UHGV virus genome: UHGV-0139735
DNA: 25,077 nucleotides
Reading direction: 5' to 3' (one strand)
Source of the DNA: a virus
The notes under the pieces: generated by a model
What the model was told of the DNA's origin: nothing
Database searches by the model: none
What the model saw: the letters and a program-made list of their open reading frames with translations, nothing else
Made by a program: the position numbers and the translations under genes
Shown: piece by piece, positions 1 to 25,077 of the stretch
Layout of the letters: the number at the start of each line of letters is the position of its first letter
Position numbering within the stretch: the first letter of the stretch is position 1

Positions 1-49
1 TTAGCAAGACTGTGTACATTTGTACACAATTGCAGAGAGAGGAAATGAC

Positions 50-586
50 ATGCGTCGCGCTAACGATCCGCAACGGCGAGAAAAAATTATCCAGGCCACG
101 CTGGAGGCGGTGAAACTTTACGGAATACATGCTGTTACACACCGCAAAATTGCTGCCCTTGCCGGGGTGCCGTTGGGATCGATGACCTACTATTTTTCAG
201 GAATTGATGAGTTGTTGCTGGAGGCGTTCAGCCGTTTTACTGAGATCATGTCCCGGCAATATCAGGCATTTTTTAGCGATGTTAGTGATGCTCCAGGCGC
301 ATGCCAGGCTATCACCGATATGATCTACAGCTCACAGGTCGCAACGCCGGATAATATGGAGCTGATGTACCAGCTCTACGCGCTGGCTAGCCGAAAACCG
401 CTCTTAAAAACGGTAATGCAAAACTGGATGCAGCGCAGTCAACAAACGCTCGAACAATGGTTTGAACCCGGAACCGCCCGCGCGCTTGATGCGTTTATTG
501 AGGGGATGACGCTGCATTTTGTCACCGACCGTAAGCCGCTATCACGCGAGGAGATTTTGAGGATGGTTGAGAGGATTGCTGGGTAG
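50..586 (+). CDS. rcdA: TetR-family transcriptional regulator (host gene, RcdA/YbjK-like)
   Basis: From the ATG at 50 the product is 178 aa beginning [40 protein letters not shown], an N-terminal HTH typical of TetR regulators. The length and N-terminus match my recollection of E. coli RcdA. The ORF-track start at 20 is probably an upstream extension. Confidence 0.6.
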
Positions 587-602
587 TAGATAAATTTCAG
601 GC

Positions 603-631
603 AACAAAAAACCCATTTATGTAAATGGGTT
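603..631 (-). terminator. Rho-independent terminator hairpin (10-bp perfect stem, T-run on the minus strand)
   Basis: aacccattta-tg-taaatgggtt at 610-631, preceded on the plus strand by an A-run (606-609) that is the U-tract for minus-strand transcripts. It lies downstream of the minus-strand ORF 737-1006 and may also stop the plus-strand regulator gene. Confidence 0.55.
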
Positions 632-636
632 AATGG

Positions 637-667
637 AAACAATAAGTTAGAGTAAAAACAATAAGTT
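637..667. repeat. 12-bp perfect direct repeat aaacaataagtt at 637-648 and 656-667
   Basis: Read directly from the sequence in the intergenic region at the host/prophage junction. Possible recombinase arm-type or IHF-type site; function unknown. Confidence 0.3.
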
Positions 668-736
668 GGGTTGGTGGTCAGTGGTGGTTATTACGGGGTA
701 ATGCCAACCGCTGCCGCCACTTTGTCGCCACTTGTT

Positions 737-1006
737 TTACCTTAGACGCCATGGGCCCCTATCTTCAATCTGTTCGACTAACCCCTCCTCTTCTAGTTCA
801 CGCAATAGTGCAACAACCCAATATTGTTGGTTCGAACTTGTGGCTTTCCGTTTTTCTCCCCAATCGAGGCCGCTTAGACGAAATACCTCAGCTTGCTTAA
901 CGCCGTTGCCGTTTTTTTGGGCATCTGGGTGAGTTTTAAGTACGGATAAAGCCAATTCTTTGGCTCTGTTACGCAATTCCGCTCCCTGATGCTGAAACTT
1001 ATTCAT
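737..1006 (-). CDS. Hypothetical 89-aa protein at the prophage/host junction
   Basis: Intact ORF with a downstream terminator (603-631). No family recognised by eye. Unclear whether it belongs to the host, the prophage or a remnant of an earlier element. Confidence 0.45.
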   Translation of the reverse strand: MNKFQHQGAELRNRAKELALSVLKTHPDAQKNGNGVKQAEVFRLSGLDWGEKRKATSSNQQYWVVALLRELEEEGLVEQIEDRGPWRLR

Positions 1007-1064
1007 TGATAGTGCTCCATGTGAAAAAAAAGAATATTAGCTCAACAGGGCAAAATACGCATTT

Positions 1065-2096
1065 TCAAAAACTTGCTATTGATGTTGGTAGTGTTGCCAG
1101 CGGATTAAACCGTAATGCAGTTTCCAGGTGATCCGGTGCTAGATGTGCGTAACGCATAGTCATTTTTATGTCGTGATGTCCGAGGATTTTTTGCAAAGCA
1201 AGGATATTTCCACCCGACATCATAAAATGCGCCGCAAACGTATGGCGCAGAACGTGTGTCAGTTGACCGCGAGGGAGCACAATAGACGTTTTTTCCATCA
1301 CGGATAAAAATTGAAAATAGCAGTCTGTGAAGAAATTGAACCCATCGAGCGCCATGATCTCTTCGTAAAGCTCTTTACTGATAGGGATGCTTCTGTTTTT
1401 CTTCCCCTTCGTTCTGACAAAGGTAATTCGGTATTTGGTCACCTGTGAGCGGGTAAGATTTACGGCTTCACGCCAGCGTGCGCCTGTGCTTAAGCATATC
1501 TTAACTACCAGTGCCAGAATTGGGTCCTGACGTTTGCAATCAGCCAGCAATTCAACAATCTGCTCATGGGTAAGCCATGCCATCTCTTTTTCTGCGATGG
1601 TGAATTTTCGCATGTTCTCCAGTGGGTTCGGATACGACCATTCGCCCAGACGGGATAGTTCGCTAAAAACACTACTTAGATAGCTTTGCTCCAGGTTAAT
1701 GGTGACCGGGCTTGCTCCTTTCTTCCATTTCTCGCTGAAGTAGATCTCGCCTGTCAGGCGTTTATCTCGATAGTGGGCAAACATTTTAGAGGTGAGATCA
1801 GTTGCAAGGGGATTGCCCAGAGCGTCAACCATCAACAGCAGTTTGTCATAGACATGCTGCCCAGCTGTCAGAGATTTACCATGTAGTTTGAACCATAGCT
1901 CAATCACGTCTTTCAATGTCCGACGATCCACTGATTCGCCCAGCCAGGGCTTTGCTTCGGTTTCTTCCATCGTGTGACGCTCAAAAGCCAGAGCTTCGCC
2001 TTTGGTGGCGAATTGTTTACGCACACGACGTCCACTACGTCCGGCGGGGTAACATTCGCAAAGCCATTTTCCTGTGGTGAGTTTTCGTACTGCCAT
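1065..2096 (-). CDS. int: Tyrosine site-specific integrase (P2/186 Int family)
   Basis: 343-aa product starting MAVRKLTTGKWLCECYP, with the C-terminal catalytic box ...LRHTFAAHFMMSGGNILALQKILGHHDIKMTMRYAHL (R, HxxR and Y motifs). The ORF-track start at 2174 adds 26 unsupported residues. Position is next to the repressor as in P2/186. Confidence 0.9.
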   Translation of the reverse strand: MAVRKLTTGKWLCECYPAGRSGRRVRKQFATKGEALAFERHTMEETEAKPWLGESVDRRTLKDVIELWFKLHGKSLTAGQHVYDKLLLMVDALGNPLATDLTSKMFAHYRDKRLTGEIYFSEKWKKGASPVTINLEQSYLSSVFSELSRLGEWSYPNPLENMRKFTIAEKEMAWLTHEQIVELLADCKRQDPILALVVKICLSTGARWREAVNLTRSQVTKYRITFVRTKGKKNRSIPISKELYEEIMALDGFNFFTDCYFQFLSVMEKTSIVLPRGQLTHVLRHTFAAHFMMSGGNILALQKILGHHDIKMTMRYAHLAPDHLETALRFNPLATLPTSIASF

Positions 2097-2282
2097 AAAA
2101 AATGCCCTCCAGTAGAGAGCATTTTTACTGTATGTATAACCAGTGTCAATGTATGAAATCCTGCGACCATACATCTCACTGAAGCCATAATGAAGTTAGC
2201 TATTTTTTGCTATGTGAGTATGTGACTTTTGCGGTTAGCCTGCGGCTCATTGTTATATTAGGCGCAGATATAAAAGCAAAAT

Positions 2283-2474
2283 TTATCGCGAGTTTTTAGT
2301 ACAGATTTTTTTTGATTTACTAATAGTTCCATCATTGCAAACGAACTTTCCATCGGAGGTACAGTGAGAGACACCTCCCTTTTTCCCAGAACAAGGATAA
2401 TTTTTAGCATAGGTAGTTAGTGGATCTAATAACAAAGAGCATGATAAAACCACAAAAAATACCTTACCAAGCAT
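2283..2474 (-). CDS. Small secreted Cys-rich, Lys-rich peptide (63 aa); candidate lysogenic-conversion moron
   Basis: N-terminal hydrophobic signal-like segment ([23 protein letters not shown]) followed by a ~40-aa region with 4 Cys and many Lys. Strong SD (GGGAGGA) 5 nt upstream of the ATG and immediately after the repressor stop codon. The region 2200-2480 is AT-rich relative to the phage backbone. Confidence 0.55.
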
Positions 2475-2489
2475 AGTTTCCTCCCGGTA

Positions 2490-3065
2490 TTACCTAACGT
2501 ACTTAATTGTTAAACTTATAATTTTCCCAATTATTTCAACATCTTCTATCTTGCACTCGAAGGCTCTGTTTCCACCCTCGACGAAGATTCTTCCACCGGG
2601 TAAACGAGTAATGTCACGGATCGTTATTTCGCCATCAATACTTATTACCCATTTACCATCACGTATATCATCAAATTCCTTATCACAAATAAATTCAGAA
2701 TTATTATCTGTGATTACAAAAAGATTCTTGAATGCCGACGGTAGAAATTCTCTATCGAAAATATAAAAACCGTCTTCACACAAGGCCCCATCAGATAATA
2801 CATATTTAGCAACTTCCATAGTATTTGTATTACCTGAAGTTTGCTTTGAACCATGCCCGGTTGTGAGCCAATTAAGTGAGGTGCCTGTTTCAAGGGCGCA
2901 CTGGATTACCCATTCTGCTGGGAATGAGTCACGCATGTAGCGTGTGGCGAGTGTACTTTTAGAGATTCCTAAATGATCGCACAACGCCTGTCGAGTCTTG
3001 AATCCATAAGCTTCTACCATGCGCTCTATAGCGCCTCGTCCGCCTTTCTCCAAATTCATGGTCAC
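2490..3065 (-). CDS. cI: CI-type immunity repressor (186 CI-like: N-terminal HTH plus C-terminal oligomerisation domain)
   Basis: 191 aa with an N-terminal HTH (QALCDHLGISKSTLATRYMRD). Its size matches 186 CI (~192 aa) rather than P2 C (99 aa). It is divergent from the apl/cII operon and upstream of int. Confidence 0.8.
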   Translation of the reverse strand: MTMNLEKGGRGAIERMVEAYGFKTRQALCDHLGISKSTLATRYMRDSFPAEWVIQCALETGTSLNWLTTGHGSKQTSGNTNTMEVAKYVLSDGALCEDGFYIFDREFLPSAFKNLFVITDNNSEFICDKEFDDIRDGKWVISIDGEITIRDITRLPGGRIFVEGGNRAFECKIEDVEIIGKIISLTIKYVR

Positions 3066-3083
3066 TCCAAGTGAACTTTTATC

Positions 3084-3112
3084 TTGACGATTTCACTGTG
3101 CGATCGTATGTT
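3084..3112 (+). promoter_or_regulatory. Candidate early lytic promoter (pR-like): TTGACG, 17-bp spacer, TATGTT
   Basis: -35 TTGACG at 3084-3089 and -10 TATGTT at 3107-3112, lying between the divergent repressor and apl genes. Flanking inverted repeats (GTGAAC at 3071-3076 and GTTCAC at 3119-3124) are possible operator half-sites. Confidence 0.45.
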
Positions 3113-3184
3113 TATGGTGTTCACAAAATACAAACGATCCGTATTCGTCCTGATTAATCATCATTAAACGAGGAATGTTGCATC

Positions 3185-3406
3185 ATGAGACCTAACATTT
3201 CAATCACTCTTACCACGCCTCATGTGACTATTGAACGCTATAGCGAGCTGACAGGGCTATCCATCGATACCATCAATGACATGTTGGCTGATGGACGCCT
3301 TATCCGTCACCGTCTGCGCAAAGATAAAAAACGCGAAAAAGTGATGATCAACATAGCAGCAATGACCGTTGATGCGCTTTCAGAATGCAATCTAAACCTT
3401 AATTAG
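3185..3406 (+). CDS. apl: Apl/Cox-type excisionase and switch regulator
   Basis: 73-aa HTH protein ([26 protein letters not shown]) as the first gene of the rightward early operon, divergent from the repressor. RBS AGGAA upstream. Confidence 0.75.
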
Positions 3407-3432
3407 TTCGATTCTGAAATACATCAGAGGCA

Positions 3433-3948
3433 TTGACCATGTTTGATTACCAAGTTTCCAAACATCCACATTTTGATGAAGCCTGTCGTGCATTCGCATT
3501 GCGCCACAACCTGGTGCAACTGGCAGAACGTGCTGGCATGAATGTGCAGATTCTGCGGAACAAGTTGAACCCAGCTCAACCTCATTTATTAACCGCACCA
3601 GAAATCTGGCTGCTTACCGATCTGACTGAAGATTCAACGCTGGTAGATGGTTTTCTGGCTCAGATTCACTGCCTGCCATGCGTACCGATTAATGAGGTGG
3701 CAAAAGAGAAACTGCCACATTACGTCATGAGTGCAACCGCAGAGATCGGGCGTGTTGCTGCAGGTGCGGTATCTGGCGATGTAAAAACCAGTGCAGGTCG
3801 TCGTGATGCTATCAGCAGCATTAACTCTGTAACACGACTGATGGCGTTGGCTGCTGTTTCATTGCAGGCCCGTTTACAGGCTAACCCTGCGATGGCGAGT
3901 GCAGTTGATACCGTGACTGGCCTCGGTGCTTCATTCGGTTTGCTGTGA
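3433..3948 (+). CDS. cII: CII-like lysogeny-establishment regulator (186 CII-like)
   Basis: 171 aa (186 CII is ~169 aa) with an N-terminal HTH-like region, directly downstream of apl as in 186. Confidence 0.7.
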
Positions 3949-3955
3949 GGTGCTT

Positions 3956-4156
3956 ATGCTGACGAAAGAACCATCATTTGCATCGCTGCTGGTAAAGCAA
4001 AGCCCGGCAATGCACTACGGTCACGGCTGGATCATGGGTGAGGATGGAAAACGCTGGCATCCGTGCCGTTCACAAGATGAATTGCTGGCAGAACTATCTA
4101 CGAAAAAACGGGGGAACAAATGGCTATTGAAGGCGCTGCGGCGACTGTTCCATTAA
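3956..4156 (+). CDS. Hypothetical early protein (66 aa)
   Basis: ATG at 3956 preceded by GAGGTG; in the early operon between cII and A. The ORF-track start at 3926 overlaps cII. Confidence 0.5.
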   Translation: MLTKEPSFASLLVKQSPAMHYGHGWIMGEDGKRWHPCRSQDELLAELSTKKRGNKWLLKALRRLFH

Positions 4157-4461
4157 GACCCGGTGAACGCCTGAATGGACTTAATCATATTGCGGAGTTA
4201 AGGGCGAAAGTTTTTGGTTTGAATATTGAGTCAGAGCTTGAGCGGTTTATTAAAGATATGCGTGATCCACGGGATATCAATAATGAACAAAATAAACGGG
4301 CACTGGCTGCCATATTCTTTATGGCAAAAATTCCAGCTGAACGTCATAGCATCAGCATTAATGAGCTGACCACTGACGAAAAGCGGGAGTTGATTAAAGC
4401 AATGAATCATTTTCGTGCAGTGGTGAGCTTATTTCCCAGACGGCTAACCATGCCGAATTAA
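4120..4461 (+). CDS. Hypothetical early protein (113 aa)
   Basis: ATG at 4120 preceded by GGGGGAA. Overlaps the previous ORF by 37 nt. Confidence 0.55.
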   Translation: MAIEGAAATVPLRPGERLNGLNHIAELRAKVFGLNIESELERFIKDMRDPRDINNEQNKRALAAIFFMAKIPAERHSISINELTTDEKRELIKAMNHFRAVVSLFPRRLTMPN

Positions 4462-4528
4462 CCAACTAATGAAATTAATGGCGTAAACCCGCCGGGCATC
4501 CCTTTATCTAAATTCAGGAGAATTGCTT

Positions 4529-4762
4529 ATGCGTAATATTGAAACCCTCACGACCAAAACCGGACCGGATGATGCAGGTCTTAATCTTTTACTGACAGAG
4601 GCTCGTCTGGAAGAACGCCGGGCAAGGGCTGAAGCAATGGCTGCTCGCCTCGATAGCCTGGCGTGTCATATCACCTCCCGCCAGCTAAACCACGTCGAAG
4701 CGGCAGAACTGCTGCGTGTGACTGCTGAAGCAATCCAGAACGAAGCGCAGGAGATCCACTGA
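4529..4762 (+). CDS. Hypothetical early protein (77 aa, predicted helical)
   Basis: ATG at 4529 preceded by CAGGAG. The stop overlaps the start of the next gene (ATGA-type coupling). Confidence 0.55.
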   Translation: MRNIETLTTKTGPDDAGLNLLLTEARLEERRARAEAMAARLDSLACHITSRQLNHVEAAELLRVTAEAIQNEAQEIH

Positions 4763-4989
4763 TGGCTGATGCAATGGATCTCGTACAGCAGCGCGTTGAA
4801 GAAGAACGCCAACGCCATATCCGTGCTGCCCGTGCCAAAACGCCGGGCGTGTCCCGCGTGCTTTGCGTTGAGTGTGAAGCGCCAATTCCGCCAGCACGCC
4901 GCCGTGCCATTCCGGGTGTGCAGCTTTGCATTACCTGTCAGGAAATCGCAGAGCTGAAAGGCAAACATTACAACGGAGGTGCTGTATGA
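4762..4989 (+). CDS. TraR/DksA-family C4 zinc-finger protein
   Basis: 75 aa with a CxxC-(17)-CxxC signature (CVECEAPIPPARRRAIPGVQLCITCQ), typical of phage TraR-like proteins. Confidence 0.7.
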   Translation: MADAMDLVQQRVEEERQRHIRAARAKTPGVSRVLCVECEAPIPPARRRAIPGVQLCITCQEIAELKGKHYNGGAV

Positions 4990-5840
4990 GCACCATCCTG
5001 AAATGGGCAGGAAATAAAACCGCCATAATGTCCGAACTGAAAAAGCATCTTCCTGCTGGCCCGCGACTGGTTGAACCTTTCGCGGGTTCCTGTGCAGTGA
5101 TGATGGAGACGGATTACCCCAGCTATCTTGTTGCGGATATTAATCCTGATTTAATCAACCTCTATAAAAAGGTTGCTGCTGATTGTGAGGCGTTTATATC
5201 TCGTGCCAGAGCTTTATTTGAGGAAGCAAACAGGGAGGTGGCTTATTACAACATAAGGCAGGAGTTTAATTACTCCACTGAAATTACTGATTTCATGAAA
5301 GCGGTATATTTCCTGTATCTCAATCGTCACGGTTACCGTGGTTTATGTCGCTATAACAAGAGCGGGCATTTCAACATTCCCTACGGTAATTATAAAAATC
5401 CGTATTTCCCTGAAAAAGAAATTCGCGCATTTGCAGAGAAAGCCCAGCGGGCAACGTTTATCTGCGCCAGCTTTGATGAAACGCTGGCGATGTTGAAGGT
5501 GGGGGATGTGGTGTATTGCGATCCGCCTTATGACGGTACGTTTTCCGGCTATCACACTGATGGTTTCACTGAAGATGATCAGTATCACCTGGCATCCATT
5601 CTTGAACATCGGTCATCAGAAGGACATCCGGTCATTGTTTCTAACAGTAACACGTCTTTGACCCGGTCCCTTTATCGTAATTTCACTCACCACTACATCA
5701 GGGCGAAACGCAGCATCGGCGTTGCAGCGGGGGAGGGAAAATTTGCAACAGAGATGATTGCCACTAAATCTGCTAATTGGTTTAGTGCCGATTTTAGTAG
5801 GGGACGTGACTCTACTGTTATTTTCGGGGTGCAAGTGTGA
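4986..5840 (+). CDS. DNA N6-adenine methyltransferase (Dam family)
   Basis: From the ATG at 4986 (RBS GGAGG): N-terminal LKWAGNK motif and catalytic DPPY motif (VYCDPPYDG). The ORF-track start at 4926 is an upstream extension. Confidence 0.85.
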
Positions 5841-6667
5841 AAGAAATGCACCACGGAATTCATCATTTCCATGGGACGCCTGTCTGGGGAAGTGCTGGCG
5901 ACGTTCATCGTATTGCGGTGAGCGGAGCTGGCGCTTTCGTCTCCTATGTACGACCAGATCAGATTGCGGCGTCCATTCAGCACGCTCAGGTCGTCGGCAT
6001 TGATAACGGCGCATTTTCTGCATGGGTGCGTGGGCTAAAAATTAACTGGAGTGATTTTTATAAATGGCTCCTGAACTATTACCACCATCCTAAGGTCGCT
6101 TTTTTTGTCATTCCTGATGTTGTGGACGGAGGTGAACGTGACAATGATGCCCTGATAAACGAAGTTCCGAAAATGTTCTACGGGAAGGCAACTCCCGTCT
6201 GGCATCTGCACGAGTCAATCGATCGGCTTATCGAGCTATGTCGTGAATGGCCTCGTGTCTGCTTTGGATCGTCTGGTGAATATGCGGCTATCAGAACTGC
6301 GCACTGGCATCGTCGTATGCAGGACGCTTTTGAAGCAATTTATTGCCGACACAATTTCAAAACAGCTGTTCATGGTTTGCGCATGCTTGACGGTCGTGTG
6401 TTGGGAAATTACCCACTGGCGACTGCCGACAGTACAAATCTTGCCTGCAATGTCCCCAAATTTAATAGCAAATATCCTGAGCTGACGCGGGCTATTCAGG
6501 AGGCTGAGTATTCGCGCAATCTGACGGAAAAGGAGCTGAAAGCTGTCATTCTGAAAAACCGTTGCGCAATTTTAAAAGGTGCAATTGAAGCTGTTCGCCC
6601 ACCTTCAGTTTCTGATTGGCTGTCGAATGGTTTGCAGCCTTCACAGCTCGAACTGGAGATTGCGTAA
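5837..6667 (+). CDS. Hypothetical protein (~276 aa) translationally coupled to the methyltransferase; possible DNA-modification enzyme (weak, unverified TGT/DpdA-like motifs)
   Basis: GTG at 5837 overlaps the Dam stop; an alternative ATG lies at 5846. Contains [12 protein letters not shown], which resembles the DSGGF active-site strand of tRNA-guanine transglycosylases; this is eye-level similarity only. Confidence 0.5.
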
Positions 6668-9009
6668 TGAACTACAGCTATTCCTGGAATGCTGAGAAAA
6701 AAGCAATCAATCCTTACGTAGAGACGGAAGAGCAATCTTCAGTTTCTGCGCTTTCAAACCTGATCGCTCTGTACGCTGCCGATAACGAGCAGGAACAGCT
6801 GCGCCGCGAGGCACTGAGTGATCAGGTCTGGGAGCGTTATTTCTTTAATGAATCCCGTGATCCTGTCCAGCGCGAAATGGAGCAGGATAAGCTCATTAGT
6901 CGGGCAAAGCTGGCGCATGAGCAGCAGCGTTTTAATCCAGATATGGTCATTCTGGCGGACGTTAATGCCCAGCCTTCCCATATCAGCAAGCCACTGATGC
7001 AACGTATTGAATACTTCAGCAGCCTGGGCAGGCCAAAGGCTTATTCCCGCTATTTGCGTGAGACGATTAAGCCATGTCTGGAACGGCTGGAGCATGTACG
7101 CGACTGTCAGCTATCCACTTCTTTTCGCTTTATGGCAAGCCATGAAGGGCTGGACGGCCTGCTGATCCTGCCTGAAATGAGTCAGGATCAGGTGAAACGC
7201 CTGTCCACCCTGGTAGCTGCGCATATGAGCATGTGCCTTGATGCAGCTTGTGGCGATTTGTATGTCACCGATGACGTTAAGCCAGAAGAAATCCGCAAGA
7301 CATGGGAAAAGGTGGCAGCGGAAACCCTGCGTCTGGATGTCATCCCGCCTGCGTTTGAGCAACTCCGCCGGAAAAGAAACCGCCGTAAACCCGTGCCCTA
7401 TGAACTCATTCCGGGTTCGCTGGCGCGTATGTTGTGCGCTGACTGGTGGTACCGGAAATTATGGAAGATGCGTTGCGAATGGCGGGAAGAGCAGTTGCGT
7501 GCTGTCTGCCTGGTCAGCAAAAAAGCATCTCCCTATGTCAGCTATGAAGCCGTGATGCATAAACGTGAGCAGCGCCGTAAGTCGCTGGAGTTTTTTCGTT
7601 CTCATGAACTGGTGAACGAAGACGGCGACACGCTGGACATGGAGGATGTGGTAAACGCCAGCAGCAGCAACCCTGCGCATCGCCGCAATGAGATGATGGC
7701 CTGTGTTAAAGGCCTGGAGCTTATCGCGGAAATGCGCGGTGACTGCGCCGTTTTCTACACCATCACCTGTCCGTCACGTTTCCATTCCACGCTAAATAAT
7801 GGCAGGCCCAACCCAACTTGGACAAATGCGACGGTAAGACAAAGCAGTGATTATCTGGTCGGCATGTTTGCTGCATTTCGTAAGGCGATGCACAAAGCCG
7901 GATTGCGGTGGTATGGCGTGCGGGTGGCTGAGCCGCATCATGACGGTACAGTTCACTGGCACCTGTTGTGTTTTATGCGCAAAAAAGACCGCCGCGCCAT
8001 CACTGCATTACTGCGTAAGTTTGCCATCCGTGAAGACCGCGAGGAACTGGGCAATAACACTGGGCCGCGCTTTAAGTCTGAGTTGATTAACCCGCGCAAA
8101 GGTACGCCAACAAGCTACATCGCGAAATACATCAGTAAGAACATTGACGGGCGTGGTCTGGCTGGCGAGATCAGCAAGGAAACGGGGAAATCCCTGCGTG
8201 ATAATGCTGAATACGTTAATGCCTGGGCGTCTCTGCATCGTGTTCAGCAATTCCGCTTCTTTGGCATTCCGGGGCGTCAGGCTTACCGTGAACTGCGATT
8301 GCTGGCTGGTCAGGCGGCAAGGCAACAGGGGGACAAAAAAGCAGGTGCGCCGGTACTGGATAACCCGCGCCTTGATGCCATCCTGGCTGCTGCTGATGCT
8401 GGTTGTTTTGCCACCTACATCATGAAGCAGGGCGGCGTACTGGTTCCCCGCAAATATCACCTCATCAGAACCGCTTATGAAATCAACGAAGAGCCGACCG
8501 CCTATGGCGATCACGGCATTCGTATTTATGGCATCTGGTCACCTATTGCAGAGGGCAAGATCTGCACTCATGCCGTGAAGTGGAAAATGGTTCGTAAGGC
8601 CGTTGATGTTCAGGAGGCGGCAGCCGACCAGGGCGCTTGCGCCCCTTGGACTCGTGGCAATAACTGTCCCCCTGTTGAAAATTTGAACCAATCAGGGGGC
8701 GATTTACCAGAAGCCAGTGGGCCGGAGTCGCTGCCGGATCTTCATAATCTGAGCGCGAAGGAACGACGGGAGCTGACGGCGCGGCTGAGATTGGTAAAAC
8801 CTAAGCGGCGGAAAGGGTACAAACAGCAGATTAGCAATCATCAGCGCCAGCAGCTTGATGCTGAACTGAGGTCTAGGGGGTTCGATGCGAGTGATACCGA
8901 GGTGGATCTGCTTTTGCGTGGTGGCAGTATCCCGTCCGGGGCCGGGCTGCGTTTGTTCTATCGAAACCAGCGCCTGCAGGAAGATGATAAATGGCGGCAG
9001 TGGTACTAA
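6667..9009 (+). CDS. A: Rolling-circle replication initiator, P2 gpA family (HUH endonuclease)
   Basis: HUH motif ([10 protein letters not shown]) and two-tyrosine motif ([10 protein letters not shown]) as in P2 A protein. ATG at 6667 overlaps the upstream stop (TAATG); the ORF-track start at 6616 is possible but less likely. Confidence 0.85.
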
Positions 9010-9043
9010 TGTGAGAGTATTTTATATTCATATTCAAAAATGC

Positions 9044-9073
9044 CAGCCTAACAAATCAGGCTGACATTTTTTT
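9044..9073. terminator. Bidirectional rho-independent terminator between convergent genes
   Basis: Stem cagcct / aggctg with an 8-nt loop, followed by TTTTTTT on the plus strand and an A/T-rich tract on the minus strand. Sits between the A stop (9009) and the minus-strand gene end (9081). Confidence 0.6.
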
Positions 9074-9080
9074 ACTTACT

Positions 9081-9539
9081 CTATTTAGTTTTTTCAATCA
9101 TAGTGCTTTCGGCTTTTGAATATACACTATTAATAGTGGTGATTTTTGTAGTTAATGCTATACAAACTAGACTCAGAAGTAAGACACCAATTGATATTGT
9201 ATTGTTGCTGAGTATTATATGTAGACAAATAGAATAAATTGCAACGATGACTATTGCTACGAAAACAAAGATTGCCATTAAATTATGTGCTTTGATGTAG
9301 TCCTCAGGGGTTAATATGTAGCTTATGTTTATGATTATAAATAAAATTAAAAATGCTCCCCCAATCCATTTGGGTAGGGCTGTTTCTTTTTTTGATACTG
9401 CAGGTGTGGTTCTTGGGATCGATTCTACGAAGGATTTAAGATTTCCCATGTCAGTATTGTTTAATGCTGCACTTTCTGCTTCGAATTTTGAAACAGTGCC
9501 ATCAGGAAGGGTTGTAGTCCAGCTTATTTTTCCTGTCAT
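9081..9539 (-). CDS. Small integral membrane protein (152 aa: ~55-aa soluble N-terminus plus three predicted TM helices); cargo gene
   Basis: Hydrophobic segments WIGGAFLILFIIINISYIL, LMAIFVFVAIVIVAIYSICLHIIL and ISIGVLLLSLVCIALTT. Its start overlaps the upstream stop (ATGA). Strongly AT-rich versus the backbone. Confidence 0.65.
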   Translation of the reverse strand: MTGKISWTTTLPDGTVSKFEAESAALNNTDMGNLKSFVESIPRTTPAVSKKETALPKWIGGAFLILFIIINISYILTPEDYIKAHNLMAIFVFVAIVIVAIYSICLHIILSNNTISIGVLLLSLVCIALTTKITTINSVYSKAESTMIEKTK

Positions 9540-9910
9540 ACAACATCCCTTATTCTGAATATTCTATTAAAATCAATATCAACAGCAGAGTTCGACCACT
9601 CACTCTTTTGATTATCTTTAATTAGAATTGCTTTGTTCTCGTCAAAGATTATATTTGTACCACTAAACTCAATATGAGATAGGTCTCCTCTAAATATTTT
9701 TTGCTCAACGCTTTTGAATGCATCTTTTAATGATGCACACTCTTTTCTGAATAATGGTTTGGGGCTGTAAGTCCCTAAGTTTATAACTATTACGCCACTA
9801 CCATCTTTAGCAGGGTGAATGGAGAAAGATAGCGCTAATCCGTGATAGTGGGATTGTATTTTCTTCATTAATTTACGAACGTAATCATCATACCGCTTTC
9901 TATATATCAT
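9536..9910 (-). CDS. Hypothetical soluble protein (124 aa); first gene of the two-gene cargo operon
   Basis: Intact AT-rich ORF translationally coupled to the membrane-protein gene. No family recognised by eye. Confidence 0.6.
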   Translation of the reverse strand: MIYRKRYDDYVRKLMKKIQSHYHGLALSFSIHPAKDGSGVIVINLGTYSPKPLFRKECASLKDAFKSVEQKIFRGDLSHIEFSGTNIIFDENKAILIKDNQKSEWSNSAVDIDFNRIFRIRDVV

Positions 9911-10074
9911 TTTTTTCTTAATGGTTAGTTGTTTTTCGTATATTACAATACTAATAAATATATTGTCGATTCAAATAAAACGTTGTAGCCAAGCGGAAGA
10001 ATTTTAGTTTACGGATGGTTGTTTTTTGATCTCCATAGCCGAAGGCAATCTGAACTATAGTGATCATAAAAGTG

Positions 10075-10116
10075 TTTACATTCATGGAACTACGCATATA
10101 CTGTATATGTGTACAG
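10075..10116 (+). promoter_or_regulatory. SOS-regulated promoter: -35 TTTACA, 16-bp spacer, -10 TATACT, with an overlapping LexA box
   Basis: taCTGTATATGTGTACAGtg at 10101-10116 fits the LexA consensus CTGT-N8-ACAG and overlaps the -10 element and start site. It lies 33 bp upstream of the ATG at 10149. Confidence 0.7.
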
Positions 10117-10148
10117 TGCTTTCTGTGTGTTTGGTGATAGGAGGGAAG

Positions 10149-10337
10149 ATGCAAGACTATTTTTTGGAGTCGTTGAAGCTCCAGCGCATTGATTTTTTTG
10201 TCAAGCTTGTGGCGGCTAGTGAGTGTGATGATGAAGAGAAGCGACTGGCTATCCAGTGGGTTTCTGAGTTAACGGATGAGCTGATGGCAAAGATTCGTGC
10301 TCATGAATACAACCGCTCAATGGATCTTCCCAGTTAA
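10149..10337 (+). CDS. SOS-inducible small acidic protein (62 aa); candidate antirepressor-type (Tum-like role) gene
   Basis: Strong RBS (TAGGAGGG) 4 nt upstream of the ATG at 10149, directly downstream of the LexA-box promoter. The longer ORF-track version from 10026 would span the promoter itself. Confidence 0.6.
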   Translation: MQDYFLESLKLQRIDFFVKLVAASECDDEEKRLAIQWVSELTDELMAKIRAHEYNRSMDLPS

Positions 10338-10415
10338 CAGCAGGAACGTTGCTGGCGTGAGAACTAGCTTCTTACGTCAGCAAGGTTAAACAACGAGTAC
10401 AACGAGGCGTTAGCC

Positions 10416-10682
10416 ATGGGTAAATCCAACAGCAAATTCCAGACCGTTTATGAGGGGCAGGCGCTTGAACGTGACGAACTTGGCGGATGGGTTTTGTTTC
10501 AGCGTCGTGTAGAGTATGGCGGCAAGTACTGGATGGGAATAACCATGGATGATGTGTTTTTGTTTGGCTCCGATCATCCTGTATCAGGTAGTGAGGCGAT
10601 GGTCTTCATCATTGATTATGAGGGCGAGCAGCTCAGACGGTCTTTACCCGTTGGATACACCCCACAAATGCCGCTTTTCTGA
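10416..10682 (+). CDS. Hypothetical protein (88 aa), probably co-transcribed with the SOS-inducible ORF
   Basis: Backbone-like GC content; no terminator between the two ORFs; a terminator follows at 10750-10774. Confidence 0.5.
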   Translation: MGKSNSKFQTVYEGQALERDELGGWVLFQRRVEYGGKYWMGITMDDVFLFGSDHPVSGSEAMVFIIDYEGEQLRRSLPVGYTPQMPLF

Positions 10683-10749
10683 CAACCGGCTGGGTGCATG
10701 TCTATGCTGCATGAGATCGCATGATCGTTTGAGGATCGTTTTCGCTGAG

Positions 10750-10774
10750 GCCCGCCAGAACTGGCGGGCTTTTG
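10750..10774 (+). terminator. Rho-independent terminator (GCCCGCCAG-aa-CTGGCGGGC followed by TTTT)
   Basis: Perfect 9-bp GC-rich inverted repeat followed by a T-tract, 68 bp after the 88-aa ORF stop. Confidence 0.7.
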
Positions 10775-10818
10775 CTTATGTCATGCAGGTGCATGAAAAT
10801 CGCTCCATAAAGCGGGCA

Positions 10819-10837
10819 GGCGTGGCGGGGATACGAG
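10819..10837. other. Candidate cos (cohesive-end) site
   Basis: GGCGTGGCGGGGATACGAG followed by CGCGCGCTG. Its first 13 nt match the 19-nt cohesive end of 186 as I recall it (GGCGTGGCGGGGAAAGCAT; P2 is GGCGAGGCGGGGAAAGCAC). The recalled sequences were not checked against a reference. Confidence 0.4.
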
Positions 10838-10968
10838 CGCGCGCTGGGAGGTATAAGAATGAAGTACAATTAACTTCACTTTGTTGAGTAAAATGCTATA
10901 AGAATAATGCAAATTATTGAGTCCCATTAGTTCAAAACTTAGGGATATCTTATGTGAAAGGAGGTTAT

Positions 10969-12654
10969 ATGTTAGATAAATTGATTTTTAATTCAGGAAG
11001 TAATCCAACATCTAAATCTTCATTATCGGTTGACTTGACTCCATTGACAATTTTTGTGGGGCCGAATAATAGTGGTAAATCTAGAGCTTTAATCGATATA
11101 GAAAATCAACTGACAACCCGAAATGCAGCGCAGGGAGAAGTAATAAAACAGATATTAATCAAACCACTTTCTGAGGATGAAGCAAAAAAGGAAATTGAAT
11201 CTTTACAAGTTGAGCCAAACCAGGATGAAAAGCATGCGGGGCATGTTGTTTTATCTAGGCTAAACCTCCGTGGTGAAGGAATATCTAGGATTCTAGTGTA
11301 TTTGGATGGAATGTTAAGAGAATTCCAGCAACCCAATGAATTAAATCGGGAGCATCTATATCAATATTACTCGTTGCTGACTCTAAGGTTGGATGGTAGA
11401 AGTCGACTTTCCTTAACTTCAAGTCAAGGTTCATCCGATTTACAAGGAGAACCTACGAATAACCTTTCATTTCTTTTTAAAAATAATAAAGCAAGGATGG
11501 AGCTAAGAGATATCGTTTTTGATGCTTTCGGGAAGTATCTTGTTATTGATCCAACAAATATAGGTTATCTTAGAATTCGTCTTTCTGAGCGCGCTCCTGA
11601 GACTGAACAAGAAGAAAGAGGTTGGGATGAAAAGTCAGTGCTTTTTCATTCAAAAGCGTCATTGATTACAGAGGCTAGCGATGGTGTTAATGCTTTTGTT
11701 GGGATGATGATTTCGCTGATAGTTGGCTCACCAAAGGTGACTCTAATTGATGAGCCGGAAGCTTTTTTACATCCATCCTTATGCTCAAAGTTAGGAAAGG
11801 AAATATCTAGGATTAGTGCTCATAGTAATAAAAATGTGTTTATTTCAACGCATAGCGCTAATTTTTTAATGGGTTGTGTTCAAGGTAAAGTGCCATTGAA
11901 TATAGTTAGGCTTACTTTTGATGGTAAATCTGGTACGTCTAGATTACTAACAAAGGAACAATTGACGCCGCTCATGAGAAATCCGTTATTAAGATCTATT
12001 GGTGTGCTAAACGCATTGTTTTATAATTACGTTGTCGTTACTGAAGCGGATGCAGATAGGGCATTTTATCAAGAGATTAATGAGCGCTTATTGGCTGCTG
12101 GAGATCCTCGGGGTATTGAGGGATGCCTGTTTTTGAATGCTCAAAACAAACAAACTGTTTGGGATATAGTAAAACCCCTTCGTGAGCTAGGTATTCCCTG
12201 CGTTGGAGTGGTAGATATCGATATATTGAAGGAGGGAGGAGTTGTATGGAAAAAACCAATGCTTGGAGCTTTTTTTCCAGAAATGAAGCATGAAACTTTA
12301 GGTTTGGAAAGACAAAAGCTTTTTCAAGCCTTCAAAAATACGAATAAAAATATGAAGACAGATGGGGGCCTCTCCTTGTTATCGGGTTCAGATAAAACCG
12401 CCTGCTCTGAGTTTTTTAAATCCCTTTCAGATTATGGGGTTTTTGTCGTTCCAACGGGCGAGATCGAGTCTTGGTTGCAAAATCTTGAAATAGGTCGAGG
12501 AAAGAATACTTGGTTAACAAGTATTTTCGAGAAGATGGGGGATGATCCTAATGATGAATCATATGTGAAGCCATCTGAAGGTGATGTTTGGGATTTTATT
12601 GGGAATATAAAGCACTGGTTGGTTAACCCTGAAAGGAAGGGTATTCCCGAGTGA
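10969..12654 (+). CDS. OLD-family ABC-type ATPase with C-terminal TOPRIM nuclease domain (P2 Old-like anti-phage defence protein)
   Basis: 561 aa from the ATG at 10969 (RBS AAAGGAGG). Walker A GPNNSGKS, Walker B/D-loop VTLIDEPEAFLHPS, H-loop ISTHSAN, and C-terminal Toprim-like acidic motifs VVVTEADAD and VGVVDID. AT-rich relative to the backbone. Confidence 0.7.
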   Translation: MLDKLIFNSGSNPTSKSSLSVDLTPLTIFVGPNNSGKSRALIDIENQLTTRNAAQGEVIKQILIKPLSEDEAKKEIESLQVEPNQDEKHAGHVVLSRLNLRGEGISRILVYLDGMLREFQQPNELNREHLYQYYSLLTLRLDGRSRLSLTSSQGSSDLQGEPTNNLSFLFKNNKARMELRDIVFDAFGKYLVIDPTNIGYLRIRLSERAPETEQEERGWDEKSVLFHSKASLITEASDGVNAFVGMMISLIVGSPKVTLIDEPEAFLHPSLCSKLGKEISRISAHSNKNVFISTHSANFLMGCVQGKVPLNIVRLTFDGKSGTSRLLTKEQLTPLMRNPLLRSIGVLNALFYNYVVVTEADADRAFYQEINERLLAAGDPRGIEGCLFLNAQNKQTVWDIVKPLRELGIPCVGVVDIDILKEGGVVWKKPMLGAFFPEMKHETLGLERQKLFQAFKNTNKNMKTDGGLSLLSGSDKTACSEFFKSLSDYGVFVVPTGEIESWLQNLEIGRGKNTWLTSIFEKMGDDPNDESYVKPSEGDVWDFIGNIKHWLVNPERKGIPE

Positions 12655-12661
12655 GTTTATT

Positions 12662-12684
12662 GAGCCGCTTTAGCGGCTCTTTTC
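12662..12684 (+). terminator. Terminator hairpin (gagccgc-ttta-gcggctc followed by TTTTC) between the convergent OLD-like and Q genes
   Basis: 7-bp perfect stem and T-run directly after the OLD-like stop codon; only 36 bp separate the two convergent stop codons. Confidence 0.65.
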
Positions 12685-12690
12685 ATATTC

Positions 12691-13722
12691 CTATGCAAGG
12701 TTATATTCATTAAATTGCATTATTGGCTCCTTTATCCATTCATTTACTTCTTGAAGCCTTTTTTGCAATGGAATTAGCTCATTACGGACAAAGACCCTGC
12801 TGGCTTTCTCCACATCCCCAAATCCCCCGACATTATTTGGCATTATCCCCATCATTTGTGGCGGCACACGATGCGCAGCCATCATGTCATCCCGGCTCAC
12901 GTTCTTGATATTCAGAAACTCATCCTTCGCCGCGACTTCTGACAACGGGATGATCTGAAGCCCGTCCTTTTTGCCGTTAGGCGAGTACATAAACAGGTTG
13001 CGGAAGTTGCCAGGGCCTTTGGCGCTTTTCATCGCATTGCGGAGGTTGTTCACATCCTCCTGGTTCTGCGCGGCATCGGTCATGTACATGATGAAGCCTG
13101 CATGACTGCCGTTAATGTAATACTTCCGGCGGAACAGCGTGGCGGACTCGTTGAGCAGGGCCGACGGAATGGCAGAAAGATAACCTGGCAGGCCGTAGAT
13201 CTCCTGGTTGATGTCAGGTTCCATCAGATGAAAAATGCTGCCTTTCGTGAACTGATACGGCTGGGTTGTCATACCGTATTGCACAAACCAGTAGGTATCC
13301 AGGTCTAACCCGCGTCGGGTGTATTTTGCCAGCGCAGGCTCAAGGGCTATAACTTCACCGAATCGGTTCGTGCGTTTCTCCAGGTAGGCGTTACCAAATA
13401 CCAGATAGTCCTGCACAAAACGCGAAAAAGCCTGTTGGCTGAGCAGCGGATGAGGGATATAGGTACTGGTCAGAATGTTGCACTTTACTGCAATCGGGGA
13501 ACTGTGATGCACGGCAGCCCGGAAGGTGCGCGCCAGTCCGTCAAAACTTACGGGTGGCTCATACCAGCGATCCGTCTGTACGCATTCCACATAGTCCAGC
13601 AGTTCGCGGCGGTCCAGTACAGGAATGGGATCACCAAAGCTGAAAGCTTCGGCTGAAGTTTGATTTTTATGCTGGCTCCGTTTCGTCGCAGCAGCGCGGT
13701 TTTTCTTACTCTTTCCCATCAA
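12691..13722 (-). CDS. Q: Portal protein (P2 gpQ)
   Basis: 343 aa (P2 Q is ~344 aa), located downstream of and overlapping the terminase ATPase gene, in P2 order. Confidence 0.85.
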   Translation of the reverse strand: MMGKSKKNRAAATKRSQHKNQTSAEAFSFGDPIPVLDRRELLDYVECVQTDRWYEPPVSFDGLARTFRAAVHHSSPIAVKCNILTSTYIPHPLLSQQAFSRFVQDYLVFGNAYLEKRTNRFGEVIALEPALAKYTRRGLDLDTYWFVQYGMTTQPYQFTKGSIFHLMEPDINQEIYGLPGYLSAIPSALLNESATLFRRKYYINGSHAGFIMYMTDAAQNQEDVNNLRNAMKSAKGPGNFRNLFMYSPNGKKDGLQIIPLSEVAAKDEFLNIKNVSRDDMMAAHRVPPQMMGIMPNNVGGFGDVEKASRVFVRNELIPLQKRLQEVNEWIKEPIMQFNEYNLA

Positions 13723-15485
13723 AAAATCTCCACAATATTGCTGGTATTGGCGGACTCGCCCTGCAGCGGTTCGTTAAACAGTGCGTGCATTGTTGCCCAG
13801 GCCAGATCGGCGTGGCTGGCTTCTTCGCTGCGGCTAGCTTCATAGGTCGGGCGGTTGCCGCTGGCGGTGGTGGCGCGACGGATTGCCATGAATGACTGCG
13901 CAATGTCGGTGTGCCCGGCGTCAAACTCCAGACGGCGGTGGCTGATAATGTCGTAGGCCTTGAGTACCAGGGCGTTTTTAACGTTGGGGTTGTAGACAAA
14001 CTCCCGGACGGCAGGAAAGAACGCTTTCACGTTCTCATAAACCCCGTGACCGACGCCTGTCGAGTCGATGCCGATATAGGTCACGTTGTACTGCTCGGTC
14101 AGTTTTTTGATTGCATCAGCCTGGGCGCGGAAGTCCATCCCGCGCCACTGGTGACGCTCAAGAATGCGAAACTTACCGCCTGGCACGGCTGGCGGTGCCA
14201 CCACCACGCATCCGGCGCTGTCGCCATTCTGCGTACCTTTTGCCGGGTCATAACCGATCCACACCTCGCGCCAGCCAAACGGGCGCAGGGCCAGTGCATG
14301 AAAGTCGGTCCAGACTTCCCAACTGTCCACCATGCACGCCTGCAGCTCGCTGAGCGGAAACACGGATGCGAGATCGTCCACAAACTCGCACATCAGCAGG
14401 TTCTGGTATTCGTCCGGGCTGTACTCCATGCGTAGCTGGTCGAGGTCGAACAGGTTACAGCCGCCGCGCACCGCATCTTCCACGGTGACTATCTGGCGGT
14501 ATTGCCCGTCTGCGCACAGCAGGCCGGGGGCCAGATTGCTGTGGGACAGGTCGATGTCCACCTTATCGGCTTTGTTGCGCCCACGGTTGAACAGCGCACC
14601 GGACCAGAACGGATAAGCACTGTGTGTCAGACTGGATGGCGTGGAAAAATAGGTTTGTCGCCATTTTTTGTGAATAGCCATACCGGAAGCCACTTTGCGC
14701 AGCTCCTGGAATTTCGGTATCCAGAAATATTCATCCAGATACAGGTTGCCGTGGTAACTCTGGGCCGTGCGGGCATTGGTGCCGAGGAAGTAAAGCGTGG
14801 CCCCGTTGGGAAGCACCATCGGATCGCCTTTCAGCTCCACTTCCACTTCTTTGGCGAAGTCGATGATGTACTGCTTAAAGACGTGGGCCTGTGCTTTGCT
14901 GGCGGAAAGGAAAATCTGGTTACGTCCGGTCAGCAGGGCGTCAATCAGGGCTTCACGGGCAAAGTAAAAGGTCGCGCCGATCTGGCGTGACTTCAGCAGG
15001 TTGCGGATGCGGTTGGTTTTTCCGGCTTCCCACCAGTGGCGCTGGTAGTTGAACATGGAGGAATGGAAGATTTCTTCCAGCTTCTCAATCTGTTCATCGG
15101 TGAAAACATTCTTTTCCGGCTGACGGCGCGGGCCTTTGTTGCGGTTGGCGACGTTTGGGTTTAAGTCGGCTTCGTTGCCGCCATTGTTAAACTTGCCGAT
15201 CCGCGCGTGGCGTTCCGACTGGCGCGCCAGCAGGTCAATCTCTTTGAAATCTTTCCCTTCTTTGTGCTCCTTCATAATGAGCTGGCAGTAGCGTGCGGCG
15301 GTGGTGAGCTGCATCTGATCCAGCGGCCCATAGTCACCCCACTTGTCGCGTTTTTTCCAGCTGTGAACGGTTGCAACTTTCTCGCCCAGCATTTCAGCAA
15401 TGCGGGCTACGCGGTATCCCTGAAAGTACAGCAGCATGGCCTGCCGACGGGGATCGAGATCTGCGGGTGTCAGTGTGGTGTTCAT
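13719..15485 (-). CDS. P: Terminase large (ATPase) subunit (P2 gpP)
   Basis: 588 aa (P2 P is ~590 aa), divergent from the scaffold gene O as in P2. Confidence 0.85.
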   Translation of the reverse strand: MNTTLTPADLDPRRQAMLLYFQGYRVARIAEMLGEKVATVHSWKKRDKWGDYGPLDQMQLTTAARYCQLIMKEHKEGKDFKEIDLLARQSERHARIGKFNNGGNEADLNPNVANRNKGPRRQPEKNVFTDEQIEKLEEIFHSSMFNYQRHWWEAGKTNRIRNLLKSRQIGATFYFAREALIDALLTGRNQIFLSASKAQAHVFKQYIIDFAKEVEVELKGDPMVLPNGATLYFLGTNARTAQSYHGNLYLDEYFWIPKFQELRKVASGMAIHKKWRQTYFSTPSSLTHSAYPFWSGALFNRGRNKADKVDIDLSHSNLAPGLLCADGQYRQIVTVEDAVRGGCNLFDLDQLRMEYSPDEYQNLLMCEFVDDLASVFPLSELQACMVDSWEVWTDFHALALRPFGWREVWIGYDPAKGTQNGDSAGCVVVAPPAVPGGKFRILERHQWRGMDFRAQADAIKKLTEQYNVTYIGIDSTGVGHGVYENVKAFFPAVREFVYNPNVKNALVLKAYDIISHRRLEFDAGHTDIAQSFMAIRRATTASGNRPTYEASRSEEASHADLAWATMHALFNEPLQGESANTSNIVEIF

Positions 15486-15531
15486 GGCACAAACCTACAG
15501 CCTTGAATGAAGGCTTTCCCCGCCTGCGGTT

Positions 15532-15549
15532 TGTGTGGTTGTCGGTACA
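15532..15549. promoter_or_regulatory. Ogr/Delta-type late-promoter activator site (TGT-N12-ACA dyad) in the divergent P/O control region
   Basis: TGTgtggttgtcggtACA at 15532-15549, in the 142-bp P-O intergenic region. P2 late promoters carry a TGT-N12-ACA element centred near -55. Confidence 0.55.
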
Positions 15550-15627
15550 AATACCGTGCATTGTTTCACTGCCCCCATCACCGCAACCATAAGGCTCCAG
15601 TAAGTTTTTTCTAACGGAGCACGGCTC

Positions 15628-16461
15628 ATGACAGTGAAAACAAAGCGTTTTCGCATCGGGGTGGAAGGTGCCACCACCGACGGACGCGAAATCCAGCGTG
15701 AATGGCTGGAACAGATGGCAGCCAGCTACAACCCGGCGGTGTATACCGCGCTGATTAACCTTGAGCACATCAAGTCTTATCTGCCGGACAGCACCTTTAA
15801 CCGTTACGGCAAGGTGACGGCGCTGTTTGCCGAAGAAATCACGGAAGGTCCGCTGGCAGGCAAGATGGCGCTGTATGCCGACGTTGAGCCAACGGAATCC
15901 CTGGTGGAGCTGGTGAAAAAAGGCCAGAAATTATTCACCTCTATGGAAGTCAGCCCGAAGTTCGCTGATACGGGCAAAGCCTACCTGGTCGGCCTGGCTG
16001 CCACTGATGACCCTGCCAGTCTGGGTACGGAAATGCTGACATTCAGCGCCAGTGCAGCTCATAACCCGCTGGCAAACCGCAAGCAGAATCCTGCAAATCT
16101 CTTTACCGCTGCAGAGGAAACGGTGATCGAACTGGAAGAAATCCAGGATGACAAACCGTCCCTGTTTGCCCGTGTCACGGCGTTGTTTACCAAAAAAGAA
16201 CAGTCCGATGACGCCCGGTTCTCTGATGTGCATAAGGCCGTGGAGCTGGTCGCTACTGAGCAGCAGAACCTGAGCGCACGCACCGAAAAATCCCTGTCTG
16301 AGCAGGAAGAACGCCTGTCTGAACTGGAGACTGCTCTGCAGGCACAGCAAACCGCCTTTAACGAACTGGTGAATAAGCTGAGTCATGAAGACAGCCGCCA
16401 GGACTACCGCCAGCGTGCAACAGGCGGTAACGCCCCCGCTGACACTCTGACCAATTGCTGA
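15628..16461 (+). CDS. O: Capsid scaffolding protein (P2 gpO)
   Basis: 277 aa, first gene of the rightward head operon, with a coiled-coil-like C-terminus. Position and size match P2 O. Confidence 0.8.
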   Translation: MTVKTKRFRIGVEGATTDGREIQREWLEQMAASYNPAVYTALINLEHIKSYLPDSTFNRYGKVTALFAEEITEGPLAGKMALYADVEPTESLVELVKKGQKLFTSMEVSPKFADTGKAYLVGLAATDDPASLGTEMLTFSASAAHNPLANRKQNPANLFTAAEETVIELEEIQDDKPSLFARVTALFTKKEQSDDARFSDVHKAVELVATEQQNLSARTEKSLSEQEERLSELETALQAQQTAFNELVNKLSHEDSRQDYRQRATGGNAPADTLTNC

Positions 16462-16477
16462 TGGAGCACAAAACCTG

Positions 16478-17536
16478 ATGAAGAAGAATACCCGATTTGC
16501 TTTTAACGCTTACCTGCAGCAGCTGGCGCGTCTGAACGGTGTGGCAGTTGAAGAACTGTCCAGCAAGTTCACCGTGGAGCCGTCTGTACAGCAGACGCTG
16601 GAAGACCAGATCCAGCAGTCCGCCGCTTTCCTGACGCTGATTAACGTCACGCCAGTGACTGAGCAGTCCGGTCAGCTGCTGGGGCTGGGAGTTGGTAGCA
16701 CCATTGCCGGAACCACTGACACCACCGCGAAAGAGCGTGAACCTGTCGATCCGACGCTGATGGTCGATGTGGAATACAAATGCGAGCAGACCAACTTTGA
16801 CACGGTACTGACCTACGCGAAGCTGGACCTGTGGGCGAAGTTTCAGGATTTCCAGGTGCGTATCCGTGACGCCATCGTGAAACGTCAGGCACTGGACCGC
16901 ATCATGATCGGCTTTAACGGCGTGAAGCGTGCGAAAACCTCCAACCGTAGCGAAAACCCGCTGCTGCAGGATGTGAATAAAGGCTGGTTACAGAAAATCC
17001 GTGAAGATGCACCGGATCACGTCATGGGTAGCACCACCACGGGCGGTGAAACCACACCGGGTGCGGTGAAAGTCGGGAAAGGTGGCGAATATGCCAACCT
17101 GGACGCCGTGGTGATGGATGCCGTCAATGAGCTTATCGACGTGGTCTACCAGGACGATGACGATCTGGTGGTGATTTGCGGTCGTGAACTGCTGTCTGAC
17201 AAGTATTTCCCGCTGGTCAACAAAGAGCAGGAAAACAGTGAAAAACTGGCAGCCGATATGATTATCAGTCAGAAACGCATGGGCGGTCTGCAGGCCGTGC
17301 GTGCGCCGTTCTTCCCGCCGAATGCGCTGCTGATCACCCGTCTGGATAACTTGTCCATCTACTGGCAGGAAGACACCCGCCGCCGTTCAGTTATCGACAA
17401 CCCGAAACGTGATCGGATTGAAAACTTTGAATCTGTTAACGAAGCCTATGTGGTTGAGGACTACCGCTGCGCTGCACTGGTGGAAAACATCCAGATTGGC
17501 GATTTCAGCGCCGCCGCAGCAGAAGCCGGAGCGTAA
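16478..17536 (+). CDS. N: Major capsid protein (P2 gpN)
   Basis: 352 aa (P2 N is ~357 aa), directly after the scaffold gene. Confidence 0.85.
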   Translation: MKKNTRFAFNAYLQQLARLNGVAVEELSSKFTVEPSVQQTLEDQIQQSAAFLTLINVTPVTEQSGQLLGLGVGSTIAGTTDTTAKEREPVDPTLMVDVEYKCEQTNFDTVLTYAKLDLWAKFQDFQVRIRDAIVKRQALDRIMIGFNGVKRAKTSNRSENPLLQDVNKGWLQKIREDAPDHVMGSTTTGGETTPGAVKVGKGGEYANLDAVVMDAVNELIDVVYQDDDDLVVICGRELLSDKYFPLVNKEQENSEKLAADMIISQKRMGGLQAVRAPFFPPNALLITRLDNLSIYWQEDTRRRSVIDNPKRDRIENFESVNEAYVVEDYRCAALVENIQIGDFSAAAAEAGA

Positions 17537-17539
17537 CCC

Positions 17540-18190
17540 ATGAGCCTGAGTCCCGCACGGCAGCATCGCCTGCGCGTTCAGGCTGAACAGGCCGCCCGTG
17601 AGGGCGGCAGCGTTCGCCACGCGTCGGGCTATGACCTGATGCTGCTGCAACTGGCGGAAGACCGCCGCCGTCTCAAGGGCGTTCAGTCCACGGTCAAAAA
17701 AGCGGAAATCAAGGTGGAACTGCTGCCGAAATACGCCGCCTGGGCAGAGGGTGTCCTGGCTGGCGGAGGCGCGCAACAGGATGACGTGCTGATGTACGTG
17801 ATGCTGTGGCGCATTGATGCCGGAGATTATGCCGGGGCGCTGGAGATCGGGCGTCACGCCCTGCGTCATGGCTGGGTGATGCCGTTGGGTAACCGCAACG
17901 TGCAGACCGTGCTGGCAGAGGAAATGGCAGACGCGGCGCAGAGCGCAATGCTTGCCGCCACCGGCTTTGATGCTGATCTGTTGCTGCAGACGCTGGAGCT
18001 GACAGACGGTCTGGATATGCCGGACCAGTCACGGGCACGTTTGCATAAAGCGATTGGCGCTGTCCTGAGTGAAAGCAATCCGGCTTCCGCCCTTAATCAT
18101 CTCAACCATGCGTTACAGCTCGATCCCCGCTGTGGCGTGAAAAAAGACAAACAGCAGCTGGAGCGCAGACTGCGCAATGACAGCCGCTGA
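17540..18190 (+). CDS. M: Terminase small (endonuclease) subunit (P2 gpM)
   Basis: 216-aa Arg-rich protein following N, in P2 order. Confidence 0.75.
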   Translation: MSLSPARQHRLRVQAEQAAREGGSVRHASGYDLMLLQLAEDRRRLKGVQSTVKKAEIKVELLPKYAAWAEGVLAGGGAQQDDVLMYVMLWRIDAGDYAGALEIGRHALRHGWVMPLGNRNVQTVLAEEMADAAQSAMLAATGFDADLLLQTLELTDGLDMPDQSRARLHKAIGAVLSESNPASALNHLNHALQLDPRCGVKKDKQQLERRLRNDSR

Positions 18191-18285
18191 CAGAACGTGC
18201 CCCCGCGCACGGGCGGCACGGGGTGGCGAAAGGCACTGCCACATCAAAACCCCGTCCACCGCCCTTTATTTCAGGAGAAAGCAGC

Positions 18286-18750
18286 ATGAAGTTTGTTGCG
18301 CCAGAACAGGCACCGGAACAGGCGGAAATCATCAGAAATACGCCGTTCTGGCCTGATGTGGACCTGTCGGAGTTTCGCAGCGTGATGCGCACTGATGGCA
18401 CGGTGACGCAGCCGCGTTTAAAGCAGGTTGCGCTGTCGGCAATTTCGGAGGTCAACGCAGAGCTGTATGAGTTTCGCAGACGCCAGCAGATGCTGGGGTA
18501 TGCGTCGCTGGCAGAGGTTCCGGCGGAACAGCTGGACGGCAAAAGTGAGCGCATTCAGCACTATTTCAACGCGGTTTACTGCTGGGCACGCGCCATGCTC
18601 AACGAACGTTACCAGGACTATGACGCCACGGCGTCCGGTGTGAAGCGGGGCGAGGAACTGGCGGAAGCAAGCGGTGATTTGTGGCGTGACGCCCGCTGGG
18701 CCATCAGCCGGGTGCAGGATGCGCCGCACTGCACAGTGGAGCTTATCTGA
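18286..18750 (+). CDS. L: Head completion/stabilisation protein (P2 gpL)
   Basis: ATG at 18286 preceded by CAGGAG. The ORF-track start at 18223 lacks an RBS. Confidence 0.75.
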   Translation: MKFVAPEQAPEQAEIIRNTPFWPDVDLSEFRSVMRTDGTVTQPRLKQVALSAISEVNAELYEFRRRQQMLGYASLAEVPAEQLDGKSERIQHYFNAVYCWARAMLNERYQDYDATASGVKRGEELAEASGDLWRDARWAISRVQDAPHCTVELI

Positions 18751-18953
18751 TGAAAGTGCGTGCGCATCAGTATGACACGGTGGACGCGCTTTGCTGGCGT
18801 CATTACGGGCGCACGCAGGGTGTCACGGAGCAGGTACTGAAGGCAAATCCGGGGCTTGCCGAATACGGCCCCTTTTTACCTCACGGGCTGCAGGTGGAGT
18901 TGCCGGACATTCCGACCACCACCACCGTGCAGACCGTCCAGCTATGGGACTGA
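18750..18953 (+). CDS. X: Tail protein X (LysM-like)
   Basis: 67 aa, the same length as P2 X; start overlaps the L stop. Confidence 0.75.
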   Translation: MKVRAHQYDTVDALCWRHYGRTQGVTEQVLKANPGLAEYGPFLPHGLQVELPDIPTTTTVQTVQLWD

Positions 18954-18956
18954 ATT

Positions 18957-19172
18957 ATGACGCTTGAGCGAATCAGCGCCTTTATCACGTATTGCATCGC
19001 CGTCGTGCTGGCCTGGCTGGGCGATTTGTCCATCAAGGATGCCTCAACGCTGGGCGGCCTGATGATTGGTGTGCTGATGCTGGCTATCAACTGGTACTAC
19101 AAACACAAAGCCTACCAGCTTCTGCGCGACGGGCAGATCTCGCGGGAGGACTATGAATCCATCAATCGTTAA
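18957..19172 (+). CDS. Y: Holin (small, two predicted TM helices)
   Basis: 71 aa with two hydrophobic helices and a charged C-terminus, immediately upstream of the endolysin gene. Confidence 0.7.
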   Translation: MTLERISAFITYCIAVVLAWLGDLSIKDASTLGGLMIGVLMLAINWYYKHKAYQLLRDGQISREDYESINR

Positions 19173-19665
19173 ACGCTGCCTTGTCGGGGCCGTGCTGGCT
19201 ATTGCTGCCACGCTGCCGGGTTTTCAGCAGCTTCACACCTCCGTGGAAGGGCTGAAACTGATTGCCGATTACGAAGGTTGTCGTCTGCAGCCGTATCAGT
19301 GCAGCGCGGGTGTCTGGACCGACGGCATTGGTAATACGTCGGGCGTCATTCCCGGCAAAACCATTACGGAGCGACAGGCAGCAGAAGGGCTGATCTCCAA
19401 CGTGCTGCGTGTGGAGCGGGTGCTGGAAAGGTGTGTGAAGCAACAGCCGCCGCAGAAGGTGTATGACGCTGCGGTGTCGTTTGCCTTCAACGTGGGTACG
19501 GGCAATGCCTGCAGTTCCACGCTGGTGAAATTGCTCAATCAGCGGCGCTGGGCGGATGCGTGCCGACAGTTGCCGCGCTGGGTGTATGTAAAAGGTGTGT
19601 TTAATCAGGGGCTGGATAACCGCCGTGCGCGGGAGATGGCCTGGTGCTTACAGGGAGCAAACTGA
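19153..19665 (+). CDS. K: Endolysin (lysozyme-like) with an N-terminal signal-anchor-release (SAR) type hydrophobic segment
   Basis: Hydrophobic N-terminus LVGAVLAIAATLPG followed by an EG-x-R-x-x-PY...GVWT-x-GIGNT lysozyme-type motif. Confidence 0.8.
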   Translation: MNPSIVKRCLVGAVLAIAATLPGFQQLHTSVEGLKLIADYEGCRLQPYQCSAGVWTDGIGNTSGVIPGKTITERQAAEGLISNVLRVERVLERCVKQQPPQKVYDAAVSFAFNVGTGNACSSTLVKLLNQRRWADACRQLPRWVYVKGVFNQGLDNRRAREMAWCLQGAN

Positions 19666-19666
19666 A

Positions 19667-20044
19667 ATGAAAAGGAAAGTAATCAGCGGGCTGTTTCTGA
19701 TGTTATGGATAGCGCTGTTAATCGCCGCAATGGTGTATCCGCAGGGGATTTTTCCGGTACTGGCTGCATCTGGTGTCTGGGTAGCCTGTCTGCTGACATG
19801 GGCAGTAATTCCGGTATCACTGGCGGCGTTAATTAAGAATGGCCCGCTCTGGCAGGAGTTGAGGGCATCTTTGCTGAAGACAATTACCCGAAAAGAAAAC
19901 GTATTTATCAGCTGGATGATGCGATTGCTGATTGTCGTCAGTCTCGCCTGGACGGGGTGGGCTATTACCCTGGTCTTTTATCTACTGACCGTTATTGCCT
20001 TCTGGATCACCCGTAATCAGATGGCGCAACAGGTAGCAGCATGA
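19667..20044 (+). CDS. lysA: LysA-like lysis-timing membrane protein (4 TM)
   Basis: 125-aa multi-TM protein after the endolysin gene; the ATG at 19667 follows the K stop. Confidence 0.65.
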   Translation: MKRKVISGLFLMLWIALLIAAMVYPQGIFPVLAASGVWVACLLTWAVIPVSLAALIKNGPLWQELRASLLKTITRKENVFISWMMRLLIVVSLAWTGWAITLVFYLLTVIAFWITRNQMAQQVAA

Positions 20045-20469
20045 ACCGGTTGCTGCTGGTTGTGCTGGCGTTATTACTGGCGGCGCTGGGCTGGCAGACG
20101 TGGCGGCTGGCTGATGCCAGCCAGACCATCAGCACGCAGGCAGACGAGCTTCGGAGCAAAAGCCAGGCACTGGCAAAGAGCAACAGCCAGCTTATCAGCC
20201 TGTCCATTCTGACAGAAACCAACAACCGGGAGCAGGCGCGACTCTATGCCAACGCAGAACAGACCAGCGCACTACTGAGACAACGACAACACCGGATTGA
20301 GGAACTGAAACGTGAGAACGAGGATTTACGCCGCTGGGCTGATACTCCTTTGCCTGCTGACATTATCCGGCTGCGGGAACGTCCGGCACTCACCGGAGGT
20401 GCAGCTTACCGTCAGTGGTTGTCCGCGAGTGACGCCGTGTCGGCTGGAGCAGGCAGCGCCGCGCACTAA
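20041..20469 (+). CDS. lysB: LysB / Rz-like inner-membrane spanin
   Basis: N-terminal TM (LLLVVLALLLAALGW) followed by a coiled-coil region and a Pro-rich C-terminus. Confidence 0.75.
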   Translation: MNRLLLVVLALLLAALGWQTWRLADASQTISTQADELRSKSQALAKSNSQLISLSILTETNNREQARLYANAEQTSALLRQRQHRIEELKRENEDLRRWADTPLPADIIRLRERPALTGGAAYRQWLSASDAVSAGAGSAAH

Positions 20470-20602
20470 CGGTGATCTGAACGCACTGCTGGATGAAACG
20501 GAGGCCGCCTGGGCGGTCTGTGCAGACAAAGTGGACATGATTATTGCGTGTCAGGAGCGAAACAGTGAACAAACCACAGTCCCTGCGCCACGCCCTCAAT
20601 AA
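20312..20602 (+). CDS. lysC: LysC / Rz1-like outer-membrane lipoprotein spanin, embedded out of frame in lysB
   Basis: GTG start with lipoprotein signal and lipobox (LLCLLTLSGC), a Pro-rich product, and an alternative reading frame overlapping the 3' half of lysB. Confidence 0.7.
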   Translation: MRTRIYAAGLILLCLLTLSGCGNVRHSPEVQLTVSGCPRVTPCRLEQAAPRTNGDLNALLDETEAAWAVCADKVDMIIACQERNSEQTTVPAPRPQ

Positions 20603-20996
20603 AGCAGTGCCTTATGTCCGCAATAACCCGGACAAACTGCATCTGTTTGTGGATAACGGTTCGCTGGTTGCCACGGGGGCCAGCTCCATGTCATGGGAGT
20701 ACCGTTATACCCTCAACGTGGTGATTGAGGATTTCAGCGGCGACCAGAATCTGCTGATGGCCCCGGTTTTGCTGTGGCTGCGTGATAACCAGCCCGATGC
20801 CATCAATAACCCGGCGTTACGGGAAAAACTATTCACCTTTGAGGTGGATATTTTGCGCAACGATGTCTGTGATATCAGCCTTAACCTGCAACTGACGGAG
20901 CGTGTGCTGGTCAGCACTGACGGCAGTGTGTCGAGTGTTGAAGCTGTAGCGGAACCCGATGAACCTGAAGAAATGTGGACGGTGAAACGTGGCTGA
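20565..20996 (+). CDS. R: Tail completion protein R
   Basis: Position after the lysis genes and ~143-aa size match P2 R. Start at GTG 20565 (RBS AGGAG at 20553-20557); the ATG at 20544 is the alternative. Confidence 0.75.
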   Translation: MNKPQSLRHALNKAVPYVRNNPDKLHLFVDNGSLVATGASSMSWEYRYTLNVVIEDFSGDQNLLMAPVLLWLRDNQPDAINNPALREKLFTFEVDILRNDVCDISLNLQLTERVLVSTDGSVSSVEAVAEPDEPEEMWTVKRG

Positions 20997-21435
20997 ACTG
21001 CAGAAGGTGGACGACTGGCTGAGTGCTTTGCTGGCGAATCTGGAACCAGCCGCAAGAAGCCGCATGATGCGCCAGCTGGCGCAGGAACTGCGCCGGACAC
21101 AGCAGCAGAATATCAGAATGCAGCGCAATCCAGATGGCAGCAGTTATGAACCTCGACGGGTAACAGCACGCAGTAAAAAGGGGCGCATCAAACGTCAGAT
21201 GTTTGCAAAGCTGCGCACCGCAAAATACCTGAAAACTGCCGCCAGCGCCGATTCTGCCAGCGTGCAGTTTGAAGGTAAGGTGCAGCGTATTGCCCGCGTT
21301 CACCATTACGGCCTGCGTGATCGCGTCAGTCGCAAAGGACCTGAGGTCCGTTACGCAGAGCGTCGTCTTCTGGGCGTAAATGATGATGTTGAGGCAATGA
21401 CCCGCGACATGATTCTGCAATGGCTGGCGGGGTGA
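20989..21435 (+). CDS. S: Tail completion protein S
   Basis: 148 aa with a GTG start overlapping the R stop, in P2 order. Confidence 0.75.
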   Translation: MAELQKVDDWLSALLANLEPAARSRMMRQLAQELRRTQQQNIRMQRNPDGSSYEPRRVTARSKKGRIKRQMFAKLRTAKYLKTAASADSASVQFEGKVQRIARVHHYGLRDRVSRKGPEVRYAERRLLGVNDDVEAMTRDMILQWLAG

Positions 21436-21439
21436 TCTT

Positions 21440-21457
21440 TGTATCAGCACTGATACA
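21440..21457 (+). promoter_or_regulatory. Late promoter P_V activator site (TGT-N12-ACA within a 9-bp perfect palindrome)
   Basis: tTGTATCAG-ca-CTGATACAa at 21439-21458, in the S-V intergenic region upstream of V. Confidence 0.6.
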
Positions 21458-21503
21458 AGTTGCAGCACTGCCGCCTTTCTTCCCCTGATGGCAACCTTTC
21501 CCT

Positions 21504-22082
21504 ATGAACGCACAATTAACCGAAATCATGCGCCTTATCACCAACCTGATCCGCACTGGGGTAGTCACCGAAGTGGACCGGGAAAACTGGCTTTGTCGGG
21601 TGAAAACGGGCGATCTTGAAACCAACTGGATTAACTGGCTGACGCTGCGCGCGGGTAATGCCCGCACATGGTGGAAACCATCGGAAGGTGAGCAGGTGGT
21701 GCTGCTGAGTCTGGGCGGCAATCTGGAGACCGCCTTTGCGCTGCCCGCTGTGTATTCGAATCAGTTCGCACCACCGTCGATGTCGGCGGACGCCTGCGTG
21801 ACAGAACATCCTGACGGTGGCTGGTTTGAATACGAACCCGCCACCGGGCGCTGGTATGTCAGGGGCATCAAATCAATGGTCATTGAGGCCGCTGACAACA
21901 TCACCCTGAAAACCAGTGAGTTTGTACTGGAGGCTGACCGCACGCGCATTAACAGCGAAGTGGTGATCAATGGTGGCGTTACCCAGGGCGGCGGAGCGAT
22001 GAGTTCTAACGGGATCGTGGTTGATGCGCATCAGCATACTGGCGTCCTGAAAGGCGGCGACACAACCGGAGGCCCGGTATGA
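21504..22082 (+). CDS. V: Baseplate assembly protein V (spike)
   Basis: 192 aa, first gene after the P_V-like promoter, in P2 order. Confidence 0.8.
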   Translation: MNAQLTEIMRLITNLIRTGVVTEVDRENWLCRVKTGDLETNWINWLTLRAGNARTWWKPSEGEQVVLLSLGGNLETAFALPAVYSNQFAPPSMSADACVTEHPDGGWFEYEPATGRWYVRGIKSMVIEAADNITLKTSEFVLEADRTRINSEVVINGGVTQGGGAMSSNGIVVDAHQHTGVLKGGDTTGGPV

Positions 22083-22438
22083 CGCTTTATAGCGGGATGA
22101 ACAATACCAGCGGTAAAGCCATTACTGATATTGACCATCTGCGCCAGTCGGTGCGGGATATTCTGCTGACGCCGCAGGGTAGCCGCATTGCCCGTCGGGA
22201 ATATGGTTCCCTGCTGTCGGCACTGATTGATCAGCCACAAAATCCGGCGTTACGCCTGCAGGTTATGTCGGCTGTGTATGTGGCACTGAGTCGCTGGGAG
22301 CCACGGCTGACGCTGGATTCCATCACTATTAACAGCAATTTTGACGGTTCAATGGTGGTGGAGCTGACCGGGCGGCGGAATAACGGTGTGCCTGTGTCCC
22401 TTTCAGTATCAACAGGAGCAGAGAATGGCAGTGATTGA
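22079..22438 (+). CDS. W: Baseplate wedge protein W (GPW/gp25 family)
   Basis: 119 aa; the ATGA overlap with V is typical. Confidence 0.8.
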   Translation: MTLYSGMNNTSGKAITDIDHLRQSVRDILLTPQGSRIARREYGSLLSALIDQPQNPALRLQVMSAVYVALSRWEPRLTLDSITINSNFDGSMVVELTGRRNNGVPVSLSVSTGAENGSD

Positions 22439-23333
22439 CCTTTCGCAGTTGCCTGCACCGCAGATTGTGGATGTGCCGGACTTTGAGACGCTGCTTGCCG
22501 AACGCAAGGCAGAATTTGTGGCGCTTCATCCGAAAGATGAGCAGGAAGCAGTGATCCGCACGCTGGAACTGGAGTCTGAACCCGTCACCAAATTGTTGCA
22601 GGAGAATGCTTACCGTGAGTTGCTTCTGCGCCAGCGCATTAACGAAGCCGCGCAGGCGGTGATGGTGGCTTACGCGATGGGCGGCGATCTTGACCAGCTC
22701 GCTGCCAACTACAACGTGAAACGCCTGACGGTGACGCCTGCTGATAATGACGCTGTGCCGCCCGTTGCAGCAGTGATGGAAAGCGATGAAGCGTTACGCC
22801 TGCGTGTGCCTGCAGCCTTTGAGGGGCTTTCAGTTGCGGGGCCAACTGCAGCTTATGAATTTCATGCCCGAAGCGCCGACGGTCGGGTGGCGGATGCCAG
22901 TGCAACCAGCCCGGCACCTGCAGAGGTGGTGCTGACTGTCCTTAGCCGCGAAGGCGATGGAACTGCAGAAAAAGACCTGCTGGACGTGGTGGAAAAAGCT
23001 CTGAACAGTGAGAACGTCCGCCCGGTGGCTGACCGTCTGACGGTTCGCAGCGCAGAAATCATCCCGTATCGCGTGGAAGCCACCATTTTTCTCTATCCGG
23101 GACCGGAAGCAGAGCCGGTAATGGCAGCGGCAAAAGCCAGCCTGCAGAGGTACATTGCCAGTCAGACGCGGCTTGGCCGGGATATTCGCCGTAGCGCCAT
23201 TTTTGCCGCGCTGCATGTTGAGGGTGTTCAGCGTGTGGAACTGGCTTCCCCGCTGGCGGATGTGGTCCTGAACAAAACGCAGGCGGCATCATGTACGCAG
23301 TGGAGCGTGACCAACGGGGGAACGGATGAATAG
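22425..23333 (+). CDS. J: Baseplate assembly protein J
   Basis: 302 aa from the ATG at 22425 (RBS AGGAG), the same length as P2 J. Confidence 0.8.
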   Translation: MAVIDLSQLPAPQIVDVPDFETLLAERKAEFVALHPKDEQEAVIRTLELESEPVTKLLQENAYRELLLRQRINEAAQAVMVAYAMGGDLDQLAANYNVKRLTVTPADNDAVPPVAAVMESDEALRLRVPAAFEGLSVAGPTAAYEFHARSADGRVADASATSPAPAEVVLTVLSREGDGTAEKDLLDVVEKALNSENVRPVADRLTVRSAEIIPYRVEATIFLYPGPEAEPVMAAAKASLQRYIASQTRLGRDIRRSAIFAALHVEGVQRVELASPLADVVLNKTQAASCTQWSVTNGGTDE

Positions 23334-23931
23334 TCTGCTGCCACCGGGTTCAACACCACTGGAGCGCCGACTGGCGCAAACCTGCAGCGGGATTTCTGAT
23401 CTGCAGGTTCCACTGCGTGACTTGTGGGATCCGGCTACCTGTCCGGTCAGTTTCCTGCCTTATCTCGCCTGGGCGTTCTCTGTGGATCGCTGGGACGAGG
23501 ACTGGATGGAAAGCGTCAAACGCCAGGTGGTGAAGGATGCTTTTTATATTCATCAACACAAAGGAACCACCAGTGCCGTGCGGCGGGTGGTGGAACCGTT
23601 CGGATTCCTGATCCGCATTATTGAGTGGTGGCAGACCGGAGAAACACCGGGCACGTTTCGTCTGGATATCGGCGTGCAGGACCAGGGCATCACTGAAGAT
23701 ACCTATCTGGAACTTGAGCGACTGATAAGCGATGCCAAACCATGTAGCCGTCACATGATCGGCATGTCCATCAACCTGCAGACCAGCGGCCCGCATTGGG
23801 TGGGAGCCGCCAGCTATCTTGGCGAAGAAATCACAATCTATCCGTATATCAACGAAACGATTATTTCCGGTGGCACCGCTCATGAAGGCGGGGCGGTCCA
23901 TGTTATTGACACAATGAGAGTGAATCCATGA
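23326..23931 (+). CDS. I: Baseplate/tail protein I
   Basis: 201 aa, overlapping the J stop, in P2 order. Confidence 0.75.
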   Translation: MNSLLPPGSTPLERRLAQTCSGISDLQVPLRDLWDPATCPVSFLPYLAWAFSVDRWDEDWMESVKRQVVKDAFYIHQHKGTTSAVRRVVEPFGFLIRIIEWWQTGETPGTFRLDIGVQDQGITEDTYLELERLISDAKPCSRHMIGMSINLQTSGPHWVGAASYLGEEITIYPYINETIISGGTAHEGGAVHVIDTMRVNP

Positions 23932-25077
23932 GCACAAAATTTTATACCCTGCTGACGGATATTGGCGCGGCGAAACTTGCCAGCGCCGCCGCGCTCGGTG
24001 TGCCGCTAAAAATTACCCATATGGCGGTGGGCGATGGCGGCGGAGTATTGCCAACGCCGGACGCAAAGCAGACGGCACTGGTAAATGAGAAACGCCGGGC
24101 TGCGCTGAATATGCTTTATATCGACCCGCAGAACAGCAGCCAGATTATTGCTGAACAGGTGATCCCTGAAAACGAGGGCGGTTGGTGGATACGTGAAGTG
24201 GGCCTGTTTGATGAGTCCGGAGCATTGATTGCCGTGGGAAACTGCCCGGAAAGCTATAAGCCGCAACTGGCTGAAGGCAGCGGGCGTACCCAGACCGTGC
24301 GCATGGTGCTGATTACCAGCAGCACGGACAATATCACCCTGAAAATCGACCCTGCTGTAGTGCTGGCAACCCGTAAGTATGTGGATGACAAAGCACTGGA
24401 GTTGAAGGTGTACGTGGATGACCTGATGGCAAAACATCTTGCCGCACCGGACCCGCATTCACAGTATGCACCCAAAGAAAGTCCGACGTTTACCGGAACC
24501 CCCAAAGCGCCAACGCCAGCGGCGGGGAATAATACCACGCAGCTTGCGACCACCGCATTTGTTCAGGCGGCACTGACGGCTCTTATTAATGGTGCGCCAG
24601 CCACGCTGGACACACTGAAAGAAATTGCCGCAGCCATTAACAATGACCCGAAATTCAGTACCACCATTAACAATGCGCTGGCACTAAAAGCCCCGCTGTC
24701 GAGTCCGGAACTCACCGGAACGCCAACAGCACCTACTGCGGCACAGTCGGTCAACAATACACAGATTGCCACTACAGCTTTTGTGAAATCAGCGATTGCA
24801 GCAATGGTGGGTTCTGCACCTGCGGCACTGGATACACTGAACGAACTGGCGGCGGCACTGGGGAATGATCCGAACTTTGCCACGACAATGCTTAATGCGC
24901 TGGCAGGTAAACAACCGCTGGACAATACGCTTACCAATTTGAGTGGAAAGGATGTAGCTGGTCTTCTCACATACCTTGGTTTGGGAGAGGCGGCAAAACG
25001 GGATGTGGGAACACGTTCAGGCCAGATACCGGATATGAGTAGCTTTGCATCAGCACTCTCTTCGAGTGGCTACCAGA
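23928..25077 (+). CDS. H: Tail fibre protein H (5' partial; the ORF runs off the window end)
   Basis: ATG at 23928 overlaps the I stop. The conserved N-terminus (MSTKFYTLLTDIGAAKLASAAALGVPLKITHMAVGDGGG) is followed by repeated ALDTL-ELAAA-NDP-F modules. Not in the ORF track because no stop is reached. Confidence 0.85.
   Translation, partial: MSTKFYTLLTDIGAAKLASAAALGVPLKITHMAVGDGGGVLPTPDAKQTALVNEKRRAALNMLYIDPQNSSQIIAEQVIPENEGGWWIREVGLFDESGALIAVGNCPESYKPQLAEGSGRTQTVRMVLITSSTDNITLKIDPAVVLATRKYVDDKALELKVYVDDLMAKHLAAPDPHSQYAPKESPTFTGTPKAPTPAAGNNTTQLATTAFVQAALTALINGAPATLDTLKEIAAAINNDPKFSTTINNALALKAPLSSPELTGTPTAPTAAQSVNNTQIATTAFVKSAIAAMVGSAPAALDTLNELAAALGNDPNFATTMLNALAGKQPLDNTLTNLSGKDVAGLLTYLGLGEAAKRDVGTRSGQIPDMSSFASALSSSGYQ
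24482..24930 (+). repeat. Tandem ~225-bp degenerate duplication inside the tail-fibre gene, encoding two ~75-aa repeat modules
   Basis: Two consecutive units with parallel DNA and protein sequence (TGTP-AP-NNTQ-ATTAFV-AP-ALDTL-E-AAA-NDP-F-TT-NALA-K-PL). Confidence 0.6.

Follow-up and report, generated by a model that had tools for sequence, protein, structure and literature searches.

The window (the whole stretch of DNA that was analysed, 25,077 nucleotides of the virus genome UHGV-0139735) begins in the host gene rcdA and continues with a 186-like prophage. The gene order after rcdA is a small ORF (737-1006), int, a ydcA-like ORF and cI; beyond cI, and on the opposite strand, lie an apl/cox-like gene, cII, fil and further early genes. 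The ydcA-like coding sequence, which is the subject of this study, occupies positions 2283..2474 on the minus strand. It starts with ATG and encodes 63 amino acids followed by a stop codon, and its product is identical to the RefSeq entry WP_001321204.1, "YdcA family protein". In agreement with the initial annotation of this DNA, which had been made from the sequence alone, the ORF is located between the repressor and integrase genes. These are a gene for a 186-type CI immunity repressor (2490..3065, minus strand; Pfam Phage_CI_repr, 2.8e-33, and Phage_CI_C, 8.7e-27) and a RefSeq CDS for a P2/186-type tyrosine integrase (1065..2096, minus strand; Pfam Int_N, 3e-32, and Phage_integrase, 8.5e-22).

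On the minus strand, the TAA stop codon of cI (2490-2492) is followed by TACCGGGAGGAAACT and then by the ATG of the ydcA-like gene. This gap of 15 nt holds a GGGAGG Shine-Dalgarno (SD) sequence (2480..2485, minus strand), read from the sequence, that is placed 5 nt upstream of the ATG; the strong SD that had been noticed directly after the repressor stop codon is thus indeed present, and the same GGGAGG is also kept in locus L011. The gap is without a promoter, and the sole terminator-like hairpin is found 157 nt downstream, at the start of int. With a strong SD inside the 15-nt gap to cI, the placement and spacing of the ydcA-like gene fit co-transcription and translation with the repressor gene. 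According to this model, the gene would be transcribed together with cI from the lysogenic promoter and would be translated from its own strong SD, so that the protein would be made in the lysogen.

The terminator-like hairpin (2097..2126, minus strand) was obtained by RNA folding of the region 2085-2290 (minus strand), where it forms a 13-bp stem (segment z = -3.5) that can be written as AAAAAUGCUCUCU-ACU-GGAGGGCAUUUUU; a simple scan for terminators had not picked it up. It is located directly before the int ATG, includes the SD of int, is flanked by A and U runs, and is part of an int module that is common to the phages 813R9 and 4LV2017 (see below). It resembles an intrinsic terminator or attenuator, which would split cI-ydcA transcription from int and mask the translation of int. 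A search of positions 1-4500 of the window against Rfam gave no match.

The segment had also been described as AT-rich, and this holds: the GC content of the ORF is 34.9%, versus 50.7% for the window, 40.5% for cI, 47.4% for int and 37.6% for the stretch 2097-2282. The AT-rich block extends beyond the ORF, spanning roughly positions 2100-2900 and taking in the 3' half of cI. Because the block extends into cI, low GC content is a trait of the whole immunity module, beyond the small ORF. Between positions 2500 and 2900 of the window the GC content is 33-38%, and this interval reaches well into the C-terminal half of cI.

Some other genes of the prophage were inspected as well. The small ORF located between the attachment site and int (737-1006, minus strand) encodes 89 amino acids and is annotated by RefSeq as hypothetical; no Pfam, NCBIfam, PHROG or PADLOC match was obtained for it. 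Orf69 of phage 186 occupies an equivalent place and was considered as a possible relative, but the two share no similarity, and the prophage of BL21 carries a different ORF at this position. Further downstream, positions 10954-12654 (plus strand) encode a 566-aa OLD-family nuclease with AAA_15/AAA_21 ATPase and OLD-like TOPRIM domains. This gene lies between a 797-aa ORF (6616-9009) and large minus-strand ORFs starting at 12691, and two uncharacterised ORFs (9081-9539 and 9536-9910, minus strand) are located beside it. Going by the gene order of P2, this would be the usual old/tin cargo position.

A small, predicted exported protein of the YdcA family

The two protein features reported initially, a signal-peptide-like N-terminus and a basic region of about 40 residues with four cysteines, were both recovered in our analysis. 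Residues 1-23, encoded by positions 2406..2474 (minus strand), are predicted from hydropathy and from the alignment of homologues to constitute a signal peptide, which contains a basic residue (K4), a hydrophobic core (Kyte-Doolittle 9-mer means of 1.9-2.7, residues 1-9) and a T-Y-A/K site. Ala23 (position -1) does not vary among the homologues (25-30 aligned sequences), whereas the N-terminal region varies freely. Cleavage by SPase I after Ala23 is predicted from this alignment together with the hydropathy profile, and the protein would then be exported by the Sec pathway. The mature domain of 40 amino acids (2286..2405, minus strand) contains the four conserved cysteines C28, C38, C46 and C58, as well as eight lysines and one arginine, and has a computed pI of 9.64 and a computed net charge of +6.8; a fifth cysteine, C12, lies inside the signal peptide. 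In the periplasm, two disulfides may staple this basic domain. The residues that are invariant or nearly so in the homologue alignment are P27, C28, S29, G30, K31, K32, G33, G34, V35, H37, C38 and F44 in the first part of the domain, and C46, D48, G49, S52, S54, K55 and C58 in the second. In the AF2 model, the core has a pLDDT of about 85-90 and contains a beta-hairpin.

Several profile matches place the protein in the YdcA family. It scored 114.6 bits against NCBIfam NF007463 (PRK10040 group, PRK10040.1-2), for which the curated cutoff is 93, and the match spans residues 5-63 and profile positions 1-58 of 58. It also matched phrog_6000 (E 1.3e-33), and PF27300 is among the precomputed annotations of its homologues. 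Every invariant column of the core motif of the family, PCSGxKGG[IV]xxC...F[VI]CxDG[ST]xSxSKxxC, is present in the window protein, and so, judging from the alignment and hydropathy, is the signal peptide with a small residue at -1 that is another family trait. A copy of Pfam that predates PF27300 gave no significant match (the best was GULLO2-like, E 0.068), and the match to NCBIfam lpg1681_fam was not significant either (E 0.12). The family is large: an exhaustive profile search yielded 444 clusters at 50% identity, and a word-indexed search yielded 798 clusters at 90% identity. Among species-representative genomes, at least 226 stretches from Alpha-, Beta- and Gammaproteobacteria contain relatives, and so do at least 535 viral contigs.

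The protein shares about 51% identity, and all conserved motifs, with YdcA of E. coli K-12 (b1419, 57 aa), and the two are also alike in size, in having a signal peptide and in the four-Cys motif. Orthology was considered and rejected, because the window protein scored 68.2 bits against NF007462 (PRK10040.1-1), which has a cutoff of 118, and because its locus is a prophage and not cybB-rydC. Thus, going by profile scores and gene position, the prophage protein is a paralogue of K-12 YdcA and not its orthologue: whereas K-12 YdcA is encoded at the chromosomal cybB-rydC-ydcA locus, the prophage copy is located in the lysogenic operon. [quoted passage not shown] In E. coli W, deletion of ydcA causes sensitivity to 300 mM 3-hydroxypropionate, and the same paper reports that ydcA is acid-induced under YdcI (PMC7642389). 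In our searches of the literature for the accessions, "YdcA family", PF27300 and PRK10040 no functional study was found, and the ydcA-like gene was not covered in a paper on Salmonella lysogeny transcriptomics. The name "ydcA" is also used in the gonococcal genetic island and on F and ColV plasmids, where we take it to be a positional label and not an indication of homology. The family had been named and the gene annotated by RefSeq; what is new is the description of this member.

Conservation of the gene was analysed on a set of 83 full-length, ungapped copies among related loci, which represent 12 DNA variants and all have an intact frame. Compared with the window, the most frequent variant has 14 nucleotide differences, 12 of them at third codon positions, which results in 11 synonymous and two non-synonymous codons. 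In all 12 variants residues 25-63 are identical and residue 24 is only K or R (K24R), and the changes in the signal peptide are limited to V5I and to D17 being replaced by N or S. An intact copy is also found beside a cI whose DNA is only about 86% identical. Among 5,426 complete E. coli genomes, 654 (12%), including BL21, contain the ydcA-like gene and 648 contain this type of cI, which shows that the two travel together. The P2-like prophage of BL21 (L171, NZ_CP053601.1 841871-847446) is decayed, in that cII and the replication endonuclease gene are pseudogenes; int, the ydcA-like gene (HO397_RS04110) and cI are intact in it and encode proteins identical to those of the window. From these comparisons, the ydcA-like ORF is a genuine gene on which purifying selection acts strongly. 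A chance ORF or a purely non-coding spacer is ruled out by the same data.

The cI-int junction as a cargo position

The initial annotation stated that the ORF has no counterpart in the canonical P2/186 immunity region, and comparison with related phages agrees with this. In phage 186, cI (22433-23011) abuts int (21423-22433) with nothing in between, and in ESSI2_ev129 the position between cI and int is likewise empty. Using tblastn, a ydcA-like homologue was not found in any enterobacterial phage record. The ydcA-like gene is an accessory insertion that is absent from 186 and P2.

Other relatives carry different genes at this position. The integrases of Escherichia phage vB_EcoM-813R9 and Klebsiella phage 4LV2017 are 95-96% identical to that of the window at the DNA level, and both phages have other cargo in the slot. 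In 813R9, which is also integrated at rcdA, the slot contains a gene for a 558-aa PD-Lambda-1 defence protein (PADLOC E 3e-120), and in 4LV2017 it contains a gene for a 349-aa protein without family matches. The slot gene of 813R9 (L007 1791-3467, plus strand) is annotated as "chromosome segregation ATPase", and its product has T5orf172/MUG113 and DUF4041 domains. Homology of the window to 4LV2017 and 813R9 ends at about 2154-2156, which indicates an inserted cassette of about 2157-2489 whose 3' untranslated part (2157..2282, minus strand) is AT-rich. The initial annotation had proposed to compare related prophages for presence or absence of the gene; as these have either nothing or other cargo at the cI-int junction, this junction is a variable cargo slot.

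The same arrangement is found outside E. coli. In three Yersinia prophages (L014, L015 and L033) the order is likewise cI, ydcA-like gene, int, although their cI is only distantly related. Haemophilus phage HP2 has a YdcA-family ORF for a 60-aa homologue, unannotated in GenBank, whose ATG overlaps the cI stop codon (L002 2920-3102, plus strand, which corresponds to about 2486-2668, minus strand, of NC_003315.1), and Haemophilus phage S2 has the same 60-aa ORF. Since the cI protein matches five Haemophilus phage records and the homologue is found in only three, presence of the gene varies there too. The product of the next HP2 gene, orf1(S), is exported and has a tRNA_anti-like OB-fold (PF12869, E 2.8e-13). 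As far as gene order in these sequences can tell, a place right behind the repressor gene is fixed in P2/186/HP-type lysogenic operons of three bacterial families.

Phages of Moraxella, Acinetobacter and Pseudomonas have further homologues, as do 58 plasmid records. One of these plasmids, pApiMCR53a of Acinetobacter pittii, is a MOBQ plasmid of 3916 bp with just five genes, one of which encodes a 58-aa member and is located directly after a traD-like gene (L172 728-904, plus strand). Among 150 flanking ORFs in 78 diverse genomes, no conserved partner of the stand-alone members was found; their neighbours are heterogeneous, and the genomic context therefore gives no functional partner.

P2-like phages have cargo hotspots at the old/tin and Z/fun loci. 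The ydcA-like gene resembles the morons and hotspot cargo of these phages in its atypical composition and its variable presence, and in that its slot is filled by a defence gene (PD-Lambda-1) in 813R9. It may differ from a moron, which has its own promoter and terminator, in that it lies inside the lysogenic operon and appears to borrow the cI transcript. Taking together its position, its family and its conservation, we consider it fairly probable that the ORF works as a cargo gene of this 186-like prophage, whose integration site adjoins rcdA, and that it encodes a YdcA-family mini-protein.

Relatives of the domain and possible roles of the prophage protein

Long members of the family provide information on the company that the domain keeps. 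In 20 long members that were scanned, all recognisable enzymatic partner domains are secreted nucleases, and these belong to three unrelated folds: SNase (P0116), DNA/RNA non-specific endonuclease (P0180, P0193 and P0217) and PLD-like (P0208). A few other long members have only a small basic PBCV-adaptor-like tail. The endonuclease fusion is frequent and no artefact: the combination of PF27300 with PF01223 (Endonuclease_NS) was present in all of the best 120 matches to P0193, including matches in complete Methylobacter genomes, and tandem proteins with two or three YdcA-family domains exist as well. In the YdcA-domain nucleases (Endonuclease_NS, SNase and PLDc_2) the domain directly follows the signal peptide, as it does in the prophage protein, which in contrast consists of the domain alone and lacks the catalytic part. 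The core of about 31 residues is basic in 243 of 250 unique sequences, with a mean net charge of +3.6, and the C-terminal extensions are net positive in 69 of 86 cases. The fusions make up a minority of the family, and they could reflect localisation of the nucleases rather than DNA binding by the domain.

A second connection comes from structure and sequence comparison. When the AF2 model of the domain (pLDDT 78) was searched with Foldseek, the top match was chain AN of 7MUD/7MUC (prob 0.92, TM 0.59-0.62, 38-39% identity), and all other matches had a prob of 0.10 or less, so that this is the one solved structure with a resemblance to the domain. The same chain, which is Dis2, was also the best PDB match of the sequence profile of the domain (E 0.0024). 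In the profile alignment CSGkkGGIshC...FVCkDGsvS is paired with CCSKMGGINYC...LVCNNGFYS, Dis2 contains a second, weaker repeat, and a tandem family member aligns to Dis2 starting at its signal peptide. LDL-receptor Cys-rich repeats reach comparable E-values with the profile, which makes the sequence match borderline, and the link to Dis2 should be taken as probable and not as proven. With this proviso, homology of the domain to Dis2, as suggested by profile and model, is probable, and Dis2 appears to consist of two YdcA/PF27300-like domains.

[quoted passage not shown] It contacts DotK, DotC and DotD, its loss subtly lowers the translocation of some effectors, and it has no known contact with DNA (PMC12716638). 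DotK is OmpA-like, and DotC and DotD are lipoproteins. In Dis2 a signal peptide is directly followed by CCSKMGGINYC...VCNNGFYS, the lobes are stapled by disulfides, and the location is periplasmic, near the outer membrane; the prophage protein would be similar in signal peptide, motif and disulfide stapling. However, Dis2 has two lobes and is a stoichiometric T4SS subunit, whereas the prophage protein has one domain, and there are no T4SS genes in the window. A role of the prophage protein as a Dis2 subunit was rejected for these reasons, and the likeness applies at the level of the domain only.

Relatives of the protein are thus found on mobile elements, in secreted nucleases and, probably, in a secretion machine that belongs to the conjugation lineage, and this points to the envelope and to DNA traffic. 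Based on this, the YdcA domain might be an envelope module connected with DNA traffic, which would either bind DNA or another polyanion, or dock onto complexes close to the outer membrane. The copy on the prophage might then interfere with incoming DNA (superinfection or entry exclusion), which would benefit the lysogen. Superinfection exclusion, like a periplasmic effector, had been among the roles suggested in the initial annotation. That the prophage protein interferes at the envelope with incoming DNA is our leading hypothesis, and we propose it tentatively. Known exclusion proteins, such as Llp of T5, Cor of phi80/HK022, SieA of P22 and TrbK of RP4, are small, located in the envelope and expressed from the resident element, and they are often encoded near immunity or integration genes; most of those known are lipoproteins or membrane proteins. 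To our knowledge, the prophage protein has no sequence similarity to Llp, Cor, SieA or TrbK, and we know of no YdcA-family member for which an exclusion phenotype was shown. The PADLOC defence models gave no match for the ydcA-like protein, and the existence of a paralogue on the K-12 chromosome speaks against an inherently anti-phage family.

The main rival to this DNA-entry hypothesis is that the protein acts as a host-fitness factor for envelope or acid stress, doing what chromosomal YdcA does, so that the lysogen would better tolerate acids or organic acids, and having no role in the exclusion of phage or DNA. The sensitivity of the E. coli W deletion strain to 3-hydroxypropionate and the YdcI-dependent acid induction (PMC7642389) would be in line with this, as would the similarity to K-12 YdcA, with which all conserved motifs are common, and the retention of the gene in the decayed BL21 prophage. 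On the other hand, the deletion phenotype was reported in one study, which offers no mechanism, and such a role leaves unexplained why the gene is carried by phages and plasmids, why its position behind cI is fixed in three families, and why the domain is associated with nucleases and a T4SS. We therefore consider a pure host-fitness role rather unlikely, while giving it real weight.

A secreted cationic antimicrobial peptide, bacteriocin- or defensin-like and directed against competitors, could look much the same: a mature peptide of 40 amino acids with four cysteines and a net charge of about +7, preceded by a signal peptide. Moreover, a YdcA-family gene is among those unique to antimicrobial-positive Pseudomonas protegens strains in one comparative study (PMC13541209). 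However, a Sec signal takes the protein to the periplasm only, there is no adjacent exporter or immunity gene, and the family also comprises a harmless chromosomal gene of K-12, probably a structural subunit of a T4SS, and an N-terminal module of enzymes, so that we judge an antimicrobial function improbable.

Even less probable is that the protein is a lipoprotein, lipidated at Cys12 in the sequence VVLSC to give a membrane-anchored protein of 52 amino acids. V-L-S-C loosely resembles a lipobox, and one source calls a Yersinia homologue "Lipoprotein", but Cys12 is just 12 residues from the start, close homologues have LLIC, ILVC, LFVC or no Cys at this place, none of which fits a lipobox, and the Ala-X-Ala-type site at residue 23 is invariant. 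When the lipobox [LVI][ASTVI][GAS]C was used as a test, VLSC (residues 9-12) proved not to be conserved, and this reading was rejected.

Finally, the short frame and the AT-rich region might suggest that the ORF is spurious and that the segment serves the lysogenic operon as a regulatory, non-coding spacer, but the synonymous bias (12 of 14 substitutions at third positions), the invariant residues 25-63, the intact frame in 83 of 83 copies, the retention in BL21, the protein homologues in unrelated DNA across Alpha-, Beta- and Gammaproteobacteria, and the lack of an Rfam match effectively rule this out.

Going beyond the DNA-entry hypothesis for the prophage protein itself, it may be speculated that YdcA/PF27300 is a so far unrecognised extracytoplasmic module dedicated to DNA traffic through the Gram-negative envelope, which would bind DNA directly or dock onto translocation machines near the outer membrane, and that the stand-alone copy made along with the repressor by P2/186/HP-type prophages is a new kind of superinfection or DNA-entry exclusion factor; we consider this wider view doubtful. 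If true, it would provide the first function for E. coli YdcA, and would place Dis2, the "species-specific" T4SS subunit, within a family. Here, this uncharacterised and very common family becomes testable. Three handles that were absent from the literature searched are now available: the place behind cI, the nuclease fusions and the similarity to Dis2. Since BL21 carries an identical gene, the hypothesis that the protein may act at the level of the envelope on the entry of DNA is testable in a common laboratory strain.

Follow-up and report, generated by a model that had tools for sequence, protein, structure and literature searches.

A putative phage DpdA of the singleton clade encoded between a Dam methyltransferase and the replication initiator in an Escherichia coli P2/186-like prophage

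The window analyzed here is a 25,077-nucleotide stretch of viral DNA (UHGV virus genome UHGV-0139735), and its source element is an E. coli P2/186-like prophage. A Dam-family methyltransferase gene, an open reading frame (ORF) for a 276-aa protein and gpA are co-transcribed early-operon genes of this prophage, and a TraR/DksA-type ORF precedes the methyltransferase gene in the same operon (Table 1). As described in the first-pass annotation, the methyltransferase gene and the 276-aa ORF lie just upstream of the replication initiator gene, and the stop codon of the former overlaps the start codon of the latter. Genes overlap, or nearly so, at all three junctions: the stop of the TraR/DksA-type ORF overlaps the Dam ATG as ATGA, the GTG at 5837 of the 276-aa ORF overlaps the Dam stop as GTGA, and the gpA ATG at 6667 overlaps the TAA of the 276-aa ORF as TAATG. 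The alternative ATG at 5846 used by RefSeq/NCBI yields a 273-aa product (WP_001420002.1) and leaves a gap of 5 nt after the Dam stop; the two genes are tightly coupled with either start. A promoter scan placed a plausible early promoter close to position 3084, and a terminator scan gave a terminator-like site 3' of gpA at 9044, both scans performing at chance level. The window contains no tRNA genes.

Table 1. Genes of the early-operon segment and predicted functional elements of the 276-aa protein (residue numbers refer to the GTG start)
Feature	Coordinates	Strand	Details
TraR/DksA-type C4 zinc-finger ORF, 75 aa	4762..4989	+	PF01258 4.4e-11; phrog_54 1.8e-30
Dam-family N6-adenine DNA methyltransferase, 284 aa	4986..5840	+	ATG start, TGA stop
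Putative singleton phage DpdA, DNA guanine / 7-deazaguanine transglycosylase homologue, 276 aa	5837..6667	+	GTG start, TAA stop
DNGAF motif, end of β3	6002..6016	+	aligns to DSGAF (D72) of 9g DpdA
IPDVVDG loop after β4	6110..6130	+	D94 invariant in singleton clade; hhalign places D97 opposite invariant D114 of 9g DpdA
WHLHES, end of β5	6200..6217	+	H123 invariant, E126 at least 90% conserved; align to H141 and E144 of 9g DpdA
HGLRML, end of β7	6371..6388	+	H179 invariant; aligns to H196 of 9g DpdA
ADSTN, end of β8	6425..6439	+	D198 and S199 invariant; align to D215-S216 of 9g DpdA
Basic helical C-terminal tail, residues 206-276	6452..6664	+	close relatives only
gpA rolling-circle replication initiator and nickase	6667..9009	+	PF05840 5.6e-128; phrog_91 8.9e-287

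The methyltransferase is an ordinary D12-class Dam. The LKWAGNK (motif I, 4998-5018) and DPPY (motif IV, 5520-5531) signatures on which its family assignment had been proposed are in place, and the protein scores above the cut-offs of both PF02086 (2e-76; 257.5 bits against a cut-off of 22) and the TIGR00571 'dam' model (4.3e-95; 318 bits against 115). Its score of 288 bits with the host Dam equivalog NF008152 falls below the cut-off of 441, and it matches the PADLOC orphan MTase at 6e-110. A GATC specificity is predicted from family membership only. Its gene and the corresponding region of Klebsiella phage 4LV2017 share 95.8% DNA identity, and in comparison with the Dams of P2-like and other temperate phages the only unusual feature observed is the neighbour gene.

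The neighbouring 276-aa protein, which the first-pass annotation had left without a family, matches PHROG 887 at 2.4e-96, a profile named, as in GenBank, 'queuine tRNA-ribosyltransferase', and its orthologue in Salmonella phage SEN1 (gp38; 76% identity by tblastn) is listed as a DpdA, among the DpdA-only phages, by Hutinet et al. 2019. The family is already catalogued as the gamma-proteobacterial 'singleton DpdA' cluster, the third group of that study, which encompasses SEN1 gp38, SW9 gp39, MED16 gp38 and the proteins of phages 7-11, BTP1, SfI and SPN3UB. Identity to other members of this group amounts to 55% for the DpdA of Pantoea phage MED16 and 34% for that of Salmonella phage 7-11 (both by tblastn), and to ~42% for BTP1 over the barrel. 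In published networks this clade groups with phage DpdA and not with tRNA-guanine transglycosylase (TGT) (PMC6884629). We identified more than 4300 homologues, as well as 881 clusters at 50% identity; of 5426 complete E. coli genomes, 103 carry the gene, and many prophages of Enterobacter, Citrobacter, Salmonella, Serratia and Klebsiella have it too. Its dN/dS of 0.03-0.07 (~0.05, with saturated dS) indicates a real gene under purifying selection.

DpdA enzymes are relatives of TGT that exchange guanine in DNA for a 7-deazaguanine. The DpdA of phage 9g provides the experimentally validated reference for this assignment, since, acting alone in E. coli, it puts preQ0 into the DNA of a plasmid (PMC6884629). 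Profile-profile alignment with hhalign joined our broad family profile (A3) to the 9g DpdA family with 98.9% probability (E 1.6e-17, 176 columns) and all motif residues in register, and a narrow family profile reached a probability of 87.6%. HMMER searches with the protein and with profiles A1, A3 and A4 against Pfam, NCBIfam, PADLOC and PDB sequences returned no TGT or DpdA link, solved TGT and DpdA chains included; the protein carries no name in Pfam, NCBIfam or PADLOC and is a "hypothetical protein" in RefSeq. The Pfam TGT model PF01702 matched neither this protein nor any of 57 family members, 9g DpdA among them, and the PADLOC DpdA models failed to match it even at E<=10, compared with 2e-8 for E. 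coli Tgt and 0.02 for 9g DpdA. The validated 9g DpdA family, which likewise has no precomputed Pfam domain, fails the same tests, and for this reason we do not count these HMMER negatives against a DpdA assignment. Profile searches bore out the proposed TGT/DpdA kinship at the level of the hhalign match to 9g DpdA, and did not do so in HMMER searches of Pfam and PADLOC or in hhalign comparison of the family profiles to the single E. coli Tgt sequence, which gave no match.

The suggestion that the protein is a barrel enzyme agrees with its AF2 model (pLDDT 88.4), in which eight β-strands form a TGT-type (β/α)8 TIM barrel and the conserved residues all lie at, or just past, the C-terminal end of a strand. 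The BFVD database yielded 33 matches at E<=1e-3, including a Vibrio phage nt-1 protein, and the informative names among them are almost all queuine tRNA-ribosyltransferase, consistent with a TGT-like fold; the top Foldseek ranks went to pyruvate kinase and CitE barrels.

Across 57 diverse sequences with identities down to 16%, six residues never vary (D56, A59, H123, H179, D198 and S199). Among them are two of the three aspartates expected of a TGT, D56 (D72 in 9g DpdA) and D198 (D215), the third being D94 or D97. The previously noted resemblance of DNGAF to the DSGGF motif of TGT and DpdA is upheld by its alignment to the DSGAF of 9g DpdA, in which the invariant D56 pairs with D72, and the D-x3-F spacing of this motif matches D95/F99 of Salmonella Montevideo DpdA (PMC10164549). 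By homology, the role of general acid/base is predicted for D56 and that of base-stacking gate for F60, and the base-recognition acid is predicted to be D94 or D97, in the IPDVVDG loop. The predicted catalytic nucleophile is D198, by analogy to D256 of bacterial DpdA, whose D95 and D256 mutants are inactive (PMC10164549). H179 may correspond, judging by spacing, to H226 of Cap10, which partners the nucleophile there in an H226/D248 pair (bioRxiv 10.1101/2025.04.06.647259). The histidine that aligns with H179 in 9g DpdA, H196, marks DpdA/DpdA1 and is missing from DpdA2 (PMC6884629); its presence here places the protein with the former.

The protein lacks a zinc-binding CxCxxC motif (its cysteines are at positions 135, 142, 170, 204 and 243) and extends just 78 residues past the predicted nucleophile. 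The consensus of the 9g DpdA family likewise lacks CxCxxC, and Cap10 also has no zinc site; the zinc site is therefore a feature of TGT and bacterial DpdA rather than of phage DpdA. The basic C-terminal tail has a narrower distribution than the barrel, as the matches of most of the 150 cluster representatives listed are confined to profile positions 6-205 and the C-terminal 70 residues found here are missing from BTP1-type relatives. Helices are predicted in this tail at residues 214-221, 231-251, 258-263 and 269-275, and the tail may act as a DNA-contact or specificity element.

Taken together, the PHROG profile, the similarity to published DpdA proteins, the profile-profile alignment, the predicted fold and the invariant catalytic residues support a TGT/DpdA-type assignment, and the 276-aa protein is probably a phage DpdA, belonging to the 'singleton' DpdA1-like clade of gamma-proteobacterial phages and folding as a small TIM barrel of the TGT superfamily. 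Like the present element, the phages of the singleton group are all DpdA-only and devoid of preQ0 genes, and in SEN1, as here, dpdA lies directly upstream of gpA; its upstream neighbour in SEN1 is a gene for a 92-aa hypothetical protein, whereas here, in an E. coli host, it is Dam. The DpdA (DpdA1) of the Queuovirinae phages 9g and CAjan has a homologous barrel, with DSGAF/DNGAF, H-x2-E, the conserved histidine and the D-S nucleophile motif in register, but shares only 16-19% identity with the singleton clade. Furthermore, in 9g and CAjan phages dpdA is flanked by folE-queD-queE-queC, some also having gat-queC, and 25-32% of G is replaced, whereas pathway genes are lacking in the singleton clade, whose tested relatives contain trace dADG. 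Bacterial DpdA (S. Montevideo, PDB 7UI4) differs in having 413 residues, a zinc site formed by C368, C370, C373 and H395, and the 128-residue Ins8, a large DNA-binding insertion, both absent here; it also requires the DpdB ATPase and the dpd gene cluster (dpdA-K), in place of which the neighbours here are phage genes.

A tblastn search of the window and of 89 related loci detected no homologue of 9g FolE, QueD, QueE or Gat-QueC, and the early-operon and cargo-region ORFs examined against family libraries were regulatory or replication genes, phage genes of unknown function or unmatched, with no preQ0 enzyme among them. Since preQ0-synthesis genes are absent, the 7-deazaguanine base must come from the host. 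Among phages with singleton DpdAs, MED16 DNA contains dADG on ~0.13% of G, together with m6dA (PMC8306585), phage 7-11 DNA contains dADG on ~0.02% of G, and mycobacteriophage Orion is unmodified because its host lacks preQ0 synthesis (PMC6884629). The restriction evasion suggested for this locus is a weaker part of the first-pass interpretation as far as the singleton clade is concerned: the MED16 modification had no visible effect on the restriction enzymes tested (PMC8306585). The relatives carry trace dADG and not dPreQ0, and the phage has no evident DpdC-like nitrile hydratase that would account for this chemistry. We found no genetic or in vitro demonstration in the literature of a singleton DpdA inserting a base into DNA.

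These trace levels of dADG, the missing HMMER link of the clade to Pfam TGT, PADLOC DpdA and solved chains, and the absence of the zinc site, Ins8 and DpdB of bacterial DpdA are among the points against the DpdA assignment, and other functions for a TGT-like barrel have to be weighed. A true tRNA-guanine transglycosylase, altering the queuosine status of host or phage tRNA during lytic growth, would agree with the PHROG 887 label and with a fold and catalytic residues common to TGT. The label, however, is inherited from remote homology; the protein, at 276 aa, is shorter than E. coli Tgt (375 aa) and has neither the zinc subdomain nor the insertions by which the anticodon arm is held; a Tgt is already present in the host, the window has no tRNA genes, and the clade sits with phage DpdA in networks (PMC6884629). 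A role on tRNA is accordingly unlikely, and we give it a very low probability. Scarcely more probable is a function like that of Cap10 of type IV CBASS (PDB 9NTN), that is, a zinc-less TGT-fold protein binding or transferring 7-amido-7-deazaguanine on a protein or other non-DNA acceptor, one possibility being interference with host type IV CBASS or QatABCD-type deazaguanylation. Cap10 binds a protein-linked base, and its partners in the defence operon are Cap9 (QueC-like) and a CD-NTase, whereas the flanks of the 89 loci gave no QueC-like match and PADLOC returned no match for such partners. The least probable alternative is a TIM barrel of other activity, or a non-catalytic remnant, in which the DpdA likeness would be irrelevant to function. 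The Foldseek ranking of pyruvate kinase and CitE, the lack of a Pfam or NCBIfam model and the unmodified DNA of Orion despite its singleton DpdA (PMC6884629) would fit such a protein, but the TGT-type catalytic set is invariant in the 57 diverse sequences of the 881-cluster family, purifying selection is strong, and the Orion host accounts for Orion (PMC6884629).

The first-pass annotation had also read the methyltransferase and its neighbour as a possible DNA-modification module, and in a stricter form the two enzymes would depend on each other, GATC methylation guiding or being needed for deazaguanine insertion, or the reverse. We surveyed ~4 kb on each side of the 89 related loci. Dam is present in 51 of them, adjacent to DpdA also in a lineage of 83-84% identity and in a few 186-type loci, and this, the stop/start overlap in the present lineage and the co-occurrence of m6dA and dADG in MED16 DNA speak for functional dependence. 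Against it, 27 of the 51 Dam-positive loci are near-identical E. coli copies, 37 of the 89 loci (SEN1 among them) have no Dam within these flanks, Klebsiella P2-like phages join Dam straight to gpA without DpdA, and in MED16 the methylase belongs to another family and is found 1.2 kb from DpdA. E. coli hosts are in any case Dam-positive, a further point against dependence. We consider a dependent two-enzyme module improbable, although less so than the alternatives above; an obligate one is rejected by the survey, and the pairing is not conserved. Dam and DpdA are co-transcribed here and are not an obligate pair. When the Dam/gpA junction of Klebsiella phage 4LV2017 was aligned with both ends of the DpdA gene, no clear insertion scar was visible. 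The position relative to gpA is more constant, with gpA directly downstream of the DpdA gene in 81 of the 89 loci.

If the 276-aa protein is a DpdA, its mechanism can be modelled on those of TGT and DpdA. A target guanine in double-stranded phage DNA would be flipped into the barrel pocket, where D198, probably positioned by H179, would attack C1' and displace the guanine, giving a covalent enzyme-DNA intermediate; D56 would serve as general acid/base, while the acidic D94/D97 loop and H123/E126 would read the base. A 7-deazaguanine base produced by the host FolE-QueD-QueE-QueC pathway, preQ0 or possibly the amide ADG, would then resolve the intermediate. The outcome would be a sparse and probably sequence-specific modification of progeny phage DNA which, at the 0.02-0.13% of G seen in relatives, would mean between a few and a few dozen sites per genome of ~33 kb (an estimated prophage size). 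Dam would act on adenine, independently of DpdA.

A more specific proposal, to which we assign a low probability, though somewhat above that of the dependent module, is that singleton DpdAs are precise writers that place ADG, a QueC intermediate, directly instead of preQ0 at a handful of defined genome sites. This would explain why only dADG is found, without a DpdC-like enzyme, and why the tested restriction enzymes are unaffected. If it were true, the mark could serve replication, packaging or self-recognition, an idea with which the near-constant location of the gene immediately 5' of gpA, seen with two very different types of gpA, would agree.

This putative DpdA leaves the overall view of phage DNA modification as it was. 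Naming it is useful for annotation, given its "hypothetical protein" entry and missing family models, and the singleton clade is large with an unsettled role, both modified phages analyzed so far carrying trace dADG. An inducible P2-like prophage combined with E. coli MG1655 queC and queD strains (PMC6884629) is a convenient system for questions on singleton DpdA, and the same system is suited to the study of deazaguanine-sensing defences, such as GrwAB-type modification-dependent nucleases.

The 276-aa protein encoded between dam and gpA, the gene for the rolling-circle replication initiator, adds a member from an E. coli P2-like prophage to a clade of phage DpdA proteins that had been recognised and listed before; the first-pass annotation, which had guessed at a transglycosylase adjoining Dam, was right in its main point. 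The protein has no match in Pfam, NCBIfam, PADLOC or PDB sequences, and it matches phrog_887 of PHROG ('queuine tRNA-ribosyltransferase') over its full length (2.4e-96). A tblastn search of phage genomes returned 105 records, including the Salmonella P2-like phages SI22 and SEN1 (75-76% identity), Pantoea phage MED16 (55%), Salmonella phage 7-11 (34%) and BTP1, SfI and SPN3UB (~42%, confined to residues 1-206). Supplementary Data 1 of Hutinet et al. contains SEN1 gp38 (YP_009217891), 7-11, BTP1, SfI and SPN3UB, and MED16 DpdA, SEN1 gp38 and SW9 gp39 form a single branch (PMC8306585). The family, initially described as unknown, is therefore the catalogued gamma-proteobacterial 'singleton DpdA' cluster, whose members occur without preQ0-synthesis genes.

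The profile of this family (47 diverse members, 26-59% identical to the query) aligned with that of the validated phage 9g DpdA family at 98.9% probability (hhalign, E 1.6e-17, 176 columns). In E. coli, 9g DpdA acting alone places preQ0 in plasmid DNA (PMC6884629). The suspected kinship of DNGAF with the DSGGF motif is supported: DNGAF (D56) lies in register with DSGAF (D72) of 9g DpdA, as do WHLHES (H123, E126) with FHAGE (H141, E144), FGSSG (G144) with LGG (G162), HGLRML (H179) with HGFGIT (H196) and ADS (D198) with CDS (D215). When 57 sequences are aligned jointly, D56, A59, H123, H179, D198 and S199 never vary; D94 is invariant inside the singleton clade. Purifying selection is indicated by dN/dS values of 0.03-0.07 against orthologues 80-84% identical, a rough figure because dS is saturated.

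Profile comparison with TGT and DpdA families, as proposed initially, succeeded for 9g DpdA; HMMER, with the single query sequence and three profiles, did not link the singleton clade to Pfam TGT, PADLOC DpdA or solved TGT/DpdA chains, and hhalign against a single E. coli Tgt sequence gave no match. The HMMER negatives carry little weight, as the validated 9g DpdA family was also negative in the same tests. Phage DpdA proteins, including that of 9g, have no detecting model in Pfam-A or NCBIfam, and RefSeq consequently labels them 'hypothetical protein'.

The AlphaFold2 model (33-sequence alignment; pLDDT 88.4, pTM 0.85) comprises eight β-strands alternating with helices, with all conserved residues at or just past the strand C-terminal ends, as in TIM-barrel active sites. 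Fold comparison was likewise successful in part: Foldseek against viral predicted structures gave 33 matches at E<=1e-3, those informatively named being almost all 'queuine tRNA-ribosyltransferase', with a Vibrio phage nt-1 protein also matching, whereas the search against PDB was non-specific. The link to cellular TGT is thus one of structure and published HHpred; a sequence-level link was not reproduced here.

The TGT-type catalytic residues, being invariant, contradict the reading of the protein as a barrel enzyme of unrelated activity. Action on tRNA, as the database label implies, is unlikely for a protein so small and devoid of tRNA-binding insertions. Bacterial DpdA has a Zn site and the 128-residue Ins8, which it uses on DNA (PMC10164549); the prophage DpdA, with five cysteines but no CxCxxC and only 78 residues after the nucleophile, lacks both, and it has no counterpart of the DpdB ATPase partner. 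The CxCxxC motif is likewise absent from the 9g DpdA family consensus, and Cap10, a TGT-fold protein of type IV CBASS, likewise has no Zn site. The C-terminal 70 residues are basic, helical and confined to close relatives; of the 150 cluster representatives listed, the majority align to profile positions 6-205 only.

The window is a P2/186-like E. coli prophage integrated beside rcdA. The initial coordinates, motifs and operon description proved correct, with junctions of ATGA (zinc finger/Dam), GTGA (Dam/DpdA) and TAATG (DpdA/gpA); the one caveat is the DpdA start, which RefSeq places at ATG 5846 (273 aa), 5 nt past the Dam stop, rather than at the overlapping GTG 5837. Internal matches to terminator-like patterns do not exceed chance frequency, so the hairpin near the DpdA start may be meaningless, or it could modulate read-through or coupling. 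The whole window is free of tRNA genes according to ARAGORN.

Features of the prophage (window coordinates)
Feature	Position	Strand	Remark
rcdA (TetR-family ORF)	20-586		prophage integrated beside it
Integrase	1065-2174	-	
CI repressor, 186-type	2490-3065	-	
Promoter-like site	3084-3112		
CII	3433-3948		first gene listed of rightward early operon
Fil	3926-4156		early operon
DUF5347 ORF	4120-4461		early operon
phrog_128 ORF	4523-4762		early operon
TraR/DksA zinc finger ORF	4762-4989		early operon
Dam	4986-5840		early operon
8-bp hairpin, then T-rich run	5795-5817	+	inside Dam 3' end, ~20 nt before DpdA start
DpdA (276-aa ORF)	5837-6667	+	early operon
gpA	6667-9009		last gene listed of early operon
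Low-GC region	9000-12700		between gpA and portal gene
Terminator-like site	9044-9063		directly past gpA
ORF	9081-9539	-	no Pfam or PADLOC match
ORF	9536-9910	-	no Pfam or PADLOC match
Old-like ATPase + TOPRIM ORF	10954-12654		PF13175/PF13304/PF20469; PADLOC Old 1.3e-20

Dam is an ordinary D12-class enzyme (PF02086, 2e-76; TIGR00571, 4.3e-95, above cut-off) with both LKWAGNK and DPPY, scoring under the threshold set for the host Dam equivalog. The proposal that Dam and DpdA form a dependent two-gene module draws on their adjacency, and Dam does lie directly upstream of DpdA in 51 of 89 related loci, 27 of these being near-identical E. coli copies. The context survey contradicts it: Dam is absent from 37 loci, SEN1 included, within the ~4-kb flank fetched on each side, and Klebsiella P2-like phages such as 4LV2017 have no DpdA gene, the stop of their 95.8% identical Dam overlapping the start of gpA directly. 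The two genes are therefore separate cassettes that happen to be neighbours in this prophage, with no obligate pairing. The gene upstream of DpdA varies (Dam, TraR zinc finger or a small hypothetical protein), and gpA follows directly in 81 of the 89 loci, in two very different types, about 85-86% and ~35% identical to the window gpA. A 421-aa ORF on a 36,570-bp contig of a Logan assembly (P0011) joins an N-terminal Dam domain (PF02086) to DpdA residues 46-273; a deletion, or a fusion produced in assembly, has probably removed the first two barrel strands.

Among 5426 complete E. coli genomes, 103 carry the exact DpdA gene, and its product is called a hypothetical protein in every case; one of its 106 places is on a plasmid rather than the chromosome, and the ERP001 genome has two copies. 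The value of this DpdA is modest: an annotation correction and a tractable system for what singleton DpdAs do.

No homologues of 9g FolE, QueD, QueE or Gat-QueC were found in the window or the 89 related loci (genomes and viral contigs). E. coli itself makes preQ0, so the 7-deazaguanine base would have to be host-supplied. On the model of TGT and bacterial DpdA, D198 would displace the target guanine to give a covalent enzyme-DNA intermediate, which the host-made base would resolve; H179 probably positions D198, as H226 does D248 in Cap10, D56 would be the general acid/base, and D94 or D97 with H123/E126 may read the base. Since the early promoter drives the gene, modification is expected after induction, on replicating phage DNA, and at a low level if the relatives are a guide: per 10^6 nucleotides, MED16 DNA has 354 of the amide-type nucleoside dADG (~0.13% of G) and 633 m6dA (PMC8306585), and 7-11 DNA has 50 dADG (~0.02% of G; PMC6884629). 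In these relatives the product is the amide rather than the nitrile; no DpdC-like enzyme is evident in the phage. The suggested evasion of restriction goes too far, as the enzymes tried by the MED16 authors were unaffected by dADG (PMC8306585).

Beyond gpA, GC content falls to 0.33-0.45, compared with ~0.55 in the late genes; the region resembles the P2 hotspot known for defence cargo. In E. coli APEC O78, a prophage whose DpdA copy is identical and whose early operon is laid out alike has a TIR-domain protein in the cargo position instead.

What the first reader, a model, noticed from the sequence alone, without database searches (positions are those of the whole stretch)
9081..9910. Unassigned two-gene cargo operon (soluble 124-aa protein plus 3-TM membrane protein) at the P2 tin/old position
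Between the replication gene A and the SOS operon and cos lies a strongly AT-rich, oppositely oriented, translationally coupled pair (ATGA overlap). It is bracketed by a bidirectional terminator on the A side. This is the slot occupied by tin/old in P2 and a recognised hotspot for anti-phage cargo in P2-like prophages. Neither protein matches a family I can recognise. A small cytoplasmic protein paired with a small membrane protein is a common layout for abortive-infection or toxin-antitoxin type modules.
Basis: partly seen in the sequence, partly recalled or inferred. Interest (0 to 1): 0.75.

Follow-up and report, generated by a model that had tools for sequence, protein, structure and literature searches.

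The report
Uncharacterised two-gene membrane cassette in prophage
A 1.1-kb AT-rich insert in a phage-186-like E. coli prophage carries two real, co-translated genes (a small cytoplasmic protein with no known fold relative and a small three-helix membrane protein). The same pair travels together across several bacterial phyla, and it is probably an untested anti-phage or toxin-type module.

Summary
orfS (9536-9910, 124 aa) and orfM (9081-9539, 152 aa, about 3 TM helices) lie on the minus strand and share an ATGA overlap. GC is 33% against 54% in gene A. A bidirectional terminator sits on the A side, and a promoter conserved in three clades sits upstream.

Related phages (186, Cartapus, 813R9, 4LV2017) go from gene A straight to the LexA-controlled SOS operon. 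The pair is therefore a roughly 1.1-kb insert (9011-10105). Only 17 of 1274 E. coli genomes with a matching gene A carry it.

Neither protein matches Pfam, NCBIfam, PADLOC or PDB. The orfS model is confident (pLDDT 90) but has no fold neighbour.

orfS belongs to a rare family (66 clusters at 50% identity) in Proteobacteria, Nitrospirota and Bacteroidota. In 100 of 102 loci examined it is followed at once by a small membrane partner, usually with a 4-nt overlap. No third gene is conserved.

Contexts include two unrelated prophage types, integrative elements, a toxin-antitoxin/methylase island and a Type III restriction operon. Many loci are housekeeping.

Best reading (about 0.4): a lysogen-expressed exclusion or abortive-infection module with a membrane effector. 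This is unproven. The "tin/old slot" needs refining: cos lies at about 10.82 kb, and the Old-like gene occupies a second slot between cos and the portal gene.

The parts
9536..9910 (-). orfS: 124-aa basic (pI 9.5) cytoplasmic protein with an alpha/beta fold. It is a divergent member of an uncharacterised family of about 125 aa.
   Evidence: ORF. 66 family representatives at E<=1e-3 among 1.84 billion proteins. Invariant Y10, T85, W105 and a G-T-N motif. AF2 pLDDT 90.4. No Pfam, PADLOC, NCBIfam, PDB or BFVD relative. phrog_18061 (function unknown) at E 1.5e-13.
9081..9539 (-). orfM: 152-aa membrane protein. It has a soluble N-terminal segment of about 57 aa, three hydrophobic helices and a short charged tail.
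   Evidence: ORF. Hydropathy. The N-terminal 45 codons are under strong purifying selection. The same architecture occurs in the partner gene of distant loci. Sequence link to those partners is weak: hhalign probability 76% at E 2e-5, and HMM score 10.5 bits with 5 of 2000 shuffles reaching it.
9536..9551 (-). Translational-coupling junction: AAGGGA Shine-Dalgarno (9551-9546), orfM ATG (9539-9537) and overlapping orfS TGA (9538-9536).
   Evidence: Read from the sequence. A 4-nt overlap is also the commonest spacing in relatives, seen in 43 of 70 metagenome loci.
9940..9969 (-). Predicted sigma-70 promoter of the pair (TCGACA, 18-nt spacer, TAATAT with a TG just upstream).
   Evidence: Consensus scan. 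This block is conserved in the E. coli, Klebsiella and Enterobacter-type clades while the surrounding DNA diverges. There is no LexA box in it. Not tested experimentally.
9036..9073 (.). Bidirectional intrinsic terminator between gene A and orfM (stem-loop 9044-9063, with an A-run before and a T-run after).
   Evidence: -14.2 and -21.2 kcal/mol, z -6.1 and -6.4.
9011..10105 (.). Extent of the AT-rich insert relative to related phages that lack the pair.
   Evidence: BLAST of the empty A|p95 junctions of Cartapus, vB_EcoM-813R9 and 4LV2017 against the window. Homology stops at about 9010 and resumes at 10106. GC is 0.33.

Best explanation
The pair is a self-contained, horizontally acquired 'moron' cassette. 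I propose that the prophage expresses it from its own constitutive promoter during lysogeny.

In this model OrfS stays in the cytoplasm and binds the conserved N-terminal cytoplasmic segment of OrfM, a small three-helix inner-membrane protein. Together they act as a phage-exclusion module. OrfM is the membrane effector, either collapsing membrane integrity or potential (abortive infection) or blocking genome entry. OrfS is its sensor or regulator.

**Shown**
- The genes are real and under purifying selection.
- They form an insert that related phages lack.
- The predicted promoter is conserved in three clades and the terminator folds strongly; neither has been tested experimentally.
- The order 'soluble gene then membrane gene', with translational coupling, is kept across phyla, and no third gene is conserved.
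- The cassette recurs in mobile and defence contexts.

**Inferred**
- The OrfS-OrfM contact.
- Any effect on the membrane.
- The anti-phage role.
For: - **Accessory insert in the gpA-gpQ hotspot:**
- **Own expression signals:** conserved promoter and bidirectional terminator, with no LexA box in the promoter.
- **Near-universal synteny:** the membrane partner follows in 20 of 21 genome loci, 10 of 10 viral contigs and 70 of 71 metagenome loci, mostly with a 4-nt overlap.
- **Autonomous cassette:** no conserved third gene in 59 loci.
- **Mobile or defence contexts:**
  - 186-like prophages alongside Old, GmrSD, RES, TIR and GAPS4 cargo;
  - an unrelated prophage, between its integrase and its lysis genes;
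  - a Nitrospira island with HepT/MNT, an SNF2 helicase and a methylase;
  - an integrase element with Cas6-Csf5;
  - a Bacteroides locus where the pair sits between Type III Mod and Res;
  - AbiTii, BrxA and restriction-endonuclease domains among the nearest neighbours.
- **Constrained binding surface:** strong purifying selection on the OrfM N-terminal segment.
- **Precedent:** prophage pairs of a soluble protein plus a membrane protein that defend via loss of membrane potential, namely Sbash gp30/31 (PMC6426596) and Butters gp30/31 (PMC7542560). Lambda RexAB is a further precedent, from my own knowledge.
Against: - There is no experimental evidence of any kind.
- Neither protein hits PADLOC, even using distant family members as queries.
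- The pair is not among the systems tested by Rousset et al., nor in the supplementary tables held here for Vassallo et al..
- Many loci are flanked by housekeeping genes such as tRNA synthetases and fatty-acid synthesis genes. The defence association is therefore modest and was not tested against a background.
- The family is absent from 50,697 deposited phage genomes and 72,556 plasmids.
- OrfM topology is ambiguous in the window protein, because positive charges flank both ends.
- The OrfM structure model is unreliable (pLDDT 57).
Confidence: 0.4

Rival explanations
1. A toxin-antitoxin or addiction module. OrfM would be a small membrane toxin and OrfS its co-translated cytoplasmic antitoxin. 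The main role would be to stabilise the prophage or island rather than to exclude phages. The two roles can overlap.
For: - Two small overlapping genes, with the soluble gene first, as in many type II and type V pairs.
- An autonomous cassette scattered among unrelated and often housekeeping neighbourhoods across phyla, as toxin-antitoxin loci typically are.
- Neighbours include other toxin-antitoxin genes: HepT/MNT and Xre-MbcA/ParS.
Against: - OrfS shows no HTH, RHH or AbrB-type DNA-binding domain and no known antitoxin fold.
- No Rfam RNA is found, so a type I system is unlikely.
- Both proteins diverge at similar rates between clades (72% and 69% identity).
- Toxicity has not been tested.
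Confidence: 0.2
2. A lysogenic-conversion or membrane-physiology cassette unrelated to phage defence. Examples would be stress tolerance, small-molecule or ion handling, or protection against a bacteriocin or other envelope-targeting agent.
For: - Many family loci lie among housekeeping genes with no mobile-element marker nearby.
- Two loci neighbour NfeD/ClpP-type membrane protease genes.
- The gpA-gpQ interval also carries non-defence cargo such as partition systems and a cytolethal distending toxin (Rousset et al.).
Against: - There is no transporter, enzyme or signalling domain in either protein.
- The pair is repeatedly captured by unrelated temperate phages and integrative elements, and sits inside a Type III restriction operon.
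Confidence: 0.2
3. A function in the phage's own life cycle. Examples would be a lysis-timing (holin/antiholin-like) pair or a helper of replication or induction placed next to gene A and the SOS operon.
For: - Position between the replication gene and the SOS operon.
- OrfM is a small protein with multiple membrane helices and a charged tail, superficially like a holin.
Against: - Closely related phages, including the well-studied 186, lack it.
- Only 17 of 1274 E. coli genomes with a matching gene A have it.
- It is transcribed against the early operon from its own promoter.
- Homologous pairs occur in non-phage chromosomal loci.
- It is not next to an endolysin.
Confidence: 0.07

Closest known systems
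Lambda RexA/RexB and the RexAB-like mycobacteriophage pairs (Sbash gp30/gp31, Butters gp30/gp31)
   Same: Prophage-borne pairs of adjacent genes, one product soluble and one an integral membrane protein, expressed in the lysogen. For Sbash the proposed outcome is loss of membrane potential on infection by a specific phage (PMC6426596). For Butters, the gp30-gp31 interaction confers heterotypic defence (PMC7542560).
   Different: There is no sequence or fold similarity. OrfS at 124 aa is far smaller than RexA (about 279 aa, from my own knowledge). OrfM has about 3 predicted helices plus a 57-aa cytoplasmic head, whereas RexB has 4 helices. Function here is untested.
P2 tin and old (the classical cargo of the gpA-gpQ interval)
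   Same: Same interval of a P2-family genome, non-essential, and in P2 also transcribed against gene A. The window carries an Old-like ATPase-TOPRIM gene in the same interval.
   Different: The orfS profile against Tin gives hhalign probability 0.5%, and against 186 Orf97 1.7%. The pair lies in a distinct sub-slot between A and p95. The Old-like gene lies beyond cos, on the opposite strand to P2 old.
'Hydrolase + 3TM' system of P4-like satellites (Rousset et al. 2022)
   Same: A validated two-gene hotspot system that pairs a soluble protein with a three-helix membrane protein. Its authors propose abortive infection.
   Different: The soluble partner there is a HAD-like hydrolase of about 290 aa, whereas OrfS has no HAD domain. 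OrfM against its 3TM protein gives BLASTP E = 15. No PADLOC hit.
Toxin-antitoxin pairs with small membrane toxins (for example GhoS/GhoT, from my own knowledge)
   Same: A small soluble gene followed by a small membrane-protein gene, compact and mobile.
   Different: GhoT-type toxins are about 50-60 aa. OrfM is 152 aa with a conserved cytoplasmic head. OrfS has no detectable resemblance to known antitoxins. Toxicity is untested.

Membership tests
Cargo of the P2-family gpA-gpQ hotspot (Rousset et al. 2022) | Located between the replication gene gpA and the portal gene gpQ | tested here: met
   A is at 6616-9009, the pair at 9081-9910 and the portal gene at 12691-13722. The exact protein arrangement is listed in their Table S5A.
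Cargo of the P2-family gpA-gpQ hotspot (Rousset et al. 2022) | Variable presence among otherwise related prophages | tested here: met
   Absent from 186, Cartapus, 813R9 and 4LV2017. Present in 17 of 1274 E. coli genomes with a matching gene A.
Moron (autonomous accessory transcription unit in a phage genome) | Own promoter and terminator, deviant base composition, and present or absent between relatives | tested here: met
   Predicted promoter conserved in three clades. Strong bidirectional terminator. GC 0.33 against 0.54. Insert boundaries mapped. Promoter activity was not measured.
P2 Tin | Homology to P2 Tin | tested here: not met
   hhalign of the orfS family profile against Tin gives probability 0.5%.
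OLD-family nucleases | ABC-type ATPase plus TOPRIM domains | tested here: not met
   Neither orfS nor orfM has such a domain. The neighbouring gene at 10954-12654 does: AAA_15, AAA_21, OLD-like_TOPRIM, and PADLOC Old at 1e-20.
RexAB-type exclusion | Sequence or profile similarity to RexA or RexB | tested here: not met
   No Pfam, PADLOC or NCBIfam hit for either protein or for distant family members.
RexAB-type exclusion | Prophage-expressed soluble sensor plus polytopic membrane protein that depolarises the cell on infection | not testable with these tools
   The architecture is compatible. Depolarisation and phage triggering need experiments.
Type II toxin-antitoxin module | Two small co-transcribed, overlapping genes | tested here: met
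   ATGA overlap, conserved in relatives.
Type II toxin-antitoxin module | Antitoxin with a recognisable DNA-binding or known antitoxin fold | tested here: not met
Type II toxin-antitoxin module | Toxin is toxic alone and is neutralised by its partner | not testable with these tools
   Needs expression experiments.
Holin / antiholin | Part of the lysis cassette, next to an endolysin, and conserved among related phages | tested here: not met
   The pair lies between gene A and the SOS operon and is absent from related phages.
Hydrolase + 3TM (Rousset et al.) | HAD-like hydrolase plus a homologous 3-TM protein | tested here: not met
   No HAD domain. BLASTP E = 15 against the published 3TM protein.
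orfS/orfM family as defined here (uncharacterised) | Soluble protein of about 125 aa with Y10, G-T-N and W105, followed directly by a protein of about 125-155 aa with a short soluble head and 3 hydrophobic helices | tested here: met
   - orfS: phmmer E 7e-14 to 1e-9 against distant members, and the profile retrieves the window clade at 1e-33.
- Partner: same architecture and position. Sequence homology of orfM itself is only weakly supported.

The most novel reading that the evidence does not exclude
The orfS/orfM pair would define a previously unrecognised anti-phage system spanning several phyla. It would be an autonomous two-gene cassette whose cytoplasmic component has a fold with no solved or viral relative. 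Its three-helix partner would be the membrane effector. Temperate phages and restriction-modification loci have captured it repeatedly: in one Bacteroides genome it sits between Type III Mod and Res. That position hints that it may serve as a second line that fires when restriction fails.
Probability: 0.3. Interest if true: 0.65.

Novelty: new variant of a known kind. Interest (0 to 1): 0.5.

Why it matters
P2-family prophages are a main source of E. coli anti-phage genes, yet much of their hotspot cargo is still labelled 'hypothetical'.

This pair is a clean candidate for testing:
- it is tiny (830 bp of coding sequence) and has its own predicted promoter and terminator;
- its synteny is near-universal across Proteobacteria, Nitrospirota and Bacteroidota;
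- it has no relative in any domain, defence or structure library searched.

If it is active, it would add a new minimal design of sensor plus membrane effector and a new protein fold to the defence repertoire.

The analysis also shows that in 186-like phages the 'gpA-gpQ hotspot' is really two slots separated by the SOS operon and cos, and the two slots turn over differently. That affects how hotspot cargo is catalogued.

Tried and rejected
- **Domain and defence libraries.** Pfam, PADLOC, PHROGs and NCBIfam were searched with both proteins and with distant family members. The only hit was phrog_18061, of unknown function.
- **PDB by sequence profile.** Nothing for either family.
- **orfM structure.** pLDDT was 57, so it was not used for fold search.
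- **Domain fusions.** The longer orfS-family proteins look like mis-called starts or spurious repeat proteins.
- **Conserved third gene.** None in 59 loci. The only recurrent neighbour is a C5 DNA methylase, in a few viral lineages.
- **Direct comparisons.** P2 Tin, 186 Orf97 and the Rousset 3TM protein are all unrelated.
- **Known RNAs.** No Rfam match at 8800-11000, which argues against a type I antitoxin RNA.
- **Deposited phages and plasmids.** No homologue.
- **Literature by accession or peptide.** The pair is only catalogued as 'hypothetical' in Rousset Table S5A. It is not among their tested systems. It is also not found in the supplementary tables held for Vassallo et al.. No supplements are held for the 2026 NAR paper.
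- **Canonical P2 cos 19-mer.** Not found with up to 3 mismatches. cos was located instead by aligning phage right ends.
- **Locus search with the full family alignment.** A conserved subset was used instead.
Full report
**1. What is in the sequence**

Two minus-strand ORFs fill 9081-9910. orfS (9536-9910) encodes 124 aa and orfM (9081-9539) encodes 152 aa. The junction on the coding strand reads AAGGGATGTTGTATGA. It contains a Shine-Dalgarno motif, then the orfM ATG 6 nt later, overlapping the orfS TGA.

The region is strongly AT-rich, with GC 0.33 over 9011-10105 against 0.54 in gene A. Gene A (6616-9009, Phage_GPA at E 6e-128) converges on the pair.

Between gene A and the pair lies a hairpin at 9044-9063, with an A-run before it and a T-run after it. 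It folds well on both strands (-14.2 and -21.2 kcal/mol, z about -6), so it is a bidirectional terminator.

OrfM has a soluble head of about 57 aa, three hydrophobic helices and a charged tail. OrfS is basic (pI 9.5) and has no signal peptide.

The ORFs are not chance. A stop-free run of 124 codons or more arose in 14 of 2000 composition-matched simulations. Both genes have homologues that differ mainly at synonymous sites.

**2. The pair is an insert in a 186-like prophage**

The window is a P2-family prophage of the 186 type, with CI, CII, Fil, Dam, A, portal and terminase genes.

Downstream of the pair is a promoter-like site overlapped by a near-consensus LexA box at 10099-10118. It precedes a 62-aa gene and an 88-aa gene. 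This is the equivalent of the 186 p95 SOS operon, which the 186 record annotates with a LexA site upstream of tum.

In 186, Cartapus, vB_EcoM-813R9 and Klebsiella phage 4LV2017, gene A is followed after roughly 110-190 bp by that SOS promoter. Aligning those empty junctions to the window shows that homology stops at about 9010 and resumes at 10106. The pair therefore sits on an insert of about 1.1 kb.

A block just upstream of orfS is conserved in the E. coli, Klebsiella and Enterobacter-type variants, while the DNA around it is not. The block reads TCGACA, an 18-nt spacer, then TAATAT preceded by TG. This is consistent with the pair having its own sigma-70 promoter. The block contains no LexA box.

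**3. How common it is in E. coli**

The exact DNA occurs in 17 of 5426 complete E. coli genomes, always on the chromosome next to 'replication endonuclease'. By contrast, 1274 genomes have a matching gene A segment. The pair is therefore rare accessory cargo, not a core gene.

RefSeq calls both products 'hypothetical protein'. It also starts orfS at Met15, giving 110 aa. The family alignment places the invariant Tyr10 and a conserved N-terminal helix upstream of Met15, so Met1 is the likelier start.

**4. Two slots, not one**

The right-end sequences of Cartapus, 186 and P2 align to window 10694-10831. That places cos at about 10819-10837, reading GGCGTGGCGGGGATACGAG, which is a variant of the P2 19-mer.

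An Old-like ATPase-TOPRIM gene (10954-12654; PADLOC Old at 1e-20) lies between cos and the portal gene.

In eight related prophages that carry a 72%-identical orfS, cos maps between the SOS-operon side and the portal side. The cargo between cos and portal varies: DUF4145, GAPS4, DUF6953, RES, GmrSD and TIR-SEFIR. The pair next to gene A stays the same.

The gpA-gpQ 'hotspot' of Rousset et al. and of the 2026 NAR survey is thus two sub-slots in this lineage. They are separated by the SOS operon and cos and turn over at different rates.

**5. The proteins belong to no described family**

Neither protein nor its distant relatives hit Pfam, NCBIfam or PADLOC above noise. orfS hits only phrog_18061, which has no known function. 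Profile searches of PDB sequences found nothing.

AlphaFold2 gave a confident orfS model with a 56-sequence alignment (pLDDT 90.4, pTM 0.85). Its secondary structure runs helix, two strands, a short helix, a long conserved loop, two strands, helix. The fold searches returned the following:

| Search | Best result |
|---|---|
| Foldseek against PDB | E 0.34 |
| Foldseek against BFVD | nothing at E<=0.001 |
| AlphaFold database library | unavailable |

The orfM model was poor (pLDDT 57) and was not used.

**6. A conserved two-gene cassette across phyla**

An exhaustive phmmer search of 1.84 billion representatives found 66 orfS relatives. Nearly all are 120-135 aa and align end to end. The invariant residues are Y10, T85 and W105, and there is a G-T-N motif. 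The enterobacterial clade is a divergent branch of this family.

Members occur in Nitrospira, Neptuniibacter, Nitrosomonas, Limnobacter, Thiohalobacter, delta-proteobacterial and Myxococcales MAGs, an Acidiferrales MAG, and Bacteroidota. The Bacteroidota include Fluviicola, Mariniflexile, Flavobacterium and Bacteroides.

In almost every locus the next gene encodes a protein of about 125-155 aa, with a short soluble head (consensus EG-PEEI--F---G) and three hydrophobic helices:

| Source of loci | Loci with the membrane partner |
|---|---|
| Genome and assembly loci | 20 of 21 |
| IMG/VR viral contigs | 10 of 10 |
| Evaluable metagenome loci | 70 of 71 (43 with a 4-nt overlap) |

Direct sequence evidence that the window's orfM is homologous to those partners is weak but above noise:
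- hhalign gives probability 76% at E 2e-5;
- the window orfM scores 10.5 bits against the partner HMM, and 5 of 2000 shuffles reach that;
- the Enterobacter-type variant scores 19.8 bits, and 0 of 2000 shuffles reach that.

Architecture and position are the same in all cases.

Within Enterobacteriaceae the first 45 codons of orfM show 21 synonymous-only changes against 1 replacement. That makes it the most constrained part of the cassette and a candidate binding surface.

No third gene is conserved in 59 loci.

**7. Genomic company**

Several contexts are mobile or defensive:
- the P2-family hotspot, beside known defence cargo;
- an unrelated prophage, where the pair lies between integrase/early genes and the lysis cassette;
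- integrase-bearing elements with SRAP and a type IV Cas6;
- a Nitrospira island with HepT/MNT, a Lon-like protein, an SNF2 helicase and a large methylase;
- a Bacteroides locus where the pair sits in the same orientation between Type III Mod and Res, with an HKD-SNF2 gene nearby;
- C5 DNA methylases close by in several viral lineages;
- AbiTii (twice), BrxA and a restriction-endonuclease domain among 149 nearest neighbours.

Many other loci are surrounded by housekeeping genes. I could not compute a background-corrected defence score.

The family is absent from 50,697 deposited phage genomes and 72,556 plasmids.

**8. What is already known about it**

[quoted passage not shown] The accessions are WP_063090871, WP_001682736, WP_063090872, WP_127699595 and WP_063090869.

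The pair is not among their cloned systems, active or inactive. It was also not found in the supplementary tables held here for Vassallo et al.. A full-text search for the accessions found nothing.

It is unrelated to P2 Tin, to 186 Orf97 and to the membrane protein of the 'Hydrolase + 3TM' system. No Rfam RNA lies in or near it.

**9. Interpretation**

The evidence establishes a real, mobile, self-contained two-gene cassette. Its products very probably work together, one in the cytoplasm and one in the membrane.

By analogy with RexAB and the mycobacteriophage gp30/gp31 pairs, and given its position and company, I rank the readings as follows:

| Reading | Confidence |
|---|---|
| Lysogen-expressed phage exclusion or abortive infection with a membrane effector | about 0.4 |
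| Addiction-type toxin-antitoxin module | about 0.2 |
| Membrane function unrelated to defence | about 0.2 |
| Role in the phage's own life cycle | about 0.07 |

The steps from 'cassette' to 'defence' are inference only.

**10. Verdict**

The novelty lies in the protein families and the fold, not in the kind of system. Interest is moderate. This is a well-defined, cheap-to-test candidate among the many uncharacterised cargoes of the hotspot.

Noticed in passing
window 10690-10850 (cos about 10819-10837) and 10954-12654: cos maps between the SOS operon and the Old-like ATPase-TOPRIM gene. It is not next to the portal gene. Only 36 bp and a terminator hairpin separate the Old-like stop (12654) from the portal stop (12691). 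The cohesive-end 19-mer (GGCGTGGCGGGGATACGAG) differs from the P2 sequence at 5 positions.
   Followed up: partly
window 10416-10682: The second gene of the LexA-controlled operon is an 88-aa protein (phrog_2100, no Pfam hit). 186 and most relatives have a DinI/Tum-type antirepressor at this position. How this prophage couples SOS to induction is unclear.
   Followed up: no
window 9869-9910 (orfS N-terminus): RefSeq/PGAP annotates orfS as 110 aa from Met15. That cuts off a conserved N-terminal helix and the family-invariant Tyr10. The 124-aa form is also the one present in most protein databases.
   Followed up: yes
L039 5966-11916 (uncultured Bacteroides, USAN01000001.1): An orfS/orfM homologue pair lies in the same orientation between the Mod (5966-7963) and Res (8872-11916) genes of a Type III restriction-modification system. 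An HKD-SNF2 gene lies upstream.
   Followed up: partly
L051/L115, L052/L117, L053, L056, L057 (IMG/VR and metagenome contigs): A C5 cytosine DNA methylase is the only recurrent non-identical neighbour of the cassette, lying 0.05-2.3 kb away in several viral lineages. Enterobacterial relatives L007 and L009 also carry a C5 methylase just upstream of gene A.
   Followed up: partly
L003, L005, L008 5595-5852 and L010 5600-5990: In the Enterobacter-type and Klebsiella variants, the DNA between the pair's promoter and the SOS promoter is longer. Some variants hold an extra ORF of 67-85 aa, so the A|p95 slot itself is modular.
   Followed up: no
window 2126-2145: A second, weaker LexA-box-like site (TACTGTATGTATAACCAGTG, 3 mismatches) lies in the low-GC region upstream of the cI/int end of the prophage.
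   Followed up: no
window 5837-6667: A 276-aa ORF of unknown function sits between the Dam methylase and gene A and overlaps the start of A. It is annotated 'hypothetical' in RefSeq (WP_001420002).
   Followed up: no
L049 6725-7780 and one further locus in alignment A7: In two loci an NfeD/ClpP-type (S49) membrane-associated protease gene lies directly upstream of the cassette.
   Followed up: no

Follow-up and report, generated by a model that had tools for sequence, protein, structure and literature searches.

SOS-controlled antirepressor operons in related phages

In phage 186, the SOS operon transcribed from p95 consists of tum and orf97 (Shearwin et al. 1998 and Brumby et al. 1996, as cited in PMC3121763 and PMC7708051), and p95-tum represents the induction module of this phage (PMC7708051). 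The Tum protein, a 146-aa fusion of an antirepressor half and a DinI-like half, inactivates the non-cleavable 186-type CI repressor by binding to it and blocking its operator binding (as cited in PMC3121763). According to the 186 annotation, the DinI-like part modulates SOS induction. In Fels-2 and PSP3 the tum gene is split, and its upstream and DinI-like parts are collinear with 186 Tum (Bunny et al. 2002, as cited in PMC3121763). For PSP3, a personal communication cited in PMC3121763 identifies the upstream half as the antirepressor. In the prophage DuoHS of Escherichia coli HS, either an in-frame deletion of tum or the lexA(Ind-) allele abolishes mitomycin-C-induced lysis and the appearance of virion foci (PMC12055606). 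The deleted gene is listed under the locus tag ECHS_RS04495 in the supplement of that study.

The object of our analysis, hereafter the window, was a 25,077-nt stretch of viral DNA. It contains a P2/186-like prophage (Peduoviridae, Fels-2/DuoHS-type) integrated beside rcdA in E. coli; DuoHS uses the same attachment site. Between replication gene A and cos, and transcribed towards cos, lies an operon of two small genes, ORF62 and ORF88. This operon belongs to the known Tum system and is ordinary apart from the uncharacterised ORF88. It is very probably a LexA-controlled SOS operon in which ORF62 is a Tum/TumA-type antirepressor directed against CI and connects the SOS response to prophage induction. 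The logic of a LexA-repressed small antirepressor acting against a non-cleavable repressor is shared with Gifsy GfoA/GftA, Fels-1 FsoA, N15 AntC, and SPC32H Ant, although no sequence relationship to these proteins was detected and the repressor families differ.

Prophage context and the CI repressor

The presumed target of ORF62 is a 186-type CI immunity repressor of 189 aa encoded on the minus strand at positions 2490–3059, as recognized from annotation and alignment. It shares 98.4% identity with DuoHS CI and 32% with 186 CI (E = 1e-37), while the Apl-like protein and CII are 100% and 99.4% identical to their DuoHS counterparts. The CI of Fels-2 shares 40% overall identity with the window CI; the two coincide over part of the N-terminal domain, and both contain the RDSFPAEWVIQCALETG stretch missing from 186 CI. 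Compared with DuoHS, the window has an OLD-family nuclease past cos and an AT-rich insert upstream of the SOS promoter. The insert, about 1 kb of DNA with 33% GC and two minus-strand ORFs, separates the promoter from gene A. According to the annotation, the remaining part of the prophage inside the window appears complete.

Promoter and LexA box

The SOS operon is preceded by a sigma-70-type promoter on the plus strand, the equivalent of 186 p95, with the -35 element TTTACA (10075–10080), a 16-nt spacer, and the -10 element TATACT (10097–10102), giving 10 matches out of 12 to the consensus elements. The same TTTACA/TATACT layout is kept across related tum loci. A single LexA (SOS) box, the 20-mer TACTGTATATGTGTACAGTG at 10099–10118 (no strand assigned), overlaps the -10 element and the predicted transcription start. 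Its core CTGTATATGTGTACAG (10101–10116) is a perfect CTGT-N8-ACAG palindrome. The overlap of promoter and LexA box described in the earlier note was thus found at 10075–10118, and the other elements listed there, namely a 62-aa ORF with a strong ribosome-binding site, an 88-aa ORF, and a GC-rich terminator followed by cos, were all located in their places.

The LexA box is above the chance level: with up to three mismatches to the 20-mer LexA consensus allowed, it was the only match in the window (three mismatches), and none appeared in 100 shuffled sequences. The earlier note had proposed scoring the box against a weight matrix. The heterology-like score is 4.95, close to the 5.04 of recA and within the 0.6–9.3 range of 21 known boxes, with the reservation that the matrix was built from these 21 E. 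coli SOS boxes and is approximate, so the values are only indicative. By this approximate matrix, the window contains just one other site with a score below 11. Of 38 related tum loci, from phages and 28 enterobacterial species, 36 carry a LexA box over the -10 element, and one of the two loci lacking it is a truncated contig. This architecture is common to 186 p95, where it is annotated, PSP3, DuoHS, Fels-2, and 28 genomic loci. From the sequence, LexA would be expected to bind at 10099–10118 itself. DuoHS and Fels-2 carry two overlapping LexA boxes, whereas 186 and PSP3 function with a single box, as present in the window; repression here may be looser than in the two-box loci.

Transcript elements from ORF62 to cos

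ORF62 (10149–10337, plus strand) is preceded by the Shine-Dalgarno sequence AGGAGGG, read from the sequence at 10139–10145 on the same strand, and its start region ATAGGAGG(G/A)AA(G/A)ATG is kept among relatives. An alternative 103-aa form with a TTG start (10026–10337) was rejected, because the extension would cross the promoter and the LexA box. An intercistronic stem-loop occupies positions 10345–10387 on the plus strand, with a 15-bp core in which 10349–10363 pairs with 10369–10383 and without a U-tract. Its predicted energy is -31.4 kcal/mol (z = -4.6), and compensatory changes were observed at 7 of 17 pairs among 12 relatives. The conserved ORF88 leader GGTTAAACAACGAG...CGAGGCGTTAGCC-ATG comes after it. 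The placement of the stem-loop resembles that of the partial terminator t95a in the 186 annotation, and it could attenuate transcription into ORF88.

ORF88 (10416–10682, plus strand) has a good ribosome-binding site, GAGG, at 10404–10407. The stretch between the two genes lacks a terminator-like T-run, and ORF88 is probably co-transcribed with ORF62. The operon ends at an intrinsic terminator on the plus strand (~10744–10779), GGCCCGCCAG-AAC-TGGCGGGC followed by TTTTGCTT, which forms a GC-rich hairpin with a T-run (-23.8 kcal/mol) and is the counterpart of 186 t95b. It was missed by a simple terminator scan because the T-run consists only of TTTT, followed by GCTT. A search of Rfam over positions 9900–11000 gave no credible match.

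The region 10694–10844 is 91%–94% identical to Fels-2, DuoHS, and 813R9. The cos cohesive end GGCGTGGCGGGGATACGAG was located at 10819–10837 (no strand assigned) by aligning this region to the right-hand terminus of the 186 genome. The genome records of 186 and PSP3 terminate in ...CCCATAAAG(T/C)GGGCA, and the cos cut is predicted from the sequence to lie directly after ...CCATAAAGCGGGCA. The overall layout corresponds to that of 186, with the promoter situated between gene A and cos, a LexA box over its -10 element, a structure following the first cistron, then a variable cargo gene (orf97 in 186, ORF88 in the window), and a terminator before cos.

ORF62, a predicted Tum/TumA-type antirepressor

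The 62-aa product of ORF62 is the ortholog of DuoHS tum and of Fels-2 STM2728. It shares 89% identity over 62 aa with ECHS_RS04495 (7 of the 62 residues differ, the last four among them) and 87%–90% identity with STM2728. DuoHS tum also encodes 62 aa, lies between gene A and cos, and has the same -35 and -10 elements with a LexA box over the latter. Small upstream antirepressor genes behind a LexA-controlled promoter are likewise present in Fels-2 (STM2728 with the DinI-like STM2726.1) and PSP3 (TumA/TumB). The proposal of the earlier note that a LexA-repressed operon in the position of 186 tum links SOS to induction is upheld by the close identity of both ORF62 and CI to their DuoHS counterparts.

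The relationship to 186 Tum is more distant. Neither 186 Tum nor PSP3 TumA could be aligned with ORF62 by pairwise BLASTP. In profile searches, ORF62 matched phrog_698 (2.8e-36), phrog_8554 (4e-8), and phrog_1993, the TumA family (2e-3), and 186 Tum matched phrog_698 in register (6.4e-6). PSP3 TumA belongs to another subfamily, phrog_1993, and its likeness to ORF62 is detectable by profiles only. An hhalign comparison of the ORF62 family with the N-terminus of 186 Tum gave E = 7e-5 and a probability of 63%, with columns 5–42 aligned to columns 5–42 and Cys26 in common. Profiles and synteny thus support ORF62 as a remote homolog of PSP3 TumA and of the N-terminal half of 186 Tum (residues 5–44), the latter match being at the profile level only. 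The AlphaFold2 model (pLDDT 90) represents an acidic two-helix hairpin with the conserved Cys26 at the turn. Searching the ORF62 profile against PDB sequences yielded no match, and PADLOC gave no match for either ORF62 or ORF88.

Neither ORF matched any Pfam or NCBIfam model, and hence the DinI profile (PF06183) was not matched either, in agreement with the impression in the earlier note that neither is DinI-like. The suggestion made there, that the effector may be a different small protein, does not hold, since ORF62 is homologous to PSP3 TumA and to 186 Tum in its N-terminal half; the note had considered only the DinI-like C-terminal half of Tum. Both ORFs had also been regarded as unknown. 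This is true of their RefSeq annotation, where both are "hypothetical," but not of the literature in the case of ORF62, which covers DuoHS tum.

By analogy with these systems, host LexA bound to the single SOS box over the -10 element and start site would keep the promoter off in the lysogen. Upon DNA damage, activated RecA would promote LexA self-cleavage, and the promoter would fire. The ORF62 product, a helical-hairpin antirepressor of the Tum/TumA type, would then bind the phage CI and prevent its binding to the operators; the direct contact of ORF62 with CI is proposed from the biochemistry of 186, to whose Tum ORF62 is likened by sequence. Neutralization of CI would derepress the early lytic promoter and start lytic growth, while the transcript would run through the conserved stem-loop into ORF88 and stop at the terminator, which precedes cos by about 40 nt.

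ORF88 and its family

The second gene of the operon encodes an 88-aa member of phrog_2100, a family of uncharacterised phage proteins of ~85 aa. The structural model (pLDDT 83) consists of a four-stranded sheet and a C-terminal helix and matched no known fold, and the family has no relative in Pfam, NCBIfam, or PDB. Two long repeat proteins among the ORF88 matches, P0245 and P0271, are low-complexity or LVIVD-repeat proteins, look spurious, and were discarded. In 82 of 85 distinct viral loci, ORF88-family genes either have their own LexA box, located in some cases ~35 nt upstream of the ATG, or reside in a LexA-controlled tum operon, in which the covarying stem-loop can precede them. Among 36 related loci, 11 have such a gene downstream of tumA or dinI. 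The family occurs in P2-like, P22-like, and SSU5-like phages.

Sharing a LexA-controlled transcription unit with ORF62, ORF88 could be considered the true induction effector, alone or together with ORF62, as a second antirepressor replacing the missing DinI-like gene. LexA control at 82 of 85 loci of the family and a size of ~85 aa, like that of SPC32H Ant (86 aa) and Gifsy GftA (73 aa), agree with such a role. However, the DuoHS operon has no ORF88 homolog, yet deletion of tum alone abolishes induction, and the ORF88 family is spread over three phage groups with unrelated immunity systems. Assignment of ORF88 to GftA-like or SPC32H Ant-like antirepressors was also rejected by hhalign (E = 0.52 and E = 0.57, respectively). 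We therefore regard an effector role of ORF88 as improbable and retain ORF62 as the predicted antirepressor. Most likely, ORF88 lies outside the CI switch and serves as an accessory protein that is induced by SOS and targets the host or another element.

Being nearly always LexA-controlled in three unrelated phage lineages, the ORF88 family is a good candidate for an SOS-linked phage effector. A bolder reading, which we put forward only tentatively and consider rather doubtful, is that it represents an unrecognised widespread SOS-regulon family that acquired LexA control independently in the three lineages and has a new damage-induced function. If true, this function could be modulation of RecA/SOS replacing DinI, or antirepression of co-resident prophages in trans.

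Absence of the DinI-like gene

In Fels-2-type phages the DinI-like half of Tum is a separate gene, whereas in the window it is cleanly absent. The junction left by the absent gene (tumB) was mapped to 10326–10341 on the plus strand, where the 3' end of tumA runs straight into the DNA located downstream of dinI in 813R9 and Cartapus. Blastx and Pfam searches detected nothing DinI-like in this locus of the window. The gene order differs from that of DuoHS, in which a DinI-like gene and a 225-aa ORF come after tum, while in the window the next gene is ORF88. In several relatives, tumA and dinI are in one frame with a single stop codon between them, collinear with the fused Tum of 186.

The clean loss of dinI, the presence of one LexA box versus the tandem boxes of DuoHS and Fels-2, and the gain of the AT-rich insert upstream of the promoter might indicate a decayed remnant no longer under proper SOS control. 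This reading is highly improbable. The promoter, LexA box, and ribosome-binding site are intact, as are both ORFs, and the rest of the prophage in the window looks complete. Identical sequences of ORF62 and ORF88 occur on at least 1,000 and on 980 contigs, respectively, and megablast revealed the ORF62-ORF88 arrangement in at least 17 complete E. coli genomes, the genome counts being lower bounds since short queries miss relatives at ~85% identity. E. coli EC11 (NZ_CP073360) is an example of a lysogen with both ORFs. The gene dinI is also absent from 14 of 36 related loci, including phages ESSI-2 and ESSI2_ev015, in which tumA stands alone, and a single LexA box is sufficient in 186 and PSP3. 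A DinI-like domain or gene is common in Tum/TumA modules and is not needed for antirepression. Taken as an intact Tum-type operon, the locus shows that this SOS operon is modular: the LexA boxes differ in number, the module can do without the DinI-like gene, and the downstream cargo gene swaps between phages. Induction kinetics of the window prophage, which lacks the DinI-like gene, may be different.

Annotation of the Tum family and other SOS-linked features

UniRef assigns the names "Levan regulatory protein" and "RlsC" to sequences identical or nearly identical to ORF62, and PMC3445560 lists rlsC as activating the expression of levansucrase in Erwinia amylovora, but a host-directed function of ORF62 with no role in prophage induction is extremely improbable, given that the label is electronic only, the levansucrase system is absent from E. 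coli, the gene invariably follows a LexA box in the interval from phage gene A to cos, and DuoHS genetics place its ortholog in induction (PMC12055606). The Fels-2/DuoHS-type Tum family, to which we assign ORF62, has no Pfam or NCBIfam model, and its members are labelled "hypothetical" or, wrongly, "levan regulatory protein" across thousands of enterobacterial genomes. The value of ORF62 is mainly in the annotation of this family, which determines whether DNA damage, antibiotic-inflicted damage included, evokes a response in common P2-like prophages.

In addition, a second promoter with a LexA box, predicted to be LexA-controlled, was observed ahead of int at about 2100–2160 on the minus strand, which suggests that DuoHS-type prophages also couple the supply of integrase to the SOS response.

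Organization of the prophage

The window represents a P2-like prophage that belongs to the 186/Fels-2 type and is integrated beside rcdA in E. coli, and a 2-kb test stretch of it was 100% identical to the EC11 chromosome and 14 other complete genomes. According to the RefSeq annotation, the gene order in EC11 starts with int, a small ORF, CI, an Apl-like gene, CII, and Fil, followed by more early genes and the replication gene A, which ends at 9009. Then come two minus-strand hypothetical genes (9081-9910, 33% GC), the small genes ORF62 and ORF88, an "ATP-dependent nuclease," and the portal, terminase, and other late genes. The two hypothetical genes lie in a 33% GC insert (approximately 9010-10000) between gene A and the tum promoter and encode a membrane-like protein of 152 aa (9081-9539, minus strand) and a 124-aa protein of phrog_18061 (9536-9910, minus strand). 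This insert is missing in Fels-2, HZ13, and DuoHS, the P2-like prophage of E. coli HS, and its ORFs gave no match in PADLOC. Directly past cos, in a low-GC block, a plus-strand gene (10969-12654) encodes an OLD-family ATPase/TOPRIM nuclease, recognized by PADLOC as Old (1.3e-20) and by the Pfam models AAA_15, AAA_21, and OLD-like TOPRIM. It is defence-type cargo in a hot spot that harbors other genes in relatives.

A probable LexA-controlled operon

The operon has a promoter (-35 TTTACA, 10075-10080; 16-nt spacer; -10 TATACT, 10097-10102), a LexA box with the core CTGTATATGTGTACAG (10101-10116; 20-mer, 10099-10118), ORF62 (10149-10337, 62 aa, preceded by AGGAGGG), ORF88 (10416-10682, 88 aa, preceded by GAGG), and a terminator consisting of a GC-rich hairpin and a T-run (approximately 10744-10779, -23.8 kcal/mol). 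All these elements were found where the earlier note, made from the sequence alone, had placed them. The right ends of the 186 and PSP3 genome records read ...CCCATAAAG(T/C)GGGCA, and in the window CCATAAAGCGGGCA ends at 10818 and is followed by GGCGTGGCGGGGATACGAG. By alignment with these record ends, the cohesive end was assigned to 10819-10837, about 40 nt beyond the terminator.

The palindromic 20-mer LexA consensus, with up to 3 mismatches allowed, occurred once in the window and in none of 100 shuffles. Scoring against a LexA matrix, which the earlier note had proposed as a check, was performed with a heterology-index-like score derived from 21 SOS boxes of E. coli; with this approximate matrix the tum box scored 4.95, close to recA (5.04) and within the range of the 21 known boxes (0.6-9.3). 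The best sites in 30 block-shuffled windows had a mean score of 11.5 on the same approximate matrix, the lowest single value being 5.4. Chance does not explain the tum LexA box.

The control region was compared in 38 tum loci, 28 from different enterobacterial species plus those of phages and prophages, 186 and PSP3 among them. A LexA box over a TATACT-like -10 element, 3' of a TTTACA-like -35 element, was present in 36 loci, the two exceptions being a contig that ended early and a degenerate box. Most Fels-2/DuoHS-type loci (L001, L002, L003, L007, L008, and most of L011-L031) contained two overlapping LexA boxes (CTGT-N8-ACAGTGG-N8-ACAG), an arrangement also known in colicin promoters. A single box was found in the tum promoters of the window, 186, PSP3, ESSI-2, ESSI2_ev015, and loci L032-L037. 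The tum box of the window looks as if box 1 had contributed its left half and box 2 its right half.

ORF62 as the probable Tum antirepressor

No Pfam or NCBIfam model matched ORF62, which was assigned to phrog_698 of "unknown function" (2.8e-36). Homologs of 62-63 aa are located directly after gene A in related phages, including Fels-2, SopEPhi, RE2010, Cartapus, 813R9, and many Klebsiella prophages, usually with a DinI-like gene downstream. The Fels-2 record describes its DinI gene as similar to "TumB [PsP3]," and in the PSP3 record tumA is "similar to 5' end 186 tum; UV induction of prophage," while tumB is dinI-like. The 146-aa Tum of phage 186 resembles an antirepressor fused to DinI; it binds the CI repressor and blocks its operator binding, and in Fels-2 and PSP3 a stop codon divides the tum gene in two (Lemire et al., PMC3121763). 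In PSP3, the antirepressor activity resides in the upstream gene (personal communication via Bunny et al. 2002, cited in PMC3121763). The split was directly visible in four of the retrieved loci (L015, L021, L026, and L028), where a single stop codon separates the ORF62 homolog from a dinI gene in the same frame.

In pairwise comparison, BLASTP of ORF62 against 186 Tum and PSP3 TumA gave no alignment, which accounts for the lack of resemblance in the earlier note, where the ORFs had been compared by eye with the DinI-like C-terminus of Tum. At the level of profiles, however, ORF62 is connected to the N-terminus of 186 Tum. The first 69 residues of 186 Tum matched phrog_1993 (TumA family, 1.9e-23), phrog_8554 (3e-12), and, at positions 7-44 of both, phrog_698 (6.4e-6); ORF62 in turn matched phrog_8554 (4e-8) and phrog_1993 (2e-3). 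Hhalign comparison of a 9-sequence ORF62 alignment with a 12-sequence Tum-N/TumA alignment (E = 7e-5, probability 63%) placed residues 5-42 on 5-42; the aligned columns contain the invariant Cys26 as well as the A-L/I pair (34-35). The AlphaFold2 model of ORF62 (pLDDT 90) has one long helix at 2-23 and another at 28-58, and Cys26 lies in the turn that connects them; a fold search with this model retrieved only generic helical hairpins.

The strongest evidence for ORF62 as Tum comes from the genetics of DuoHS. The Phollow study made an in-frame deletion of tum (ECHS_RS04495) in this prophage, and tum deletion and lexA(Ind-) each abolished mitomycin-C-induced lysis and virion formation (PMC12055606). 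ECHS_RS04495 encodes a 62-aa "hypothetical protein" directly after DuoHS gene A, which shares 89% identity with ORF62 (7 differences). DuoHS is integrated at the same rcdA site, and identity with the window reaches 98.4% for CI, 100% for the Apl-like protein, and 99.4% for CII. Because of this similarity to the deleted gene, the shared site, and the near-identical CI, Apl-like protein, and CII, ORF62 is predicted to serve a DuoHS-immunity prophage as its Tum antirepressor. The link from the SOS response to induction claimed in the earlier note thus finds support in a close homolog needed for induction. The name "Levan regulatory protein (RlsC)," given in UniRef and some phage records to proteins identical or nearly identical to ORF62, is probably a propagated label masking the Tum function.

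We consider it very likely that the operon combines a LexA-repressed promoter with ORF62 as an SOS-induced CI antagonist. LexA would keep the promoter repressed until SOS induction lifts this repression; ORF62 would then sequester CI and derepress the early lytic promoter, and ORF88 would be co-induced as cargo. The CI proteins of Fels-2 and the window (2490-3059) are only 40% identical overall, yet their N-terminal domains have the stretch RDSFPAEWVIQCALETG in common without a difference, and the corresponding Tum proteins show approximately 87-90% identity. 186 CI differs in this stretch, and its Tum is divergent. Since the shared RDSFPAEWVIQCALETG tracks with similar Tum and both differ in 186, this correlation hints that Tum may recognize the CI N-terminal domain.

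Rearrangement of the operon

BLAST comparison of the operon region with relatives revealed three homologous segments: tumA (10106-10325), the sequence that 813R9 and Cartapus have after dinI (10342-10414), and the terminator-cos region (10694-10844, 91%–94% identity). The DinI-like gene is absent, with a 16-nt junction (10326-10341) in its place. Likewise, dinI was missing from 14 of the 36 Fels-2-type loci, and ESSI-2 and ESSI2_ev015 carry tumA alone. Other E. coli strains, HZ13 among them, also carry the tumA-ORF88 arrangement at about 91% identity but lack the upstream AT-rich insert. The system itself is already known from 186, PSP3, Fels-2, and DuoHS; the window carries a new allele and arrangement, in which the promoter has one box, dinI is absent, and ORF88 is the cargo.

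The gap between ORF62 and ORF88 contains a stable stem-loop (10345-10387, -31.4 kcal/mol, z = -4.6) without a U-tract, conserved among 12 relatives with compensatory changes in 7 of its 17 pairs. On its 3' side is the near-invariant leader GGTTGAACAACGAG-N-GCGAGGCGTTAGCC-ATG, which includes the ribosome-binding site of ORF88-type genes. The position is similar to that of t95a, annotated in the 186 record as a partial terminator after tum, and the stem-loop may be an attenuator or a transcript-processing site.

The ORF88 family

ORF88 belongs to phrog_2100 of "unknown function." Exhaustive HMMER search against 1.84 billion representatives yielded only 34 clusters, while a profile search yielded at least 500 clusters at 90% identity, all enterobacterial and nearly all of the named ones "hypothetical." No known fold or family match was found, and ORF88 had no similarity to Gifsy-2 GftA or SPC32H Ant. 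Of 36 tum loci, 11 have a gene of this family behind tumA or dinI, and members also occur in P22-like phages (ea region of SE1) and SSU5-like plasmid prophages.

LexA boxes were surveyed in 85 distinct upstream regions from IMG/VR (loci L041-L207), a score of 8 or below being taken as a strong box. In 59 regions the gene had its own strong box, consistently spaced some 35 nt ahead of the start codon, and in 23 a box was found no more than 600 nt upstream of the gene, which in most cases stood behind tumA and dinI; three had no box, one of them being cut by a contig end. Of 2,136 control 150-nt windows of the same loci, 18 had a score of 8 or below. Since the association covers 82 of 85 distinct viral loci across P2-like, P22-like, and SSU5-like phages, the family is predicted to be almost always under LexA control. 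This pattern supports the putative co-transcription of ORF62 and ORF88 in the window and suggests an SOS-linked function independent of any particular repressor type.

A second LexA box at int

Another strong LexA box, TACTGTATGTATAACCAGTG, was found at 2126-2145, with a score of 3.75, better than that of the tum box on the approximate matrix. It precedes the ATG of int, which starts at 2096 on the minus strand, by about 30 nt and on that strand lies between a perfect -35 element TTGACA and the -10 element TAAAAT, which suggests that the int promoter may be SOS-controlled. DuoHS has the same box (L039:2835), but it is absent from 186 and Fels-2, where int directly follows cI. This putative LexA-controlled promoter and the ORF88 family are leads worth following. 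Between the promoter and CI lies a minus-strand 63-aa ORF (2283-2474), annotated as hypothetical and likewise found in DuoHS, with a signal-peptide-like N-terminus and several cysteines.

Follow-up and report, generated by a model that had tools for sequence, protein, structure and literature searches.

The terminase of bacteriophage P2, formed by gpP and gpM, acts on replicated circular monomers and introduces two nicks 19 nt apart, leaving 19-nt 5′ ends. The cos sites of P2 and P4 were reportedly the subject of studies by Padmanabhan and co-workers in 1974 and by Ziermann and Calendar in 1990. The GenBank records of P2 (NC_001895) and P4 (NC_001609) both start with GGCGAGGCGGGGAAAGCAC, and that of 186 (NC_001317) starts with GGCGTGGCGGGGAAAGCAT. 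A cohesive-end annotation covers these starting bases in the P2 and 186 records, and the 186 record has the top strand cut at the 5′ end and the bottom one at the 3′ end.

Several further members of the family have a published cos. For E. coli HS phage 1, the site was reported as 5′-GGCGTGGCGGGGATACGAG-3′ at positions 926016-926034 (PMC8008629, Supplementary Table 4; Zund et al. 2021, Microbiome 9:77), and the mapping, which followed induction with mitomycin C, relied on read start sites and PhageTerm (PMC8008629). The cos of Salmonella phage SEN8 was published as ggcgtggcggggatacgag (PMC5427200), and that of Stenotrophomonas phage Smp131, deduced by analogy only, as GGCGTGGCGGGGAGACGAG (PMC3931495). 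According to work cited in the text of the latter paper, a conserved cos region of 55 bp is needed for packaging in the P2 family (PMC3931495). Also, the region between gpA and gpQ, beside cos, has been described as a hotspot for defence genes (Rousset et al. 2022, PMC9122126; 2026 follow-up, PMC13586616).

Here we have examined a stretch of DNA of 25,077 nt (the window) that corresponds to a P2-family prophage of E. coli, focusing on the 19 nt at positions 10819-10837 of the plus strand, GGCGTGGCGGGGATACGAG, which an initial annotation had put forward as a candidate cos with a divergent 3′ half. Sequence comparison leads us to conclude, with high confidence, that 10819-10837 is very probably the cohesive-end segment of the cos of a Fels-2/E. 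coli HS-type P2-family prophage integrated beside rcdA in E. coli. The site is already known, being the published Fels-2/E. coli HS allele of the P2-family cos.

The 19-mer in the register of known cohesive ends

The window 19-mer shares 15 of its 19 bases with the 186 end and 14 with the end common to P2 and P4. The reference ends cited in the initial annotation agree with the GenBank records. Its statement that the first 13 nt are shared with 186 and P2 is exact for 186 (13/13) but not for P2 and P4 (12/13), which have A instead of T at position 5. A difference over the last 6 nt does exist, although it affects four of these bases and not all six.

To place the site in its context, we rebuilt the circular junctions of P2, 186 and P4 from their right and left ends and aligned these junctions with the window using MAFFT, adding four phage records found by BLAST (Fels-2, RE-2010, SopEPhi and Yersinia phage MLG42). 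Results showed that the window is in register with P2, 186 and P4 over the right arm, the 19-mer and the YGCGCGC that follows it, with no indels around the nick. The GC-rich 19-mer, with its conserved 5′ half GGCGWGGCGGGG, thereby falls on the cohesive ends annotated in P2 and 186. The interpretation as a cos is thus supported, since the segment aligns with the cos of P2, 186 and P4 and is identical to the end-mapped cos of HS phage 1.

Within the window, the exact 13-mer GGCGWGGCGGGGA occurs once, with a chance expectation of ~7.5e-4 (2 x 25077 / 4^13). When two mismatches were allowed, a shuffle test gave 2 matches versus 1.2 expected, and at this setting the search is not discriminating. 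We also looked for a second cos-like site closer to the portal gene and found none in the window; the sole other match to the 13-mer, at 23170, carries 2 mismatches, is at chance level and lies inside a tail gene. The window therefore holds a single site of the cos kind.

The closest comparison is provided by the HS prophage. We found the 19-mer in the E. coli HS sequence at exactly 926016-926034, in the same position between gpA and gpQ and also followed by CGCGCGC. The two prophages are ~96-97% identical at the nucleotide level over their shared blocks, their terminases are 100% (gpP) and 99.1% (gpM) identical, and the chromosomal flank on the rcdA side of the HS prophage aligns with that of the window. 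Since the ends of HS phage 1 have been mapped, the 19-mer is the same and gpP is identical, the end-mapping experiment has already been carried out, in effect, for a sibling of the prophage. The two differ in the right arm, which is 91% identical over 149 nt with 13 differences, including C/T at position -19 from the nick, and in the cargo on either side of cos. HS carries a DinI-like gene and a hypothetical protein of 463 aa, whereas the window carries an ORF of 88 aa without a Pfam match and an OLD-family nuclease.

The published SEN8 cos is exactly the window 19-mer. In the Felsduovirus members SEN8, Fels-2, RE-2010 and SopEPhi and in Yersinia phage MLG42, as in HS, both the 19-mer and the CGCGCGC after it are identical to the window sequence; in the five phages the right arm is 89-94% identical, hosts and cargo differ and, as far as we found, cos was assigned by annotation. 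The Smp131 sequence, from a phage of a distant host, agrees with the window at 18 of 19 bases and likewise ends in ACGAG.

Phage 186 resembles the window in its 19-nt 5′ cohesive end, its TGCAT repeats, its inverted repeat, the AAAGTGGGCA preceding the nick and the SOS control of prophage induction. It differs at four bases of the 3′ half and in that its cos directly adjoins the portal gene, without intervening cargo. Viral contigs with a 186-type cos, used as a proxy for the 186 proteins, show ~63% (gpP) and 51% (gpM) identity to the proteins of the window. P2 and P4 share the architecture and register of the cos but end in AAAGCAC. P4 has the CGCGCGC and loses similarity right after it, and P4 relates to P2 as the Fels-2-type relatives relate to the window, with similarity lost past cos. 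Unlike the window, P2 carries old and tin as cargo on the side of cos that faces gpA, and it lacks the hairpin of the right arm.

Conserved flanks and their limits

The sequence immediately upstream of the 19-mer (10694-10818, plus strand) can be aligned to the final ~130 nt of P2, 186 and P4 and would be the right arm of cos, that is, the right end of the mature chromosome. This arm of ~125 nt also aligns with Fels-2, RE-2010, SopEPhi and MLG42 and is kept across 49 members of the same clade. Features common to the aligned sequences are three TGCAT-type repeats ~100-125 nt upstream of the nick, an inverted repeat ~50-70 nt upstream and CATGCA..TGCATGAAAA ~25-37 nt upstream. In the window, TGCAT-type repeats are found at 10695-10699, 10708-10712, 10719-10723 (as GCATG), 10782-10786 (opposite strand) and 10790-10794, and AAAGCGGGCA lies immediately 5′ of the nick. 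On the other side, the CGCGCGC at 10838-10844 (plus strand) is the conserved start of the left arm, with CGCGCGC in P4 and TGCGCGC in P2 and 186 at the same place. The flank pattern of the P2 family is hence present in the window: TGCAT-type repeats and AAAGYGGGCR before the nick, YGCGCGC after the 19-mer and a single rare base, at -19. This base is T at 10800 (plus strand), where 46 of the 49 clade members have C and one has T; C is also found in P2, 186 and P4. Over the 40 nt preceding the nick, the window differs from the clade consensus at two further positions, -17 and -14, both of which vary within the clade.

Conservation stops sharply on both sides. In BLAST comparisons with phage records, similarity starts at 10694/10696 and stops at 10844-10856, and the partial matches in E. 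coli break at 10845. The similarity of Fels-2, RE-2010, SopEPhi and MLG42 to the window and to one another ends right after the 19-mer plus CGCGCGC; similarity among relatives stops 26 nt past the nick, and in 127 sequences no conservation was seen beyond +26. Of 5426 complete E. coli genomes, 1397 (about a quarter) carry a homologue of a 56-nt core of the region, and 18 E. coli records match the core of the window at ≥99%.

Inside the conserved right arm, at 10750-10769 (plus strand), a GC-rich inverted repeat with perfect 9-nt arms, GCCCGCCAG/CTGGCGGGC, is followed by TTTT. The predicted RNA fold reaches -23.8 kcal/mol (z = -4.9), although a simple terminator scan did not list this hairpin. 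It is probably the terminator of a LexA-controlled operon, and the 19-mer begins 49 nt downstream of it. The GC content is 56% at 10690-10856, 28% at 10857-10953 and 38% in the cargo gene beyond. The context described in the initial annotation is therefore accurate: the site sits in a segment of backbone GC, just past a terminator hairpin that closes an operon with a LexA box.

The perfect LexA box, CTGTATATGTGTACAG, is located at 10101-10116 (plus strand) and overlaps the -10 of a promoter-like site at 10075-10102. Two small ORFs lie behind it on the plus strand, at 10149-10337 and 10416-10682. The second is the ORF of 88 aa without a Pfam match; Fels-2, RE-2010 and the HS prophage have their DinI-like gene at this place.

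With regard to other members of the family, a comparable hairpin is found in 186 and P4, and all the ATACGAG-type sequences have a strong one. We considered it as a universal element of cos and rejected this, as it is absent from P2 and from many ATAGCAT-type loci. More broadly, a GC-rich inverted repeat ~50-70 nt before the nick was observed in most P2-family cos regions other than that of P2, satellites included. The T-run is usually missing from it, and its sequence differs between lineages (for instance L002/L005, which are 186, L006, which is P4, and many IMG/VR loci). This inverted repeat may be more than a transcription terminator.

cos alleles and terminase clades

To survey the variation of the cohesive ends, we scanned IMG/VR with the pattern GGCGWGGCGGGG-N8-GCGCGC and obtained at least 120 loci; the conservation of GGCGWGGCGGGG and GCGCGC in this sample of viral contigs is partly forced by the search pattern. 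Among the 120 matches listed there were 28 different 19-mers. ATACGAG was the commonest ending among them (26/120), followed by the P2 type with 21/120. This changes how the 3′ half of the window 19-mer, first annotated as divergent, should be described: it is not unusual but the regular allele of the Fels-2 lineage with the commonest ending among the matches listed. The window combines the ATACGAG end, the CGCGCGC and a terminase of the Fels-2/E. coli HS clade, and so carries the Fels-2-type allele in all these respects.

The 3′-half classes (AAAGCAC, AAAGCAT, ATAGCAT, xTACGAG, GAGCAAG and others) track terminase clades. In xTACGAG loci, gpP and gpM are 83-100% and 81-100% identical to those of the window, whereas P2-, 186- and ATAGCAT-type loci show ~62-70% (gpP) and 48-51% (gpM) identity. 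This co-variation may reflect the specificity of the terminase, or only linkage and common descent; a reading as more than linkage and shared ancestry was set aside, because the present data do not separate the two. A speculative and rather unlikely extension would be that the 3′ half of the cohesive end is a specificity determinant and that the classes are packaging compatibility groups which set the P2-like helpers open to each satellite. If that were true, the rare T at -19 could be a step in such divergence.

One of the IMG/VR loci, L071 (2871731064_000006), belongs to a P4-like satellite, with a P4 alpha-type primase/helicase, an integrase-like ORF at the end of the locus and unrelated cargo next to its cos. 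The cos lies at 8926 in the orientation used, within the same conserved block and as a CTACGAG variant. When gpA, gpP, gpQ and gpM of the window were compared with this locus, none had a match. Since the satellite shares the block 10694-10844, in the CTACGAG form, without sharing any of these four genes, it provides independent support for the block as a signal. The same cos allele was observed in two other loci, L024 and L130. Satellites may thus exist not only for the P2 class of cos but also for the xTACGAG type.

Gene map of the prophage and its cargo

The window contains an integrase gene (1065-2174, minus strand), a CI-type repressor gene (2490-3065, minus strand) and a gene for the gpA replication endonuclease (6616-9009). 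The portal protein, a gpQ homologue, is encoded at 12691-13719 (minus strand; Pfam Phage_portal and the RefSeq annotation of the identical prophage of strain EC11) and the large (ATPase) subunit of the terminase, a gpP homologue, at 13719-15485 (minus strand; Pfam Terminase_5, Terminase_6N and Terminase_6C). Downstream of the large terminase gene come the genes for the scaffold, the capsid and the small terminase, and then lysis and tail genes. The small/endonuclease subunit, a gpM homologue, is encoded at 17540-18190 (plus strand; Pfam Phage_term_smal, E = 3e-40). The portal, both terminase subunits, scaffold and capsid genes are all present according to Pfam. Because the window ends within the tail genes, the completeness of the prophage rests on the identical copy in EC11, in which no pseudogenes are annotated among the essential genes. 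Also, 15 complete E. coli chromosomes, whose sources are human, poultry, cat, dog and sheep, show 100% identity to the window over 10400-12700, and so does EC11 (NZ_CP073360).

The cos lies between gpA and the portal gene; the latter, gpQ, is transcribed away from it, and the order gpA-cos-gpQ is also found in Fels-2, RE-2010, SopEPhi and HS. In the window, the interval from cos to the portal gene is filled by a gene for an OLD-family ATP-dependent nuclease (10969-12654, plus strand, start according to RefSeq), which is outside the cos proper and forms a low-GC (38%) cargo. The assignment comes from Pfam (AAA_15, AAA_21 and OLD-like TOPRIM), from PADLOC (Old, E = 1.3e-20) and from RefSeq, which labels it ATP-dependent nuclease. 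The old gene of P2 lies on the other side of cos, that of gpA. Among the loci with the cos type of the window, the distance between the 19-mer and the portal gene ranges from 182 to 3402 nt, and in most P2-type loci it is ~206 nt. The interval from cos to portal is a cargo slot in the Fels-2/HS-type lineage.

Two additional regions of the map deserve mention. At 9081-9910 (minus strand), two overlapping ORFs of 152 and 124 aa form an island of 33% GC between gpA and the LexA-controlled operon. Searches of these two ORFs against Pfam and PADLOC gave no matches; they probably make up a second cassette of cargo, on the side of cos where gpA lies. The stretch 5761-6742 does not align to the E. coli HS prophage and holds an ORF of 276 aa (5837-6667) between a Dam methylase gene and gpA, for which RefSeq gives no more than a hypothetical protein in the identical prophage of EC11.

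As for gene calls over the site itself, a mechanically derived ORF, 10549-10887, was considered as a real gene and rejected, given that RefSeq annotates nothing there and that conservation follows the nick and not the reading frame. Hypothetical proteins annotated directly over cos were observed in the records of MLG42 (PP599993, 29937-30080; 3018-3161 of our locus L007) and PV052273 (9655-9815), and are likely artefacts of gene calling.

Discussion

That the 19-mer is a cohesive end in register with those of P2, 186 and P4, and that both the 19-mer and the terminase correspond to those of an end-mapped prophage, is plain at the level of the aligned sequences. For the window itself we infer the activity of the prophage, the exact positions of the nicks and the parts of the flanks bound by the terminase. 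It could be argued that the site is a cos homologue that no longer works, either because the prophage is cryptic or because the rare base of the right arm weakens recognition by the terminase, leaving the 19-mer as a relic. The T at -19, where the family nearly always has C, and the 13 differences that separate the right arm from that of HS within 149 nt would fit this explanation. However, the packaging and head genes are all intact, gpP is that of the inducible HS prophage, and the departures at -17 and -14 sit at positions that vary within the clade. Moreover, 15 complete E. coli genomes of varied sources share the same allele, with 100% identity along 2.3 kb, and the EC11 copy shows no annotated pseudogenes among its essential genes. 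Taken together, these data make a relic very improbable.

Even smaller is the probability that packaging truly starts elsewhere, for instance beside the portal gene, with the 19-mer as a duplicated or displaced copy. The distance between cos and portal, ~190 nt in P2 and 186 versus 1.85 kb in the window, might raise this suspicion, but the window contains no second match and just 36 nt separate the cargo gene from the portal gene. Furthermore, cargo also comes between the 19-mer and the portal gene in HS, Fels-2, RE-2010 and SopEPhi, the position in HS being that of the mapped cos, and distances among clade members span 182 to 3402 nt. We regard as equally negligible the chance that the segment is coding or regulatory, either as part of the ORF 10549-10887 or as the control region of the cargo gene, instead of a packaging signal. 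This ORF does span the site, and hypothetical proteins are annotated across the homologous region in some GenBank phage records; yet RefSeq has no gene there, and conservation sets in and stops at constant distances from the nick, irrespective of the genes nearby. The block is also common to a P4-like satellite with unrelated neighbouring genes, and it stays the same in relatives whose cargo gene and AT-rich leader differ.

With 10819-10837 taken as the cohesive-end segment of a Fels-2/E. coli HS-type cos, a course of events may be proposed. Upon induction, the terminase (gpP, 13719-15485; gpM, 17540-18190) would recognise the conserved block 10694-10844 and would nick the top strand at the predicted position 10818/10819 and the bottom strand at 10837/10838, generating 19-nt 5′ single-stranded ends. 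A unit-length chromosome would be packaged, with complementary 19-nt 5′ extensions at its ends, and after injection these ends would anneal and the DNA would circularise. The mature chromosome would start at 10819, run through the cargo and portal genes and end at 10818, after the LexA-controlled operon.

The assignment of this cos has little import beyond correct annotation. Annotation pipelines leave the cos core unmarked or call spurious ORFs over it. With the cos placed here, the ends of the mature chromosome would be fixed, with the left end at 10819 and the OLD-family nuclease gene as the first gene on virion DNA. The cos would then split the variable region between gpA and gpQ into two cargo slots, one at the right end and the other at the left end of the chromosome, a layout that fits the published idea that hotspots adjacent to cos exchange defence genes (PMC9122126).

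Follow-up and report, generated by a model that had tools for sequence, protein, structure and literature searches.

Background: OLD nucleases and the gpA-gpQ hotspot

Class 1 OLD nucleases, for which a length cut-off of about 500-600 amino acids is given (Patel & Seed 2025), are described as rare and little studied, and only P2 Old, the enzyme of Thermus scotoductus (Ts OLD), that of Vibrio cholerae (Vc OLD) and YbjD (OldB) of E. coli have been characterised. The ATPase fold of Class 1 enzymes contains a helical dimerisation domain, and they assemble into dimers or tetramers. The characterised enzymes differ among themselves in trigger, target and role of ATP. P2 Old cleaves tRNA (tRNA-Thr, in a RecBCD-linked manner) and is activated by a tetramer-to-dimer destabilisation, Vc OLD nicks DNA, and in YbjD the Toprim domain is dispensable. 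The archaeal Cran1 is an OLD-family protein with a non-defence role.

In phage P2, old is located in the interval from A to cosR, and the stretch from cosL to Q is only 186 bp long and holds the terminator tQ. This cos-Q position has been treated as a hotspot by Dodd & Egan 1996 and Nakayama 1999, both as cited in PMC5694545, and the hotspot of Rousset 2022, which spans gpA to gpQ, includes it. The five-gene arrangement of the window is present in Table S5A of that study, and Table S5B lists the exact protein as system 95 with 34 occurrences, catalogued without a functional test, under the label 'AAA_15/AAA_21/SMC_N' alone and without any OLD or Toprim assignment. A literature search for its accession, WP_001682736.1, found no paper that mentions it.

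A cargo gene between cos and the portal gene

The window, which is the whole stretch of 25,077 nucleotides analysed here, comes from a P2/186-like E. coli prophage. On its plus strand, an ATG-initiated gene at 10969-12654 encodes an OLD-family ATPase/Toprim nuclease of 561 amino acids, which RefSeq annotates at identical coordinates as 'ATP-dependent nuclease'. The gene is AT-rich, as had been noticed at the outset, with 38.2% GC compared with about 54-55% in the adjoining phage genes (Q and P together 54.6%, A 53.6%). Its immediate neighbours are cos and the portal gene Q (12691-13722, minus strand), the latter forming the right-hand boundary of the slot. The two genes are convergent, and the 36 bp between their stop codons (the OLD gene ends at 12654, the Q stop is 12691-12693) do contain the hairpin that had been reported there, a terminator GAGCCGC-TTTA-GCGGCTC at 12662-12679 (plus strand) with a 7 bp stem including six GC pairs and the loop TTTA, followed by the T-run TTTTCATATT.

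On the other side of the gene, the 19-nt sequence GGCGTGGCGGGGATACGAG at 10819-10837, the counterpart of P2 cosL/cosR, could be aligned by eye to the P2 cohesive end GGCGAGGCGGGGAAAGCAC, with flanks that are conserved on both sides, and the region likewise matches the annotated cos of phage Cartapus. It is part of a conserved cos module at 10694-10858, defined by blastn breakpoints and the P2/Cartapus alignment, which is common to all 72 related prophage loci. The original prediction had placed cos at precisely this position and the gene on its Q side, opposite to P2 old on the A side, and both statements hold. A cos located elsewhere can be rejected, since all 72 loci in which the core was located have a single copy of it downstream of Q, again with conserved flanks. 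Likewise rejected is the view that this is the standard old locus or an orthologue of P2 Old, given 24% identity over half the protein and the position on the Q side.

By blastn breakpoints, homology to the 72 related prophages is lost at 10843-10858, which sets the start of the cargo at 6-21 bp past the cohesive end, and is regained only at 12696-12761, within the final codons of Q. The OLD gene makes up a self-contained cassette of cargo ('moron') DNA, about 1.85 kb long (approximately 10846-12695), in the cos-to-portal arm of the gpA-gpQ hotspot. The boundaries are precise enough for the cassette to be cloned together with its native control region. The slot is filled in nearly every related prophage (71 of 72) with different cargo of 0.5-3.5 kb, always oriented from cos to Q, the OLD gene included. 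All ten cargo representatives that were scanned match PADLOC defence or candidate-defence models, namely AbiU, NsnA/GmrSD-like, retron II-A and I-C reverse transcriptases, ShosA, PtuA-like, a fused AriA/Old-like protein, PDC-S06, PDC-S49 and a helicase. A second cargo slot flanking cos, as had been suggested from the window, therefore exists and is in regular use in related prophages, but it is not new, having been known as a hotspot since 1996. In the 186-like lineage the main defence slot is this cos-Q arm rather than the A-side arm used in P2, and the contents of one arm assort independently of those of the other; the same OLD gene is found beside a different A-side in strain 1105. The small A-side ORFs gave no Pfam or PADLOC match. 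The survey is useful for mining P2-like prophages and refines existing knowledge, without introducing a new principle.

The 5' region of the cassette (10846-10968, plus strand) is specific to it and shows no homology to other prophages. It contains the strong ribosome-binding site that had been seen by eye, a Shine-Dalgarno sequence AAGGAGG at 10958-10964, 4 nt ahead of the ATG. The gene's own promoter, also claimed, is unconfirmed: a consensus promoter scan gave no sigma-70 site at threshold between cos and the ATG. The best candidate of a looser scan, with the only plausible extended -10 element, is TTCACT-16 nt-TGcTATAAG at 10875-10902 (plus strand; TTCACT 10875-10880, TGcTATAAG 10894-10902), which is a plausible predicted promoter of the OLD gene.

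Domain architecture and catalytic residues

The N-terminal part of the protein is an ABC-type ATPase. Its Walker A motif is G31PNNSGKS38 with K37 (11059-11082, plus strand, as for all motifs given here), the Walker B motif and D-loop form L259IDEPEAFLHPS270 with D261, E262 and the D-loop histidine H268 (11743-11778), and the H-loop is S293THS296 with H295 (11845-11856). In an alignment, the Walker B/D-loop stretch corresponds to IIEEPEMYLHP in Ts OLD and to IDEPELYLHPS in P2 Old. An OLD-type Toprim domain follows at residues ~350-512 (12016-12504), in which the motifs E359-x3-D363, D416-I-D418 and T496-G-E498-I-E500 can be read from the translation. By alignment, E359, D416 and D418 are assigned as ligands of metal A, and D363, T496 and E498 (plus E500) as ligands of metal B, a two-metal pattern that agrees with E377/D381/D431/D433/S478/E480 of Ts OLD. 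R510 or K512, which align opposite the GKK of P2 Old, are candidates for the transition-state residue. Among 35 homologues, the Walker A, Walker B/D-loop and H-loop motifs are invariant, as are E359, D363, D416, D418 and E500, while T496 and E498 are conserved; every position that is catalytic in Class 1 OLD by definition is invariant or nearly so. The OLD-type motif set that had been recognised by eye is thus complete, and the Toprim catalytic residues, for which an alignment had been recommended, are present and line up with the motifs of P2 Old.

Profile searches agree with this assignment. In Pfam, the protein matches AAA_15, AAA_21 and OLD-like_TOPRIM, the Toprim score being just above threshold (23.5 vs 23.2 bits). 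The PADLOC Old model matches at 1.3e-20 from Walker B through the Toprim domain, well ahead of the GajA, AriAB and retron I-B models, and hhalign to P2 Old gives a probability of 94.8% across 239 columns, in which DxD, S/T-G-D/E-I-E and the basic residue are all matched. Searches of PDB sequences, by single sequence and by profile, returned only weak ABC-transporter matches and two short stretches to 6p74 (Ts OLD), so that a structure prediction was needed. The AlphaFold model (pLDDT 89, pTM 0.87) has 6p74, a Class 1 enzyme, as its top Foldseek match; next come mainly retron Eco8 OLD and, further down, GajA chains, with SMC-head structures interleaved. The whole-chain TM-score to 6p74 is only 0.36-0.39, which indicates that the domain arrangement or an inserted domain differs, and the model shows short helices in a region (H112-187) that is inserted into the ATPase fold. 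Most of the homologues listed are 550-565 amino acids long. The 561-aa protein is a stand-alone, Class 1-type OLD nuclease whose Toprim fold is closest to solved OLD structures.

Proposed function and the homologue family

The cassette encodes a stand-alone Class 1-type OLD enzyme, composed of an SMC/Rad50-like ABC ATPase and an OLD-type Toprim nuclease whose two-metal site is complete, and we think that the enzyme probably acts by an anti-phage mechanism; judged by the analysis as a whole, the gene is very probably an anti-phage defence gene. The analysis shows the gene with its domains, catalytic residues and single-gene organisation, as well as the place and limits of the cassette. For its expression, trigger and target we infer the following course. 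The gene would be expressed from the lysogen, from a promoter adjoining cos, and the protein would be held in an auto-inhibited oligomer. During infection the ATPase module would sense a cue from the phage, and this cue would open the Toprim site. The nuclease would then cut nucleic acid and stop the infection, probably with loss of the cell. It might act on tRNA, like P2 Old and PARIS, or on DNA, like Vc OLD, Ts OLD and GajA.

The protein belongs to a large family of ~560 amino acids, with 895 clusters (50% identity) that match at E <= 1e-30 and with 44-62% identity end to end across Proteobacteria, Bacteroidota, Cyanobacteria, Firmicutes, Planctomycetota and Acidobacteriota. Their invariant Toprim signature is TEADADRAFYQEINERL ... 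NAQNKQTVWD ... VDID..KEGG. Among phages, tblastn against a phage collection gave two matches only, P2 Old and a protein of a Mycobacterium prophage, with identities of 24-26%, and the OLD gene is absent from all 80 IMG/VR loci. Ten neighbours of chromosomal homologues outside Enterobacterales were sampled, of which six are clearly housekeeping genes, two are defence genes and two uninformative; with only two of ten being defence genes, guilt by association is weak outside Enterobacterales. Such neighbours, together with an unusual degree of conservation across phyla, the precedent of Cran1 and the retention of the gene in decayed prophages, would suit an ATPase-nuclease for nucleic-acid maintenance or housekeeping that is carried by prophages, or else a selfish, addictive gene. 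We regard this as improbable, because in E. coli the gene is AT-rich, its distribution is patchy and single-copy, its slot is filled almost entirely with defence systems, and the stand-alone bacterial OLDs P2 Old, Vc OLD and YbjD have anti-phage phenotypes (Ts OLD has been studied in vitro only).

The OLD gene persists in decayed prophage remnants. Tentatively, and with the doubts prevailing, the ~560-aa family might be a distinct stand-alone OLD clade whose trigger or target could be unlike those of P2 Old, Vc OLD and YbjD; it would spread via the cos-Q slot of P2-like phages and be kept by the host after prophage decay. The 561-aa protein is a ready-made, naturally phage-borne member of a large, as yet uncharacterised family.

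Single-gene organisation

The original prediction had left undecided whether the protein is a single-gene OLD or a fused two-component type. Support for a fused PARIS-type (Class 4) protein, in which an AriA-like ATPase scaffold and an AriB-like Toprim domain would be released or activated by a phage anti-restriction protein and cleave tRNA, comes from matches to the PADLOC AriA models (1.6e-15 and 5.5e-15) and to AriAB (9.5e-11), and fused PARIS proteins do occur in the same hotspot (system 164 of Rousset 2022; our cluster c90). These matches are confined to the Walker B region of the ATPase (residues 176-305), however, whereas the Old model extends through the Toprim domain; moreover, the 561-aa protein has no Pfam match to DUF4435, and its best full-length structural match is Ts OLD instead. 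A fused PARIS system is thus very unlikely, and the protein is assigned as a single-gene, Class 1-type OLD.

No conserved neighbour gene was found across 80 genomes of many phyla. One recurring neighbour cluster was considered as a partner and rejected, as it is MetH and reflects Pasteurellaceae synteny. Hardly credible is a GajA-like or retron OLD-like effector whose partner, a helicase or a reverse transcriptase plus msDNA, is encoded elsewhere: GajA and retron Eco8 OLD are strong structural matches and the PADLOC GajA and ATPase-Toprim_I-B models match too, but no UvrD-like helicase gene or reverse transcriptase gene adjoins the OLD gene in the window, where no reverse transcriptase ORF lies between A and Q, or in any of the 80 homologous loci, an Rfam search found no retron or other RNA, and the cassette moves on its own, as one gene, from one A-side context to another.

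Comparison with known systems

As a single-gene fusion of ABC ATPase and Toprim domain, the protein resembles P2 Old (586 aa vs 561 aa here), and both genes occupy the gpA-gpQ hotspot of P2-like phages, with transcription leading away from cos. The two proteins can be aligned at Walker B/D-loop, H-loop, ExxxD/E, DxD, S/T-G-D/E-I-E and the basic residue, and in each a long helical insert separates the DxD strand from the final strand of the Toprim domain. They differ in that the BLASTP identity of 24% is limited to residues 254-544, the 561-aa protein lacks a DUF2813 signature, and the gene is on the opposite side of cos and without a tin partner. As the N-terminal 250 residues can be aligned with P2 Old at the P-loop only, the sensing of the trigger may differ.

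Ts OLD (PDB 6p74) is the best full-length structural match (Foldseek E 8e-11) and shares the whole set of residues for metal A and metal B as well as the basic one, but similarity at the sequence level is close to the limit of detection (profile E 9e-4, two short stretches) and Ts OLD is without the long helical insert. Vc OLD and YbjD are likewise stand-alone genes, in their case chromosomal. YbjD has no detectable specific relationship to the protein (hhalign probability 2%), and the metal B triad of Vc OLD contains Asn instead of Ser/Thr, where the family described here keeps Thr496.

From the multi-component classes, the locus is distinguished by its missing partners. [quoted passage not shown] With other cargo of the gpA-gpQ hotspot, the OLD gene shares its location between the replication gene A and the portal gene Q, adjoining cos, and with the other cos-Q cargoes it shares the exact place between cos and the portal gene terminator, as well as the orientation.

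Genomic setting of the OLD gene

The window is a 186/P2-like prophage of E. coli, and 15 complete E. coli chromosomes, among them that of strain EC11, are 100% identical to it across positions 10400-13000. In EC11, the prophage is flanked by rcdA at one end and by the ybjL side of the chromosome at the other. The replication gene A (6616-9009, plus strand) is followed by an AT-rich two-gene operon (9081-9910, minus), two small ORFs (10026-10337 and 10416-10682, both plus), the cos site (10819-10837), the OLD gene (10969-12654, plus), the portal gene Q (12691-13722, minus) and the terminase gene P (13719-15485, minus). The OLD gene is uncommon, as it is present in 19 of 5,426 complete E. coli genomes. 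In E. coli MB30 (NZ_CP073968.1), the matched locus carries an annotated IS5-like ISKpn26 transposase.

The gene had originally been predicted as AT-rich, with its own promoter, a strong ribosome-binding site and a hairpin in front of Q. RefSeq annotates the ORF with identical coordinates as WP_001682736.1, a 561-aa "ATP-dependent nuclease" starting with the ATG at 10969. Its GC content is 38.2%, compared with 54.6% in Q plus P and 53.6% in A, and AAGGAGG lies 4 nt 5' of the ATG. The 36-bp spacer between its stop codon, ending at 12654, and that of Q (12691-12693) contains a hairpin with a 7-bp GC-rich stem, followed by a T-run. Of these features, the promoter is the one that could not be confirmed: a consensus scan found none between cos and the ATG, and a looser scan gave a single plausible extended -10 candidate (TTCACT-16 nt-TGcTATAAG, 10875-10902). 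A further terminator-like hairpin is located just left of cos and 3' of the two small ORFs, at 10750-10769 with a tail to 10775 (plus strand: GCCCGCCAG-AAC-TGGCGGGC, then TTTTGC; -23.8 kcal/mol, z -4.9); it is absent from the output of the built-in terminator scan.

The cos call proved right when the window was compared with the P2 end junction and with the annotated cos of phage Cartapus, which is nearly identical. Across its junction P2 reads ...GGTGCATTAAAACCGCCCCGTGAAGCGGGCG|GGCGAGGCGGGGAAAGCAC|TGCGCGCTG..., and the window reads ...GGTGCATGAAAATCGCTCCATAAAGCGGGCA|GGCGTGGCGGGGATACGAG|CGCGCGCTG... at cos. In P2, old (31620-33380, minus strand) lies between tin/A and cosR, and only 186 bp, holding the terminator tQ, separate cosL from Q. 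The OLD gene is thus on the Q side of cos, opposite to P2 old, as originally proposed. The operon at 9081-9910 on the A side has 33% GC and consists of ORFs 9536-9910 (124 aa) and 9081-9539 (152 aa), which overlap by 4 nt, and the 152-aa product has several hydrophobic, transmembrane-like stretches. Neither Pfam nor PADLOC gave a match for this operon, only phrog_18061 of unassigned function; its two genes are probably cargo in their own right, located in the classical tin/old arm.

The cargo slot between cos and Q

The interval between cos and Q had been proposed as a second cargo slot flanking cos. In a survey of 80 IMG/VR contigs with a portal protein at least 93% identical to that of the window, 72 had the cos core downstream of Q. 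In 71 of these, 521-3524 bp lie between the Q stop and cos, which means a slot filled with 0.5-3.5 kb of cargo; a single contig has a P2-like interval of 185 bp. In the 72 loci, all large ORFs of the interval run from cos towards Q and are convergent with it, and the cargo protein clusters are one-sided, those of the cos-Q interval never occurring on the A side. All ten scanned cargo representatives match PADLOC models for defence or candidate defence (AbiU, PDC-S49, NsnA/GmrSD-like, retron II-A RT, retron I-C RT-Toprim of the Ec67 type, ShosA, PDC-S06, PtuA/PDC-M01A, a fused AriA/Old-like protein and a helicase).

The slot is real; its novelty falls, because both it and the gene have been recorded before. 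The P2 hotspot of Rousset et al. 2022 comprises the entire cos-proximal region from gpA to gpQ, and their Table S5A lists the arrangement of the window (WP_063090871 + WP_001682736 + WP_063090872 + WP_127699595 + WP_063090869). In their Table S5B, system 95 is this protein, labelled "AAA_15/AAA_21/SMC_N" and counted 34 times, with no comment; it was outside the set of cloned systems.

Homology of the window to other prophages ends at 10843-10858 and restarts at 12696-12761, which delimits a cassette of about 10846-12695 with its own 5' region and terminator. As homology restarts within Q, 3-70 bp from its 3' end, cassette exchange also swaps the last Q codons and the terminator. E. coli strain 1105 has an identical OLD gene in the slot together with another A side (a hypothetical, a DinI-like and a further hypothetical gene, compared with window 9010-10693; breakpoint about 10694). 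The arms on either side of cos thus recombine and assort independently.

Homologues with 64-88% identity are found in decayed P2-like remnants of Cronobacter dublinensis, Hafnia alvei (two loci) and a Pantoea sp., which suggests that the gene outlived the prophage and was kept by the host. The Cronobacter and Hafnia remnants occupy the rcdA-ybjL site, as does the E. coli prophage, and have retained a cos-like stretch; those of Hafnia and Pantoea have kept a portal fragment and an Ogr gene beside the homologue. The Pantoea remnant also adjoins another AAA_15/AAA_21 ATPase, an AAA_23 protein and a DNA methylase (positions 1-1886 of that locus), which may form a small defence island.

Domains and catalytic residues

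Pfam assigns AAA_15, AAA_21 and OLD-like_TOPRIM to the protein, the Toprim match (residues 350-418) being barely over threshold. The OLD-type motifs originally named are all there, and an alignment of 35 homologues shows them to be invariant: Walker A (G31PNNSGKS38), L259IDEPEAFLHPS270, S293THS296, E359-x3-D363 inside TEADAD, D416-I-D418 and T496-G-E498-I-E500. In Class 1 OLD, metal A is bound by E377/D431/D433 and metal B by D381/S478/E480, with R487 completing the set (PMC7049728). The counterparts here are E359/D416/D418, D363/T496/E498 and, as candidates for the basic residue, R510 or K512, and the acidic ones are invariant or nearly so.

Proposed role

We consider it quite probable that the OLD gene serves anti-phage defence. 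Alternatively, it may have a non-defence role, since OLD-family proteins with other roles exist and the sampled neighbours in other phyla are mostly housekeeping genes. The abundance of defence genes in the slot argues against this and, together with the intact catalytic residues, supports the mechanism proposed here for a defence protein. By analogy with characterised OLD proteins, we infer its expression, trigger, target and phenotype as follows: the protein would be produced in the lysogen and kept inactive until the ABC-ATPase module senses a phage cue; the Toprim site with its two metals would then cut either tRNA or DNA, aborting the infection. P2 Old is an inactive tetramer, and its destabilisation to dimers opens the Toprim site, whereupon tRNA-Thr(UGU) is cut in its anticodon stem and translation is arrested; the protein responds to aberrant DNA in RecBCD-deficient cells and to ssDNA hairpins at the lambda origin. 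Vc OLD is a DNA-nicking enzyme whose block of phage replication does not require RecBCD.

Relation to known OLD systems

Whether the protein is of the single-gene Old type or a fused two-component type had been left undecided. We fetched 80 loci with homologues of 44-62% identity from Proteobacteria, Bacteroidota, Cyanobacteria, Firmicutes, Planctomycetota, Acidobacteriota and other phyla and clustered all neighbouring ORFs. No neighbour was conserved; the sole recurring one, MetH (methionine synthase), which was seen in Pasteurellaceae and one Duganella, reflects synteny, not partnership. A dependence on a partner as in Gabija or retrons is not supported: neither the window nor the 80 loci have a UvrD-like helicase or a reverse transcriptase next to the gene, and the Rfam search gave no RNA. 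A fused PARIS is dismissed, as DUF4435 is lacking and the PADLOC AriA/AriAB matches are restricted to the ATPase part.

At E <= 1e-30, 895 clusters (50% identity) match the protein. Of the best 150, nearly all can be aligned over their full length, which is 550-565 aa. The family is not specifically related to E. coli YbjD/OldB, and its only matches in the collection of sequenced phages, at about 25% identity, are P2 Old and a single protein from a Mycobacterium prophage. What is still notable about the protein is the OLD clade it stands for, which is large, highly conserved and so far untouched by experiment.

Among the PADLOC models, Old scores best (1.3e-20, spanning Walker B through the Toprim domain), and GajA, AriAB and the retron I-B ATPase-Toprim score far weaker. 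BLASTP aligns residues 254-544 and the P-loop with P2 Old at 24% identity, and hhalign (94.8% probability) matches up the DxD, the S/T-G-D/E-I-E and the next basic residue. An alignment-based AlphaFold model is confident (pLDDT 89, pTM 0.87), and the predicted fold has the Class 1 OLD of Thermus scotoductus (6p74) as top Foldseek match in the PDB, followed by retron Eco8 OLD and, lower, GajA chains, with SMC-head structures interleaved. Of the four classes in the scheme that Patel & Seed 2025 summarise, the protein fits Class 1, being a stand-alone OLD of that type.
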